Assembly: GCF_006345805.1 (NCBI RefSeq)
Contig: NW_021835038.1
Span: 5,416 to 69,415, forward strand
Length of the DNA: 64,000 bases
Source of the DNA: Octopus sinensis
Taxonomy: Eukaryota
Reading direction: 5' to 3'
Shown: positions 1-64,000 of the stretch, piece by piece
Layout: each line of letters opens with the position of its first letter
How positions within the stretch are numbered: position 1 is the stretch's first letter
Program-made: the position numbers and the translations under genes
The notes under the pieces: generated by a model
Databases searched by the model: none
Told to the model about the DNA's origin: nothing
The model's input: only the letters and a program-made list of their open reading frames with translations

Positions 1-360
1 ATAAGAAGGAAGAATTAAAAAGCTTACTGATATTTTCTAATCTGCTCTGGTCCTTGGGGGTTCTTCCACAACTAATTGCTCTAGGACCCGGCTCTGGTCC
101 TTGGGACAGTTCATTAATATTAGCGATGAAATATTAGCAGTGAAGGGCAATAAAGTCTGATTTATAATTAATATTAAGATTATTAAAGCTATTATAATTA
201 AAGTTATTAATCTTTAGTAATAAATATATTTATTACTAATAATTAATTAATTAATTATTATTGTTGTTGTTGTTGGTCGTCTATCGACACGTCACTTCCG
301 TAAATTTGTTGTTATTCATATTGATACACATTGTTATACATTTGTTATCGCTACATATTC

Positions 361-545
361 TCTTATTCTTTTATTTGTTTCAGTCATTTGACTGCGGCCA
401 TGCTGGAGCACCACTTTTAGTTATCCTTTGTAAGCCTAGTACTTATTCTGTCGGTCTCTCTCGCCGAAACGCCAGGTTACGAGGACGTAAACACACCAGC
501 ATCGGTTGTCAAGCGATGTTGGGGGGGGACAAACAAAGACACACA

Positions 546-585
<40 letters not shown>

Positions 586-736
586 CATACATTATACGAC
601 AGGCTTCTTTCAGTTTTCCGTCTGCCAAATCCACTAACAAGGCTTTGGTCTGCCTGAGCTATAGTAGAAGACACTTGCCCAAGGTGCCACGCATTGGGAC
701 TGAACCCGGAACCATGTGGTTGGTAAGCAAGCTACT
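361..736 (-). mobile_element. SINE family A copy (tRNA-like head, internal TA/TG microsatellite, GTAAAAGA-type tail)
   Basis: Reverse complement of the family seen intact at 15979-16382, 39786-40218 and 44652-45047; head lacks the first bases. Confidence 0.85.
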
Positions 737-839
737 TTATTTTTTTATTTTTTTTTTAAATTGCCATAAAGACATGATACAGAGTAGGCTGGACAGAAAC
801 ATTGATGAGATGAATGATGAAATAAAATTATATTAATGG

Positions 840-2700
840 GAGAACACAAAAAACGCCTGCCGATTTTTTGCTTCTCTAAAACATTTTTTCACCACAAAAA
901 ACAAACGAGGTATTGAACCGCTTACTTCCGTTTTTACAATTTTTGGACTTAATAGTCCATTTACAAATTGAGGCGTTGAGCCTCTTACACAATTAAACGT
1001 TATAACACTGAGGCTTTTCAACCTCTTGTCAATTTTCCTCCCCAATATCGCTTGTGCTCGTATACTCCGCTATTACCCACGCATCGTTTAAAACCAAGGC
1101 GGGCTCTGAGTCGGCGTTGCCTGGCCACAAGCGATATTCCTCTTTGAGTCCCTCCAGCCTACGTATCACGGGCAACGTTATGGCCTCCACAGCTATCTGC
1201 GGAGGCCATTCGGGTTCCGGTTGAAAGTTAAATGTATTCCCTTATAGTGTTTTTCCACCACCTTTTCTACCCCTCCACCTCTGGCGGCACAATTCCTGCC
1301 AACGGTGTCTCTTTCTCTGCCGGTGGCACAACCGACGAGGTTACAACTTCCTCTGTAGGTGGCATGATTCCCACCGAAGAGGCACTGTCCCATTCTTTTT
1401 TCTCTTTTTCTTTTTTTATCTTTGGTGCGGGAGGGGTTGGCTCCGTCGCCATAACTGCAGGAACCTTGCTTCCTCCCACAACCTCGGGATCCCTCGGAGA
1501 ACAATAATTGTTGATCCTCTTCTTCCTTTTTCTCCCCTTTTTTCGGGGGAGGTTACTCTCTCCTCCCGGAGGAAGAGGGGGTTCTTCCACAACTAATTGC
1601 TCCAGGACCCTGCTCTGGTCTTTGGGACAGTTCTTCTTAATGTGGCCAGGCTCCAGGCACTGATGACATTTGGTGGGGAGGGGGCGCCTCTCAAGAACCA
1701 CCGGATACCTGGATCCGGCCATTCTAAAAAAATCTGGGAACACCAGATCATCAGCTGATTAGGTCCATAGGGTCAAAACTGCTTTTGACCCCAACCAATC
1801 AGCCGCAGGCATCATTTTAACATTCAAGAGCTTAGCTCCGCTTCCACCCAGACCCGTCGATTAGTGTCCTCTACCCACTCGGGCTCAATTCCGAGTGGCA
1901 GCCCACACACCCAAGCTCTTGTCAATTTCCTCCCACGATATGTGGGCAGAAACAGAATTTTCTCCCCTTTCAAGGGCTGGCTCGCAAAAATGCGAGCCTC
2001 CTCAGGGGTATCAAATAGCAACCACACTTGCATATTTGACACCCCTCGCAATAAACTTGATGGTTGGCAGGTATTCTGCGAACTCCTCAATATCTACTTG
2101 AGAGAACACAGTGATGGTGTCGAGGGACTTGGAATATGTCCTCAACACCACCGTTCTCTCATTAAGGTCCTTTACCCACTGCTTGGGGGGGAGGGGGGCA
2201 AAATTTCCCACTCCAAGACAGTGCTTTTTTATATTTTGCCATGCTTTGAAAAAAACAAAAAAAAAACACAGGAAAATGTTCAAAAAAAGTTCAAAATATT
2301 CAAATAAAAGTCCAAAGAAACACAAAGAAAGAACAGAAAGAGAAAGCAGAATAAAGAACGAAGACAGTTCCAGCACGGCAACACAATTCCGCCACTTAGG
2401 TAAGCCGGGTCCACAGGTAATCCACAAATAATCCACAGGTAATCCTCCAGAATATTGCTTCACACAGGTCTCCTGTTCACCGTAGCATAAAAAAAAAAAA
2501 ATTCGTCCACGAATAGATCAAATTTTATAAATTCCCAGACTTCAAACCCCTTGATGCAGGGTGCAGTTGAGCGAGAGACCAACAAAACTCCTTGTAACAC
2601 CAAAGATAAACTGAAGGCAAGGGTTATGGTAGCGCTCACCAACTTAAACAAGGAAACCACCCAGAAGAGTTGCAGGATATTCCAAAGTCATCTGGTGGCT
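840..2700 (-). mobile_element. 5' part of an L1/Tx1-like LINE: disrupted ORF1 (RRM-like region plus CCHC zinc knuckle) and the start of the ORF2 APE endonuclease
   Basis: ORF 1267..1743 contains CHQCLEPGHIKKNC (CX2CX4HX4C). ORFs 1824..2090 and 2011..2463 continue an RRM-like ORF1 across frameshifts. ORF 833..1045 has SVITFNCVRG, resembling the APE-start motif (T-x-N-V-R-G). Short tccacaggtaa repeats at about 2410-2445 lie in the presumed 5' UTR. Confidence 0.65.
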
Positions 2701-2867
2701 GTGGCTCAAGTCAATGGTGATTTCATTGAATTAATTTACTCTTTAGTATTCCAAAATATTTTAATGTAATTTTGGTAGATATATCTGTTAAAATGAGATG
2801 TCAGTATTATTTACATTTTTGCGTAATCTAGACGACAGTTTATTTATTGCACCCTATAAATATTTTC

Positions 2868-3050
2868 TTTTTATTCTTTTTACATGTTGACTCGGCCATT
2901 CTGGAGCACAGCCTTGAAGGGTTATTAGTCGAAGAAATTGACCCCAAGGCTTATTCTTTGTAAGCCAAGTACTTATTCTATCCACCAAGTTACAGTGACA
3001 TAAACACACCAGCATCAATTGTTAAGTGATGGCGAGGAACAAACACTGGC
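2868..3050 (-). mobile_element. SINE family A, 3' half
   Basis: ggccattctggagcac, cttattctttgtaagcc and aaacacaccagcatc match family A. Confidence 0.75.
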
Positions 3051-3652
3051 ACACGCACACACACACACACACACACACCACACACACACACACACACACA
3101 CCAAATATATTCATATATTCACAGAGGGAGCAGCCGTTTACACAGGAACGAGAAGGAGTAAACATTATGTCGATAAGTATTCTTTGTTAATTGTTTTACT
3201 AGATTTTTTTTACTAGTTTTATTCAATAAATCTATAACGAATATAGTAGTTTTTACTAAATCTTTTTAATACTATTAACTAAATACTATTTTTAAATACT
3301 ATTACATAAAATATGGTAATTCATACTTGTATAGATAGGGGTAAATCTTACACTAAATTATTAATTACCGTAATATTTATATAGATAGGTTGTAGGATTT
3401 GATTTGTTTATAGTATAGTCGTTGAAGGTTTCATTAGGTTTAGAATTTTCTATATATATACCGGTATTGTAATTTTAGGTGTTCAATTAAAAAAAATTTT
3501 TTAATTAAAATTTTTTTTAATTTAAAAAAAATATATTTGGAATTTATATATTTTTATTATATTTTTCTTCATATTTTTATTTTCCTATTTAATATGACTT
3601 ATAATACGTATTTTTAATTTTGATCCATTAGTAATAATAACAATAAGATAAA

Positions 3653-3734
3653 TAGCCTGAGGACGCACTGGTGGAATTATGTATTAGGTATGGCGTAAAG
3701 AAACAGCCCACCAGTGCAGAAACACGTGTAAGCT
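3653..3734 (+). ncRNA. Type I hammerhead ribozyme-like motif (H1)
   Basis: CTGAGGA 3657-3663; stem II gcactggtgg 3665-3674 / ccaccagtgc 3708-3717; GAAA 3719-3722; palindromic stem III ACACGTGT; GUA triplet; weak stem I agc/gct with one extra A. Confidence 0.6.
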
Positions 3735-3853
3735 GACTAAAAATATCTTCTTTCCCCACAGACTAATAACAGGATAGTTATATATATTTGCTCAAATATT
3801 TTTTCAAATAATTTTATTTTATTTTATAGTAGGTTTTGTAAATACCTATATTA

Positions 3854-3907
<54 letters not shown>

Positions 3908-3957
3908 GTTATTATTATTATTATTATTTTATTATTATTATTATTATTATTATTGTT

Positions 3958-4010
<53 letters not shown>

Positions 4011-4038
4011 CATCATCATTATTATTATTATTATTATA
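3854..4038. repeat. (ATT)n microsatellite
   Basis: Direct reading. Confidence 0.95.
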
Positions 4039-4140
4039 TTGGATATAACTTCTATGTGTATTCCATAGAATAAGGTTATCCTGATATAGGAGTTGTGTTT
4101 CTATTGGTAAAATTCCAAATTTGTAATAATTATATTCATA

Positions 4141-4300
<160 letters not shown>

Positions 4301-4301
4301 T

Positions 4302-4455
4302 ATACGGACGGGCTTTTCCAGTTCCCTCCTACCAAATTCACTCAAGGCTTTGGTCTGCCCGAGGCTAGAGTAGATACACTTGACCAAGGTGCCACGCAGT
4401 GGACTGAACTGGGAACCATATGGTTGGGAAGCAAGCTTCTTGCCATAACAGCCAC
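4302..4455 (-). mobile_element. SINE family A, 5' half
   Basis: caaggtgccacgcagtggactgaactgggaaccatatggttggga matches the reverse complement of the family A head. Confidence 0.8.
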
Positions 4456-4470
4456 GATATATATATATAT

Positions 4471-4512
<42 letters not shown>

Positions 4513-4514
<2 letters not shown>

Positions 4515-6520
4515 GTAACCACGCTGAAAAGTTTCCCGACCAACCTTGCACGAATAAAAAATTAACTCAAACTTCAACACTACCCAACGGAAAGAGGTTA
4601 ACTGAAAGGATGAGGAATTAACAATTAAAGAAGCCGATAAAGGGAGTGCGGTAGTAGTGATGGACACAGGCTACTACATAACCTAGTATTATCCATGCTG
4701 AATAATGAAGACTACTACGAAAAGATCGAAGACTACAATCCTCAAAGAATAATGACAAGTCTCTCGACATTAGTTCAACTACACGGAAAAGGCCTGACGC
4801 ACAACGAAATAGACTACATAACTAATTTTAAATGTAAGGGCATACCGAAAATTCAAAAAATTCATGAAGCAATTAAAAAATCACGGAAGTCATACAAACA
4901 TATACCAACACCAGGAGACCTTAAACTAAGGCTCATTATAGCCGGACCATCCTGCGAAACGCACCGACTGAGTTACTTAATTGACACCCTCTTGAAACTA
5001 CTTCTAAAATACATTAAATGTTACATTAGAGATGATTTAGACATGTTAAACCACCTCTCAAAAAGAGTAAAGGAAAAACACTTATGGTTTCCTTTGGTAT
5101 TGTAAACCTGTAAACTAATATCTCCCCATAATTATGGATTAGAAGCAACTCAGTTCTGTCTGGAAAAATATCCAGAAGAAATACCAGAACATATTAGCAA
5201 AGAGATCATAACTGAATCATTAAAATTTATTCTCCAGCAAAATCACTTCATTTTTGACACCACTGTATACTGAATGAAATTTGGAGTTTCGATGGGAACC
5301 AACGCAGCCCCCGTTTTGAAAACCTGACAATGGGCTATTTGGAACTAATAGTATATCAGAGGTCACTCACAAAACTCGGAAATCCCCTTTCCCAGTACGT
5401 AAAGGAAAATTGGAAAAGATACTTGGATGACTGTTTCATTCTATGGAATGAGAACATGGCAAAACTTTTGGAATTCAAATGACTTCTCAATAGCATAAAT
5501 ACAAATATACAATTCGGAATGGAATACAACAAAAAGGAACTCCGTTTTCTAGAGACTCTAATAAAAAAAAAGTAATGGAACATAACAAAAAGCAACTCAC
5601 TTTTGTAGATATACTAATCAACAAAGCTAATTTTAAAAAATAGAAACCAACATATTTTACAAAATTGCGAACTCGAAGCAATACTCATTATTTAGCTCAT
5701 GCCATCCGAGACATATTAAAATAAATATCCCATTCAATCTAGCGAGAAGAATCTGCACTATAGTGTCGGAAAAAGACACCAGAGAACTCAGACTACAAGA
5801 ACTTAAAAGCATATTCGTCGACAGACACTACCCAGCTTCGCGTATAGATGATGGGGTAAACATGCTAAAAGAATTGATATACAACCACTAAGAGAGGTCA
5901 AACAAAAAAACACACCACTATAAAGATATTACTTTATATTTTCACATACAACCCCAGAAACAACGAAGCATATAGCACTATTATCCAAACCCTTCCAGTA
6001 CTATATAAGGACCCTAAGCTGTATGAAATTCTACACACCCATAAAATTATTAAGTGTAACAAACAGCCAAATCCACTAAAGCGGATACAAATGCAAAACT
6101 GTACTAAAAAATAACAGAAGCAAGAGTTAAAAAAAAGTGGGCAACCGAACAGTGGAACATGTCCCAACCTAATGGAAGGCTCAGAATTCCGTTTTAAACA
6201 AGGACAAAAATTTAAAATTAAAACTGACTTCACTTGCGCCTCAGAAAATCTCATCTACGTCATATGTTCCGGCTACAGTAGTAACTATATAGGTTCAACA
6301 GGAATGTCCCTAAGACGTACAGCTACACTACACAGACAACAAACTACCACCCCAATACCGTTAAACGCCACTCAGTGGTCATATAGACAGATGTGCTAAG
6401 GAACGCCAACCACAATTTACAACATTCCCACTATACCAATGCACGGAAAGGACCTCAACTCAACAACGACTAAATAAAGAGGCTACATTCATTGAAAAAT
6501 TCAAACCAGAACTTAACATA
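4513..6520 (+). mobile_element. Decayed Penelope-like element (Neptune-like): RT plus GIY-YIG endonuclease, multiply frameshifted
   Basis: ADK-G-SAVVVMD about 4635-4665; GIPKIQK...LRLIIAGPSCETHRLS (ORF 4695..5105); GVSMGTNAAP about 5280-5310; WKRYLDDCFILW about 5412-5447; SCHPRHIKINIPFNLARRICTIVS about 5695-5767; FTCASENLIYVICSGYSSNYIGST (ORF 6172..6399); RLNKEATFIEKFKPELN about 6468-6518. Confidence 0.85.
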
Positions 6521-7353
6521 AATATATAATGGACTTCACAAATAAAACACCAACCGGAGATAAGAAAAGAAAGGATTTACCTCCCTTTAGCTAAGAAATA
6601 TTATATCCACTGATTACCCCTTTAGCTAAAAAACATTATACTCACTAATCATTCCCCCTTTCTCTCTTCCTTTCTCTAATTCTTTTTTCTCCTCTTCGCC
6701 CCCTTTCGTTTTCTCTCCCTCATACTTTTTCTCTAATTCTTTTTTCTCTCCTTCACCGTTTTTATCTATTTGTCTCTTTCCCTCTTCCTCCTTTACCCTC
6801 TCTCTCTCTTTCTCGTTGCTAACACGTGACCATCGCCCATCTTTCCTTTCCTCACGTGATCATCTTTCTTTTCCTTCGGTCTGTTGCACAGCCCAGACAC
6901 ATTCTTATCTGTCACCTCTCGTATCTTTTCTTTTATCAAAGAATCTTCTTCCAGCGTTCGCTACCTTACCTCGTCTGACCTAACGGCCCTCCCAGTCAGT
7001 TTTCGTTTTGTTTGATTTGTCGTATGCCCTGTTTTTGTTACCAACTTCGACCCTCCGCAAATCCCAAATTTTATTTTGGTGCCCAGGAGCAACTGTTCCT
7101 TGAAGACATATATCGTCGTGAATTGTTCGAAATGTTAAACAGTCGACAACTGATAAATGGTTGTTCTTCATGTTACTTGTCTTGTTTTCCATTTGTTCCT
7201 CTCGTTGTTCGCATACCCAAGTTTGTCTTCGTGTTTCATATTGTTTACGTTTTGTGACGTCCTGCACCCATATATGCATATACATATATACATATAAAAG
7301 TATGTACATATATGTATGTATATATGCATATATATATATGTATGTATATATAT

Positions 7354-7746
7354 ACTGTTTATATCTCGCTCAGAGATTTATTATTGTTTTCGAACGGTTT
7401 TTCTACATCAGTGACTATGGTTACTGTGAAAATCCTTATATATGCAGCCTGTAGAGAGAGTCCCTCATCGAAGAACGGTGCTTACCATACGTTGATAAGA
7501 GGCAATTACCTCGAAACCGGTCCGTATGTAGTATCCGTATCTTCGGGGAGGCTGATCTCCCTTTACAGGCTAGCAAGGACACCGTGATAGTGTCAGTCCT
7601 TCTGGTGACGTCGATGATCGCCTGGGGCTAAATGCATCAGTAACACCCCCACCACCCCGCCCTGTCCCTAGCCACATTCAGATGGCTGATCCCCCTTACG
7701 TATAGCAGTTACTGTTTTATATCTCGCTCAGAGATTTATTATTGTT
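7354..7746 (+). mobile_element. PLE-type terminal repeat / retrozyme-like unit with 36-bp terminal direct repeats (357-bp period) carrying a hammerhead
   Basis: actgtttatatctcgctcagagatttattattgtt at 7354-7389 recurs at 7711-7746; flanked by TA-rich microsatellite; contains H2. Confidence 0.55.
7486..7528 (+). ncRNA. Minimal type I hammerhead ribozyme with U3-A8 core variant (H2)
   Basis: Stem I catacg 7486-7491 / cgtatg 7523-7528; core TTGATAA 7492-7498; stem II gagg/cctc with caatta loop; GAAA 7513-7516; palindromic stem III ACCGGT; GUC triplet ending 7522. Confidence 0.75.
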
Positions 7747-7960
7747 ATATTAATATATATATATATTATATATATATATATATAATATTAAAATATTAGG
7801 GAATAAATCCAAACTTACAGGGAAAAATTAGATTTGGGATTAAATCCAATTTTATAGTATAAATATATATATTATATTATTATATTATATTAAATAGAGA
7901 TAAAACCACTATTAGGCAATCAAACAGTGGAAAACATAAGCTATATATATATATATAATA

Positions 7961-8334
7961 TACCATACTTGTATCAGTTATTAGACTACGGCCATGCTGG
8001 GGCACCACCTTCAAGTCTTTTTAGTCCAATGATTGGCCCCATATTTTTCTAAAAGCTTTGCACTTATTCTACAAACTAAGTTACGGAGACGTAAACACAC
8101 AAACACCGGTTGTCAACGGTGGTGGGCGAAAAACACAGACATGAAGACACACACACATGCACACACACATTTACATATACATACACGACTGGCTTCTTTT
8201 AGCTTTCATCTACCAAATCCACTCAATGTTTATTTGGCCGAGGCTATATTAAGAGACACCTGCATAAGGTTCCACATAGTGGGATTGAATATGGGACCCT
8301 GAAGCTGGGAAGCAAGTTTCTTATCATACAGCCA
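7961..8334 (-). mobile_element. SINE family A copy, diverged
   Basis: ggccatgctggggcacc...acgtaaacacac...ttatcatacagccac align to family A. Confidence 0.8.
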
Positions 8335-8964
8335 CTAGTTTACTGTTTTGTTAGTACTCCATCCAGTGAGGGATAGATATCTTTTAATATACACAGTATA
8401 AAGATACCAGCTACAAATAGTTACTTGCTTTGGAGACACGTATCTAAGCTGGTTTTTATAATACGCTTTGTATCTTGAAGTAATTTTCAGGCTCTGAGCA
8501 CATTGTCTATTCCATTTGAAAAACAGAACGCTTGTACATGAAAAGATCACAATAAAAAACGAGAAGGTTGATGCAAAAAGTGGACGGGTGAAAAATTGGA
8601 AAAGAAAGAAAACTGGAGTTACCTCCCCAAGGGCGATAAAAGTCATAATTGAACTAGTTGAAGAATAGATAAACGGTGTGGGGTCCAAAGTCTGCGAGAC
8701 AGCTGCTCAATCCTGAGAGGGTGGTGTTCTACAGTTCGCCAAAAAAAAAAAATAAATAAATAAATAAATAATAATAAATTTGGTAAAAATTTTGGTTCTG
8801 GAATTAAGGAGTGCAACGGAATCCTTTGATCGAAAAAGAATGCGTTATCTTTCAGCAAAGCTTAAGTTGCGTTTATTAGATCCATTTACATATGACAGGG
8901 ATTTTCCCTACGATTCTCCATTTGAATGTGTCGACCACCAGATAACCATACAATAAAAAAAAAC

Positions 8965-9453
8965 AATCATCATTATCATTGTCGTCGTCTTCTTCTTCTT
9001 CGTCGTCCTCGTCGTCGTCGTCATCATCATCATCATTCTCATCCTCATCAACGTCGTCATCGTCCTCGTATCATCATTGTCAACACACCATCAACTTTTC
9101 GTCCTCCTTCCTTCCTCTCCTCCTGCACCTCCCCTCCTCCTCCTCCTCCTCCTCCTCATCATCATCATCATCATCGACGTGGTGGTCGTCGTAGTTGTCA
9201 TCATTATCATCATTATTTTCACCATCGTCGTCACTGTCGTCGTTTTCGTCATCGTCATCATCACCACCACCACCACCACCACCACCACCGCCGCCATCAT
9301 TATTATCGTCGTCATCATCATCATCATCATCATCACCATCATTACCATCATCGTCATCGTTGACGTCATTTCTGTCGCCGTCGTTTTCGTCGTTATCACC
9401 GCTATCATCAACAACAATAATCACCACAGTAACAACAACAACAACAACACAAC

Positions 9454-9486
<33 letters not shown>

Positions 9487-9545
9487 GACAATAACAACAA
9501 TAACAACGGCAACAACCACAACAGCAACCACAACAACATCAATGA
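8965..9545. repeat. Compound (CAT/CGT/CCT/CAC/CAA)n trinucleotide array
   Basis: Direct reading; source of the poly-His/Ser/Thr ORFs. Confidence 0.95.
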
Positions 9546-9569
9546 TAACAGCCAGGAAGAAACTTATCC

Positions 9570-9798
9570 GGCAAGCTGGCAGAAACGTTAGCACGCCAAG
9601 CGAAATGCTTAGCGGTATTTTGTCCGCCGTTACGTTCTGAGTTCAAATTCCGCCGAGGTCGATTTTGCCTTTCATCCTTTCGGGATCGATAAATTAAGTA
9701 CCAGTTTCGCACTGGGGGCCGATGTAATCGACTTAATCCCTTTGTCTGTCCTTGTTTGTCCCCTCTATGTTTAACGCCTTGTGGATAATAAAGAAATT
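9570..9798 (+). mobile_element. SINE family B copy (B1 tail)
   Basis: gctggcagaaacgttagcacg head, gagttcaaattcc B-box-like motif, ttgcctttcatcctttcggg central block, aataaagaaat tail. Confidence 0.85.
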
Positions 9799-10159
9799 AA
9801 GAAACTTCTCCGTGGTCGCACGAACTGCTAGAAATCGCAGCCAAATCTCTCTCATATCTCACCCTAGAGACTTAAATATGATAGCAAGATAACACTAGGA
9901 ACTATTATCTTGGATACAATATGCTTCGAACGAAAAGTGCCTGTCAAGGACTGGAATACGTTTTGATGGAAGGCCTGCTTCCTCCATAAGAGATGTCTCA
10001 GGGTTAAACAAGAACCAGAAACCAGGATTTCCTCGTCTTTCAGCCAATGTAAACAATTAACTTCCTTTCATCCTATTTGAAAAATGTCACTTTTTCAAAT
10101 ACTTGTATGACCTGTGATTCTATAAAAATAAATAACCACGGCAGGCGTACATATGGTAA

Positions 10160-10222
10160 TACAATTATGTGTTGTGCGTGTGAGTGTGTTTGTGTGTGTG
10201 TGTGTTGTGTGTGTGGTGTATG

Positions 10223-10260
<38 letters not shown>

Positions 10261-10620
10261 ATATATATATATATATATAATATATATTATATAATATATA
10301 TTATATATATATATATACATATATATACATACTTATGTGTGTGTGTGTTTTTGTGCGTATGCGTGTGTGTACGTGTGTGCGTGTATGTGTGTGTTGTGCA
10401 TGTGTGCATGTATATATATATATATATATATATATAATATGCGTGTGGGTGTGTGTTGTAAGTGTATTTATGCATGTATGTATATGTGTACAATTCAGAC
10501 ACGCGCATACATAGAAGTGTGTGAGTGTGTGTGTGTGTTGTGTGTGTGGTGTGTTGTGTGTGTAGCTAGCAAGCCAGCTAGATAGATAGATAGACAGACA
10601 GATATTATATATTGATAGAC

Positions 10621-10664
<44 letters not shown>

Positions 10665-10665
10665 G

Positions 10666-10742
<77 letters not shown>
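10160..10742. repeat. Compound (TG)n-(TA)n-(GATA)n microsatellites
   Basis: Direct reading. Confidence 0.95.
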
Positions 10743-10765
10743 GTGTATATTCATGTGTTGGTATA

Positions 10766-10998
10766 CAGTAATCCCTCGACTATCGCGGATGTTACCTTCC
10801 CAAACCTCCGCGATAGGTGAAAACCCGCGATAGGTGAAAACCCGCGATAGGTGAAAACCCGCGAAGTAGAAAAAGTAGAATTTTTTCTTTCATTATTTTA
10901 AAAATTTGTATATATTTATTTTATTATAAATGCAAAATACCACAGAGGAATCGACGTAAACTTAAATAATAAACTGCGATATGGCGACCTCGTGTGTA
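10766..10998 (+). mobile_element. Tigger/pogo-family MITE remnant related to the 29550-32208 transposon
   Basis: TA then CAGTAATCCCTCGACTATCGCGG terminus; three tandem 17-bp ccgcgataggtgaaaac units 10808-10858; degenerate other end ctgcgatatggcga about 10975-10988. Confidence 0.7.
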
Positions 10999-11053
10999 CC
11001 GTTGGCGATTTTTTTCCCTCTGTCTTCCCTTCTCTGGATCTTTCCTTCTCTAT

Positions 11054-11088
11054 GTTTCTAACGAAGAGCTCCGCTCGAAACGTTAAAC
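11054..11088 (+). ncRNA. Degenerate minimal hammerhead motif (H3), core G5 mutated
   Basis: gttt-CTAACGAA-gagc-tcc-gctc-GAAA-CGTT-aaac; stems I and II pair, but the core reads CTAACGA. Confidence 0.5.
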
Positions 11089-11186
11089 TCTCCTTCTATC
11101 CTTCTTTCCTATATATACTATATTTGTTCCACGTCCTGGCGTTGTTGTGTTTTTTTTTGCTTTCTTGTTTGAATTAACTACATATA

Positions 11187-11228
<42 letters not shown>

Positions 11229-11231
11229 TCT

Positions 11232-11445
11232 TTTATCGTTTTTATCTTTACTTGTTTCATTCGTTAGACTACGACCATCATTGGGCGTTGCCTTGAATTT
11301 TTAGTCGAACAAACTGACTACGTACAAGTTTTTTTAAAAATCCTGATACTTATTCTATCGGTCTTTTTTTTTTCCAAAACGCTAAAATACGGGGTCGTAA
11401 ACACAGCAAGCTGGGGACAAATACAGACACGCACAATGACACACT
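11232..11445 (-). mobile_element. SINE family A, 3' half, diverged
   Basis: ttacttgtttcattcgttagactacgacc...tacttattctatcggtc...gtaaacacagca. Confidence 0.7.
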
Positions 11446-11498
11446 CGCACTCACACGCACACATGCGTGCGTGCATATATATATATATTATATATATA

Positions 11499-11541
<43 letters not shown>

Positions 11542-11804
11542 TATTTATTATATAGAAGGAGCTTCTACAGGACTAGAACTGTTTTCTTCAAGAGAAATCT
11601 TCAGGAATAATATTACATTATATATAAGGGCTTAGTAAAATAAATTACTTTGCCACACATACTGAACTCATTAGAAATAGCAGCTAAAGAAATTTCTTCA
11701 GCTATTTCTAATACTTAAAGAAGATCTCTCTCAGATAGTGTTTGCCTAAACCAACTCACAAAGGTATGGGGAAAAACATTAAAAAATCAAGTGCAAAGGT
11801 TATT

Positions 11805-11859
11805 TGAGAACGTACGTTTCTAGATTAGTCAATTCGACATTTCTTTCGTCGTCAGCTCA
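11805..11859 (-). ncRNA. Type I hammerhead-like motif (H4)
   Basis: Minus strand tgag-CTGACGA-cga-aagaaatgtcgaattgactaatcta-GAAA-CGTACG-TT-ctca; as H5 but with a 3-nt duplication after the core. Confidence 0.5.
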
Positions 11860-12354
11860 GAATTCCTTGAATCGGATTTGGGACACTGAAAGTTAGGAGC
11901 ATACCCTTTCGGCTTCTTATCACTTCTAGAATTCTGCTCGAACTAAAAGTGCTATCAAATCCGAATATTGCAAGCGAAGAATTTCTGCTCTCCCCTTTCC
12001 ACCAGCGTGGGTTAAATTGACAAACACCATGTATTAACGTGAAAACCGCAGCATTTAAACAGAGAGATGATTATAATTTCAACAATTGAGGGTAAAATTA
12101 ATTAATTATTATCAATTTCACCAAGTATTCAGTATGTAAGGGACCATTTTAGCGCATTCAAATATTACATTATATATAAGGGCTTAGTAAAATAAATTAC
12201 TTTGCCACATACTGAACTCATTAGAAATAGCAGCTAAAGAAATTTCTTCAGCTATTTCTAATACTTAAAGAAATCTCTCTCAGATAGTGTTTGCCTAAAC
12301 CAACTCACAAAGGTATGGGTGAAAAACATTAAAAAATCAAGTGCAAAGGTTATT

Positions 12355-12406
12355 TGAGAACGTACGTTTCTAGATTAGTCAATTCGACATTTCTTTCGTC
12401 AGCTCA
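12355..12406 (-). ncRNA. Type I hammerhead-like motif (H5)
   Basis: Minus strand tgag-CTGACGA-aagaaatgtcgaattgactaatcta-GAAA-CGTACG-TT-ctca; stem I tgag/ctca; stem II aga/tct plus gtc/gac with a mismatched first pair; palindromic ACGTACGT stem III; GUU triplet. Confidence 0.55.
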
Positions 12407-12706
12407 GAATTCCTTGAATCGGATTTGGGAACACTGAAAGTTGGGAGCATACCCTTTCAGCTTCATACCTTTGTGAGTTGGTTTAGGAAAACACTATCTG
12501 AGAGAGATCTTCTTTAAGTATTAGAAATAGCTGAAGAAATTTCTTTAGCTGCTATTTCTAATGAGTTCAGTATGTGGCAAAGTAATTTATTTTACTAAGC
12601 CCTTATATATAATGTAATATTTTGAATTCGCCTAAAATGGTCCCTTTACATACTGAATACTTGGTGAAATTGATTAATAATTAATTAATTTTACCCTCAA
12701 TTGTTG

Positions 12707-12741
<35 letters not shown>

Positions 12742-12780
12742 TAAAAAATGGAGCTAACGCAGGTTTAAACAAGTATTTTT

Positions 12781-12866
12781 ACTTTCGACACATGTTTCGA
12801 AAATTCCACTGATACTATTCAAAAGAATAAATGGTATAAACAATGCAATCTTCTCTTCGGGAAAGT
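12781..12866 (-). ncRNA. Type I hammerhead-like motif with U4C change (H6)
   Basis: Minus strand actttc-CCGAAGA-gaagatt...aattttc-GAAA-CATGT-GTC-gaaagt; 6-bp stem I, 7-bp stem II, GUC triplet. Confidence 0.6.
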
Positions 12867-13007
12867 GAAAAAAACGAAACTCGTCAACACGACATTTTAG
12901 CAAAAAAATGATGGATTTGTATAGCGATAGACAGAACGCTATTAATATTGTTTAAAAAAACGTTATATGATATAACGTCATAAGTAGCTAACAGAAAGCG
13001 AGCCACT

Positions 13008-13700
13008 GAGAGCCGCGGCAGCCCGTCGAGGTAGGATGTGAAATCCATCCTGCCACCCGGCTCACCGCTATTCCCGAACATTTGAGCAAAGCGCCGCTGA
13101 AAGGCCGCACACATCTGTTTTGGAACAGTTATCATTTGCCCGTCGTGGTCCGACAACGATCGAATCCAGGATTTATTGCTATGCTGTGCCTCATCCACTC
13201 GGGCCCATTCAACGACTTTCGTCCCTTCGTGTCTAAGTGATCATGCCTTAGCTCTGACAACGTAACCTTCGTGTTTCGCGTTGAAGAATTTGACTAGTTC
13301 TGCCCCTACTGTTTCTTTCTACTGCTAGTCCTTTGCAAGACCTTATAGATTCTATTCTAATCGCCCTTTTCAGGGCGAACCATAATTTATTCTGGATTAT
13401 TGCTGCCTTAACTTGTTCACTTATCCGGTATCTGAAATCTTTACGCGTCGGCAACGAGGTGTTCAGTTTCAAGTAACCGGGTTCCTGTCTATGAAGCCTA
13501 TCTAAGTCGACTGTACTGATGACGAATTTGTGGTCTGTGTAGTCGGCTACTTTAAATTGTGGACAACTTAGGCTATCCTTATCTGCTACTCTACAGAATA
13601 ATACCCTACCTAGATACGTTCTGGATGACCCGATGTTGTTTGATCAGGTCTACGCTGGCATATCAGCGAAATCCAATCGATACCTGTCAATAACAGGAAG
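13008..13700 (-). mobile_element. L1/Tx1-like ORF2 fragment (C-terminal APE endonuclease and linker), decayed
   Basis: Manual minus-strand translation gives RTYLGRVLF...DYTDHKFV...PGYLKLNTSL (xLDRxx, xDH and GxWKLN motifs); ORFs 13248..13472 and 12884..13198 (WIRSLSDHDGQMIT...YLDGLPRLS) fit the EN-RT linker. Confidence 0.7.
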
Positions 13701-13819
13701 TATTTTGAATTGATAAAATTTTGCTGAATCTTATCTAATGGCTGTTTTACTGAAAAATAACATTTATGGTGGCGTAGCTGTGAGGGTGCGGCGACTGTTG
13801 GCGATAGATAAAGCTGTTG

Positions 13820-14078
13820 TTTGTAGTTGTTGCTGTTGTTGATGGTGGTGTGGCGGCGGTGGCGCTGGTGCTGGTGGAGCTGGTGGTGGTGATGGTGGTG
13901 GTGGTGTAAGTGATGTTCGTTGGTAGTGGTGAAGTTGTTAGTGGTGATGTTCTTGGTGGTGTGGTGTGGTGTGGTAGTAGTTGTGATGGGTGTTGTTGTT
14001 AAGGTGATGGCAGAGTTGCTGTTGTTAGTAGTGTTGTTGTCGGTGGTTGTATGATCATTATCATGATTACCATCATCC

Positions 14079-14127
<49 letters not shown>

Positions 14128-14128
14128 A

Positions 14129-14168
<40 letters not shown>

Positions 14169-14431
14169 GTTTAGTAGTAGTGTAGTAGTAGTAGTATAGG
14201 TAGTAGTAGTAGTAGTAGTAGTAGTAGTGTGGTAGTTGTAGTTGTTATGATAGCGATAGTGTGGTAGTGGTGGTGGTGGTGGTGGTGGTGGTGGTGGTGG
14301 TGGTGGTGGTGGTGAGGTAATGTTGCTGATGATGCTCGAGCAGTCCCAACATGGACTGCAACTCAACACTGACAGTAATAGTACTGCAGCTGCTCATGCT
14401 GTTGCTGTTGCTTCTGCTACTGCTGTTGCTG

Positions 14432-14477
<46 letters not shown>

Positions 14478-14545
14478 GTGTAGTATTATTACTACTACTG
14501 CCGCTAACCATCCACCACCAACACCACCAACACCACTACTACCAA
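13820..14545. repeat. Compound (GGT)n-(CAT)n-(ATT)n-(AGT)n-(CTA)n array
   Basis: Direct reading. Confidence 0.9.
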
Positions 14546-14551
14546 TGCCAG

Positions 14552-14760
14552 TGCACGCGCGCTGCGAAATGCTTAGCGGTATTTCGTCTGCCGTTATGTT
14601 GTGAGTTCAAATTCCGCCGAGGTCGACTTTGCCTTTCATCCTTTCGAGGTCAATAAATTAAGTACCAGTTACACACTGGGGTCGATCTACTCGACTTAAT
14701 CCGTTTGTCTGTCCTCGTTTGTCCCCTCTATGTTTAGCCCCTTGTGGTCAATAAAGAAAT
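14552..14760 (+). mobile_element. SINE family B copy, 5'-truncated
   Basis: cgaaatgcttagcggtatttcg...gagttcaaattccgccgaggtcgactttgcc...aataaagaaata. Confidence 0.85.
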
Positions 14761-15270
<510 letters not shown>

Positions 15271-15619
15271 TGCACGTATGTACGCATACACGTCCTATAT
15301 TTGTATTCGATGTTTATCCAAAGTCATTGCAGTTTTTATTAGACGTCTACTCTTGTAATTTGTACCTCGAATGTGTTGTAGATTTGTACCTTCAATTATC
15401 CTTCAAACACCTCCGTGTGAAACAATCAACATGTCATCTGGTCACCACTGAACCCGTTATCCTAGTGATGTGAAATGACGATAAGTGAATGAATAAATCT
15501 CTAAGTATTTCCTCTAAGTATTTAAGACAACACTAAAATTATTGTTATATTTGGGAATGGTCATTTTTACCAATAAACAAACGCAATATTTAGTTGATCT
15601 TGCGCGGCATATGTAGCGC

Positions 15620-16500
15620 GACATGTGTGGCAAGATAAGATATCCAATGACTAAATCTCAGAAAAAGGATATTTTTCTAGTATCGAAAGCATGTTGATGA
15701 AAATTCAGTGCAGATGGACAGGACATGTTCGAATGAGAAATGACCGCATTCGGAAAATGGTTCTGTAAGACCAACAAGTGGAGGGATACCGCGACAAAGG
15801 AAGACCAGTTCTTAGGTATAAGGATAAGTTGAAGCAATCGTTAAAATCTCAACAGCTTAACATGACATCTTAGAAAATTCATTGCCTAGATTGACCTGCA
15901 ATGGCGTAAAATGACTGACGATGCATCAAACCAATTTGAGTTGAAGAAAAAGAACAATAGAAGAACTATATCAACAGACGCAGGAGTGGCTGTGTGGTAA
16001 GTAGCTTGTTTACCAACCACATGGTTCCGGGTTCAGTTCCACTGCGTGGCACCTTGGGCAGGTGTCTTCTACTATAGCTTCGGGCCGACCAAAGCCCTGT
16101 GAGTGGATTTGGTAGACGGAACTGAAAGAAGCCCGTCGTATATATGTATATATATATATGAGTGTATGTGTGTCTGTGTTTGTCCCCCTAGCATTGCTTG
16201 ACAACCGATGCTGGTGTGTTTATGTCCACGTTACTTAGCGGTTCGGCAAAAGAGACCGATAGAATAAGTACTGGGCTTACAAAAGAATAAGTCCCGGGAT
16301 CGAATTGCTCGATTAAAGGCGGTGCTCCAGCATGGCCGCAGTCAAATGACTGAAACAAGTAAAAGAGTAAAGAGTAAAAGAGAGACACATTTGCCCAATT
16401 CCAGGCTAAATCAAAATTATCAATGTCCCCATTGTGACTTCATAGCAAAATCCATTCCTGGATTGAAATCACATTCACGCAACCATCGCAAACAGATGCA
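15620..16500 (+). mobile_element. RTE-clade LINE 3' fragment interrupted by a SINE A
   Basis: IESMLMKIQCRWTGHVRM...KGRPVLRYKDKLKQSL about 15677-15845; C2H2 finger YQCPHCDFIAKSIPGLKSHSRNH about 16418-16486. Confidence 0.7.
15979..16382 (+). mobile_element. SINE family A, full length
   Basis: A-box-like TGGCTGTGTGG, B-box-like GGTTCAGTTCC, ccttgggcaggtgtc block, gtaaaaga tail repeats. Confidence 0.9.
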
Positions 16501-16654
16501 GCTCCTTACTGTTTTTCTTTTTTTCTTTATTTTCTTCCTTCCTTCCTTCCTTCCTTCCTTTCTTTCTTTCTTTTTTTCTTCTTTCTATTACTCTCTTTAA
16601 CATTACTCCTCTCCTTCACTCATACGTCGAAACCGACGGGAGCGACAGTCATCA

Positions 16655-16660
16655 TCGTCA

Positions 16661-16714
<54 letters not shown>

Positions 16715-16717
16715 TAC

Positions 16718-16797
<80 letters not shown>

Positions 16798-16923
16798 ATT
16801 ATTATTATTATAGTTATTTATTAGAGTCTTTTGTTACGCGTTCTGTGATTTCTTCAATGACTTTCTGTTGTTTCTGGTCTCTCTTCTTCTCTCAATGAGT
16901 GACGAAAATTCTGTGGCAAATAA

Positions 16924-16982
<59 letters not shown>

Positions 16983-16984
16983 TG

Positions 16985-17037
<53 letters not shown>

Positions 17038-17347
17038 GATGATGATAGTGATGATTATGATGATGATGATGATGATGATGATAGCAACAATAATAATAGC
17101 AATAATAATAATAATAGCAATAATGATGATGATGATGAGGATATAAGCACTTAACTACCAACATGGCTGAAAAAGATTGGTGCAAGTGTGAAGGTAGAAC
17201 ATCTACAAGAATCAGCATTGCTTGGAACTGCAAGAATTTTTTGCATGGTTCTTGAAGCATGACCAGTAAACAAGTGTCACTTTCGTCTGCTGGGTGTGGA
17301 CAGCTGACACTTTCCCTCATACCCAGCAAAATAAGCTGTGGGGTTTC

Positions 17348-17386
<39 letters not shown>

Positions 17387-17406
17387 TAATAATAATAATA
17401 ATAATA

Positions 17407-17439
<33 letters not shown>

Positions 17440-17524
17440 TAATAAATAATAATAATAATAAATAATAATAATAACAATAATGATATAATAACAATAATAA
17501 TAATAATAATATAATAACAATAAC

Positions 17525-17571
<47 letters not shown>

Positions 17572-17755
17572 TAATAATCATAATAATATAATAATAATAA
17601 TAATGATAATAATCATAATAATAATAATAATAATAATGATGATAATAATAATAATAATAATTATATTATTATTATAATAATGATAATAATAATAATGATA
17701 ATAATCATAATAATAATAATAATATCATAATAATCATAATAATATAATAATAATA

Positions 17756-17791
<36 letters not shown>

Positions 17792-18139
17792 TATAATAAT
17801 AATAATGATAATAATAATGATAATAATAATAATAATAATGATAATAATGATAATAATAATTATAATAATGATAATAATAATAATAATAATTATAATAATG
17901 ATATAATAATAATAATAATAATAATAAATAATAATATAATAATATAATAATGATAATAATCATAATAATAATAAATAATAATGATAATAATCATAATAAT
18001 AATAATAATAATAATGATGATAATAATAATAATAATTATTATTATTATTATTATAATAATGATAATAATAATAATGATAATAATCATAATAATAATAATA
18101 ATAATCATAATAATCATAATAATAATAATAATAATAATG

Positions 18140-18191
<52 letters not shown>

Positions 18192-18301
18192 TAATAATAA
18201 TAATAATGATAATAATAATGATAATAATAATAATAATAATGATAATAATGATAATAATAATTATAATAATGATAATAATAATAATAATTATTATAATAAT
18301 G

Positions 18302-18347
<46 letters not shown>

Positions 18348-18372
18348 TGATGATGATGATGATGATGATGAT
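16655..18372. repeat. Very long interrupted (ATT)/(AAT)/(GAT)n array
   Basis: Direct reading; interrupted by the R4 3' fragment at 17138-17350. Confidence 0.95.
17138..17350 (+). mobile_element. R4/Dong-type LINE 3' end fragment in (AAT)n
   Basis: WLKKIGASVKVEHLQESALLGTARIFCMVLEA* matches the C-terminus of the R4-like ORFs elsewhere in the window; followed by (AAT)n. Confidence 0.65.
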
Positions 18373-18519
18373 CATAAAGCTAAGGTGAAGTTCAAATAAA
18401 TAATGTGTGCGTTTTAGGACTTAATATGGATATATTTCAGAAAAGCTGTGTAATAGGAAATTGAATAAGTTCACTGCTCATTTTTCCGTTCTTTTGTCAT
18501 GTGTGTGTGTGTGTGTGTA

Positions 18520-18650
18520 CTGGACTGGCTTCTTTCAGCTTTTGTTTTCCGAATCCACTGACAAGGCTTTGGTTCGCCCAGAACTATAGTAGAACACCCT
18601 TGCCCAAGGTGCCACACTGTGGGACTGAACTCAGTCGGGAAACAAACTTA
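18520..18650 (-). mobile_element. SINE family A, 5' fragment
   Basis: ggcttctttcagc...caaggctttgg...tgcccaaggtgccacactgtgggactgaac. Confidence 0.75.
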
Positions 18651-18867
18651 TCTGACGATCAGAAATCAAATCAATAAATGCTTTAGGGAGCTCTGACTTT
18701 TTCAAGGATTCTATCCAAGATAGCTAATTTGTCGGCCACGTTTCGTGAATTAATGCAGTGTTCTTGAAAGAAGCAGAATATTACATGCATTGATGACTCC
18801 ATTCGTTCTCCGTCGTGATTCTAAATAGCTATGGCTGTTTAGAATCATAATTTATTAAAAGAAAATT

Positions 18868-19235
18868 TAATTAATTGATTGTCTGGTTAATTTTTCTGTC
18901 AGTCAATCAGGTAGGCTAATCAATTGACAAATAATAAGAGAAGTTAAACAGAACCAGTGCGTGTGTTCATTATTGGCATAATAACCCTCCCAAGAATCAA
19001 CAAATCGTCATTTATTTAACAGATTAGTCACTTGATTATTTAATTAATTGTTTGGTCAGTCAATTAGGGAGGTTAACCAATTGGCTAATAATAATGAAAG
19101 AAGTGTTTCAAAACCAGTGCGTGTGCTTATAATGAGCATAATGACCCTCCCAAGATTGCCTTTTATTTAACAAATTTATTTATGCATTGTTTGATTATTT
19201 GTTTGGTCAATCAATAAGATAGGCTACTCAATTGT
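18868..19235. repeat. About 2.5 diverged tandem copies of a 150-160-bp unit
   Basis: aaccagtgcgtgtg at about 18952 and 19112; gtttggtca...aattg at about 19050 and 19201; related motif at about 34712. Confidence 0.65.
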
Positions 19236-19305
<70 letters not shown>

Positions 19306-19348
19306 CAACAATAATAACAATAATAATAATTATAATAATAATAATAAT

Positions 19349-21518
19349 GAACAGAAAGGATGTAAACGTGGATCCTACGATTGTAAAGATCAACTACTCA
19401 TCAATAAGATGATCTTAGAAGATTGTCACAAACGACACAAAAACTTATCAATAGCCTGGATAGACTATAAAAAGGCTTTTGATAGCCTACCACATAGCTG
19501 GATTAAGAAATGCCTAGAAATGTATAAGATAGCACCTACTCTGCGAAACTTTTTGCCTGTAAGTATGAGATCACGGAGAACCACACTAACTTTGAACAGT
19601 GACAATGAATCTCTAAATGCTGGTGATGTAAACATTTCATGTGGCATTTTCCAGGGTGACTCACTATCACCACTCCTCTTCTGTTTAGCCTTAGTACCTC
19701 TCTCAAAACCGCTCAATGACGCGCAGTACGAATATAAAATGTTTGATAAAAATATAAATAATCTCATTTACATGGATGATTTAAAGCTCTTTGCAAAAAA
19801 TGACCAACAACTCAAGGGCTTACTAGCGATTGTCAAACAATTCAGTGATGACATCAGAATGCAATTTGGCCTCGATAAATGTGCAAAAGCTACCTTTATC
19901 AAAGGAAAAATGACAGAAACATCTAACGTTAACCTTGACCAGTAGAATGTCATGAAAGAATTAGACCCAGCGGAGAACTACAAGTATCTAAGGATAATTG
20001 AAGGGGACGGAATAAGGCATTCAGAGATGAAGGAAAGGATCAGGAGAGAATGTTATCGCAGAGTAAGAGCAATACTCAAGACAGAGCTGAATGCGAGAAA
20101 CAGGATCGAAGCGATCAACGCATTAGCCATACCAGTCGTGACTTACAGTTTCAATATCGTTAACTGGTCAATTACTGAAATATGTAATCTTGACAGAAAA
20201 ATACGAAAACTGTTGACAATGCATAGAATGCACCACCCTAAGGCAGATACAGAACGACTTTATCTGCCAAGAAACGAGGGAGGCCGTGGACTTTTACAAC
20301 TGGCAATAACAATGAAGATTGCTACAATTGGCCTAGACACCTACCTGAAAAACTCTGAGGACTGGATGTTAAAACTTGTCTCAAAACATGAAAACAAGAA
20401 AGCATCATACTCAGTAACAAAACAGGCAAAGGAATATCTAAGTGAATTCCGAATACAACAAATTTCGGAATTAGAGATAGACATACAAGAAACAAGCACA
20501 GAAAAAGCTAAGCGCATGAAAACCCGTGCTAAAACTGCGGCCTTAGATATTCTGAATGATAAATGGCAAGAAAAACCTCTCTATGGCAAATACTCAAAGA
20601 GAGCGAATAATGCAGATATTGACAAAGCCCTGACCCATCAATGGTTAATGGCCTCTGGCTTAAAATCTGAAACAGAGGGATTTATCATAGCAGCTCAAGA
20701 TCAATGCCTACCAACAAGAAAATACCAGGCCAACATATTAAAGAGCGGCAGTAGCCCAACATGTCGTGTATGTCAGCAACAAAATGAAACCATTGATCAT
20801 GTTGTCTCCAAGTGAAGTCTTCTAGCGCCTACAGAGTATCTCAACAGGCATGATAGAGCTGCACAATATATTCACTGGGTAATCTGCAAAAACCTGGATT
20901 TGCCCCATGAAAAAAACTGGTGGGAACACAAACCACCCCCAGTGCTTGAAAATGACCACATCTCACTCCTCTGGAACTTCACCATTCAAACTGCAGAAAG
21001 ATAGATGCAAATAGGCCAGACATCATATCGAAAGACTTCAAACAAAGAACATGCCTCCTTATTGATATGACTGTCCCAATCGATATAAACGTATCTGTAA
21101 AGACCTACCAAAAATTGAGCAAATATAAAGATCTTGAAATAGAAATCAGCAAAATGTGGAACCTGAAGACTAAAACAATACCTGTTGTCATAGGTGCCCT
21201 GGGAATGATAGCAAAAGGGGCTGATTGCTACCTAACTCAGATACCAAGAAACCCCAAAATGGCAGAAATTCAAAAGATAGTGCGCATGGGAACTGCTCAT
21301 ATCCTACGCAAAATACTTTCTATGTAATCTCAAGGTTTAAAACAAACATAATTTTTTTTTAGACATCCACTAGTACAACACCAAAAACAAAAAAAAAACA
21401 AATATATGGCACACTAGGCATAACAACAACGTGAACTTCCAACCTGTTGTCTCTTGAGGTCTCTGGGTGAGACTTGGAGCCAACTTGTACAAATATAAAG
21501 CAAAAGTCAAACATAGGA
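19349..21518 (+). mobile_element. 5'-truncated R4/Dong-type (RLE) non-LTR retrotransposon, few disabling mutations, flanked by (AAT)n
   Basis: [43 protein letters not shown] and YMDDLKLF (ORF 19232..19945); CRVCQQQNETIDHVV zinc motif (19952..20815); NRPDI and KLSKYKDLE endonuclease motifs (about 21010-21135); stop at 21327; (AAT)n on both sides. Confidence 0.92.
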
Positions 21519-21528
21519 TAATAATAAT

Positions 21529-21607
<79 letters not shown>

Positions 21608-22229
21608 GAAGTGAAACAGAACCAATACGTGACTTTATTATTGGAATAATGACACTCCCAAAATCTTTTGAAACAGGTTTTGCTGTATCTTGATTTGTTT
21701 GTTTCAGCACACTAGTTTACATAAAAAAATATTGCGAATCAAAATACAAAAACGGAAATATTTTTTAAATGTTAGTACGGAAATAACCTTAAGCATTATT
21801 GGATTTTAGTATGGGAAACCTTTGGGGGTTGCATACAAGCCCGCAAAAACCAATTTTTGAAAGTGTACATGCATTTCATATACGTGCTCCATCTGGGCCC
21901 TTCACCTTACCATTCTCTTGTGTACATTTTTTCGAAGCACTTTATGACTCACACGATGCTAGTATCTAGATGCCATATCAGTGCAGCTACTTGCTATCTG
22001 AGTAACGCTCCACATACGCTGTGTGGCACTCAATATTTTTTATCGCGCAATAAGAGCGCAGACGCATATTTATCGTTGTTCTTAAATGCATACTCTATTC
22101 GTTTTGCGAAGATTTATACACTAAAGTGTGATATAATATGGATGTGTGATATAATCTTAGATTATATTACCAAAGTTTTTGCTTTTTTTTTCAACTTTCC
22201 AACTGCATAGTTTAAATATTGCTTTTCAA

Positions 22230-22371
22230 AGTTTCTATTTATATGTCTGTATATCAAGCTCCAAGTTAGCATAGAATATCGTCTCGCTTTGAAAGTTTCT
22301 TGGGGACTTTGCAATCCAACACGCAATAAGCAACTCCAAGCATTTATAGATATATAAATTTCACACAGACA

Positions 22372-22404
<33 letters not shown>

Positions 22405-24900
22405 GTATTTGTTACGTTTTATCTGAGTTATACCCTCCAACCCTCCACTACTCATTTCTCTTTCAGTAACAGAGTCTTTCAGTTTCTTTTCTTCAATGAT
22501 TCCCTTCTTCACTCTCTTAAGATTAATCTGCTGTTTCTGTTGCTCTCTGAACTCCTCCAACCATCAGCAAACTGCTCAACTGTATTACGTTCTGTATCGA
22601 GGACACCTACCTTGCCTCAATCCTCTTTCGAAATCATAATCTTTGCTGACGTTTAATATTAACCAAATTTCTTTTGGAATTGGCACTGCTCCCACGCAGA
22701 CGTTGAAGAGCAGAAACCTAAATTCTTACCACCCAGAACTCTCTACAACAAATAGCGTCACTGCCTACATATGTCCCTGACCGATACATCGGCACTGCAA
22801 ACGGCCGTGACCGCTTTTACATTTCTTGTCCTAACTATCACCGCCTATCGGATCATACGAGCCAACTAAATAACACCAACACGTTACACACCCACATTTT
22901 GCTGAAAAAAATTCCACCAGACCCCAGACACGATGCTATTTCAAGTCAGTTTTACGCTGATTTCTCTGGCAGAAAATATTCTCCACCTTTCAGCCTTACG
23001 TAGTAGCACCAGTAGATGGCCAAAACCATTCTTTGTGGTATGTCCCTCAAACAATTGCATGTCGTAACCAAAAAGCTCCAAGTGGTTCACATACTGCTGA
23101 GCAGTAACAGCAGCATCCGTGTACCAGGGTGCACCAGGGGGAACCAGGAAACAGCAGAAAGCAGCAAAAAGCAGCAGTGTCCAGAAAGGTGAACAGGGCA
23201 CAGTTACAACAACACAGACGAAAAGTATGTATTCAATACCTGCGAAAAAATAAATAATAAATGCACCCTTTTAAAGCCTAGCCAGGCTCATGGGCCCGGT
23301 TTCCCGGTTTCAATGGTGTATGTGTTCCCCAGCTGGACAGGACGCTAATCCATCGCAGCGTTACTCATTTTTGCCAGCGGAGTGGAGTGGAGCAACGTGA
23401 AATGAAGTGTTTTGCTCAAGAACACAACGCGTCGCTCGGTCCACGAATCGAAACCATAATCTTACGATCATGATGCTGACACCTTAACCACTAAACCACG
23501 CGCCTCCACCAATACCTGGAAAAAACAAAACAAAAAAATGCCATCATCTACTTAATGAATGGAATTCTTACAAGACTACCGAACTATTCAAAAAGTAAAA
23601 GATGTCTTAAATGCATATATGACCAGAACCTGCAATCCTTCCTTCTAAATTGCAACGGATCCTTTTGCTTTCTTGCCAAGAGGATCTCTATAAACTTTGA
23701 AGAATCCTTCTACTCACCACTTCTTAACAAGAATAACTCTGTGAAAAGTAGCGCTGTCACTGCGTGTAAAAGCTTCCGCGTTTGGTGCAGGCTTTGCATC
23801 CAATTCCGCAATGCACATCCTAGACAAAATTTTCTTCCAAAAATTCTCTTCGATTCTGCTTGCCTCGCTCCACACATATTTATATACAACGATCACTTCA
23901 AGCAAAGTCCTTGTCGCTTCCATTACTTTCCAAACCGCTAACTATAAGCCCTGCTCATCAGTTTATTATTATTTTTCAATCTTTCTTTCTCTATAGAAAT
24001 CTTTCTTAATAATTACAAATATGCTTCAGTACGTCCTGCAAAACTAAAGTAGCTTTACTGTTCCTACCAATATCTATTTATCGATATTGGTAGGATCAGC
24101 AACCATCATCTAAATACTGGCGAAACAGTTGTTAACAATCACCTTTTTCCAATTCATTGAGCCGGTGCGCGCGCTCTCTCTCTCTCTCTTTCTCTCCTTC
24201 TCTCTCTCTCCCTCTCTCTATCTCTTTCTCCTTGATCACTCACCGCCAATACAAACAGCCTCTACAACACAAAGTCTCTTGGGCATTAGGGACCTACTGT
24301 CCTATGACACCCACCAGTGGTTCCTCTCTTGAGAGCTTTGTCATTGCTTTTGATATCAGTGATCGTATCTGAAATGAGTATTTTCTTGGCTAAGCCTCTC
24401 TACGATGAGCTCCGCTCGTCTTAGGTTTTAAACCTCTCGCTTGATTGCACCATTGTAAGATACATTGAAAAGGGTCTCTTTTACGAACACAATAGAGCTT
24501 TGGTGTGCCATATACTTATTCCTTCTGTGCATTAACAATTTTCTCAGTCACCACAAGCAATGTTCACTCCTTTACAGTTTAAAGTACCCTTTACCCATGA
24601 AACATCATCTGATACAACCTCACATAGATATCATCTACATACAACCTAGACATTTTACACCAAACTTATCCCGCCTCTATGAACAAACATCTCGAAAAAC
24701 ATCCCCTAATGGGGACATGGAAATCCCGTCTTGATGAACAGCAAATCTTTGTATCCTAACCAAGTAAAATCAATATATACGTTTTGCTTATTCCCTCATC
24801 TGCAACGATTGAGCAGACCTATAAAAAACCAAAGACGTTCCAACCGTGACAATGTAATCTTTTTCCTGATATAATGTATCTGGACTACATTATCTAATAT
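22230..24900 (+). mobile_element. Highly decayed APE-type LINE relic (CR1/L2/Jockey-like group)
   Basis: LGDF-like motif about 22298-22310; LLSYDTHQWFLSLESFVIAFDISDR about 24295-24370 (xDIxKAFD region); LFLLCINNFL about 24515-24545. Motifs are fragmentary. Confidence 0.4.
23270..23510 (-). mobile_element. tRNA-headed SINE family C
   Basis: Minus strand gtggaggcgcgtggtttagtggttaaggtg (A box) ... ggtttcgattc (B box) ... ttgagcaaaacactt ... ctgcgatggattagcgtcctgtccag; a related diverged copy at about 59945-60195. Confidence 0.75.
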
Positions 24901-25351
24901 TCCTTACCTTATTTAAGACAGTAGGATGGAATTTGAGGAAGGATTTTTGCTACTATTTCCCACAAGTCGAGCGACCACATGGCTGTTTACTTCTCCAGTA
25001 ATCAATTTCAATACAGTATCCGTATTCTTCACGGCATAATTAAAAGTCTGTTGCAACGATTCTCGTGAATTTGGGTGTGGTAGCCTGGTGTGTCTATTAC
25101 TGATCTGCATTGTACGATATCTCTTGCACAATTTTTAAACAGAATAATGCTGTTGCATGTTGTATGTTGTTGATAATGCTGCAGTCAATGTCCTTGATGC
25201 AGATTCAGTAATATAGGTTAGGGTAAATATGCAGTTTTTTTTAATTGTTAGCTCTTACTATCTGTTGGTGTGCAGCTGCAGATTATATGTAGCTAATTAC
25301 GTCGCTATGCACCATATCTAATTTCAACATGTGTGAAGTGCAGTGAGTCAG

Positions 25352-25382
<31 letters not shown>

Positions 25383-26329
25383 CAAAGAGAGAAAGATAGA
25401 TTCTGATTTAAATGTGTGTATATGTGCACATGCATGTATGCAAAATACGAATGTAATTCTTATTCTATGCAGTTGTGGCAGACAATATGCAGTAAGTTAG
25501 AATTTACAGGCTGTCATTAAAAAGAAGGGATTTAAATTGTAATTTCAATATTCCCATCACCGGAATTCAAATTAGATAGACATAGAATAATGGTAGAATT
25601 CACTCGCAAGTTTACAAATAAAATTTTTGGTATATCTATTTATTAAAGAGATACCAGCGTGGAGAAGGCGAATTAAGAAACTGCAAAAATTGCTAAAACT
25701 TGCAATTTCATGTTTCTTCCTCTCTTTATTCATTTTATTTTTTTTATCTATTTATCTATTTATTTTTCTTATCCATATATTTATCTATCTATCTATTTAT
25801 TTATTTATTTTTCGCACAATGATTCTGAAGGTTAAGTTCCAAACAGGAAATGAAGGAAGGTTGTTGGTGTGTTCTCTTGCATTCTGAAGAATTCTGTGTG
25901 AATTTCAGGGGAAAAAAAAAATAGTGCAAACGCCGATATTTTGTAAGGGTAGATGTAAGCAACTTGCTCCGAAATACCCACAGCTTATCAAAGAATACTT
26001 GCTGCCAAATGTATTCTGTAAGAATGGTTAAGAAACCTAAGGCGATGTGTGCAAACGATAGTAAATTCTGTAAGATCACAGTTTAAGCAAAAACCGAGAT
26101 AACCGACAAAAAACATGGCGTCGTTGCAGGAGAACTTTGAAACTATGGAGAACTACGCTTCCTTCTCAATAAAACGAAAAAAATACTAAAAGAGTCTTGT
26201 AACAAACAAAAATTCGAGTACATTGAAAGAAGAATTCTAAGGAACTTCGTATATTTGATTCCATAAATACTTTGTCAATAGAACCGTAAGAGTGTTTCAC
26301 TGTAGGTTGGTTGGCTAGTTGGTTGGTTT

Positions 26330-26358
26330 CTGGTTATTGCTGTTATTGTTGTTGTTGC

Positions 26359-26413
<55 letters not shown>

Positions 26414-26470
26414 GCTGCTGCTGCTGCTGTTGTTGTTGTTGTTGTTGTTGTTGCTGTCGTCATCGTTGTT
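26330..26470. repeat. (GTT)n/(GCT)n microsatellite
   Basis: Direct reading. Confidence 0.95.
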
Positions 26471-26954
26471 GTGTTGTTTAACCCGAGTTCAGCTTCGATA
26501 GAACATACAGAAGATCAAAGACGTTCCAACTGTGACCTCTCGTTTTTATCCTCCCTACTTTTTTTTTCTTGTTTTTTTTTTTCGGTGTTCAATAACGGTA
26601 ATATGAAGGCTGTCTACATTATCAGATGTGTTCTTACTACTTCTTATAAAAACGGTAAGATCCGAATTTTAGGGAATTTCGGCTGCTATATTTAGCTGGT
26701 CAACTGACATCATAGAGGTTCCCTCATTGTCTTGTCTTGACTGGTGCAGAAAATGTTCAGTTTGTAATACTGCAAGTTCGTGGTTCGCGTGATGAGGGTA
26801 GACGTGGGGAGTTTCATAAGAATACAGTGTGTTGGTTTTATTTTGCCCTTGGCCAGCCCTGACCGGGTAGACTTATGATTGAAAACAAATATTCCAATCA
26901 TGACCACCACCACCACATCCACCAGAGTAACTTATATCTACAACTAAGAATAAC

Positions 26955-27553
26955 CTATTTCTTTATTACTATACAAGGTGCTAAACACAGAGGGGACAAG
27001 CAAGGACAGACACAGGTATTAAGTCGATTACATCGACCCCAGTGCGTAACTGGTACTTAATTTATCGACCCCGAAAGGATGAAAGGCAAAGTCGACCTCG
27101 GCGGAATTTGAACTCACAACGTAACGCAGACGAAATACCTATTTCTTTATTACCCACAAGGGGCTAAACATAGAGGGGACAAACAAGGACAGACACAGGT
27201 ATTAAGTCGATTACATCGACCCCAGTGCGTAACTGGTACTTAATTTATCGACCCCGAAAGGATGAAAGGCAAAGTCGACCTCGGCGGAATTTGAACTCAC
27301 AACGTAACGCAGACGAAATACCTATTTCTTTATTACCCACAAGGGGCCAAACACAGAGGGGACAAGCAAGGACAGACACAGGTATTAAGTCAATTACATC
27401 GACCCCAGTGCGTAACTGGTACTTAATTTATCGACCCCGAAAGGATGAAAGGCAAAGTCGACCTCGGCGGAATTTGAACTCAGAACGTAACGGTAGACGA
27501 AATACCGCTAAGCATTTCGTCCGGCGTGCTAACGTTTCTGCCAGCTCGCCGCC
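26955..27553 (-). mobile_element. Head-to-tail trimer of SINE family B (183-bp period)
   Basis: catcgacccc at 27031, 27214 and 27397; two units truncated at the identical gaaatacc|tattt junction; one complete head ending at about 27553. Confidence 0.9.
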
Positions 27554-27979
27554 TAAGAATAACCATTGTCCCTTCATTTATCTAACTTGTAGTCTATTTA
27601 TTCGAGGGAGATTTTGCTGCTATTTCTTCAAGTGAGACAACTAACTGACTGACTTTTTAGAAACGTCTTTGCATTGATTAAAAATATATGAGATATATTA
27701 GTAAAAAATTAATTAATTATTTATTTAATTATCTTTCTTTTAAATGATTTTGAAATATTTTCATTCTCTCTTGCTTTCTTATTTTCTTTCCTTTTTTTTT
27801 TACGTTAATGAAACAAATTCATTATATATATTTTTTTTGGGGGGGGGGTTGAAATTGGAATAATTAATGTTCATGACATTCTAGGAGATTTGAGACAGTA
27901 TACGTTTACCAAAATAATTTTGAAATGCTGTTGGTGTTATTGGGTTTCTTCTCTGTACTTGGCAAAGCCATTACTTAAT

Positions 27980-28862
27980 AACAAAAAAGAGAAGGAAAGG
28001 ATAAAGAAAAGAAAGAAATGAAGAAAGAAAGAAAGGAAGGAAGGCAGGAAGGAAGGCAGGAAGGAAGAAAGAAAGAAAGGAAGGGAGGGAGGGAGGGAGG
28101 GAGGGAGGGAGGAAAGAAGGAAGAAAGGAAGGAAGGAAAGAAGGAAGACAGAAAGAGACAAAGAAACAAAGAAAAAGAAAGAAAGAAAAGAAGGAAAGAA
28201 AAGAAGGAAAGAAAGAAGGCAGGAAGGAAGGAAGGAAGAAAGAAGGAAAGAAAGAAGGAAAGAAAAGAAGGAAAGAAAGAAGGCAGGCAGGAAGGAAGGA
28301 AGAAAGAAAGAAGGAAGGAAGGAAAGAAGGAAGGAAAGAAGGAAAGAAAGAAATGAAGAAGGAAGGAAAGAAGAAAAGAAAGATAGAAGGAAAGAAAGAA
28401 TGAAAGCAATAAAGAAATGAGGAAGGAAAGAAGGAAGGAAAGAAAGAAGGAAGGAAGGAAGGAAGGAAGGAAGGAAGGAAGGAAGGAAGGAAGGAAGGAT
28501 GGAAGGAAGGAAGGAAGAATAAGAAAGATGGAAAGAAAGAAAAAAGAAGGAAAGAAGGAAGGAAAGAAAGAAAGATAGGAAGAAAGACAGAAACAAGGAA
28601 CAAGGGAAGGAAAGAACGAAAGGAAAAAGAAAGAAAGAAAGAAAGAATGACGGAAAGAAAGAAGGAAAGAAAGAGAGAAAGAAAAGAAGAAGGAAAGAAA
28701 AATAGAAAGAAAGGAAAATGGAAAGAAGGAAGGAAAGAAAGAAAGAAAAAAGGAAAACGGAAGGAAGGAAGGATGGAAAGAAAAAGAAATATAGAGAAGG
28801 AAGGAAATAGAAAGAAAGGAAGTAATGAAGGAAAAAGGAAGGAAAAAAGAAGGAAAGAATGT
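27980..28862. repeat. About 880-bp near-pure purine (GAAA/GGAA/GGGA)n tract
   Basis: Direct reading. Confidence 0.95.
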
Positions 28863-29013
28863 AAGAAATGTGATACATAGTATATATTTCCCTGGCGTCC
28901 ATGCTTCTTATATAAGACATATTCTCAAGTTCTTTTTTTCAACCACGAGAATAACTTGAGACTTTTGAAAGGAAGAGATTTATATTACCCAGAACGAATG
29001 GAATAAGGGCTAA

Positions 29014-29014
<1 letters not shown>

Positions 29015-29044
<30 letters not shown>

Positions 29045-29549
29045 ATGTATATATGTATGCATGTATGCATTTATGTATGTAAGCATGTATGTATGCATGC
29101 ATGTATTCATATATGTATGTATATATGTGTGTATGCATTTATGTATGTAAGCATGTATGCATGTATGCATGCATGTATTCATATATGTATGTATGTATGC
29201 ATGTATATATGTATGTATGTATGCATGTATGCATTTATGTATGTAAGCATGTATGTATGCATGTATTCATATATGTATGTATGTATGCATGTATATATGT
29301 ATGTATGCATGTATACATGTATGTATTCATATATGTATTAATGTATGTATTTATGTATGTATGCATGCATGTGTACATGCATTTATGTATGTAAGCACGT
29401 ATGTATGTATGCATGTATGTATGTATGCATGCATGTATGTATGTTATCTTGCATGTATGTACGTGTGTGCATACGTATAAATTCATGTGTGCATACATGT
29501 ATGTATGCAGGTATGTATGTATATATGCGCGCAAGCATGCTTGTATGTA
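29015..29549. repeat. (TG)n then degenerate (TATG)n array, left flank of the Tigger element
   Basis: Direct reading. Confidence 0.95.
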
Positions 29550-29889
29550 CTGTAATCCTTCGACTATCACCGGTGTTACGTTCCAAAACCCCTCGCGATA
29601 GGTGAAAATCCGCGAAGTAGAAACAGTACTGTATATTTTTATTTTTTAGGGTTAGGGTTTGTATATATTTATTTTACTATTTTTATATACTTAAGCTTTT
29701 AGTAAACTCCCTCCCACACTCTTAGGAGTACACGTGTCTTCTTTTCTTTTGCGGGTGAGAAACATAGTGATAGGCGTTGCCTTTTCTTCTGTGTTAGGAG
29801 GTTTTTATAATCTTCCATGGCTCCGTCGATTGCATTTCCGAACTGCAAATCACGAATCATCTGGGGTTTCCATTTTTGCTAGAGTTGAG

Positions 29890-31416
29890 AAGCGTTCTAG
29901 TGATAGGCCGACGTCTTCTTCTTCCCCTGGATTCTCGTTGTTCTTCTTCGTCCTCACTTGCAGACTTCGATATCCCTGTCAGATCTTCATCCGTTAACGG
30001 ATCTGAGTGGGCTGCGATCAAGTTATTAAAGTCCTTGGTAGTCATATTGGTGAAACCATCTCCTCCTAGCAATTTTTCCGGCTTCACTGCCTTATGTATT
30101 GCAGAGTAGTAGATTTCGTCAGAAGAGAAATCCTTTATAGTTGTGGACCGCTTCTGGCCATAATTTCTTCCAACTGCCATTCAAAGTTTCGTTCTTCATC
30201 TCCTTTATGACCTGAATATTTTGGAGACATGTTGCAATGGAGTACCTACCCCAGTACTCCTTCAACGAGAATCTCTCATCTGAGTCCTTAGCCTCGACCA
30301 GGTGTCGCAGGAAGTTTCGCGTATAGAGTGTCTTAAAAGCACAAATAACGTCTTGATCCATGGGCTGGATCAGAGATGTGGTGTTCGGCGGTAAGAATTC
30401 GATTTGTACACCCTCATACCTCAGGTCAAGAGCGTGACCTTCAGCGTTGTCCATTAGGAGAAGCACTTTAAATTCCAGTCCTTTTTCGGCGAGATAAACT
30501 TTGACTTCGAGAATCAAGCACTGGTGAAACTAATCCGATGTCAGTGATTTTATTATCCATGCCTTCTGGTTGTGCATCTATCCAATTCACTGGCAACAGG
30601 TTCTTAGTTTTGGTTTCGCGGGCCCTTGGGTTTCTGGACTTATAGATAAGTTCTGGCTTCATCATAAAGCCCACAGCATTTCCACACAATATAATTATGA
30701 CGCGATCTTTGTACGCCTTAAATTGAGGGACTCTGGCCTCCTCTTTCATAATGGAAGTCTGCGATGGCATCCGTTTCCAAAAGAGACCAGTCTATATCCA
30801 TATTGAAAACTTGTTCACGCGAATCCTCGACGATGGTCTTGAATGTCTCGTTCACGTATTCCTCAGCGGCGGGTTTGTCAGCAGAGGCAGCTTCTCGATG
30901 CATGAACGTACTCTTAATGTTGAACCTCCTTTGGAATTTATCAAACCAGCCCTTGCTGGCATTAATTTCGGTTAGAATGGTGGGAGGTGCCGTAGATGGT
31001 CCTAGTTCACAGTCGTCTGGGTCGTCGTCACCGCCATCCGTAAACTTGCCGTACAGCTGCCTGGCCTTCTCAGAGATGGTGTTAATATCGAGTGCAATGT
31101 TCTTCTTCTTGCAGTCACTGATCCAAAGAGTTAATGCAGACCACATCATTACGATATCCTTATTACGGGAAGTTACCACTCTATTCGCTGGCTTGTCAAA
31201 AGTCACTTTTGCCGTCGCCCTTATATATTTTTCGTCCTTCTTGATGTAGCGAACGTTAGATCCATTGACGTCGTAATGGCATCCTACATTCGCATACCTT
31301 CTCTCTTCCTTAAGCATGTCGAGGAGTTTTACCTTCTCTGCTATAGGAAGCATCTTCCTCTGGCGCTTGAGTTCCCTGCCAGAAGCCTTTGAAAGTGCAG
31401 AACGTTTGGACGACAT
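29890..31416 (-). pseudogene. Frameshifted pogo/Tigger transposase (CENP-B-type HTH plus DDE_1 domain)
   Basis: ORF 30718..31416 (RKMLPIAEKVKLL, ASKGWFDKFQRR, QVFNMD), ORF 30468..30770 (KDRVIIILCGNA) and ORF 30119..30517 (KVLLLMDNAEGH, FLPPNTTSLIQPMDQ) in different frames. Confidence 0.9.
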
Positions 31417-31561
31417 CGTAGAGCTTGAAATATATACACAATTTTATACACAAATGCAAAACAACACCATACACTCGCTTCCCGAGTTTCGTTTTCCTTA
31501 CAGTATATGTGATTCTTTGTTTACTCATCTTCGGTACACTACACATTGTCTTTTAATATAT

Positions 31562-31948
31562 ACTAGCAGTATCGCCCGGCGTTGCTCAGGTTTGTAAGGG
31601 AAATAACTATAAAGCATTTTTAGAGAGTTATAGCCAAAAAATAGCAAAAAAATGGAAAAAAAATTATGGTAAATTTTTTTTGAGAGTTAAAAAAGGTCGA
31701 GTTGCGTCCCCTAGACAGTCTGTGGTTTGTGTTTCTGATTGTCGACCCCATGTCGAATTTATCGATTTTATTCAGAACTGGGGGAACTTTTCAAAATTTT
31801 CGCTGCGTTAGTTTTGTATTATGACATTGGGCTATGTGTGTGTCAAGTTTCATCAGAATCGGTTGAAAGCCGTGGTCAGGGTGAGGGTACAACCAAACAG
31901 ACACACAGAAACACACAGAGACAAACTGCCGTTTATATAGAGAGAGAT
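31562..31948 (+). mobile_element. Helentron/DINE-1-like non-autonomous element nested in the Tigger 5' region
   Basis: Starts actag...cccggcgttgctcagg; internal aagtttcatcagaatcgg; cagacacacaga microsatellite; ends tttatatagagagagat, the typical architecture. Confidence 0.65.
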
Positions 31949-32208
31949 ATTAATTAATGTGGCATACAGTGCAGTACTGAACTGTATTTTTAATTATTAA
32001 TTTATTAAATTTTAGGTATGAAAATGCTTCTTTTACTACAGAAATAACTAAAATCTAAAAAATAATAATAATAAATAAATACCTATCGACCGCAGAAACA
32101 CGCGATGAACTGAGGAGTCCGCGATATAAATTTACATATATGAACCAGAAAAATCCACGATGTACTGAGAGTACGATAGGTGAACCGCGATATGGCGAGT
32201 GGTTGCTG

Positions 32209-32848
32209 TATGTATGTATTATGTATGTATGTATGTATGTATGTATGTATGTATGTATGTATGTATGTATGTACGTATGAATGTATGTATGTATGTATGT
32301 ATGTATGTATGTATGTATGTGTGTATGTATGTGTGTGTGTGTGAGTGTATGTATGTATATATGTATGTATGTATGTATGTGTGTGTGTGTATGCATGCAT
32401 GTATGTATGTATGTATGTATGTATGTATGTATGTATTTATGTATGTATGTATGTATGTATGTATTTATGTATGTATGTATGTATGTATGTATGTATATAC
32501 GTACGTACGTACGTACGTATGTATGTATGTATGTATGTATGTACGTACGTACGTACGTACGTATGTATGTATGTATGTATGTATATATGTATGCATGCAT
32601 GTATGTATGTACGCATGAATGTATGTATGTATGTATGTATGTATGTATGTATGAATGTATGTATGTATGTATGTATGTATGTATGTATGTATGTATGAAT
32701 GTATGTATGTATGTATGTATGTATGTATGTATGTATGAATGTATGTATGTATGTATGTATGTATGTATGTATGTATGTACGTACGTATGTATGTACGTAT
32801 ATATATGTATGTATGCATGCATGTATGTATGTATGTATGTATGTATGT
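32209..32848. repeat. (TATG)n array, right flank of the Tigger element
   Basis: Direct reading. Confidence 0.95.
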
Positions 32849-33163
32849 AATCCTCCAACTACACCAAATTAAGATCCAATTACAAGAATTCTGGAAAACA
32901 AGCATGGATGTTTTGGACAAACTTATGAACATGCTTTGGACAGGTGAAAGGTTAAATTGTAAGCAAAAACCGTGTCACAGTCTTCACTTACCGTTTTCCC
33001 TCTGTTTTTTTCTTCTTTTTATCTAATTCTTGTTTGACATAGTTCGTTACGAAAGGCTTTCAAATATTTAATTAATTAAATATCAAATATTTTAAATACC
33101 TGTTAAATTAGATAATATTAGTTTCTAGCACACATACAATGTCTGGTGGCGGAAATGTGTGAA

Positions 33164-33200
<37 letters not shown>

Positions 33201-33457
33201 GTGCGGGGAGAGGGGTGGGGGTTTCGAAAGATCGTCAGCCGTCGTCACTCGCGAGCGAGTATGGCTTCGTAGCGTGTACCATATTTTCACTAATTGTTTT
33301 AGGCGCTTATGTAGTCGCAAGCAGGCATAGACTCCCACTCTCCACCGTCCTCCACCTCCACCTCACTCCGCATTACTTTTGACCCTGCATCGTATCCAGG
33401 ATGTGGCAACTAGAAAGAGAAAGACAGAGAGAGAGAGGGGTGTGGAGAGATAGAGAG

Positions 33458-33488
<31 letters not shown>

Positions 33489-33734
33489 GTGTACTGATAC
33501 TCAGCTACTACTCATTTACAACTGCGTAGACGGATGCAACACAAAATTATCTGTTTTTATTCGAAGACAGGAATTGAACCCATGGCTTTATGATCGTGTC
33601 CCGAATAGCGTAACGACTAGGTCAGTGTCTCTCAACCACTGGACTTCCTACCTATGAAATCTTTTGGTGCCTATTTTACTCTGCTGGACCCTCCTAAACA
33701 TTCGATGTTGGAAAAATCCTATTATGTTTTTATT

Positions 33735-34352
33735 ATCTTTTCTACCCTAGACACAAGACCCAAAATTTTGGGGGAGGGGACCGGTCGATTAGATCAACCC
33801 CAGTACGCAACTGGTACTTAATTTATCGATCTCAAAAGGATGAAAGGCAAAGTCGACCTCAGTGGAATTTAAACTCAGAACGTAGAGACAGATGAAATAC
33901 CTATTACTTTACTACCCACAAGGGGCTAAACACAGAGGGAACAAACAAGTACAGACAAATGGATGAAGTCGATTATATCGACCCAGTGCGTAACTGGTAC
34001 TTAATTTATCGATCTCGAAAGGATGAAAGGCAAAGTCGATCTCGGCGGAATTTGAACGCAGAACGTAAAGACAGACGAAATACCGCTAAGCATTTCGCCC
34101 GGCGTGCTAACGCTTCTACCAGCTCACCGCCTTTAATAATCTTTTCTACTATAAGCAGAAAGCCCGAAATTTTAGGGGAGGAGGCCAGTTGATTAAATCA
34201 ACCCCAGTTCGCAACTGGTACTTAATTTATCGACCCCGAAAGTATTAAGGCAAAGTCGACCTCGACGGAATTTGAACTCAGAACGTAAAGACAGACGAAA
34301 TACCGCTAAGCATTTCGCCTGGCGTTCTAACGTTTCTGCCAGCTCACCGCCT
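33735..34352 (-). mobile_element. Cluster of three SINE family B copies (two tail variants)
   Basis: Three occurrences of ctggtacttaatttatcga; B1 tail (cccacaaggggctaaacac) and B2 tail (cccaaaattttgggggaggg); gaaatacc|tatt junction at 33894-33905. Confidence 0.85.
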
Positions 34353-34367
34353 TTTTGTTATGCTTTT

Positions 34368-34522
34368 ATAATGAAATATTAGGAATTGTATTAAAAGAAG
34401 TATTAAAATATTTTTGTGTATTGTAGAAATATAACCAACTTATTGCAGATTAAGTTTAATAACAAGATCTTGGAACTCCAATGAACCCTAAGGACTATAT
34501 GGATCCCGGTTGAGCACCACTG
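34368..34522 (-). mobile_element. hAT (Charlie-like) MITE fragment
   Basis: Ends ggttgagcaccactg (CAGTGGTGCTCAACC on the minus strand); interior matches the 43666 and 43943 copies. Confidence 0.6.
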
Positions 34523-35284
34523 GAGTAAACTTTTCACCTTCATGGGCCAGAGTGAAGATGGAAGTGGTGGGGGTGATTTTATAATTAATTACGTCGACTT
34601 CGTTTTCGTGTCTGGTTTACAAGATTCTTTATGCGAATTCGTGTGTTGAAGCAAAAGCAACGAAAATTTTGCAAAAGAAAAAAAAATATGAATAATAAAT
34701 GAGCGAAAATTGAACCAGTGCGTGTGTTAGATAATAAGGCATTAAGACAATATGGCTCTCTCCAGACACAACAAAATATGTCGACTTCCCCAGTTCTTAA
34801 ATATTATTTATTGCGTCAACTCAGTGTATATTAGATAACATTACAAATTTATCATCTTCTTTATTGTTTATTTTTATTATGAGAAAGGATGATTTATTTG
34901 AAAAATATTCTCAACGACAGGCGTTTCTTATTAAAACATAGTGATGCATCATCATATCTCAGGGGAAATGTCAAAACGACTTAAGATCTTGTCAAACAAC
35001 AGACACATAAATAAGTAGGGTGGAATATTCTCTACCCGTAAGTATCAACGCTTCTCACGAAATATTTTACTTTGAATGAATTTAAATGGATTTCCTGCTG
35101 ATAGTTAAACATGTATGTCTGTAGAACCTTAAAAAGAAGAAAAATACACGGAAACTTATATTTCGTCAAATTTAAAAAGAAAATAATGATAAGCTAAATA
35201 GTTTCTTTATTTCTTCAAAAGATATACTTGAAACTTCTAAAAGCCATCAGTTTATACTCAAAATAATAATAATAATAATAATCT

Positions 35285-35702
35285 TTTCTACTAAAGATAC
35301 AGAGCCCATAATTTGGTTGGGTCAGAGCTAGTCGATTACATCTACCACAGTGTTTCACTGGTACTTAATTTATCGATCCCGAAATTTGAACCCAGAACCT
35401 GAAGACAAACGAAATGCCGCAAATCATTTCTCCCGGCGTGTTAACGATTCTACCAGCTCGCCGCCTAATAAAAATAATAACAATCCTTTCTACAATAGGC
35501 AAAGGGCCTGAAATTTAGGGGCGGGGGGGGGGGCTAGTCGATTACATCGACTCTAGCATGCAACTGGTACTTATTTTCATAACCCTAAAACGATGGAAGG
35601 CAAAGTCGACCTCTGTGGAATTTGAACACAAACGTGAAGATGGACAAAATGCAGCTAAGCATTACACCTGGCTCGCTAAACGATTTTGACAGTTCACCAC
35701 CT
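35285..35702 (-). mobile_element. Two adjacent diverged SINE family B copies (B2 tail)
   Basis: ctagtcgattacatc...ctggtactta twice, each preceded by (aat)n-ctttt-ctac tails. Confidence 0.8.
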
Positions 35703-36222
35703 AAGTACCAGACAGTGGCTCTCATGGTTTCTGATCTTAAATGATTGGAAGTGTTATCATGTACATTTTGTCTTGGTTTTAAAAAAGAAGGGCTACAGCA
35801 ATATTCTGCTCAATACCACAGATTTGCTTGTCAGTTGTTTGACCTTAACCAGTTGAGCATGTCCCTTAGTGGCTGACGATATGTGCATCTCTGATCACGA
35901 GCAGAAGTAGTGGGGGAGCATCATAGCAATGTGTTGAGAGGGATTCTTTGGGGTTTGAATAGTTCACCTCTGGAAACATGGGTGGTTCGTTCGACATCCT
36001 TAAACCTTTTGAGCGGGATGAGCTACTCGACCAGAAGGAAACTTTAACTGGGCCTCATCTGCGCTGTTTATGTTGATATAAGATCATCCATGTCGTGCAC
36101 ATATGGTTGTGATGCATGTGCCTGGTGTACCCTTAACAGACGGGTAGTCATGATGCGTATATTGGGCTTCGTATATTTGTACTCCCAGTGTCACTTTGAT
36201 GGCATGCACTGCTCTCTCACTC
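35703..36222 (+). mobile_element. About 520-560-bp non-coding interspersed element ending in (AAT)n (second copy at 50781-51336)
   Basis: Aligns by eye over its length with the reverse complement of 50781-51336; ends ctctctcactc(AAT)n. Confidence 0.8.
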
Positions 36223-36305
<83 letters not shown>

Positions 36306-36327
36306 CAACAATAATAATAATAATAAT

Positions 36328-38925
36328 TGGGCACAGAGCAGGAAGTATAAAATATTGAAAGAACGGGCCTGAAAGTGGTAATGGAGGAGCTGAAACAGCG
36401 CCTCATTTCAAAGAAAGCAAAGATGGTAAGATACGACCAAAGAATGAAGGGATACTAGCAGAACAGGTTATTCAGTGTAGATCAGAAGAGATTCTACAAA
36501 GCAATAAATGGAGGGTGTACCGATGAATAGTTGATACCAGATAATATTGAAAGTCAAAGGTTTTGGAGTGACATCTGGAGCAAAGACAAGGAGCACAAGA
36601 AGGATGCTGAATGGTTGCAAGAACTGAAACAAACAGTAGTTTGTCCACAACAAGCAGAACTAGTCATTTCAGTTAGGGAAGTGAAGGAAATCAGCAAACA
36701 AAAAAAGGGCAACTAGAAGGCCCCGGGACCAGATGGAGTTCAAGGCTACTGGATCAAAAGATTTGGTGAATGTCATGCACGAATAGTTGCACAACTCAAC
36801 ACCTTGTTAAATGCCAACCAAGTAACACCAGAGTGGTTTACAAAGGATAGGACAGTGCTGTGCTTGAAAAACATCGAAAAAGGCAATACGGTAGAAACTT
36901 ACAGGCCGATATCCTGCTTGCCACTTATGCGGAAATTATTGACTGGAACAGTCGCAGAGTAAATGTACGGACATCTGGAAAAAATGGAGCACTCCCACAT
37001 GAGCAGAAAGGTTGCAAGCGTAAGTGCAGAGGTAACAAGGATCAACACCTGGTAGACAAAGCTGTACTTAGAGACTGCAAGAGGAGGAAAACTAACTTAG
37101 CCATGGCGTCGATTATCGTAAGGCGTACGATATGATCCCACATTCTTGAATTATGGAATTGCATTGCATCGAATGTTGAATGCTTGGAAAAAGTATGGCG
37201 CAGTAGAGGACGGAATTGACAGCATATGGAAGTTGTTTAGGGACAATAGAAATCAGGAGAGACATCTTCCCGGGGGACTGCCCTTCCCCACTGATCTTTG
37301 TACCACTAATACTGATTCTGAGGAAAGCAAAAGCTGGGTATGTATTCAAAAGCCGCCAACAAAAAGTCAACCACTTATTATTCATGGATTACCTCAAACT
37401 TTATGATAAAGATGAATCCCGAATCAGTTCCCTCGTTGAGACAGTGTATACTTTCAGTGTTGATATCAGAATTGAGTTCGGACTGAAAAAGCGTGGTGTG
37501 TTAGTCTTGAAGAGCGGCAACAATAAATGTATGGACGGGCTAGCGATACAGTCGATGGGGGTTATGAAGCAGATAGAAGAGACAGGCTATAAGTGTTTGG
37601 GGATATTGGAAATGCATAAATTGATGGAGAAATAAATGATAGAAAAATATAAGGCGGAGTACTTGTGCAGACTGATCCTTAAGTCGAAATTAAACGGACT
37701 AAACAAGATTGAAGCTATTAAACACCTGGGCGGTTTCACTCCTTAGATATGTAGCAGGGGTAATCGCATGGACAGTAGACGAACTAAACAGCTTAGACAG
37801 AAAGAAGTTGCTGACTAGATATGGGATACTCCACCCCAAAAGTGACAGTCATATTGTATGTACCAAGAAAAAGAAGGGGAAGAGGAATGACTGAATGCAA
37901 ACACAGCATTAGAGCAGAAGAAAACAACATAACATGGTATGTAAAAAAATGCCACAGAACCACTATTATTGGAAGTAAGAAGGTCAGGCTTGTGATGGAT
38001 GGAAGATTGCAAAGATAAAGCACTGAGCAAGCACTTGAGAATAGATGAAACTGAAAATAGGTGGATAAATAAAAGAATGCGTAGACAATTTCATAGGGAT
38101 GTTGAACATATGACAGACATAGAAAAAAAGATGGCTATGAATGTGATTTAAAACCGGAAACGGAAGCTCTAATCTTTGCTGCCCAAGAGCAAGCATTAAG
38201 AAGCAATTATATCAAATTCATCGAAATCTGTGCTCCCCAAGAGCAAGCAATAAGAAGCAATTACATAAAATACAGAATAGACAACACACCAGAAAGTGAT
38301 AAGTGCAGAATTTGTTGACAAAATGGTGAAACCATGTGGCATATTACCAGTCAATGTATGCCACTATCTCAAAAGGAACATAAGAGACGTCATGATAATA
38401 TAGCAAGGCTTGTCCATTGGACACTTTGCAACAAGTATGGACTTGACAGAGCAAAATGATGATACGAACATAAATCCGAAGGCATCATCGAAAATGATAA
38501 TGCAAAGATCCTATGGGATTTTATGATTCGGTGCGACCATGAGATAGAAAATAGGAAACCAGACATAGTCTTAATTGAGAAAGAAAGCAAACTATGCTGG
38601 ATTATATATATAGCGTACCCAGCTGACAACAAGGTATGCGATAAGGAAGAAAGAAAAGTTGAGTGATATGATAGGTTAGCTTGGAAAGTTAAGCAGTTGT
38701 GGTCGATGAAAAAGGTAGCAGTAGTACCAATAATTGTCGGAGCCCTGGGGACAGTGAGCAAAAATCTCGAGAAGTACGTGGAACAAATAGGGGTTGCAAC
38801 AAGGGTGGAGCACTTGCAGAATACTCCGGATGGTGCTCGAAAAATAAGGAGTGTTACCTTAGTTTTCTGGTAGTGAAAAGCTGGCACCGTAGTACATCTC
38901 TAATGTTAGAAGCTGTGCAAAGACG
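36328..38925 (+). mobile_element. 5'-truncated, heavily decayed R4/Dong-type LINE flanked by (AAT)n
   Basis: KAPGPDGVQGYWIK about 36718-36760; [14 protein letters not shown] about 36900; [20 protein letters not shown]; FMDYLKLY; CRIC...ETMWHITSQC about 38303-38356; RKPDIV about 38553; PIIVGALG about 38727; (AAT)n both sides. Confidence 0.88.
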
Positions 38926-39014
38926 ATAATAATAATAATATAATAATAATAATAATATAATAATAATAATAATAATAAAATAATAATAATAATAATAATA
39001 ATAATATAATAATA

Positions 39015-39045
<31 letters not shown>

Positions 39046-39048
<3 letters not shown>

Positions 39049-39240
39049 CCTGTCTTCTAAAGGCACAAGACCTGAAATATGGGGGTAGGGGACTAGTCGA
39101 TTACATCGACCCCAGTACGCAACTGGTACTTAATGTATCGACCCCGAAAGAATGAAAGTAAAGTCAACCTCAGCGGAATTTGAACTCAGAACGTAGCAAC
39201 AGGCGAAATACCGCTAAACATTTCAACTAGCGTGTGCCAG
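39046..39240 (-). mobile_element. SINE family B copy (B2 tail)
   Basis: gactagtcgattacatcgaccccagtacgcaactggtac...gaactcagaacg. Confidence 0.85.
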
Positions 39241-39251
39241 AAATGGAGATT

Positions 39252-39768
39252 TGAAGCTGGAAATACATGGTGCAATCATCGAGTGGAAAGAGTACTGGAG
39301 TCGGAGAAATGTAAGACTTTGTGGGACTTCCCTATTCAAGGGCATAAGTAATTATAAAAATAATAGACCAGATATAACGATTGTATATAAGGAAAAGCGA
39401 AGTTGCTTACTTATTGACCCACCATGCCCGTTTGATTCCAGGAAGGTAAAGAAGAATAAAATACAATTCATTAGAGTTTGAAATAGTAAGAATTTGGTAC
39501 ACGCGAACAGTAAAGGTTGGGCCTATAATAACTGATGCGTTGGGAACAGTAAGCCAAAATATATAGACAAATGGCTGAAGGAAATTGAAATAGAGTGCCC
39601 TGTAGAGTACCGATAGAAAGTCTGTCTCTTAGGAACAGCAAGGATTATCAAGAGGGTTTTAAGCACTTGAAAGATTGCTGAAAACTTGTGGATGCCTAAG
39701 GTTTCAGGAATAACCCGTTACCCTCCTAATTTCTACCAAGAATAAAACCGAACTTGAGCCAAACCAAA
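39252..39768 (+). mobile_element. R4/Dong-type LINE 3' fragment
   Basis: NNRPDITIVYKEKRSCLLIDPPCPFD (ORF 39251..39481); CLLGTARIIKRVLST* about 39624-39669; ends in aataataatgataat. Confidence 0.75.
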
Positions 39769-39785
39769 ATAATAATGATAATAAA

Positions 39786-40218
39786 GGCGCAGGAGTGGCT
39801 GTGTGGTAAGTAGCTTGCTTACCAACCCACATGGTACTGGGTTCATTCCCACTGCGTGGCACCTTGGGCAAAGTGTCTTCTACTATAGCCTCGGGCCGAC
39901 CAAAGCCTTGTGAGTGGATTTGGTAGATGGAAACTGAAAGAAGCCCGTCGTATATATGTATATATATATGCATGCGTGTGTATATGTTTGTGTGTCTGTG
40001 TTTGTCTCCCCAACATCGCTTGACAACCGATGCTGGTGTGTTTACGTCCCCGTAACTTAGAGGTTCGGCAAAAGACACCGATAGAATAAGTACTAGGCTT
40101 CCAAAAAGTAAGTCCTGGGGTTGATTTGCTCGATTAAAAAGGCGGTGCTCCAGCATGGCCAAAGTCAAATGACTGAAACAAGTAAAAGAGTAAAAGAGAG
40201 TCAAAGAGAGTAAAAGAG
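39786..40218 (+). mobile_element. SINE family A, full length
   Basis: ggcgcaggagtggctgtgtggtaag head through gtaaaagag tail. Confidence 0.9.
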
Positions 40219-40364
40219 TAATAACGTTTTCTTTATTAACCACAAATGATTAACAGAAAGACCAAGGATATGAAATGGTGAGGAATTACATGAAAGCGTG
40301 AAATAATAAAAACAAAATTCGAACATGAAAAAACTCCCCCCCAAAGGGACACTTCCGAGAACTG

Positions 40365-41285
40365 CTCGTGAAAATCCTACTAAACTACGGTCATCCTGAC
40401 CAAAAGAGCATGTGCCTTCTCCTCGTCCTGTTCTCCCAGTTTACAGTCGCATGCTCAGAACAGGTCTGTTCACTCAGACTGTACTTGTCACATTCACCCA
40501 GCTTTCAAAAATTTTTCTGGAAGGCAGCACGTGCGTCTCCACCTTCACTTTCCTTTTTTTTTTTCTTTTTTTTTTTTCAAGTGAAACTTGAAAACGTTAA
40601 TGAGGGTTTGAACAGAGAAGAAAGTGTCCATCTTCAGCCCTTACAAACTGGTCCACCACACGACCTCTTTTGCTAAGTTCACCAGACAGATTAAACACTG
40701 CCTGTCCTTCACAATCAGAATAAGACAGCAGGGCGATTTTCACAATGGACTCAGCCGATAGCTGGATTCGTCCTACTCGTGGCAGTTCGACATCAGTCAG
40801 CAATTCTCCGGCACTAGACGCGTGCGAAACAGTTTCGTCACTCTGCGCACATTTCGTGTAGGCCTGCCTGATGGCTCTACTCAGTGACTGTAGTTTTTAT
40901 CTTAAACCAGCAATGCCCTTCAGTAGCATTGCATAGGGCGCAGATTTCTGGAAATTATCCGAGAGCCTGCTCGAAAGTCCAGCAGGACAGACCAACCAGT
41001 TGATACTCGTCGATGCTCAGTCTTCTCGAAAACGTCATCATACTTGCGTGCCACTAAATCTCTGTGAAACGCCGACTGCTGTGCCCGACTGACAGAGAGT
41101 GTGAATACCTAATGGCACTGAAATTGCCAGGCACCCTACCTCGGTTTACGCTTGATCCAGTTCAGTCAAAGAGACTAGCTGCGGATAAGCGAGTCTGACA
41201 AAAGGCGAACACACAAGCTAACCGTGGAGGAAACGCGGGAGATGTCACTGCCTCAATGCATGTCTGCACATCATCGGCCACACAT
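40365..41285 (-). pseudogene. Unidentified GC-richer decayed coding-like segment
   Basis: Non-repetitive; the minus frame reads LQSLSRAIRQAYTKCAQ...GRIQLSAESIVKIALLSYSDCEGQAVFNLSGELSKRGRVVDQFVRAEDGHFLLCSNPH, with stops and a poly(T) run elsewhere. Family not recognised. Confidence 0.3.
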
Positions 41286-41330
41286 TTGTATATTTGTGTG
41301 CGCGTGTGTGTGTGTGTGTTTGTGTGTGTA

Positions 41331-41375
<45 letters not shown>

Positions 41376-41699
41376 TATATATGTGTGTGTGTATAATGTT
41401 TGTGTATATGTATGTATAAAAATATATATATATATATAATATATATATATATTTGTACATACATATACACAAACATTTATACACACATATATATATACAC
41501 AAATATATATGCACACAAACATACAAACATGCATGCACACGTACACACATACATACACAGACACAGTATATACATACACAGACACAGTACATACACACAT
41601 GCTTGCATATGCAGGAGACAAATAACAGTCAATGCAACTGGAACCATTACAACATTAGAAATTTGCAAGACTGTCACCGTACTTAATATGAACATATCT

Positions 41700-43040
41700 T
41701 TGAGTTAGAGCACGACTGTGTTCTGGTAAACCACACTCCACCCTGGAAGACGTATGGACTACAATTTTGGCAGTCATCACAGTTTACAAATGATTGGGCC
41801 TGCCAATTAAAACACATAACTGAGGTCATGTCTTCATCACCTTCTGACTTTAACATTTCCTCAATACAACAGCACAACCATTCACACTCTCCCAAGTCTG
41901 ATAGATACCTTGGCAGCACCATTTCCAATGACTGCCCACTTGATTCTTTCTAAACAGCTGTTTCATACCAAAATTGTCTTTTACTGGACATCCACCATGG
42001 GTGCCCAGAAACAGACCAAGTGCAGCCAATACTACAGGGCACTGGAGGTCTTTAACATCCAGTGTTTCTAGAAGATTCTTTTTGTCACTTGACAAGATAG
42101 GGTTATGTTGTGTGGACGCCCCCAGACGATGAAGTAGGCTAGCCCAATACATAGATATAGAGGGAGAAGTCTAGACGTCAGGAGTTGAGTAGAGGTCATT
42201 GGAATGTGCAATATAACAGTGGCAACGAGGATTTCGTAGCACACACAGCCACTGTGTAGTATTGTGATATAACAGGTTACATACCTATAAACCTTCTGTT
42301 AAAACTAACACCTGCAGTATAGTACAGGCATCAACTAAAATGGTTTGATGATGTAGTGTGCATGTGTGACTCATGTCTTTTCTCTATGAACCACTACGGC
42401 TAGCTACACTGTGATCAAAACCTGACTGAAGGACTTTAAAAATAGTTCCAGTACATACTGTTTGATACCTTTCTCACTGGCGACCTCATTATTACTGATT
42501 ATAAATAACTACATCTGTCAATTGAACATCACAAAATTGAAGTCATCTTCATCACCTTCTCACTTTAACATTTCCTCAATACAACAGCACAACCATTCAC
42601 ACTCTCCCAAGTCTGATAGATACCTTCGCAGCACCATTTCCAATGACTGCCCACTTGATTCTTTCTAAACACTGTACAGGCATCAACTAAAACAGTTTGG
42701 TCATCTAATCTGCATCAGTGATTCAAGTCTCCTCTGTATGAATCACAATGGCTAGCTACACTGCGATTGATATCTTACAGTGTTCTGTTGTATAGGCGCA
42801 CTTGCTTTGTGTCTGGGCACCCATGGTGGATACCCAGTAAAAGACATCTTTAGTATGGGAAATCTGCTTAGAAAGAATAAAATGTGTAGTCATTGGAAAT
42901 GTGCTGCCAAAGTTCTCTTTTACTGGACATCCACCATGGGTGCCCAGACACAGAGCAAGTGCAGCCAATAAACAGGACACTGTAAGTCTTTAAACTCCAC
43001 TGCCTCCAGAAGATTCTTTTAGTCACTTGACAAGATAGGA
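41700..43040 (+). mobile_element. Rearranged mosaic of RTE-clade LINE RT C-terminal fragments (direct and inverted copies)
   Basis: RYL(G/R)STISNDCPLD at about 41903-41942 and 42618-42658; catccaccatgggtgcccag at about 41990 and 42927 and inverted at about 42815-42835; acaggcatcaactaaaa at about 42326 and 42676. Confidence 0.7.
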
Positions 43041-43665
43041 TTACATATATAGAAAGTGGAAGTGAACATTGTGGCCTCTGTCAAGGCATGGCAATTTAGT
43101 TTTTTTTATGACTTGTTAAAAAGAAGTGAGATAATACCAATTAGTATTTTCACTATCTCGAAGACTAATTGGGAAAACATGTAGTGAAGAACCAAACTTT
43201 AGTGCTAAGTGCACTAAAGTACTCAACTTCTGGTGTTGAGCCTTGCAATAAATATAATCAGTCACCTGATTTAATGACTGATATTTTTGATGAGGATCCA
43301 TGAAATTAATGTTTACAAAATTACACATGCAATACTAAAGTCACTCCAAGCTTCTTCTACAGCATAATTTGCTTAAGGTGAATTGAAGGGATGATGGAAA
43401 CTGAAAGCATTTTCTATTAGTGGTTAACAATGGATAAATAAATATTTCATGAATTTAATTTTGGGTTTGGACAATCAAAGAATAGATATTAAAATGTTAT
43501 AACTTCCTTAACAAAGGAGATTTTTTTGAATAATAACCCAAATTTTTTTGCTTAGAAGGTATGTTAGCATTGGGATAACTGTAATTTTTTTTTTTTGTTT
43601 GGGAGGTCATATTTAAAAAAGAGATTTCAACCTCGATATTGGATTTAAAAACTTATAGCATAGAG

Positions 43666-44190
43666 CAGTGGTTTTTAACTGGGGGGTTCATTAAAGATTT
43701 GTTGTTAAAAATCATGCTCACAAATCAGTTATACTTTTACAACACATAAAATATTTCAACAATTTTTTTTTTATATAATTCTTAATAATATTTAGTCATA
43801 AAAATATAATGGGATTTTTAAAAAACTTCATATGGTTATGAGGGTCCTGTTGTGTAAAACAGAAATGAAAGGATTCCACAAGCGAAAAATGGTTGACTAT
43901 GGTTTAAAGATTTTGTGCTTTATTTAATCTGTCAGTCTAGATCAGTGATTCTCAACATGGGGTCCACATAAGATTTAGGTGTTAAAATAAATCAGTTATA
44001 CTTTTACAATACACAAAACATTTTAACAATTTTTTATACAACGGTGGCGCCCCAGCTTGATTGCAGCTTTAAAGCTGAATCAATTTAAAGAATTAAAGAA
44101 TTAAAGAAATTCCTAATAATATTCAATTATAAAAATATAATAGTAATTTTTAAAATTTCAAGTAACTATAAGGGTCCAGTTGAGAAAAAT
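43666..44190 (+). mobile_element. Two tandem hAT (Charlie-like) MITE copies
   Basis: CAGTGGTTTTTAAC at 43666 and CAGTGATTCTCAAC at 43943, preceded by tagag / gtctagat; shared aaatcagttatacttttaca interior; second copy interrupted by a SINE A tail fragment at about 44041-44108. Confidence 0.6.
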
Positions 44191-44651
44191 AGGCAAAATA
44201 AAAAGAAAGTGATTGAAAATGACTTTATTGGATAATAATGGTTGATTTTTCAAAATTTCGCATGATCTGAATTGAAACCAATAATTATTGGTGGAGGACA
44301 TCTGCAGGATAATTTGAAAAAGTCAATGGACAACTCAGGACTGAATCATGTTTCATGAATTTTGGGGTACATTAATTCTGTATTCAAAACATACTGTTGT
44401 ATGAAATTTTTTTTTTTTTTTTGTAATCTTTCCTCTCTCTATCCATGATATAAGTACTAGTTACATTCATGGAAAGAACAAAAAGAAAAGAAAAAAAGAA
44501 AGAAAAAAGACATTCTGTTGTAACAGAAGGCTGGATAAAAATTGGCCCTTTCCCAAGCAATAAGAAACTTGACTTTGACAGCTATAATGAAAGTGATTCT
44601 TAGCAACGATGATACTGTCTGTAAGTTATGAGAATACAGTTTAACTTTATA

Positions 44652-45047
44652 GGTGCAGGAATGGCTGTGTGGTAAGTAGCTTGCTTACCAACCACATAAT
44701 TCCGGGTTCAGTCCCACTGCGAGGCACCTTGGGCAAGAGTCTTCTACTGTAGCCTCAGGCTGACCAAAGCCTTGTGAGTGGATTTGGTAGACGGAAACTG
44801 AAAGAATCCCATCGTGTATATATATATATGGTTGTATGTATATGTTTGTGTGTCTGTGTTTGTCCCCCCACCATCACTTGACAACTGAAGCTGGTGTGTT
44901 TACGTTCCTGTCACTTAGTGGTTCAGCAAAAGAGACCAATAGAATAAGTACTAGGCTTCCAAAGAATAAGTCCTGGGGTCGATTTGCTCAACTAAAGGCA
45001 GTGCTCCAGCATGGCCGCAGTCAAATGACTGAAACAAATAAAAGAAT
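44652..45047 (+). mobile_element. SINE family A, full length
   Basis: Head to tail match; aactttata / aactttgata TSD-like flanks. Confidence 0.9.
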
Positions 45048-45180
45048 AACTTTGATAATATTACTTACCAGCTATGATAATAATGTTTATTAACTATGAA
45101 AATACAATTTATTAGCTACAGTGATACTGTTTAGTAGTTATGCCGGTACTGTTTATTAACAATGTTTATTAGCTAGAATT

Positions 45181-45485
45181 TTTCTTTTATTCTTTTACTT
45201 GTATTCAGTCATGTAACTGCAACCATGCTGGAGCACCAGCTTAATAGGTTTTAGTCGAACAAATTGACACCAGGACATACTTTGTAAGCCTAGAACTTAT
45301 TCTATCAGTCTCTTTTGCTGAACTGCTAACACACCAAGGCTTCTTTCAGTTTCTGACTTCCAATCCACTCACAAGGTTTTGGACAGCTCAAGGTTATAGT
45401 AAAAAACACTTGCCCAAGGTGCCACGCAGCGGGGACTGAACTAGAACCATGTGGTTGAGAAACAAACTCCTTACCACACAGCCAT
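45181..45485 (-). mobile_element. SINE family A with internal deletion
   Basis: Tail ttttacttgtattcagtc, head ccttaccacacagccat; central part missing. Confidence 0.85.
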
Positions 45486-45530
45486 GTCTGATGGGTTTTT
45501 TTTTTAATGCTATGGTGATATACCATCACA

Positions 45531-45922
45531 GTGGAGGCGCAATGGCCCAGTGGTTAGGGCAGCGGACTCGCGGTCGGAGGATCGCAGTTTCGATTCTCAG
45601 ACCGGGCATTGTGAGTGTTTATTGAGCGAAAACACCTAAAGCTCCACGAGGCTCACCAGGGGGTGGTGGTGAACCCTGCTGTACTCTTTCACCACAACTT
45701 TCTCTCGCTCTTTCTTCCTGTTTCTCTTGTACCTGTATTTCAAAGGGCCAGCCTTGTCACACTCTGTGTCACGCTGAATCTCCTCGAGAACTACGTTAAG
45801 GGTACACGTGTCTGTGGAGTGCTCAGCCACTTGCACGTTAATATCACGAGCAAGCTGTTCCGTGATCATATCAGCTGGGACCCTCATCGTCGCAACCGAT
45901 GGAGTGCTCCTATATAAAAAAA
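45531..45922 (+). mobile_element. tRNA-headed SINE family D with 11-bp TSD
   Basis: gtggaggcgcaatggcccagtggttagg (A box), gtttcgattc (B box), A-rich tail; ataccatcaca at 45520-45530 and 45923-45933. Confidence 0.85.
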
Positions 45923-46217
45923 ATACCATCACAATAATAATGAGATGAAACAGTATTGTTTAAGAAGATATGAGGTTACAGAAAAATAAAGCTTTTGCCA
46001 GGATCACCTCTTTATCTGATGAAATATTTAGTTAGCCTGAAAATTATATCCATGGCATTCTAATCCAGCCACATATTCAAGCAAACACACACACGTCCAT
46101 ACACACACACACACATACACACACACACACACACACATATACATACACACACATACAACATACACACATACACATGTTCGTTTGTAATCACATTCTGAAA
46201 TGAAAAAAAAAATAAAA

Positions 46218-46576
46218 TAAAAGGTAACGGAGGGGCAGTGCGTAGCCTGCGCGCGCATAAGGAGAACATAAAATAAATTTAATAAATATATTCTCAGACG
46301 AATTCATATTTCAACAAAATGAAACCTAGAGTTATTTCCCCCAGCTTATCGTTTATTCTTATGTAACGAAGAAACAAAACATTTTGATTCACTTTTCCGC
46401 CTGTTTTGACTATAATCAAACCAAAATTAAATGAGTTCGAGCCACTCACCCAATAATTGAGTATTTCTGCCAAATTTGGTGAAAATCCGTTCAGCCATTT
46501 TCCAGTAATTTTGCAAACACACAGACAAATACGAGCGACTACAATAGCGTGCTTTCGCTTCCGCGCGCAGGGTAAT
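46218..46576 (+). mobile_element. Helentron/DINE-like non-autonomous element
   Basis: Sub-terminal inverted repeat cctgcgcgcg 46246-46255 / cgcgcgcagg 46562-46571; aaatttggtgaaaatccgttcagcc core; acacacagacaaa; ends gtaat. Confidence 0.55.
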
Positions 46577-46702
46577 TATCAGACTCATTTGAAACAGTAT
46601 TAAGTTACACTAAAATCACTTAAAATATACACTTATATGTATGCATTGGAGATGTTAGACACACGGTTACATTTTCTCTTGTAGTAATAGTTTGTGCGTT
46701 TT

Positions 46703-46748
<46 letters not shown>

Positions 46749-46955
46749 ATATCAAATTAGAGACAAAACCACTACTATGCAAATCAAACAAAGAAAGACT
46801 TAAGCCAATACATAATTAAATCTGATTTTTCCTTGTAAATTTGGATTTATTCCCTAATATTTATTATTATTATATATATATATATATATATATATAATGA
46901 GATACAGAGAAGTTTCAACTCAGGCAGACTACGATTGCTGTATATATATATTTTA

Positions 46956-47002
<47 letters not shown>

Positions 47003-47899
47003 ATTTAATATGATAGAATTGTCTAAAACATATATTACTACATTCAGAATATAAAGATATAGAAATATATATGAATGTTAAAAATATGCAAGGACAAACC
47101 AGTTAATACATTTCTGGCGCAAACGCTATTCTTTTCCCCTGACAATGGGGGGGGGGTGCATTCTTTGGAAGTGAATCATGAGATTCACATGTACTCTTTG
47201 AATAAACTCTAGAAACGATCGTCGGAATACTTCATTTCCTTTGAATATGGTACCAAAAACTCTTTTTAAACATCCAATACTCCTTCCATTCCATAATTTC
47301 TTGAGAATATTTTAAAGAAATGTCTTTCATTATTTCATTATTCTTATCTATATTTTTATCTTTACTCTATTGTATTTGTATATCTACGTATTTATTTGTT
47401 CTTGCATATTTTTAACATTCATATATTTTTATATTTCTATATATGTATATTCTGAATGTGTTAATAAATGTTTTACTCAATTCTCTCATTTTAAACCCGT
47501 GTATGTATACATCAATTGTAGTCTGCCTGAGTTGAACCTCTTCTCTGTATCTATTGTACTTGTCTAGCGTCTTGGGTTCGACTCGAGCACTTCCATGCTT
47601 TCTTTGCTTTTCTAAAGAAATTTATAATATATATATATATCTCCTTAAAAGCTAGCTCCTGTGGAGGGCTCTGCTTTGGGCCTTGAGCCCAACAAAAACA
47701 CTTCATGCATTGAGTACATATATCAAATTTTATCAAACTTGACCAATATTTTTCAAGCAATGAACAATTTTCATCAAAACAATGATGGAACCTATTGCAA
47801 AGCTACATGATAAACAATTTTTGTCTTCCCATTTAGGGGTCAGTACAATTTTTTTTCTGTCTAATCTCTTTCTTTCTCTCTCTCTCTCTTTCTGTTGAT

Positions 47900-48240
47900 T
47901 GTTTTCAACCATCATCATTACCAGTGCTACTACCATCGCCACCACAACTGCCATACACGCACCATTTAGACTTCTGATGCCACCACCATCAACATCTTTG
48001 AGTTCGGCGCCTTCCCCTCCATCACCACCATTACTGTCTTTCACATTGTTTACTATCACCTTCATCCCTGACTGTTTCGGTTACCACCACCACCACCACC
48101 ACCACCACTACCATCATCACTGTCACCTCTGCCTCTATCACAACTACAGCTCATACTATTACTATCACCCATTACTATCACAACCGTCAATCTACTACCG
48201 CCCTCACCATCTCTATACCTATTATTACTCTCACCCCAGC
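47900..48240. repeat. Degenerate (CAT/CAC/TAC)n array
   Basis: Direct reading. Confidence 0.8.
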
Positions 48241-48390
48241 AGGTGGAATAGTAGAAGTGTCATTGAATAGTAAGAGGGTGGGGGTCATTATTATATAGAT
48301 ATATGTACAGAGTATTAGAAGTGGTCAGCCTATAAACTTTTGCGTCGACCCTCGCTAGTTGCCTTTCTCTAAGTTCTTGTTGAGATCGAT

Positions 48391-48908
48391 ACTCTTTTAC
48401 TCTTTTACTTGTTTCAGTCATTTGACTGCGGCCATGCTGGAGCACCGCCTTTTAGTCGAGCAAATCGACCCGGGACTTATTCTTTTGTAAGCCCAGTACT
48501 TATTCTATCGGTCTCTTTTACTTGTTTCAGTCATTTGACTGAGGCCATGCTGGAGCACCGCCTTTTAGTCGAGCAAATCGACCCGGGACTTATTCTTTTG
48601 TAAGCCCAGTACTTATTCTATTGGTCTCTTTTGCCAAACCGCTAAGTGACGGGGACGAAAACACACCAGCATCGGTTGTCAAGCAATGCTAGGGGGACAA
48701 ACACAGTCATACAAACATACACACACACACATATATATATACATATATACGACAGGCTTCTTTCAGTTTCCGTCTACCAAATCCACTCACAAGGCATTGG
48801 TCGGCCCCGGGCTATAACAGAAGACACTTGCCCAAGATGCCACGCAGTGGGACTGAACCCGCAACCATGTGGTTGGTTAGCAAGCTACTTACCACACAGC
48901 CACTCCTA
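48391..48908 (-). mobile_element. SINE family A with a 113-bp internal tandem duplication
   Basis: tcttttacttgtttcagtc at 48401 and 48514; head cacacagccactcc ends at about 48907. Confidence 0.9.
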
Positions 48909-49136
48909 CGGAATCATTAAAATAATTATCTGAAATGTATTTAGTTTCGATCAATCGAATATTCATCGCTTCTTGTCAATGTATTGGAATTTTTACAAAC
49001 GCAAATACTTACACATTCTCTCTCAGCCTTTTATTTGTTTCAGTCATATGACTGCAGCCATTTTGAAGCTCCACCGTGTAAGACTAGTTGAATAGATCGA
49101 CGCCAATACTTATTTTCAGCTTAGTACTTATCTATA

Positions 49137-49315
49137 GGGGGCAAAGGAAGTGATTGCGTCACTCATAGCCTCTCCTCTCCAGGTGTAATGATCGCTGCAG
49201 AGAACTTCTACCTGGCTGCGCCTTGCGGAAAGTTCTGCTTATGGCCTCTCCTGCACTACTGTGTCCACAGCAGCACCTTCACGCGGTACCCCTGTTTCTC
49301 ACTGAGCCTGCTGTG
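49137..49315 (+). ncRNA. HDV-like (CPEB3-type) ribozyme candidate
   Basis: P1 GGGGGC 49137-49142 / ACCCCT 49288-49293 (G.U first pair, top mismatch); P2 cacagcag 49266-49273 / ctgctgtg 49308-49315; P3 acc/ggt; L3 TTCACGC; GT after P1; J4/2 CTGA 49302-49305. Confidence 0.6.
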
Positions 49316-49694
49316 TGGCGCGACAGGGTGCTTGGCGGTATAACCGGGTGGGCAGACCGGGCTCGTTAGCCTTGTTGGCAGCCAGTCTAGGAGAAGGAAA
49401 ACTCTGACTCCAAACCCTCGCTCCGCTGCCTTGCGGATGCTCTTGGGAGAGGGAAAGGCTATGGGAGTAAACCCAGACAGAAAATCCGGAGTGGAGCCCC
49501 GAAGGCGGTAGGGTGTCGAATCTCGACCCTTTCCGGCAACTCCTGCAGCCAACCAGACTCCAAACGTACTGCACTGCATTCCTTTGGATTATGTCTGGGG
49601 GGCCGAGAGGGAGATTCTGGTGTCTGGGCAGCCCAGTGTCTTCGTTTTTCTACCGCCCAGGCTGCACCATGGAGAAAACTACTCCATCGATGGA
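49137..49694 (+). mobile_element. 558-bp RTE-derived non-autonomous retroelement with 12-bp TSD
   Basis: acttatctatag at 49126-49137 and 49695-49706; interior ggcagccagtctaggagaaggaaaactctgactccaaacc...gctgccttgcgg resembles RTE 5' UTRs as recalled; no RT coding sequence. Confidence 0.75.
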
Positions 49695-50085
49695 ACTTAT
49701 CTATAGTACTTATTTTCCCGAACCGCTGAGTTACGAGTACATAAACAAACCAACATACACACCTACGCACACACATACACACCCATATGTGTGGATTTTA
49801 CACTGTTTCCGTCTACCATATTTACTCAAAGTGTTTTGCAGGAACGTCTTAACTGCATAGACATGCCTAGTATAATGATATTCTTGGATAACGAAACAGA
49901 GGCGCTTTTCTGTTTTGTTTTGTTTTTCAAGAAACCATATGATACGTCCTTGGTTTTAAGAATACAAACATTTCTGTTAAAAGATTTCAGTAAATTTACC
50001 GATAAATTCTAACAAAGAATAATTATTATAATTATAATTATTATTATTATCATTATTATTATTTTTATTATTATTATTTTTTTTT

Positions 50086-50776
<691 letters not shown>

Positions 50777-50780
50777 CATT

Positions 50781-51336
50781 GAGTGAGAGAGCAGTGCATG
50801 CCATGAAAGTGACACGGGGGTAAAATATACAAAGCCCAGTATACCCATCATGACTTACCCGTCTGATAAGAGTACACCAGGCACATGCATCACAACCATA
50901 TTTACGAGACATGGTGATCTCATATCAAGATAACCAACGCATGACCTTGCAGGCGGGACTCAGTTAGAATTTTCTTCAAGTTGACTAGCCCATCCCGATC
51001 AAACTGTTCTTAAATAAGGGTTGTTTAAGGATGTTGAAAGATACACCCATGCTCCCAGAGGTGAATTATTCAAACTTCAAAAAATTCCTCTTATCACAAG
51101 AATATGATGCTCCCCCACCACTTCTGTTCATGATCAGAGATGCACATATCGTCAGCCACTAAGGGGCATGCTCAACTGGTTACGGTCAAACAACTGACAA
51201 GCAAATCTGTGGTATTGAGCAGAATATTTGCTGTAGCCCATCTTTTATACCAAGACAAAACAATGTACATGATAACACTTCCAATCAGTTAAGATCAGAA
51301 GACATGAGAGCCACTGCCTGGTACTGCATCAGGGCA
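50781..51336 (-). mobile_element. Complete copy of the (AAT)n-embedded non-coding element
   Basis: (ATT)n on both sides; homologous to 35703-36222. Confidence 0.8.
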
Positions 51337-51349
51337 TTTATTATTATTA

Positions 51350-51401
<52 letters not shown>

Positions 51402-51884
51402 CATTTTTTTTTTTTGCCATTCGAAAATTCTCAGGCAATACTCAGTTGAAATATACCGATCATGTCGGAATGAACTGTATGCTCAGAAAAGGGATTGTTA
51501 AACACTTGACGTAGTGTCACAGCAATCAATAATTTTGTTTCTTAGTGGAAAAATTCCTTTGCGGGAAAAGCTGAATAATCATAGAAATACAACATTCGGT
51601 TGATTGACAAAAATAGATAACATTAAAAGTTACACATTTACAGCTTCGTTCTGTTCAATAAACTCAAATAAACTCGTATTCAGATGTTCGACTTATGAAC
51701 AGTTTTTTTTTTTTGTTTTTTTTTAATCATATTTTATGGGAAAGAAGCATTAAAAATCAGGTAAACTACGAATAAAAATGATAAATTTGTCGAAAATCTT
51801 ACTTGAAACTTCTCTTCTTTTTTTTACTGATACTTTTATCATTAAAGTCGGGGAAAATGAAACAATAAAATAAAGGTGTGCGCG

Positions 51885-51932
51885 GTGTATATTATATATA
51901 TATATATATATTATATATATGTGTGTTGTGTG

Positions 51933-51963
<31 letters not shown>

Positions 51964-52219
51964 TGGTGTGTTGTACGTTCATTTGTGTGTATATGTATAT
52001 ATATTTATACACATTTATTATCAATTACAAATATATATGTATGTATATATATAGTATATATACATGTACCACAAATTATACGTATATGCTTATAATATAT
52101 ACAGATACACACACAACACACGTATATATATATATATATACAGATATATGTATATGTATGTATATATGTATGTATATATAATATATATATATATACATAT
52201 ATATATATGTATGTATGTA

Positions 52220-52288
<69 letters not shown>

Positions 52289-52384
52289 TATACAGATGTA
52301 TATATATACACAGATATATATATATATATATACAGATATACGTGTATATGTATATATATGTATGGTTCTATGTATGTATGTATG

Positions 52385-52428
<44 letters not shown>

Positions 52429-52450
52429 GTGCGACTGCGTGTGTAATGTA
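51885..52450. repeat. (TA)n/(TG)n compound array
   Basis: Direct reading. Confidence 0.95.
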
Positions 52451-52721
52451 TGCATGTTTTTTGGCTTCTCAGAGATATGCCCTGACGTCGATATTAAAAT
52501 ATCGGACCAAATCTTGTCAATGTTTCCTCTGAATTAAGGAAGCCATTTTGGTGTTAGCTGTAAAATGTTAGTTATCAAAACGAAACGTATCTATCACTTT
52601 TCTTTCTTTTCTTATTCTTTTCTTTTTTTTTTTTGTCGGAAGACAAATATTAATAATAAATGGAATTTGTAAAGTTTACAGAGGCAAAACGTATCAAAAA
52701 TATTTTCAGTACTCTCCATGG

Positions 52722-52819
52722 TGAATAATAATAATAATAATAATAATATAATAATAATAATAATAATAATAAAAATAATAATAATAATATAATAATAATA
52801 ATAATAATAATAATAAATG

Positions 52820-52856
<37 letters not shown>

Positions 52857-52900
52857 TATAATAATCTAATAATAATATAATAAAAATAATAATAATAATA

Positions 52901-52946
<46 letters not shown>

Positions 52947-52957
52947 TAATAATAATA

Positions 52958-53002
<45 letters not shown>

Positions 53003-53007
53003 TAATA

Positions 53008-53045
<38 letters not shown>

Positions 53046-53080
53046 TAATAATAATATAATAATAATAATAATAATAATAA
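52722..53080. repeat. (AAT)n array
   Basis: Direct reading. Confidence 0.95.
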
Positions 53081-53392
53081 TCTTCAAAATACAATGACCT
53101 GGAAATAGAAGTAACTCGAATGTGGAATCTAAAAACAGAAACAATTCCTATCATAGTAGGCGCATTAGGTATGATAAAAAAATATTCAGACAAATACATA
53201 ACAAAAACACCAGGACTTACAAATATATACAACATACAGAAAATTGGACTACTAGGCACTGCACACATCCTACACAAAACACTTTCAATGCAGTAACCAT
53301 CAGAGCATCACAGCAAACCACAGCACATATTCAAGGCACACAGAGCTGCGCTCGGTAGTGAAGTGAAAGCACGATATAAAAATAAAACTATT
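53081..53392 (+). mobile_element. R4/Dong-type LINE 3' fragment in (AAT)n
   Basis: SKYNDLEIEVTRMWNLKTETIPIIVGALGMIKK...QKIGLLGTAHILHKTLSM, close to the C-terminus of the 19349 element; (AAT)n both sides. Confidence 0.85.
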
Positions 53393-53411
53393 GATAATAA
53401 TAATAATAATA

Positions 53412-53466
<55 letters not shown>

Positions 53467-53467
<1 letters not shown>

Positions 53468-54720
53468 TGTATAACTGTAACTTACTGACTGCGGGGATAA
53501 TGGAGCAAACATGGATGAGAAAAGGAAAGACCGTGCTGATATCGAAAAACAATGAAAGGGAGGTACAGTCAATTGTTATAGACCTAATATGTGCTGACTG
53601 TTACTCTGGAAATTATTAATTAACCTCAAAGCAGATGAAGTGCATAGCTATGTAGAGAAGGAGAATTTATTGCCAGGGGAGCAAAAAGAATGCATAAAGA
53701 AGTCAAGGGAAAATGCTGATCTGATGCATAATGATAGTAGGACACTAAATGTGATACGAATAAGAAGCAAAAAAATATAGCTATTGGACAGATAGACTTC
53801 AAGAAGTTTATGACGATGTTCTACACTGCTGGCTCATGGAATGTCTGGGGACACTCAAAGTCAATGAGAAGATAAACTGTGTTTTTTTTTAGAAATAAGA
53901 AACAATTAGAGCAATGGAAGTAAAACAAATGTGAATCATTAGGAAATGTGAAAATACAAAGGGGGATACTCCAGGGAGACTCACTCTCTCCTTTACTTTT
54001 CATCATTGCATTAATCCCTTTGATAAAGATATTGAGAAAATACCGGCCTTCCCTATGAATTTGTCCAAACTAGGGTGAAAATTAATCACCTACGATATAT
54101 GGATGACCTCAAACTGTATACAAAAAAAAAAAAGGAATAGGCCTGTATTCTCTATTATAAATAGTAAAATTATTTAGCAAGGATATTGGGATGCAGTTTG
54201 AAGTAAATAAGCGTACAGATTTAACTATGGAGAAACATCGAAGGGTTACATTTGACAGAATAAAATTACAAGGCGGTGAACTGGAAGAAACGTTAGCACG
54301 CCGGGCGAAATGCTTAGCAGTATCTCGTCTGCCGCTGCATTCTGAGTTCAAATTCCGCCGAGGTCGACTTTGCCTTTCATCCTTTCGGGGTCGATAAATT
54401 AAGTACCAGTTACGCACTGGGGTCGATGTAATCGACTTAATCCGTTTGTCTGTCCTTGTTTGTCCCCTCTGTGTTTAGCCCCTTGTGGGCAATAAAGAAA
54501 TAAGCATAAAATTACAAGATGATATCGTTAGGTCGGTGAGAAATAATGAGGGATACAAGTACAGGTACGATTAGATAATGAAAAGAGAAATTGTCTCCAA
54601 AGAGAAGGGTTAGGAGAGATTCGAAACAAAACTATCTCTGCGAATACGAAATACGATCTACACTTGGACATCTTAAAGAGGGTCCTTTCTTGCACTGGAA
54701 ATAAGAAAAAAAAATGCAGA
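53467..54720 (+). mobile_element. Decayed R4/Dong-type RT fragment, interrupted by a SINE B
   Basis: EQKEC about 53680; [23 protein letters not shown] about 53954-54022; YMDDLKLY about 54097-54120; starts right after (AAT)n. Confidence 0.75.
54271..54502 (+). mobile_element. SINE family B, full length (B1 tail)
   Basis: ggcggtgaactggaagaaacgttagcacg to aataaagaaata. Confidence 0.9.
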
Positions 54721-54764
54721 TTATGTCCCACAGAGGCCATTCATATGTTAGTAAGTAATAATAA

Positions 54765-55040
54765 GTAAGTAAAATCTTTCGCTGGTGACTGGAGGTAGAG
54801 GCTGTCCTCTTAACCAATACGCCGTTTCGGTGGCGCTGGATGACGGACTCTGGTGATGATGTTATTCCACTCTTTCCGATCCATAGCACTGACCTTAGCA
54901 TGCTTGAGGTCTAGGCGCTGCGACTTCAAGTCTTCCTCAATTTGTTTTGACCTTGTCTTCTTTGTTGCATAGTGCTGGGATCCTCCAGTGCGAGGATCGC
55001 TGCCGCCACAAAAGTTGGTGTGGTAGTCTTCTGGTGCTCA
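54765..55040 (-). mobile_element. RTE-clade LINE 3' end
   Basis: Minus strand QIEEDLKSQRLDLKHAKVSAMDRKEWNNII (DRxxW terminus) followed by a (TTAC)n-like tail. Confidence 0.6.
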
Positions 55041-55142
55041 TTCTGCTCGACTAAAGGCGGTGCTCCAGCATGGCTACAGTCAAATGACTGAAACAAGTAA
55101 AAGAGTAAAAGAGAGTAAAATATATATATATGTGTGTGTGTT

Positions 55143-55193
<51 letters not shown>

Positions 55194-55687
55194 TGTGTGT
55201 GTGTGTGTGTGTACTCGTAAATGTTTAAACAAGCACACAGTGTGCTCAATTCAATTTGATGACCACGTATCTTTCTCGTATAAATTAATTTGCAATTTTT
55301 TTTTTGCACTTTTACAACAACAACAACAATAATAATAACAACAATAATAAGTGAAACTCAGTGTGATAGCTTCGTTACCATTTTTAGCATTTTCACATGA
55401 ACATTGTTGCAAGTACTGATGTCAGGAGAATTATCTTGTAAAAGAGATTCTTATTAACAAGAATCTGGGAAAAAAAGCCTTTGTAAGTCTCCTCGACAAA
55501 ATGCTGCCTAACTATTACTTAGTTGCATAACCATTTACCATGTCGCTAGATTACAAAGCAGTCATCATGAGAGGCGTGGTCTTTAACCAATTTAACGTAA
55601 AATATGTTCCACATTTCTGGCAAACATTATGTTCTACGAATATAGTTTTATTAATCTTCTCACTTCGTCACCTCGCTTTATTACGCG

Positions 55688-56915
55688 CATACATACATAC
55701 GTACGTGCATATATGCATGCATACATACGTACGTGCATACATACATACATACATACATACATACATACATACATACATACATACATACGTACATACATAC
55801 ATACGTACGTGCATACATGCATGCATACATACATACATACATACATACATACATACATACATACAAGCATTTATACCTACATACATACGTACGTACATAC
55901 ATACATACATACATACATACATACATACATACATACATACATACATACATACGTACATACATACATACATGCATACACACATACATACATACATACATAC
56001 ATACATACGTACGTACGTACGTACGTACGTACATACATACATACATACATACATACATACATACATACATACATACATACATACATACATACATACGTAC
56101 GTGCATACATGCATGCATGCATACATACATACATACATACATACATACATACATACATACATACATACATACATGCATACATGCATACATACATATGTAC
56201 ATGCATACATGCATGCATACATACATACATACATACATACATACATACATACATACGTACGTACGTACGTACATACATACATACATACATACATACGTAC
56301 GTACGTACGTACGTACATACATACATACATACGTACACACATACATACATACATACATTTGTACATACATACATACATACATACACACATACATACATAC
56401 ATACATACATACGTACGTACATACATACATACATACATACGTACATACATACATACATACAAGCATTTATACCTACATGCGTACATACATACATGCATGC
56501 ATGTAATTTATATACATACATATGTAATGCATACACACATATACACACATACACAAGAATATAAATATAAAACGTAAATAATACATAAATGCATATTCAC
56601 AAAATTAAACGTACATAGATATATTCATACATATATGCATACATATATATGTATACATGTACACACACACACACATACACTTATGTATGTATATTTCAAT
56701 ACATACATAGATATATATACATATATACATACACATAAATACATTTGTATATTTATTCATATATATACATTCGTACATACAGACATACATACATACATAC
56801 ATATACACACATACACATATATATATATACATATACATGCATACATATACATACATACATGTATACATACATATACATGCATACATCCTACATTCATACA
56901 TACATACACATAGAC

Positions 56916-56947
<32 letters not shown>

Positions 56948-57199
56948 GTGTGTTTATACGCATATACATGCACATACACACACACACAATATATATATAT
57001 ATTATATATATATATACATACACATATATAAACATATACACATACATATACACACATATATATACATATACGTAAACACATACACATACGTTTACACATA
57101 TATGTGTGTGTGTATATATCTGTAGGTATATATATATATGTGTGTGTGTGTTGTGTTGTGTGTGTGTGTGTGTATGTGTATGTGCATGCATATATGTAG

Positions 57200-57232
<33 letters not shown>

Positions 57233-57240
57233 ATATATAT
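55688..57240. repeat. About 1.5 kb (CATA)n then (TA/CA)n compound array
   Basis: Direct reading; source of the HTYI/MYVC ORFs. Confidence 0.95.
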
Positions 57241-57335
57241 ATGTAGGGAGAGTTTACGAAACAAACAAAAGACGAAGACCGGTGGTGTACAAAACAACAG
57301 ATGTATTAGTATAAACGCTCAGGAATAAAAAAAGT

Positions 57336-57372
57336 ATTTCACGTTTCGAGCCTACCTCTTCTACAGAAAGGG
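57336..57372 (-). ncRNA. Vestigial minimal hammerhead-like motif (H7), probably inactive
   Basis: Minus strand ttt-CTGTAGAA-gag...ctc-GAAACGT-G-aaa; core A6 changed and G at the cleavage position; lies in a short element after (TA)n resembling the H3 context. Confidence 0.35.
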
Positions 57373-57419
57373 ACACAGAAAAAATGTGTGTAGTGGCTAA
57401 CGATTTATCATGGCGGTGC

Positions 57420-57472
57420 ATGTGTATATGTATATGTATGTAAATGTATAAATATGTATGTATGTATGTAAA

Positions 57473-57508
<36 letters not shown>

Positions 57509-57710
57509 TGTATGTATGTATGTATGTATGTATGTATGTATGTATATGTATCATACATACATACATACATGCATACATACATACATGCATACATACATAC
57601 ATACATACATACATACATACATACATACATACATACATAAAGGTATGTCCTATCTTCCGTTGTCTTTATTTAATCCTGAAAATATTTATGTATAGTACGC
57701 ACTCATTAAA

Positions 57711-57744
<34 letters not shown>

Positions 57745-57990
57745 CATACATACATACATACATACATACATACATACATACATGCATGCATGCATGCATA
57801 CATACATACATACATACACGCACACATACATAAATACATACATACATACATACATACATACATACATACATACATACATACATACATACACATACATACG
57901 CATGTACACATATATATATACACATACACATATACATGCATACATACATGCACATACACACATATACATACATGCATACGTATACATATA
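57420..57990. repeat. (TATG)n abutting (CATA)n arrays
   Basis: Direct reading; orientation switch at about 57551. Confidence 0.95.
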
Positions 57991-58346
57991 AACAGGAAAC
58001 TGCAACTCAAAACATGTCCTGTATGTACGTGTTTTTTATAAATAAGCGGGAGAAGTTAGAAGGTAACTCATGCACTAGGAGTTTCGTTCTTTGACACCTG
58101 TGTATGTATGTATCTATGTGTGTATGCGTGTGTGTATGCATGTATATATATGTATGTATGCATGTGTGTATGTATGTGTATATGTGCGTATGTATACGTT
58201 AGTGTATGTCTGTGAGTGTATGTGTGTGAGGGAGTGTGTTTACATATCTATTTGTGCATATATATGTATTCATAAATGCGTATATTCAAATATATATGTA
58301 TATTTATATATATATGTGTGTGTATATATCTATCTATCCACCTATC

Positions 58347-58381
<35 letters not shown>

Positions 58382-58383
<2 letters not shown>

Positions 58384-58603
58384 CTTTACTGCCCACAAGG
58401 GGCTAAACACAGAGGTTACAAAGAAGGACAGACAAAGGGATTAAGTCGATTACATCGACCCCAGTGCGTAACTGGTACTTTAGTTATCGACCCCGAAAGG
58501 ATGAAAGGCAAAGTCGACCTCGGCGGAATTTGAACTCAGAACGTAACGGCGGACGAAATACGGCTACGCATTTCGCCCGGCGCTTGCTAACGTTTCTGCC
58601 AGG
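58382..58603 (-). mobile_element. SINE family B, full length (B1 tail)
   Basis: tttctttactgcccacaagggg to aacgtttctgccag. Confidence 0.9.
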
Positions 58604-58629
58604 TCATATATATGTGTGTGTGTGTGTGT

Positions 58630-58673
<44 letters not shown>

Positions 58674-59284
58674 TGTACTATATATATATTTATATATACA
58701 TACACACGCTCACACAGGCACGTGCACACATATAGTTTCGTAAGTATGAATTATGTATGTGTGTGTGTGTATAAGTCTCTGAAGAGGAATGCAAGTAAAA
58801 AATATATATTACAAAATAATTATGCGCTGTTTTTTTGTTGATTTTTTTGTTTTCTTCTTTTATAGATGTCTATGGGAATTGAAAGACAGTTACGTTCCTG
58901 GAAGTTGTTCGCTCTAAACTTTTGCAATTGCTGCGCCTACCTAATTTGTATAAATACACCGAAAAATAATTATTCCTAGCATTAAATTGTGTCTGAAATG
59001 ATGCTATCCCACAGAGGATTAATGAAAATAATATCTCATCAGAACAACGCATCTTAAATAGATTAAAGCTTTTGGAGGTATTATTATTATTTTTTTTTTT
59101 TTTTTTTGCTTTGTTTTAAAAACACTTAAAAAAATGATTTTGAATTTCGCTTGTTATTTCCGTCATTGTATATTTTTAATTATTTATTTCATGTCATCTG
59201 TTTTTTTTTTTTTTTTTTTTTTTTACTTTTCTTGTCTTTTTTCTGTGCAAAATGCGTAATCTTCCCTAGCTATTCTCTGAAAAT

Positions 59285-59326
59285 CATCGTTGTCGTTGTC
59301 ATCATCATCATCATCATCACCACATT

Positions 59327-59360
<34 letters not shown>

Positions 59361-59648
59361 ACATCATCATCATCCATCATCACAATCATCATCATCATCA
59401 TCACAATCATCATCATCATCAATCAACATCATCATCATCATCATCACAATCATCATCATCATCACCACCATCATCATCATCATCATCACATCATCATCAT
59501 CAATCATCATCATCTCATCATCATCATCATCATCATCAATCATCATCATCATCTCATCACAATCATCATCATCATCATCATCATATCATCATCATCATCA
59601 TCAACATCATCATCATCATCATCATCATCACAATCATCTCATCATCAA

Positions 59649-59728
<80 letters not shown>

Positions 59729-59735
59729 CAATCCA

Positions 59736-59788
<53 letters not shown>

Positions 59789-59834
59789 ACATCATCATCA
59801 TCATCATCATCAACATCATCATCATCATCATCAC

Positions 59835-59911
<77 letters not shown>

Positions 59912-59912
59912 T
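59285..59912. repeat. (CAT)n array
   Basis: Direct reading. Confidence 0.95.
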
Positions 59913-60407
59913 CTTCTCGAGCATTAACTCTCTCAAGACTCATAGGGTCGGTTACCTGGTTCCCTCGTCTTATAAGGAGACCGAGGTCACCAGTTTGCCC
60001 TGTGAATATGAATACAGCCAGTTCAGCTGTAAATGTGTATCACCGAACAGGATAGACCCTTTACAGCTAAACCGGCCTGGAGCAACATGAAATGTAGTAT
60101 TTTACTCAAGGTCATAACTCACCGCTCAGCCTGCAAATCGAAACCACGACCTTGCGACGTCAGTGCGAGACTCTAACCGCTTGGTCACGTACCTTAACCT
60201 CTCTTAAAGTAGTTTTATTTCATTTCTTAGTGTGAGGAGAAGGAGCAGCGCCTACGAAGTTTATTCATTTTTCTTCTGGCCTTCGAGAATAGTAAAAGGC
60301 TGGTGGGGTACCCTCAAAATGGAAGGAAGCCCCCGGGTGTTTCCAGTACAGAGGTTTATATTAAAGACACCCGAGGACCGGGTTGTAATGTCAAACCGGA
60401 TAATGAA

Positions 60408-60622
60408 TCTTTTCTACTCTAGGCACAAGGCCCGAAGTTTGGGGGGAGGGAGCCAGTCGATTAGATCGACTCCAGTACGCAACTGGTACTTAATTTATCG
60501 ACCCTGAAAGGATGAAAGGCGAAGTCGACCTCGGCGGAATTTGAACTCAGAACACGAAGACAGACGAAATACCGCTAAGAATTTCGCCCGGCATGTTAAT
60601 GTTTCTGCCAGCTCACCATCTT
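60408..60622 (-). mobile_element. SINE family B (B2 tail)
   Basis: ttttctactctaggcacaaggccc to tctgccagctcacc. Confidence 0.85.
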
Positions 60623-60770
60623 AAACCGGATGAGGAATAAAAAATCTCCCGACCAAAGGGAGAAATAGTCTCTTCAACAGTCTTCCGTTCGGTTCTCGGC
60701 TGCCGAATTCCAACCACAAGGGCTCCGCCGATCATTTCCTACTTATTTGCTTCAGTCATATTAGACTGCA

Positions 60771-62408
60771 GCTATGCTGGGGCACTACCATCGGCATCAC
60801 CACCATAGGCTACAGTAGAAGTTCTTTATTCAAGGTGTCAAGCAGTGGGACTGAACCCGGAACCATACGGTTGGGAAGCAAACTTCTTACAACACAGCCA
60901 CGCCTGAGGCCTGATATAGTAACAGAAACTTGCCCAAGTTTCTACGACGCTGGATCGAACCCGCAACCACGTCAGTAATTGCAAAGTGAACCTGTTAGCC
61001 ATGCGACCATGCCCCCACCGACTGTGTTATTTCAGAAAAATAATTGTCACTTTCACGAATGCCATTATGATGTCGGCACCAATTTTGTCGTTCCTGACTC
61101 AATCAACCTTGATAAGGATGCCGAGCAGTAAACGATAGTTTGTAGAACTTTCTACAGAGTTGGATCAATCAGGGTACTCTACGTTTGCACCAACTCGACC
61201 ACCTTTGAGAGAGTAAACCGCATGGGGTAGAGCTGTTTATTTACTTTTCTGCTCATCCAAAGACGTGGCGGGTAGCGAGTAAGAGATGGTATGAAGTAGT
61301 TATCTTGAAGAATCTTTATCGCGATTTTAGAAAAAAAAAAAGAAAAAAAAATTATGAAAAACATTAAGTAAACAATAAAACAAAAAAATTAAAAAAATTA
61401 AAAGACAGATAAAGGAAAGAAAATAAATATTTTTGCTGAATGTTTTAGGAAAGATATAAGCAATGTCAGCGAGAACTATTTGCTGTAATTTTTCAACTTA
61501 AAGAGATCGCTCATATCATGTGTTCTTTAAAATACATCTCTTCTTACCTTCCGTCTTAAACACAAATGCACCAATTCCGTTACTAGGACTTGAAGAACGT
61601 AGTATAATGTGATTTAGTAATACACACACATGCACACAGACACACACACACATTCACACACATATGTATATACGTGCGTGTATGTGTCAGTATTTATATA
61701 ATACTATATATTTCTCTTAAAATAACGATGTTTATATCATTTGCATCATGTAATTCCCTTTAATTCATTAAGCAGATTGTGTATTAGATTTGTTTTAGAC
61801 TGTGTTTCAGGTCATTATAAGTGCTTTGTACATCGTTTTTAAAATCTAATATTGTTCGAACTGTGGCATATTGATCTGCTTCTATATTTTTATTCCAGGG
61901 CGGGGAGCTGGCAGAAACGTTAGCACGCCGGACGAAATGCGTAGCCGTATTTTCGTCTGTCGTTACATTCTGAGTTCAAATTCCGCCGAGGTCGACTTTG
62001 CCTTTCATCCTTTCGGGGTCGATAAATTAAGTACCAGTTTCGCACTGGGGTCGATGTAATCGACTTAATCCCTTTGTCTGTCTTTGTTTGTCCCCTCTAT
62101 GTTTAGCCCCTTGTGGGTAGTAAAGAAATATATATTTTTATTCCAACATTATTGTATTCTTCGGGGACATGGTCGCATGGCTAACAGGTTCACTTTGCAA
62201 TTACTGACGTGGTTGCGGGTTCGATCCAGCGTCGTAGAAACTTGGGCAAGTTTCTGTTACTATATCCTCAGGTGTGGCTGTGTTGTAAGAAGTTTGCTTC
62301 CCAACCGTATGGGATCCGGGTTCAGTCCCACTGCTTGACGACACCTTGAATAAAGAACTTCTACTATAGCCTATGGTGGTGATGCTGATGGCAGTACCCC
62401 AGCATAGC
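60771..62408. repeat. 245-bp near-identical inverted repeat pair (60771-61015 and 62163-62408) built from SINE fragments
   Basis: Manual reverse complement matches with only a few substitutions and small indels, including identical internal junctions. Confidence 0.9.
61899..62130 (+). mobile_element. SINE family B, full length (B1 tail)
   Basis: ggcggggagctggcagaaacg to gtaaagaaata. Confidence 0.9.
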
Positions 62409-62547
62409 AAAGACAATAAAATAATAATAACATCCTAATAATAATAATAATAATATCCTATCATTAGTGATGTCGGCCTCAATATAAAAACAACAGAATT
62501 CACTAGAAGATCCAACTTACAATAGCGACAACAACAACAACAACGTA

Positions 62548-62722
62548 ATCTTTTCTACTATAGGCACAAGGCTCCAAATTTTGGAGAAGGCTAATCGATT
62601 ACATCGAACCTAGTGTTTAAATCGTATTTATTTTATCGACCCCAAAAGGAAAAAAGACGAAGCCGACCTTGGTGGTATTTGAACTCAGAACGTCAAGCAA
62701 GAAAAAATGCTACTAAGCATTT
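62548..62722 (-). mobile_element. SINE family B (B2 tail), diverged
   Basis: atcttttctactataggcacaagg...gaactcagaacg...ctaagcatttt. Confidence 0.75.
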
Positions 62723-62725
62723 TGT

Positions 62726-63088
62726 CTCTTTTACTCTTTTTACTCGTTTCAGTCATTTGACTGCGGCCATGCTGGAGCACCGCCTTTTTAGTCGATCAAA
62801 TCGACCCCAGGACTTATTCGCTGTAAGCCTAGTACTTATTCTATCGGTCTCTTTTGCCGAACCGCTAAGTTACGGGGACGTAAACACACCAGCATCGGTT
62901 GTCAAGCGATATTGGGGGGACAAACACAGACACACAGACACACAAACACACACACACATACCACACACACACACACACACATATACGACGGGCTTCTTTC
63001 AGTTTTCCGTCTACCAAATCCACTCACAAGGCTTTGGTCGGCGCGAGGCTATAGTAGAAGGTGCCACGCAGTGGGACTGAACCCGAAA
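62726..63088 (-). mobile_element. SINE family A
   Basis: tcgtttcagtcatttgactgcggccatgctggagcaccgcc to gtgggactgaacccg. Confidence 0.9.
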
Positions 63089-63102
63089 CTATAATAATAA
63101 TA

Positions 63103-63150
<48 letters not shown>

Positions 63151-63151
<1 letters not shown>

Positions 63152-63312
63152 GAGAGTGGAGCAGTTGCATAAAACAGCACTGCTTGGAACCGCTCAAATA
63201 CACCGGATGGTGCGCGAAAAGTAAATGGTGTCATTTTAGTTCACTGGTAGTGAACAGCTGACACCGTAGTACATCTCCATCCTTAGAGGCCATGCAAATA
63301 CAATAGAATAAT
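63151..63312 (+). mobile_element. R4/Dong-type LINE 3' end fragment after (AAT)n
   Basis: RVEQLHKTALLGTAQIHRMVREK* and a 3' UTR homologous to 38800-38925. Confidence 0.75.
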
Positions 63313-63315
63313 ATA

Positions 63316-63680
63316 ACAAGAGCACTCAGAGAGCACAAACCTCCGCCAAGGCAACACCAACATCCTCTCAACGATTAGCTGGAGATAGTTTTTAAAATGA
63401 GACTATTTGAAATAGACTCGACGGCTCTCACAAGCGAGAATACTAAAAATGAACCCGACCGTCCTCAAAAATTAAGTGAAAAAAAAACAGGAAGAATAAT
63501 CCAGAATCTTTGTCTGGTACCGAATCGATCCCAAAATCTAATTCGTTCGTGCCAATTACAAAACCAAACATCCCTGACGGTTTCATCCAAATCCATCCAA
63601 CGGTTCTTGAGATATCTTGCCCACGGACAAACAAATACGATTGGAAACAATACCTCCGCCATGGCTAAGGCGGAGGTAAT
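63316..63680 (+). mobile_element. Helentron-associated (HINE/DINE-like) element
   Basis: acctccgcc at 63339-63347; 3' hairpin acctccgcc-atggctaa-ggcggaggt 63652-63677; ggtttcatccaaatcc core. Confidence 0.7.
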
Positions 63681-63684
63681 AATC

Positions 63685-63992
63685 CCTTTTACTGGGGGTA
63701 CAAGGCCCCAAATTTGTGGGGAGGGCAGTAGTCGATTGCATCGAGCCCAGTGTCACTGGTACTTAATCTATCGGCGAGCTGGCGAAACGTTAGCGTGCCG
63801 GGCGAAATGCTTAGCGGTATTTCGTCTGGCGAACGTTGTGAGTTCAAATTCGCCGAGGTCGACTTGCCTTTCATCCTTTCGGGGTCGATAAATTAAGTAC
63901 CAGTACGCACTGGGGTCGATGTAATCGACTTAATACCTATGTCTGTCCTTGTTTGTCCCTCTATGTTTAGCCCCTTGTGGGTAATAAAGAAA
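63685..63992. mobile_element. Partial minus-strand SINE B fused to a plus-strand SINE B
   Basis: 63685-63773 is the reverse-orientation 3' part; 63775-63992 is a forward copy ending aaagaaatag-gta. Confidence 0.85.
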
Positions 63993-64000
63993 TAGGTACT

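What the first reader, a model, noticed from the sequence alone, without database searches (positions are those of the whole stretch)
49137..49315. CPEB3/HDV-like ribozyme fold whose cleavage site marks the exact 5' end of a mobile RTE-derived element
Seen: all HDV-fold elements in the correct order. These are P1 GGGGG/CCCCT with a G.U first pair and a C/A mismatch on top, an 8-bp P2, P3 acc/ggt, L3 TTCACGC, G-T after P1, a very short P4 and a C-N-R-A J4/2 (CTGA), with about 120 nt of hairpin-rich J1/2. G1 is at 49137, the boundary of the 12-bp TSD. Established: RTE-clade retrotransposons carry 5' HDV-like ribozymes, and human CPEB3 has L3 UUCACGU with a single-pair P1.1. Inference: self-cleavage liberated this element's 5' end from a read-through transcript. 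P1 is one pair shorter than canonical, so this copy may be impaired.
Basis: partly seen in the sequence, partly recalled or inferred. Interest (0 to 1): 0.8.

Follow-up and report, generated by a model that had tools for sequence, protein, structure and literature searches.

The report
Self-cleaving ribozyme heading a jumping element
A 558-base mobile-element insertion begins exactly at the predicted cut site of an HDV-like self-cleaving RNA fold that is kept, with compensating base changes, in related retrotransposons from other animals; this is a new example of a known way for such elements to trim their own 5' end.

Summary
Window 49137-49315 (+) has every HDV-like element in the right order: a 5-bp P1 with a G.U first pair, a 124-nt J1/2, an 8-bp P2, a 3-bp P3, L3 UUCACGC, G in J1/4, 7 nt in place of P4, and J4/2 CUGAGC. 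G1 is the first base of a 558-bp insertion (49137-49694). The insertion sits in a SINE copy and is flanked by an 11-bp perfect repeat; the joined flanks align without a gap to four intact SINE copies.

A motif this good is expected 0.03 times per shuffled window and occurred at position 1 in 0 of 3000 element shuffles. Four relatives from metagenome contigs keep the fold. P2 carries compensatory changes at 6 of 10 pairs. Three relatives have TSD-defined 5' ends at the same G-run.

In those relatives the sequence is the 5' UTR of an APE-endonuclease plus RT LINE. A sister lineage gives sub-threshold Rfam hits to drz-agam ribozymes.

Not shown: RTE membership, kinship with CPEB3 (no Rfam hit), catalysis, or other copies in this genome. 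Two decayed relatives have U at the catalytic C. Verdict: a genuine HDV-like ribozyme of the P4-less, long-J1/2 type; a new member of a known kind.

The parts
49126..49136 (+). 5' copy of the target-site duplication, ACTTATCTATA
   Evidence: Identical 11-mer at 49695-49705. The joined flanks align without a gap to four intact copies of the host SINE.
49137..49694 (+). Inserted 558-bp non-coding element. It corresponds to the first ~560 nt of the 5' UTR of an APE-type LINE family. It has no poly(A), no long ORF, and 57% GC in a ~36% GC window.
   Evidence: It is 68-72% identical over ~440-520 nt to L004-L007. There the same sequence precedes an endonuclease/RT ORF.
49137..49315 (+). HDV-like ribozyme fold, from P1 through the 3' strand of P2
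   Evidence: Direct reading. The only medium-stringency motif in the window. Covariation in relatives.
49137..49141 (+). P1 5' strand, GGGGG. The predicted cleavage is 5' of G49137.
   Evidence: Pairs with 49289-49293 CCCCU. The G-run and C-run are invariant in 5 sequences. RNAalifold recovers the helix unprompted, shifted by one nt.
49142..49265 (+). J1/2 insertion of 124 nt
   Evidence: Partly alignable to relatives, which carry ~45 extra nt after the G-run. Not unusually stable. The motif AUAGCCUCUCC is shared with L005, L009 and the Rfam drz-agam-2-2 consensus.
49266..49273 (+). P2 5' strand, CACAGCAG
   Evidence: 8 Watson-Crick pairs with 49308-49315. In relatives the sequence is CCTGCGGCAA/TTGCCGCAGG (L004) and TAGCAA/TTGCTA (L005), in the same register. 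6 of 10 pairs have changes on both sides.
49275..49287 (+). P3 (ACC/GGT) enclosing L3 (TTCACGC)
   Evidence: L004 and L006 keep ACC/GGT, and L007 has GGA (one broken pair). L005 reads GCG/CGC with a longer L3. L3 C49280 with G49294 (P1.1) is C-G in 5 of 5.
49289..49294 (+). P1 3' strand CCCCU, plus the J1/4 G
49295..49301 (+). 7 nt (TTTCTCA) where P4 would be; no helix is possible
   Evidence: Relatives L004-L007 have 8 nt here. The sister lineage L008-L010 has a 7-bp P4. P4-less active ribozymes are published (PMC3774820, PMC10879173).
49302..49307 (+). J4/2, CTGAGC, with the candidate catalytic C49302
   Evidence: C-N-R-A is present in the window, L004 (CTAA), L005 (CAGA), L008 (CTGA) and L009 (CTAA). 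It is T in L006 and L007.
49308..49315 (+). P2 3' strand, CTGCTGTG
49417..49618 (+). Conserved, structured 5' UTR module. The near-invariant core AAAGGCTATGGGAGTAAACCCAGACAGAAAATCCGGAGTGGAGCC lies at 49454-49498.
   Evidence: Found in 17 fetched loci. RNAalifold on 13 sequences gives 35 pairs, 16 of them with compensatory changes.
49669..49694 (+). Short upstream-ORF start (ATG in caccATGG context) and the terminal palindrome TCCATCGATGGA (49683-49694) that ends the element
   Evidence: Homologous to ATGGAGAGTGTCACTCCATAG in L004, where ~270 nt more UTR follow before the endonuclease ORF. L002 has a CCATCG...GGATGG hairpin at the same place.
49695..49705 (+). 3' copy of the target-site duplication
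49029..49757 (+). Host SINE copy split by the insertion (about 49029-49136 and 49706-49757)
   Evidence: Self-BLAST and alignment to copies at 62738-62895, 16208-16365, 44936-45044 and 40078-40199.

Best explanation
The 558-bp insert is a short, non-coding derivative of a non-LTR retrotransposon (LINE). Its first 179 nt encode an HDV-like self-cleaving ribozyme of the P4-less, long-J1/2 type.

Proposed mechanism. The element has no recognisable promoter of its own and is transcribed as part of a longer host transcript. The ribozyme folds into its nested double pseudoknot and C49302 catalyses cleavage of the bond 5' of G49137. This releases an RNA whose first base is G1. That RNA is copied into a new site by target-primed reverse transcription, using a LINE endonuclease/RT supplied in trans. 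The result is the 11-bp target-site duplication and a 5' junction that starts exactly at G1.

Shown here: the fold, its conservation and covariation in relatives, the coincidence of G1 with the insertion boundary here and in three relatives, and the LINE origin of the sequence.

Inferred: read-through transcription, catalytic activity of this copy, and the identity of the partner LINE.
For: 1. All fold elements are present in the correct order at the stated coordinates.
2. It is the only medium-stringency motif in the window, against 0.033 expected. It falls at position 1 in 0 of 3000 composition-matched shuffles.
3. The insertion boundaries are proven by the 11-bp repeat and the empty-site alignment.
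4. Relatives L004-L007 are 68-72% identical and keep the fold. 87% of cells are paired against 38-53% when partners are slid. Eight pairs have changes on both sides, against 0-2 when slid and 0 of 500 shuffles reaching that number. P2 has 6 of 10 compensatory pairs, and P1.1 is C-G in 5 of 5.
5. RNAalifold, given nothing, recovers P1 and P3.
6. Independent 5' ends lie at the G-run. L007 is a 4024-bp LINE with a 12/12 TSD. L004 has a 10/11 TSD. L014 has an 8-bp TSD within 3 nt of the G-run.
7. In L004, L007 and L009 the same 5' region precedes an Exo_endo_phos plus RVT_1 ORF.
8. The sister lineage L008/L009 shares the 5' UTR module and has an HDV-like core with a real P4. It scores E = 0.0018 to RF01788 and E = 0.02 to RF01787.
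9. Published active ribozymes share each oddity. There are examples with no P4 and a J1/2 of 216-498 nt, one with a 4-nt P1, and cleavage at the element 5' end is reported for R2, R4/Dong, L1Tc and RTE (PMC3774820, PMC6765202).
Against: - No Rfam family matches the window copy or L004, even at E <= 10.
- P1 has only 5 pairs, and it never varies among relatives, so P1 itself has no covariation support.
- The J1/2 of the window copy is no more stable than shuffles. Long, weakly structured linkers slow HDV-like ribozymes (PMC4908430).
- Two of four relatives (L006, L007) have T at the catalytic position, yet L007 still has a precise G-run 5' end. These copies are old (76-88% identical to each other, with broken ORFs), so decay after insertion is plausible but not proven.
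- Only five sequences support the covariation, three of them from one sample, and the tested structure was derived from the window sequence.
- No second copy from the window's own genome could be obtained.
- The element ends inside what is 5' UTR in the full-length LINEs, so its 3'-end recognition is unexplained.
Confidence: 0.75

Rival explanations
1. The fold is conserved but no longer, or never, cleaves. The G-run 5' end would be set by transcription initiation from an internal promoter. The pseudoknotted structure would serve another role, such as translation initiation or binding of the element's protein.
For: L006 and L007 carry T at the catalytic position, and L007 still has a precise TSD-defined G-run 5' end. 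There is no Rfam hit. HDV-like ribozymes of retrotransposons have been proposed to act like IRES elements (PMC6765202). A strongly conserved, structured module follows the fold.
Against: The catalytic C and the C-N-R-A context are kept in the window, L004, L005, L008 and L009. G1.U, P1.1 and the L3 U...C...G pattern are exactly the catalytic-core features, not just helices. L006 and L007 are old, decayed copies. A non-catalytic role does not exclude cleavage.
Confidence: 0.14
2. The fit is a chance resemblance, found by fitting a permissive fold to the start of a GC-rich insert.
For: The lenient descriptor matches about 38 sites per shuffled window. P1 is short, P4 is absent and J1/2 is long, so the descriptor had to be relaxed. 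Rfam is silent.
Against: At medium stringency 0.033 are expected per window, and 0 of 3000 shuffles place the motif at position 1. There are compensatory changes in P2 and P3 across relatives. The core is conserved in lineages that share only ~70% identity. A sister lineage is recognised by Rfam drz-agam models.
Confidence: 0.03
3. The sequence is a relative or ancestor-like copy of the mammalian CPEB3 intronic ribozyme, rather than a retrotransposon ribozyme.
Against: There is no hit to the Rfam CPEB3 model at E <= 10, even on a 71-nt query. It lies inside a TSD-flanked insertion. The P2 sequence is entirely different in the closest relatives, so that identity is not inherited. Convergence of HDV-like active-site sequences is documented (PMC3774820).
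Confidence: 0.03

Closest known systems
[quoted passage not shown]
   Same: The fold sits at the extreme 5' end, and the predicted cleavage site equals the element's first base. The element has no evident promoter, and the 5' junction is flanked by a TSD (PMC3774820, PMC6765202).
   Different: The parent here is a LINE family whose clade I could not determine. Rfam models do not detect this variant. The insert is a 558-bp piece containing only 5' UTR sequence, not a full element.
Silkmoth R2 ribozymes and minimal (P4-less) HDV-like ribozymes
   Same: There is no P4 stem and a very long J1/2. In the silkmoth R2 ribozymes, activity depended on the catalytic C (PMC3774820). An abalone HDV-like ribozyme with 5 nt in place of P4 is cited in that paper. 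Minimal drz lack P4 (PMC10879173).
   Different: R2 is specific to the 28S rDNA site and uses a restriction-like endonuclease. This family inserts at varied sites and uses an APE endonuclease. Minimal drz have short J1/2 strands.
Anopheles gambiae drz-Agam-1 / drz-Agam-2 (Rfam RF01787, RF01788)
   Same: The sister lineage L008/L009 aligns over the full models. It shares ACCUCCUCGUGGU, the J4/2 CUAA and the J1/2 motif AUAGxCUCUCC. The window also has AUAGCCUCUCC in its J1/2. Agam-2 has a large structured J1/2 (PMC4908430).
   Different: Scores are below the gathering thresholds (24.6-27 bits against 37-38). The window copy and L004 give no hit. Agam-2 has a P4 and a 12-bp P2.
NARTc / L1Tc of Trypanosoma cruzi
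   Same: A truncated non-autonomous element shares the ribozyme-bearing 5' end of its autonomous LINE (PMC3383444, PMC5814959).
   Different: There the ribozyme overlaps an internal promoter (Pr77), and the clade (ingi) and host are different. Here no promoter function is known.
Mammalian CPEB3 ribozyme
   Different: No Rfam CPEB3 hit. It is not in a CPEB3 intron, has no P4 and has a 124-nt J1/2. The resemblance is best explained by convergence.

Membership tests
HDV-like self-cleaving ribozyme (fold family) | Nested double-pseudoknot order: P1, J1/2, P2, P3, L3, P3', P1', J1/4, (P4), J4/2, P2' | tested here: met
   Direct reading and descriptor scan.
HDV-like self-cleaving ribozyme (fold family) | Cleavage-site G1 forming a G.U wobble at the base of P1 | tested here: met
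   G49137.U49293. The pair is G.U in 4 of 5 sequences and G-C in one.
HDV-like self-cleaving ribozyme (fold family) | P1 of about 6-7 bp | tested here: inconclusive
   5 bp plus a C x A mismatch here; 5-6 bp in relatives. The literature reports 1-2 mismatches at the top of P1 in a quarter of R2 ribozymes, and an active ribozyme with a 4-nt P1 (PMC3774820).
HDV-like self-cleaving ribozyme (fold family) | P1.1 between an L3 C and the J1/4 G, and an L3 with a 5' U and an internal G | tested here: met
   C49280-G49294 is C-G in 5 of 5. L3 is UUCACGC here and UUCAAGU in L004, L006 and L007. L005 lacks the G.
HDV-like self-cleaving ribozyme (fold family) | Catalytic C in J4/2 (C-N-R-A) | tested here: met
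   C49302-TGA. C is kept in L004, L005, L008 and L009. It is T in the decayed copies L006 and L007.
HDV-like self-cleaving ribozyme (fold family) | P4 helix | tested here: not met
   Only 7 nt (49295-49301). P4 is dispensable, and natural P4-less members are known (PMC3774820, PMC10879173), so this is not disqualifying.
HDV-like self-cleaving ribozyme (fold family) | Helices supported by compensatory substitutions among homologues | tested here: met
   P2 has 6 of 10 pairs and P3 has 2 of 3 pairs with changes on both sides. 0 of 500 shuffles reach the observed counts, and slid controls give 0-2 pairs. P1 is invariant and so uninformative. Only five sequences were available.
HDV-like self-cleaving ribozyme (fold family) | Match to a curated covariance model (Rfam HDV, CPEB3, drz-agam and others) | tested here: not met
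   No hit for the window at gathering score or at E <= 10, nor for L004. The sister lineage L008/L009 scores E = 0.0018-0.03, below the gathering scores.
HDV-like self-cleaving ribozyme (fold family) | Divalent-metal-dependent self-scission giving a 5'-OH product | not testable with these tools
   Needs an in vitro co-transcriptional cleavage assay.
CPEB3 ribozyme (Rfam RF00622) | Match to the family model, and location in a CPEB3 intron of a mammal | tested here: not met
   No match at E <= 10 on 701-nt and 71-nt queries. The sequence lies inside a TSD-flanked insertion in a SINE.
RTE-clade LINE derivative | Autonomous relatives encode APE endonuclease plus RT in one ORF, without ORF1 | tested here: met
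   The L009 ORF of 698 aa has Exo_endo_phos at 16-186 and RVT_1 at 540-693, directly after the ~900-nt UTR. L004 and L007 are alike. This is not specific to RTE.
RTE-clade LINE derivative | The RT domain groups with RTE in a phylogeny with labelled references | not tested
   No labelled LINE reference set was on hand. Comparison with sequences recalled from memory was inconclusive.
RTE-clade LINE derivative | The 3' end is shared with a partner RTE of the same genome | not testable with these tools
   No copy of the parent LINE is in the window (tblastn), and the source genome was not searchable.
Ribozyme-headed non-autonomous LINE derivative (NARTc-like) | Shares the ribozyme-bearing 5' end of an autonomous LINE, lacks ORFs and is flanked by a TSD | tested here: met
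   Short relatives at three different loci exist in Tara contigs L015-L017, but without a recognisable ribozyme.

The most novel reading that the evidence does not exclude
The ribozyme plus the deeply conserved, structured 5' UTR module may form a self-sufficient 'head'. With only a ~12-nt terminal hairpin as a tail, that head would be enough for trans-mobilisation. This would define a class of SINE-like elements that carry a ribozyme head, lack a promoter and are built entirely from LINE 5' UTR sequence. The class would be present in several animal lineages: the window copy, L002, and Tara L015-L017.
Probability: 0.2. Interest if true: 0.6.

Novelty: new member of a known kind. Interest (0 to 1): 0.42.

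Why it matters
It adds a well-supported, Rfam-invisible variant to the known set of retrotransposon HDV-like ribozymes: no P4, a 124-150-nt J1/2 and a 5-6-bp G/C P1. This shows that curated models miss such variants.

It gives an exact 5' boundary for annotating this LINE family and its short derivatives in a repeat-rich, probably cephalopod, genome. The cephalopod origin is my impression from the SINE and was not tested.

It also exposes a strongly conserved, covarying RNA domain in the 5' UTR of the same LINE group. The function of that domain is unknown and could be tested for translation, protein binding or promoter activity.

It does not change the picture of how these elements work.

Tried and rejected
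- Rfam at gathering score and at E <= 10 on the window region and on L004: nothing.
- ARAGORN for a tRNA-derived SINE head: nothing.
- Self-BLAST for other copies in the window: none; only the host SINE repeats.
- Protein-trick searches with ORFs of the element. The first gave 2 distant hits and the plus-frame query gave none. Only the profile of four sequences opened the family.
- DNA-pattern scans: viral contigs gave 0 and metagenome contigs gave 1 locus, L003.
- First relatives L001-L003 share only the 3' half and show no HDV motif upstream. I first took this as evidence against conservation. It turned out that they are truncated, rearranged or different lineages.
- A 12-nt repeat in L003 (1522/2376) was rejected as a TSD, because the LINE reading frame runs through it.
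- LINE clade. Pfam and PDB give only generic RT and endonuclease hits, and the cluster look-up gave no names.
- Literature search for the core sequence string: nothing. The search for drz-Agam and RTE gave nothing useful, and Ruminski et al. 2011 is not held.
- J1/2 stability: z = 0.07.

Full report
**1. What is in the sequence**

- P1 is G49137-G49141 with C49289-U49293. The first pair is G.U, followed by four G-C pairs, with C49142 x A49288 unpaired on top.
- J1/2 is 49142-49265 (124 nt).
- P2 is CACAGCAG (49266-73) with CTGCTGTG (49308-15), eight Watson-Crick pairs.
- P3 is ACC (49275-77) with GGT (49285-87).
- L3 is TTCACGC.
- G49294 can pair with C49280 to form P1.1.
- Seven nucleotides (49295-49301) stand where P4 would be.
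- J4/2 is C49302-TGAGC.

**2. The insertion**

The flanks of 49137-49694 belong to a SINE that has several other copies in the window. The 11-mer ACTTATCTATA occurs at 49126-36 and again at 49695-705. A twelfth position mismatches (T against A). Joining the flanks with one copy of the repeat gives a sequence that aligns without a gap at the junction to four intact SINE copies. The insert is therefore 558 bp, and G49137 is its first base. It is 57% GC in a window of about 36% GC. It has no long ORF, no poly(A) and no tRNA-like head.

**3. Chance**

I wrote a descriptor for the fold and scanned both strands of the window and dinucleotide shuffles.
- The very lenient version is common: 59 sites in the window against 38 +/- 8 in shuffles.
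- At medium stringency (at least 3 G-C pairs in P1, at least 2 G/C in P3, P2 of at least 7 bp) the window has one site, this one, against 0.033 per shuffle.
- A stricter version gives one site against none in 30 shuffles.
- The insert is GC-rich, so I also shuffled the insert alone 3000 times. A medium-stringency motif appeared anywhere in 53 shuffles and at position 1 in none. A lenient motif appeared at position 1 in 7.

**4. Curated models**

Rfam gives nothing for the window at gathering scores. It also gives nothing at E <= 10 on 701-nt and 71-nt queries. Membership in the CPEB3 or HDV Rfam families is therefore not met. The 124-nt J1/2 and the missing P4 are obvious reasons why those models would fail.

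**5. Finding relatives**

No other copy is in the window. Searching the protein collection with a spurious minus-strand ORF of the element gave two distant hits. A plus-frame query gave none. A pattern scan of metagenome contigs gave one locus.

These first three relatives (L001-L003) share only the 3' half of the element, which includes a nearly invariant ~45-nt core. A profile of the four minus-frame translations then returned 50 proteins. Their contigs gave 14 further loci.

**6. Relatives that keep the ribozyme**

L004, L005, L006 and L007 align to the window element over 440-520 nt at 68-72% identity. All four contain the core.

L004 reads P2 CCTGCGGCAA/TTGCCGCAGG, P3 ACC/GGT, L3 TTCAAGT, P1' CCCCCT followed by G, 8 nt in place of P4, and J4/2 CTAAGT. 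It passes the descriptor with a 6-bp P1 and a 10-bp P2.

I cut out J1/2 and aligned the first 6 nt plus the core of the five sequences. I then counted pairs for P1, P2, P3 and P1.1.
- 87% of cells are paired, against 38-53% when the 3' partners are slid by 1-3 columns.
- Eight pairs have changes on both sides, against 0-2 when slid and a shuffle mean of 3.5. None of 500 shuffles reaches eight.
- P2 has compensatory changes at 6 of 10 pairs and P3 at 2 of 3.
- P1 is an invariant G-run/C-run, so it is uninformative.
- P1.1 is C-G in all five sequences.

RNAalifold was run on the five natural full-length sequences with no structure given. It predicts P1 (shifted by one nucleotide, G-C instead of G.U), P3 and several J1/2 helices. 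It cannot predict the pseudoknotted P2.

Caveats: there are only five sequences, three come from one sample, and the tested structure was derived from the window copy.

**7. Family 5' ends**

In all relatives the homology starts at a G-run that abuts unrelated flanking DNA.
- L007 is a 4024-bp element flanked by a perfect 12-bp duplication, ATAATACAATAT. It begins GGGGGGGTGC.
- L004 is flanked by AACATGTTTAC and AACATGTATAC.
- L014 has an 8-bp duplication ending 3 nt before the G-run.

The relatives have about 45 nt after the G-run that the window copy lacks. The window lineage kept the G-run while J1/2 changed.

**8. What the element derives from**

In L004 the ribozyme and the conserved module are followed by about 270 nt more of untranslated sequence. 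Then comes an ORF beginning MKMPALRIASWNVRTMC, which is an Exo_endo_phos endonuclease, followed by RT fragments.

L009 has an intact 698-aa ORF with Exo_endo_phos (16-186) and RVT_1 (540-693) after a ~900-nt UTR. Its best PDB matches are LINE-1 ORF2p and R2 proteins. L003 carries the same C-terminal region as L004 and is an internally deleted copy.

No ORF1 is visible. The window insert thus corresponds to the first ~560 nt of this LINE group's 5' UTR. It ends in a palindrome, TCCATCGATGGA. L002 has a CCATCG...GGATGG hairpin at the same place.

Three Tara contigs (L015-L017) carry a ~530-nt short relative at different loci, without a recognisable ribozyme. How a 5'-UTR-only RNA is recognised at its 3' end is not explained.

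**9. RTE or not**

An APE endonuclease plus RT without ORF1 fits RTE, but also fits other clades. I had no labelled reference set. Pfam, PDB and the cluster look-up give only generic answers.

One indirect hint remains. The sister lineage L008/L009 shares the 5' UTR module and has an HDV-like core with a 7-bp P4. It matches Rfam drz-agam-2-2 (24.6 bits, E = 0.0018) and drz-agam-1 (27 bits, E = 0.02), both below the gathering scores. The match includes primary-sequence similarity in J1/2, and the motif AUAGCCUCUCC is also in the window. I recall drz-Agam-2 as RTE-associated, but the paper is not held. The RTE claim stays open.

**10. Points against**

- L006 and L007 have T at the catalytic position. 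The tree of the three same-sample copies does not say whether this happened once or twice. The copies are 76-88% identical to each other and have broken ORFs, so decay after insertion is plausible.
- The window's J1/2 is not unusually stable. Long, weakly structured J1/2 linkers slow such ribozymes (PMC4908430).
- P1 has 5 pairs. However, R2 ribozymes often have mismatches at the top of P1, and one with a 4-nt P1 is active (PMC3774820). The same paper documents active P4-less ribozymes with a J1/2 of 216-498 nt, and convergence of active-site sequences. That convergence is the likeliest reason for the CPEB3-like L3.

**11. Verdict**

This is a genuine HDV-like ribozyme at the 5' end of a LINE-derived, TSD-flanked insert, and a new member of a known kind. 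Catalysis, the read-through transcription model and the RTE label remain to be tested.

The most interesting by-product is the 5' UTR module at 49417-49618. It is nearly invariant in its core across loci from marine, freshwater and other samples. It folds into a consensus structure in which 16 of 35 pairs show compensatory changes.

Noticed in passing
window 49417-49618 (core 49454-49498): A structured RNA module in the LINE 5' UTR. Its ~45-nt core is nearly invariant across 17 loci from marine, freshwater and other assemblies. RNAalifold on 13 sequences gives 35 pairs, 16 with compensatory changes. Its function is unknown.
   Followed up: partly
L008 1527-1669, L009 2801-2943, L010 (minus strands): A sister LINE lineage with the same 5' UTR module carries an HDV-like core that has a 7-bp P4 (CTGGAGC/GCTCCAG) and L3 UCCYCGU. 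It gives sub-threshold Rfam hits to drz-agam-2-2 (E = 0.0018) and drz-agam-1 (E = 0.02). Its P1 5' strand pairs over only 4 bp (GUCU), and its 5' end could not be defined.
   Followed up: partly
L007 2686-6709 (minus strand): A 4024-bp LINE copy with a perfect 12-bp TSD (ATAATACAATAT). Its 3' end is ...TTGTCTTTCGAGACAGGGAGACCTATATAAA, with a UUCG-loop hairpin. Its ORFs are broken in many places.
   Followed up: partly
L015, L016, L017 (Tara Oceans contigs, minus strands): A ~530-nt short relative of the element sits at three loci with different flanks. It starts ATGCAGGTATATGAATA and ends with a GATCTCTTGAGATC hairpin plus GAAGGAGCCAACAA. No G-run and no HDV-like motif are seen at its 5' end.
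   Followed up: partly
L014 about 6150-6423 (minus strand): This copy starts at the G-run, but a deletion removes the whole ribozyme core from P2 onwards. It also has a local duplication inside the conserved core.
   Followed up: no
window 49029-49136 and 49706-49757; 62738-62895; 16208-16365; 44936-45044; 40078-40199; also about 353-414, 48389-48562, 55056-55220: An abundant SINE family (consensus ...GTTTCAGTCATTTGACTGCGGCCATGCTGGAGCACCGCC...) that hosts the insertion. It looks like a cephalopod SINE to me, but this was not tested.
   Followed up: partly
window 48800-48910: A second, different SINE-like repeat (...GGGACTGAACCCGCAACCATGTGGTTGG...) lies just upstream of the host SINE.
   Followed up: no
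window 19232-20815 (+): A LINE fragment with an RT domain (RVT_1, E = 1.9e-20; weak zf-RVT). tblastn with the L009 ORF finds nothing in the window at E <= 0.01, so this fragment is at most distantly related to the ribozyme-bearing LINE family.
   Followed up: partly
window about 50090-50340 and 50450-50700: A tandem duplication of a ~360-bp unit, each copy ending in a long (ATT)n microsatellite.
   Followed up: no
window 51880-52440 and 55540-56580: Long TA/TG-rich and CATA/TACA-type microsatellite blocks. They create the longest, spurious ORFs of the region.
   Followed up: no
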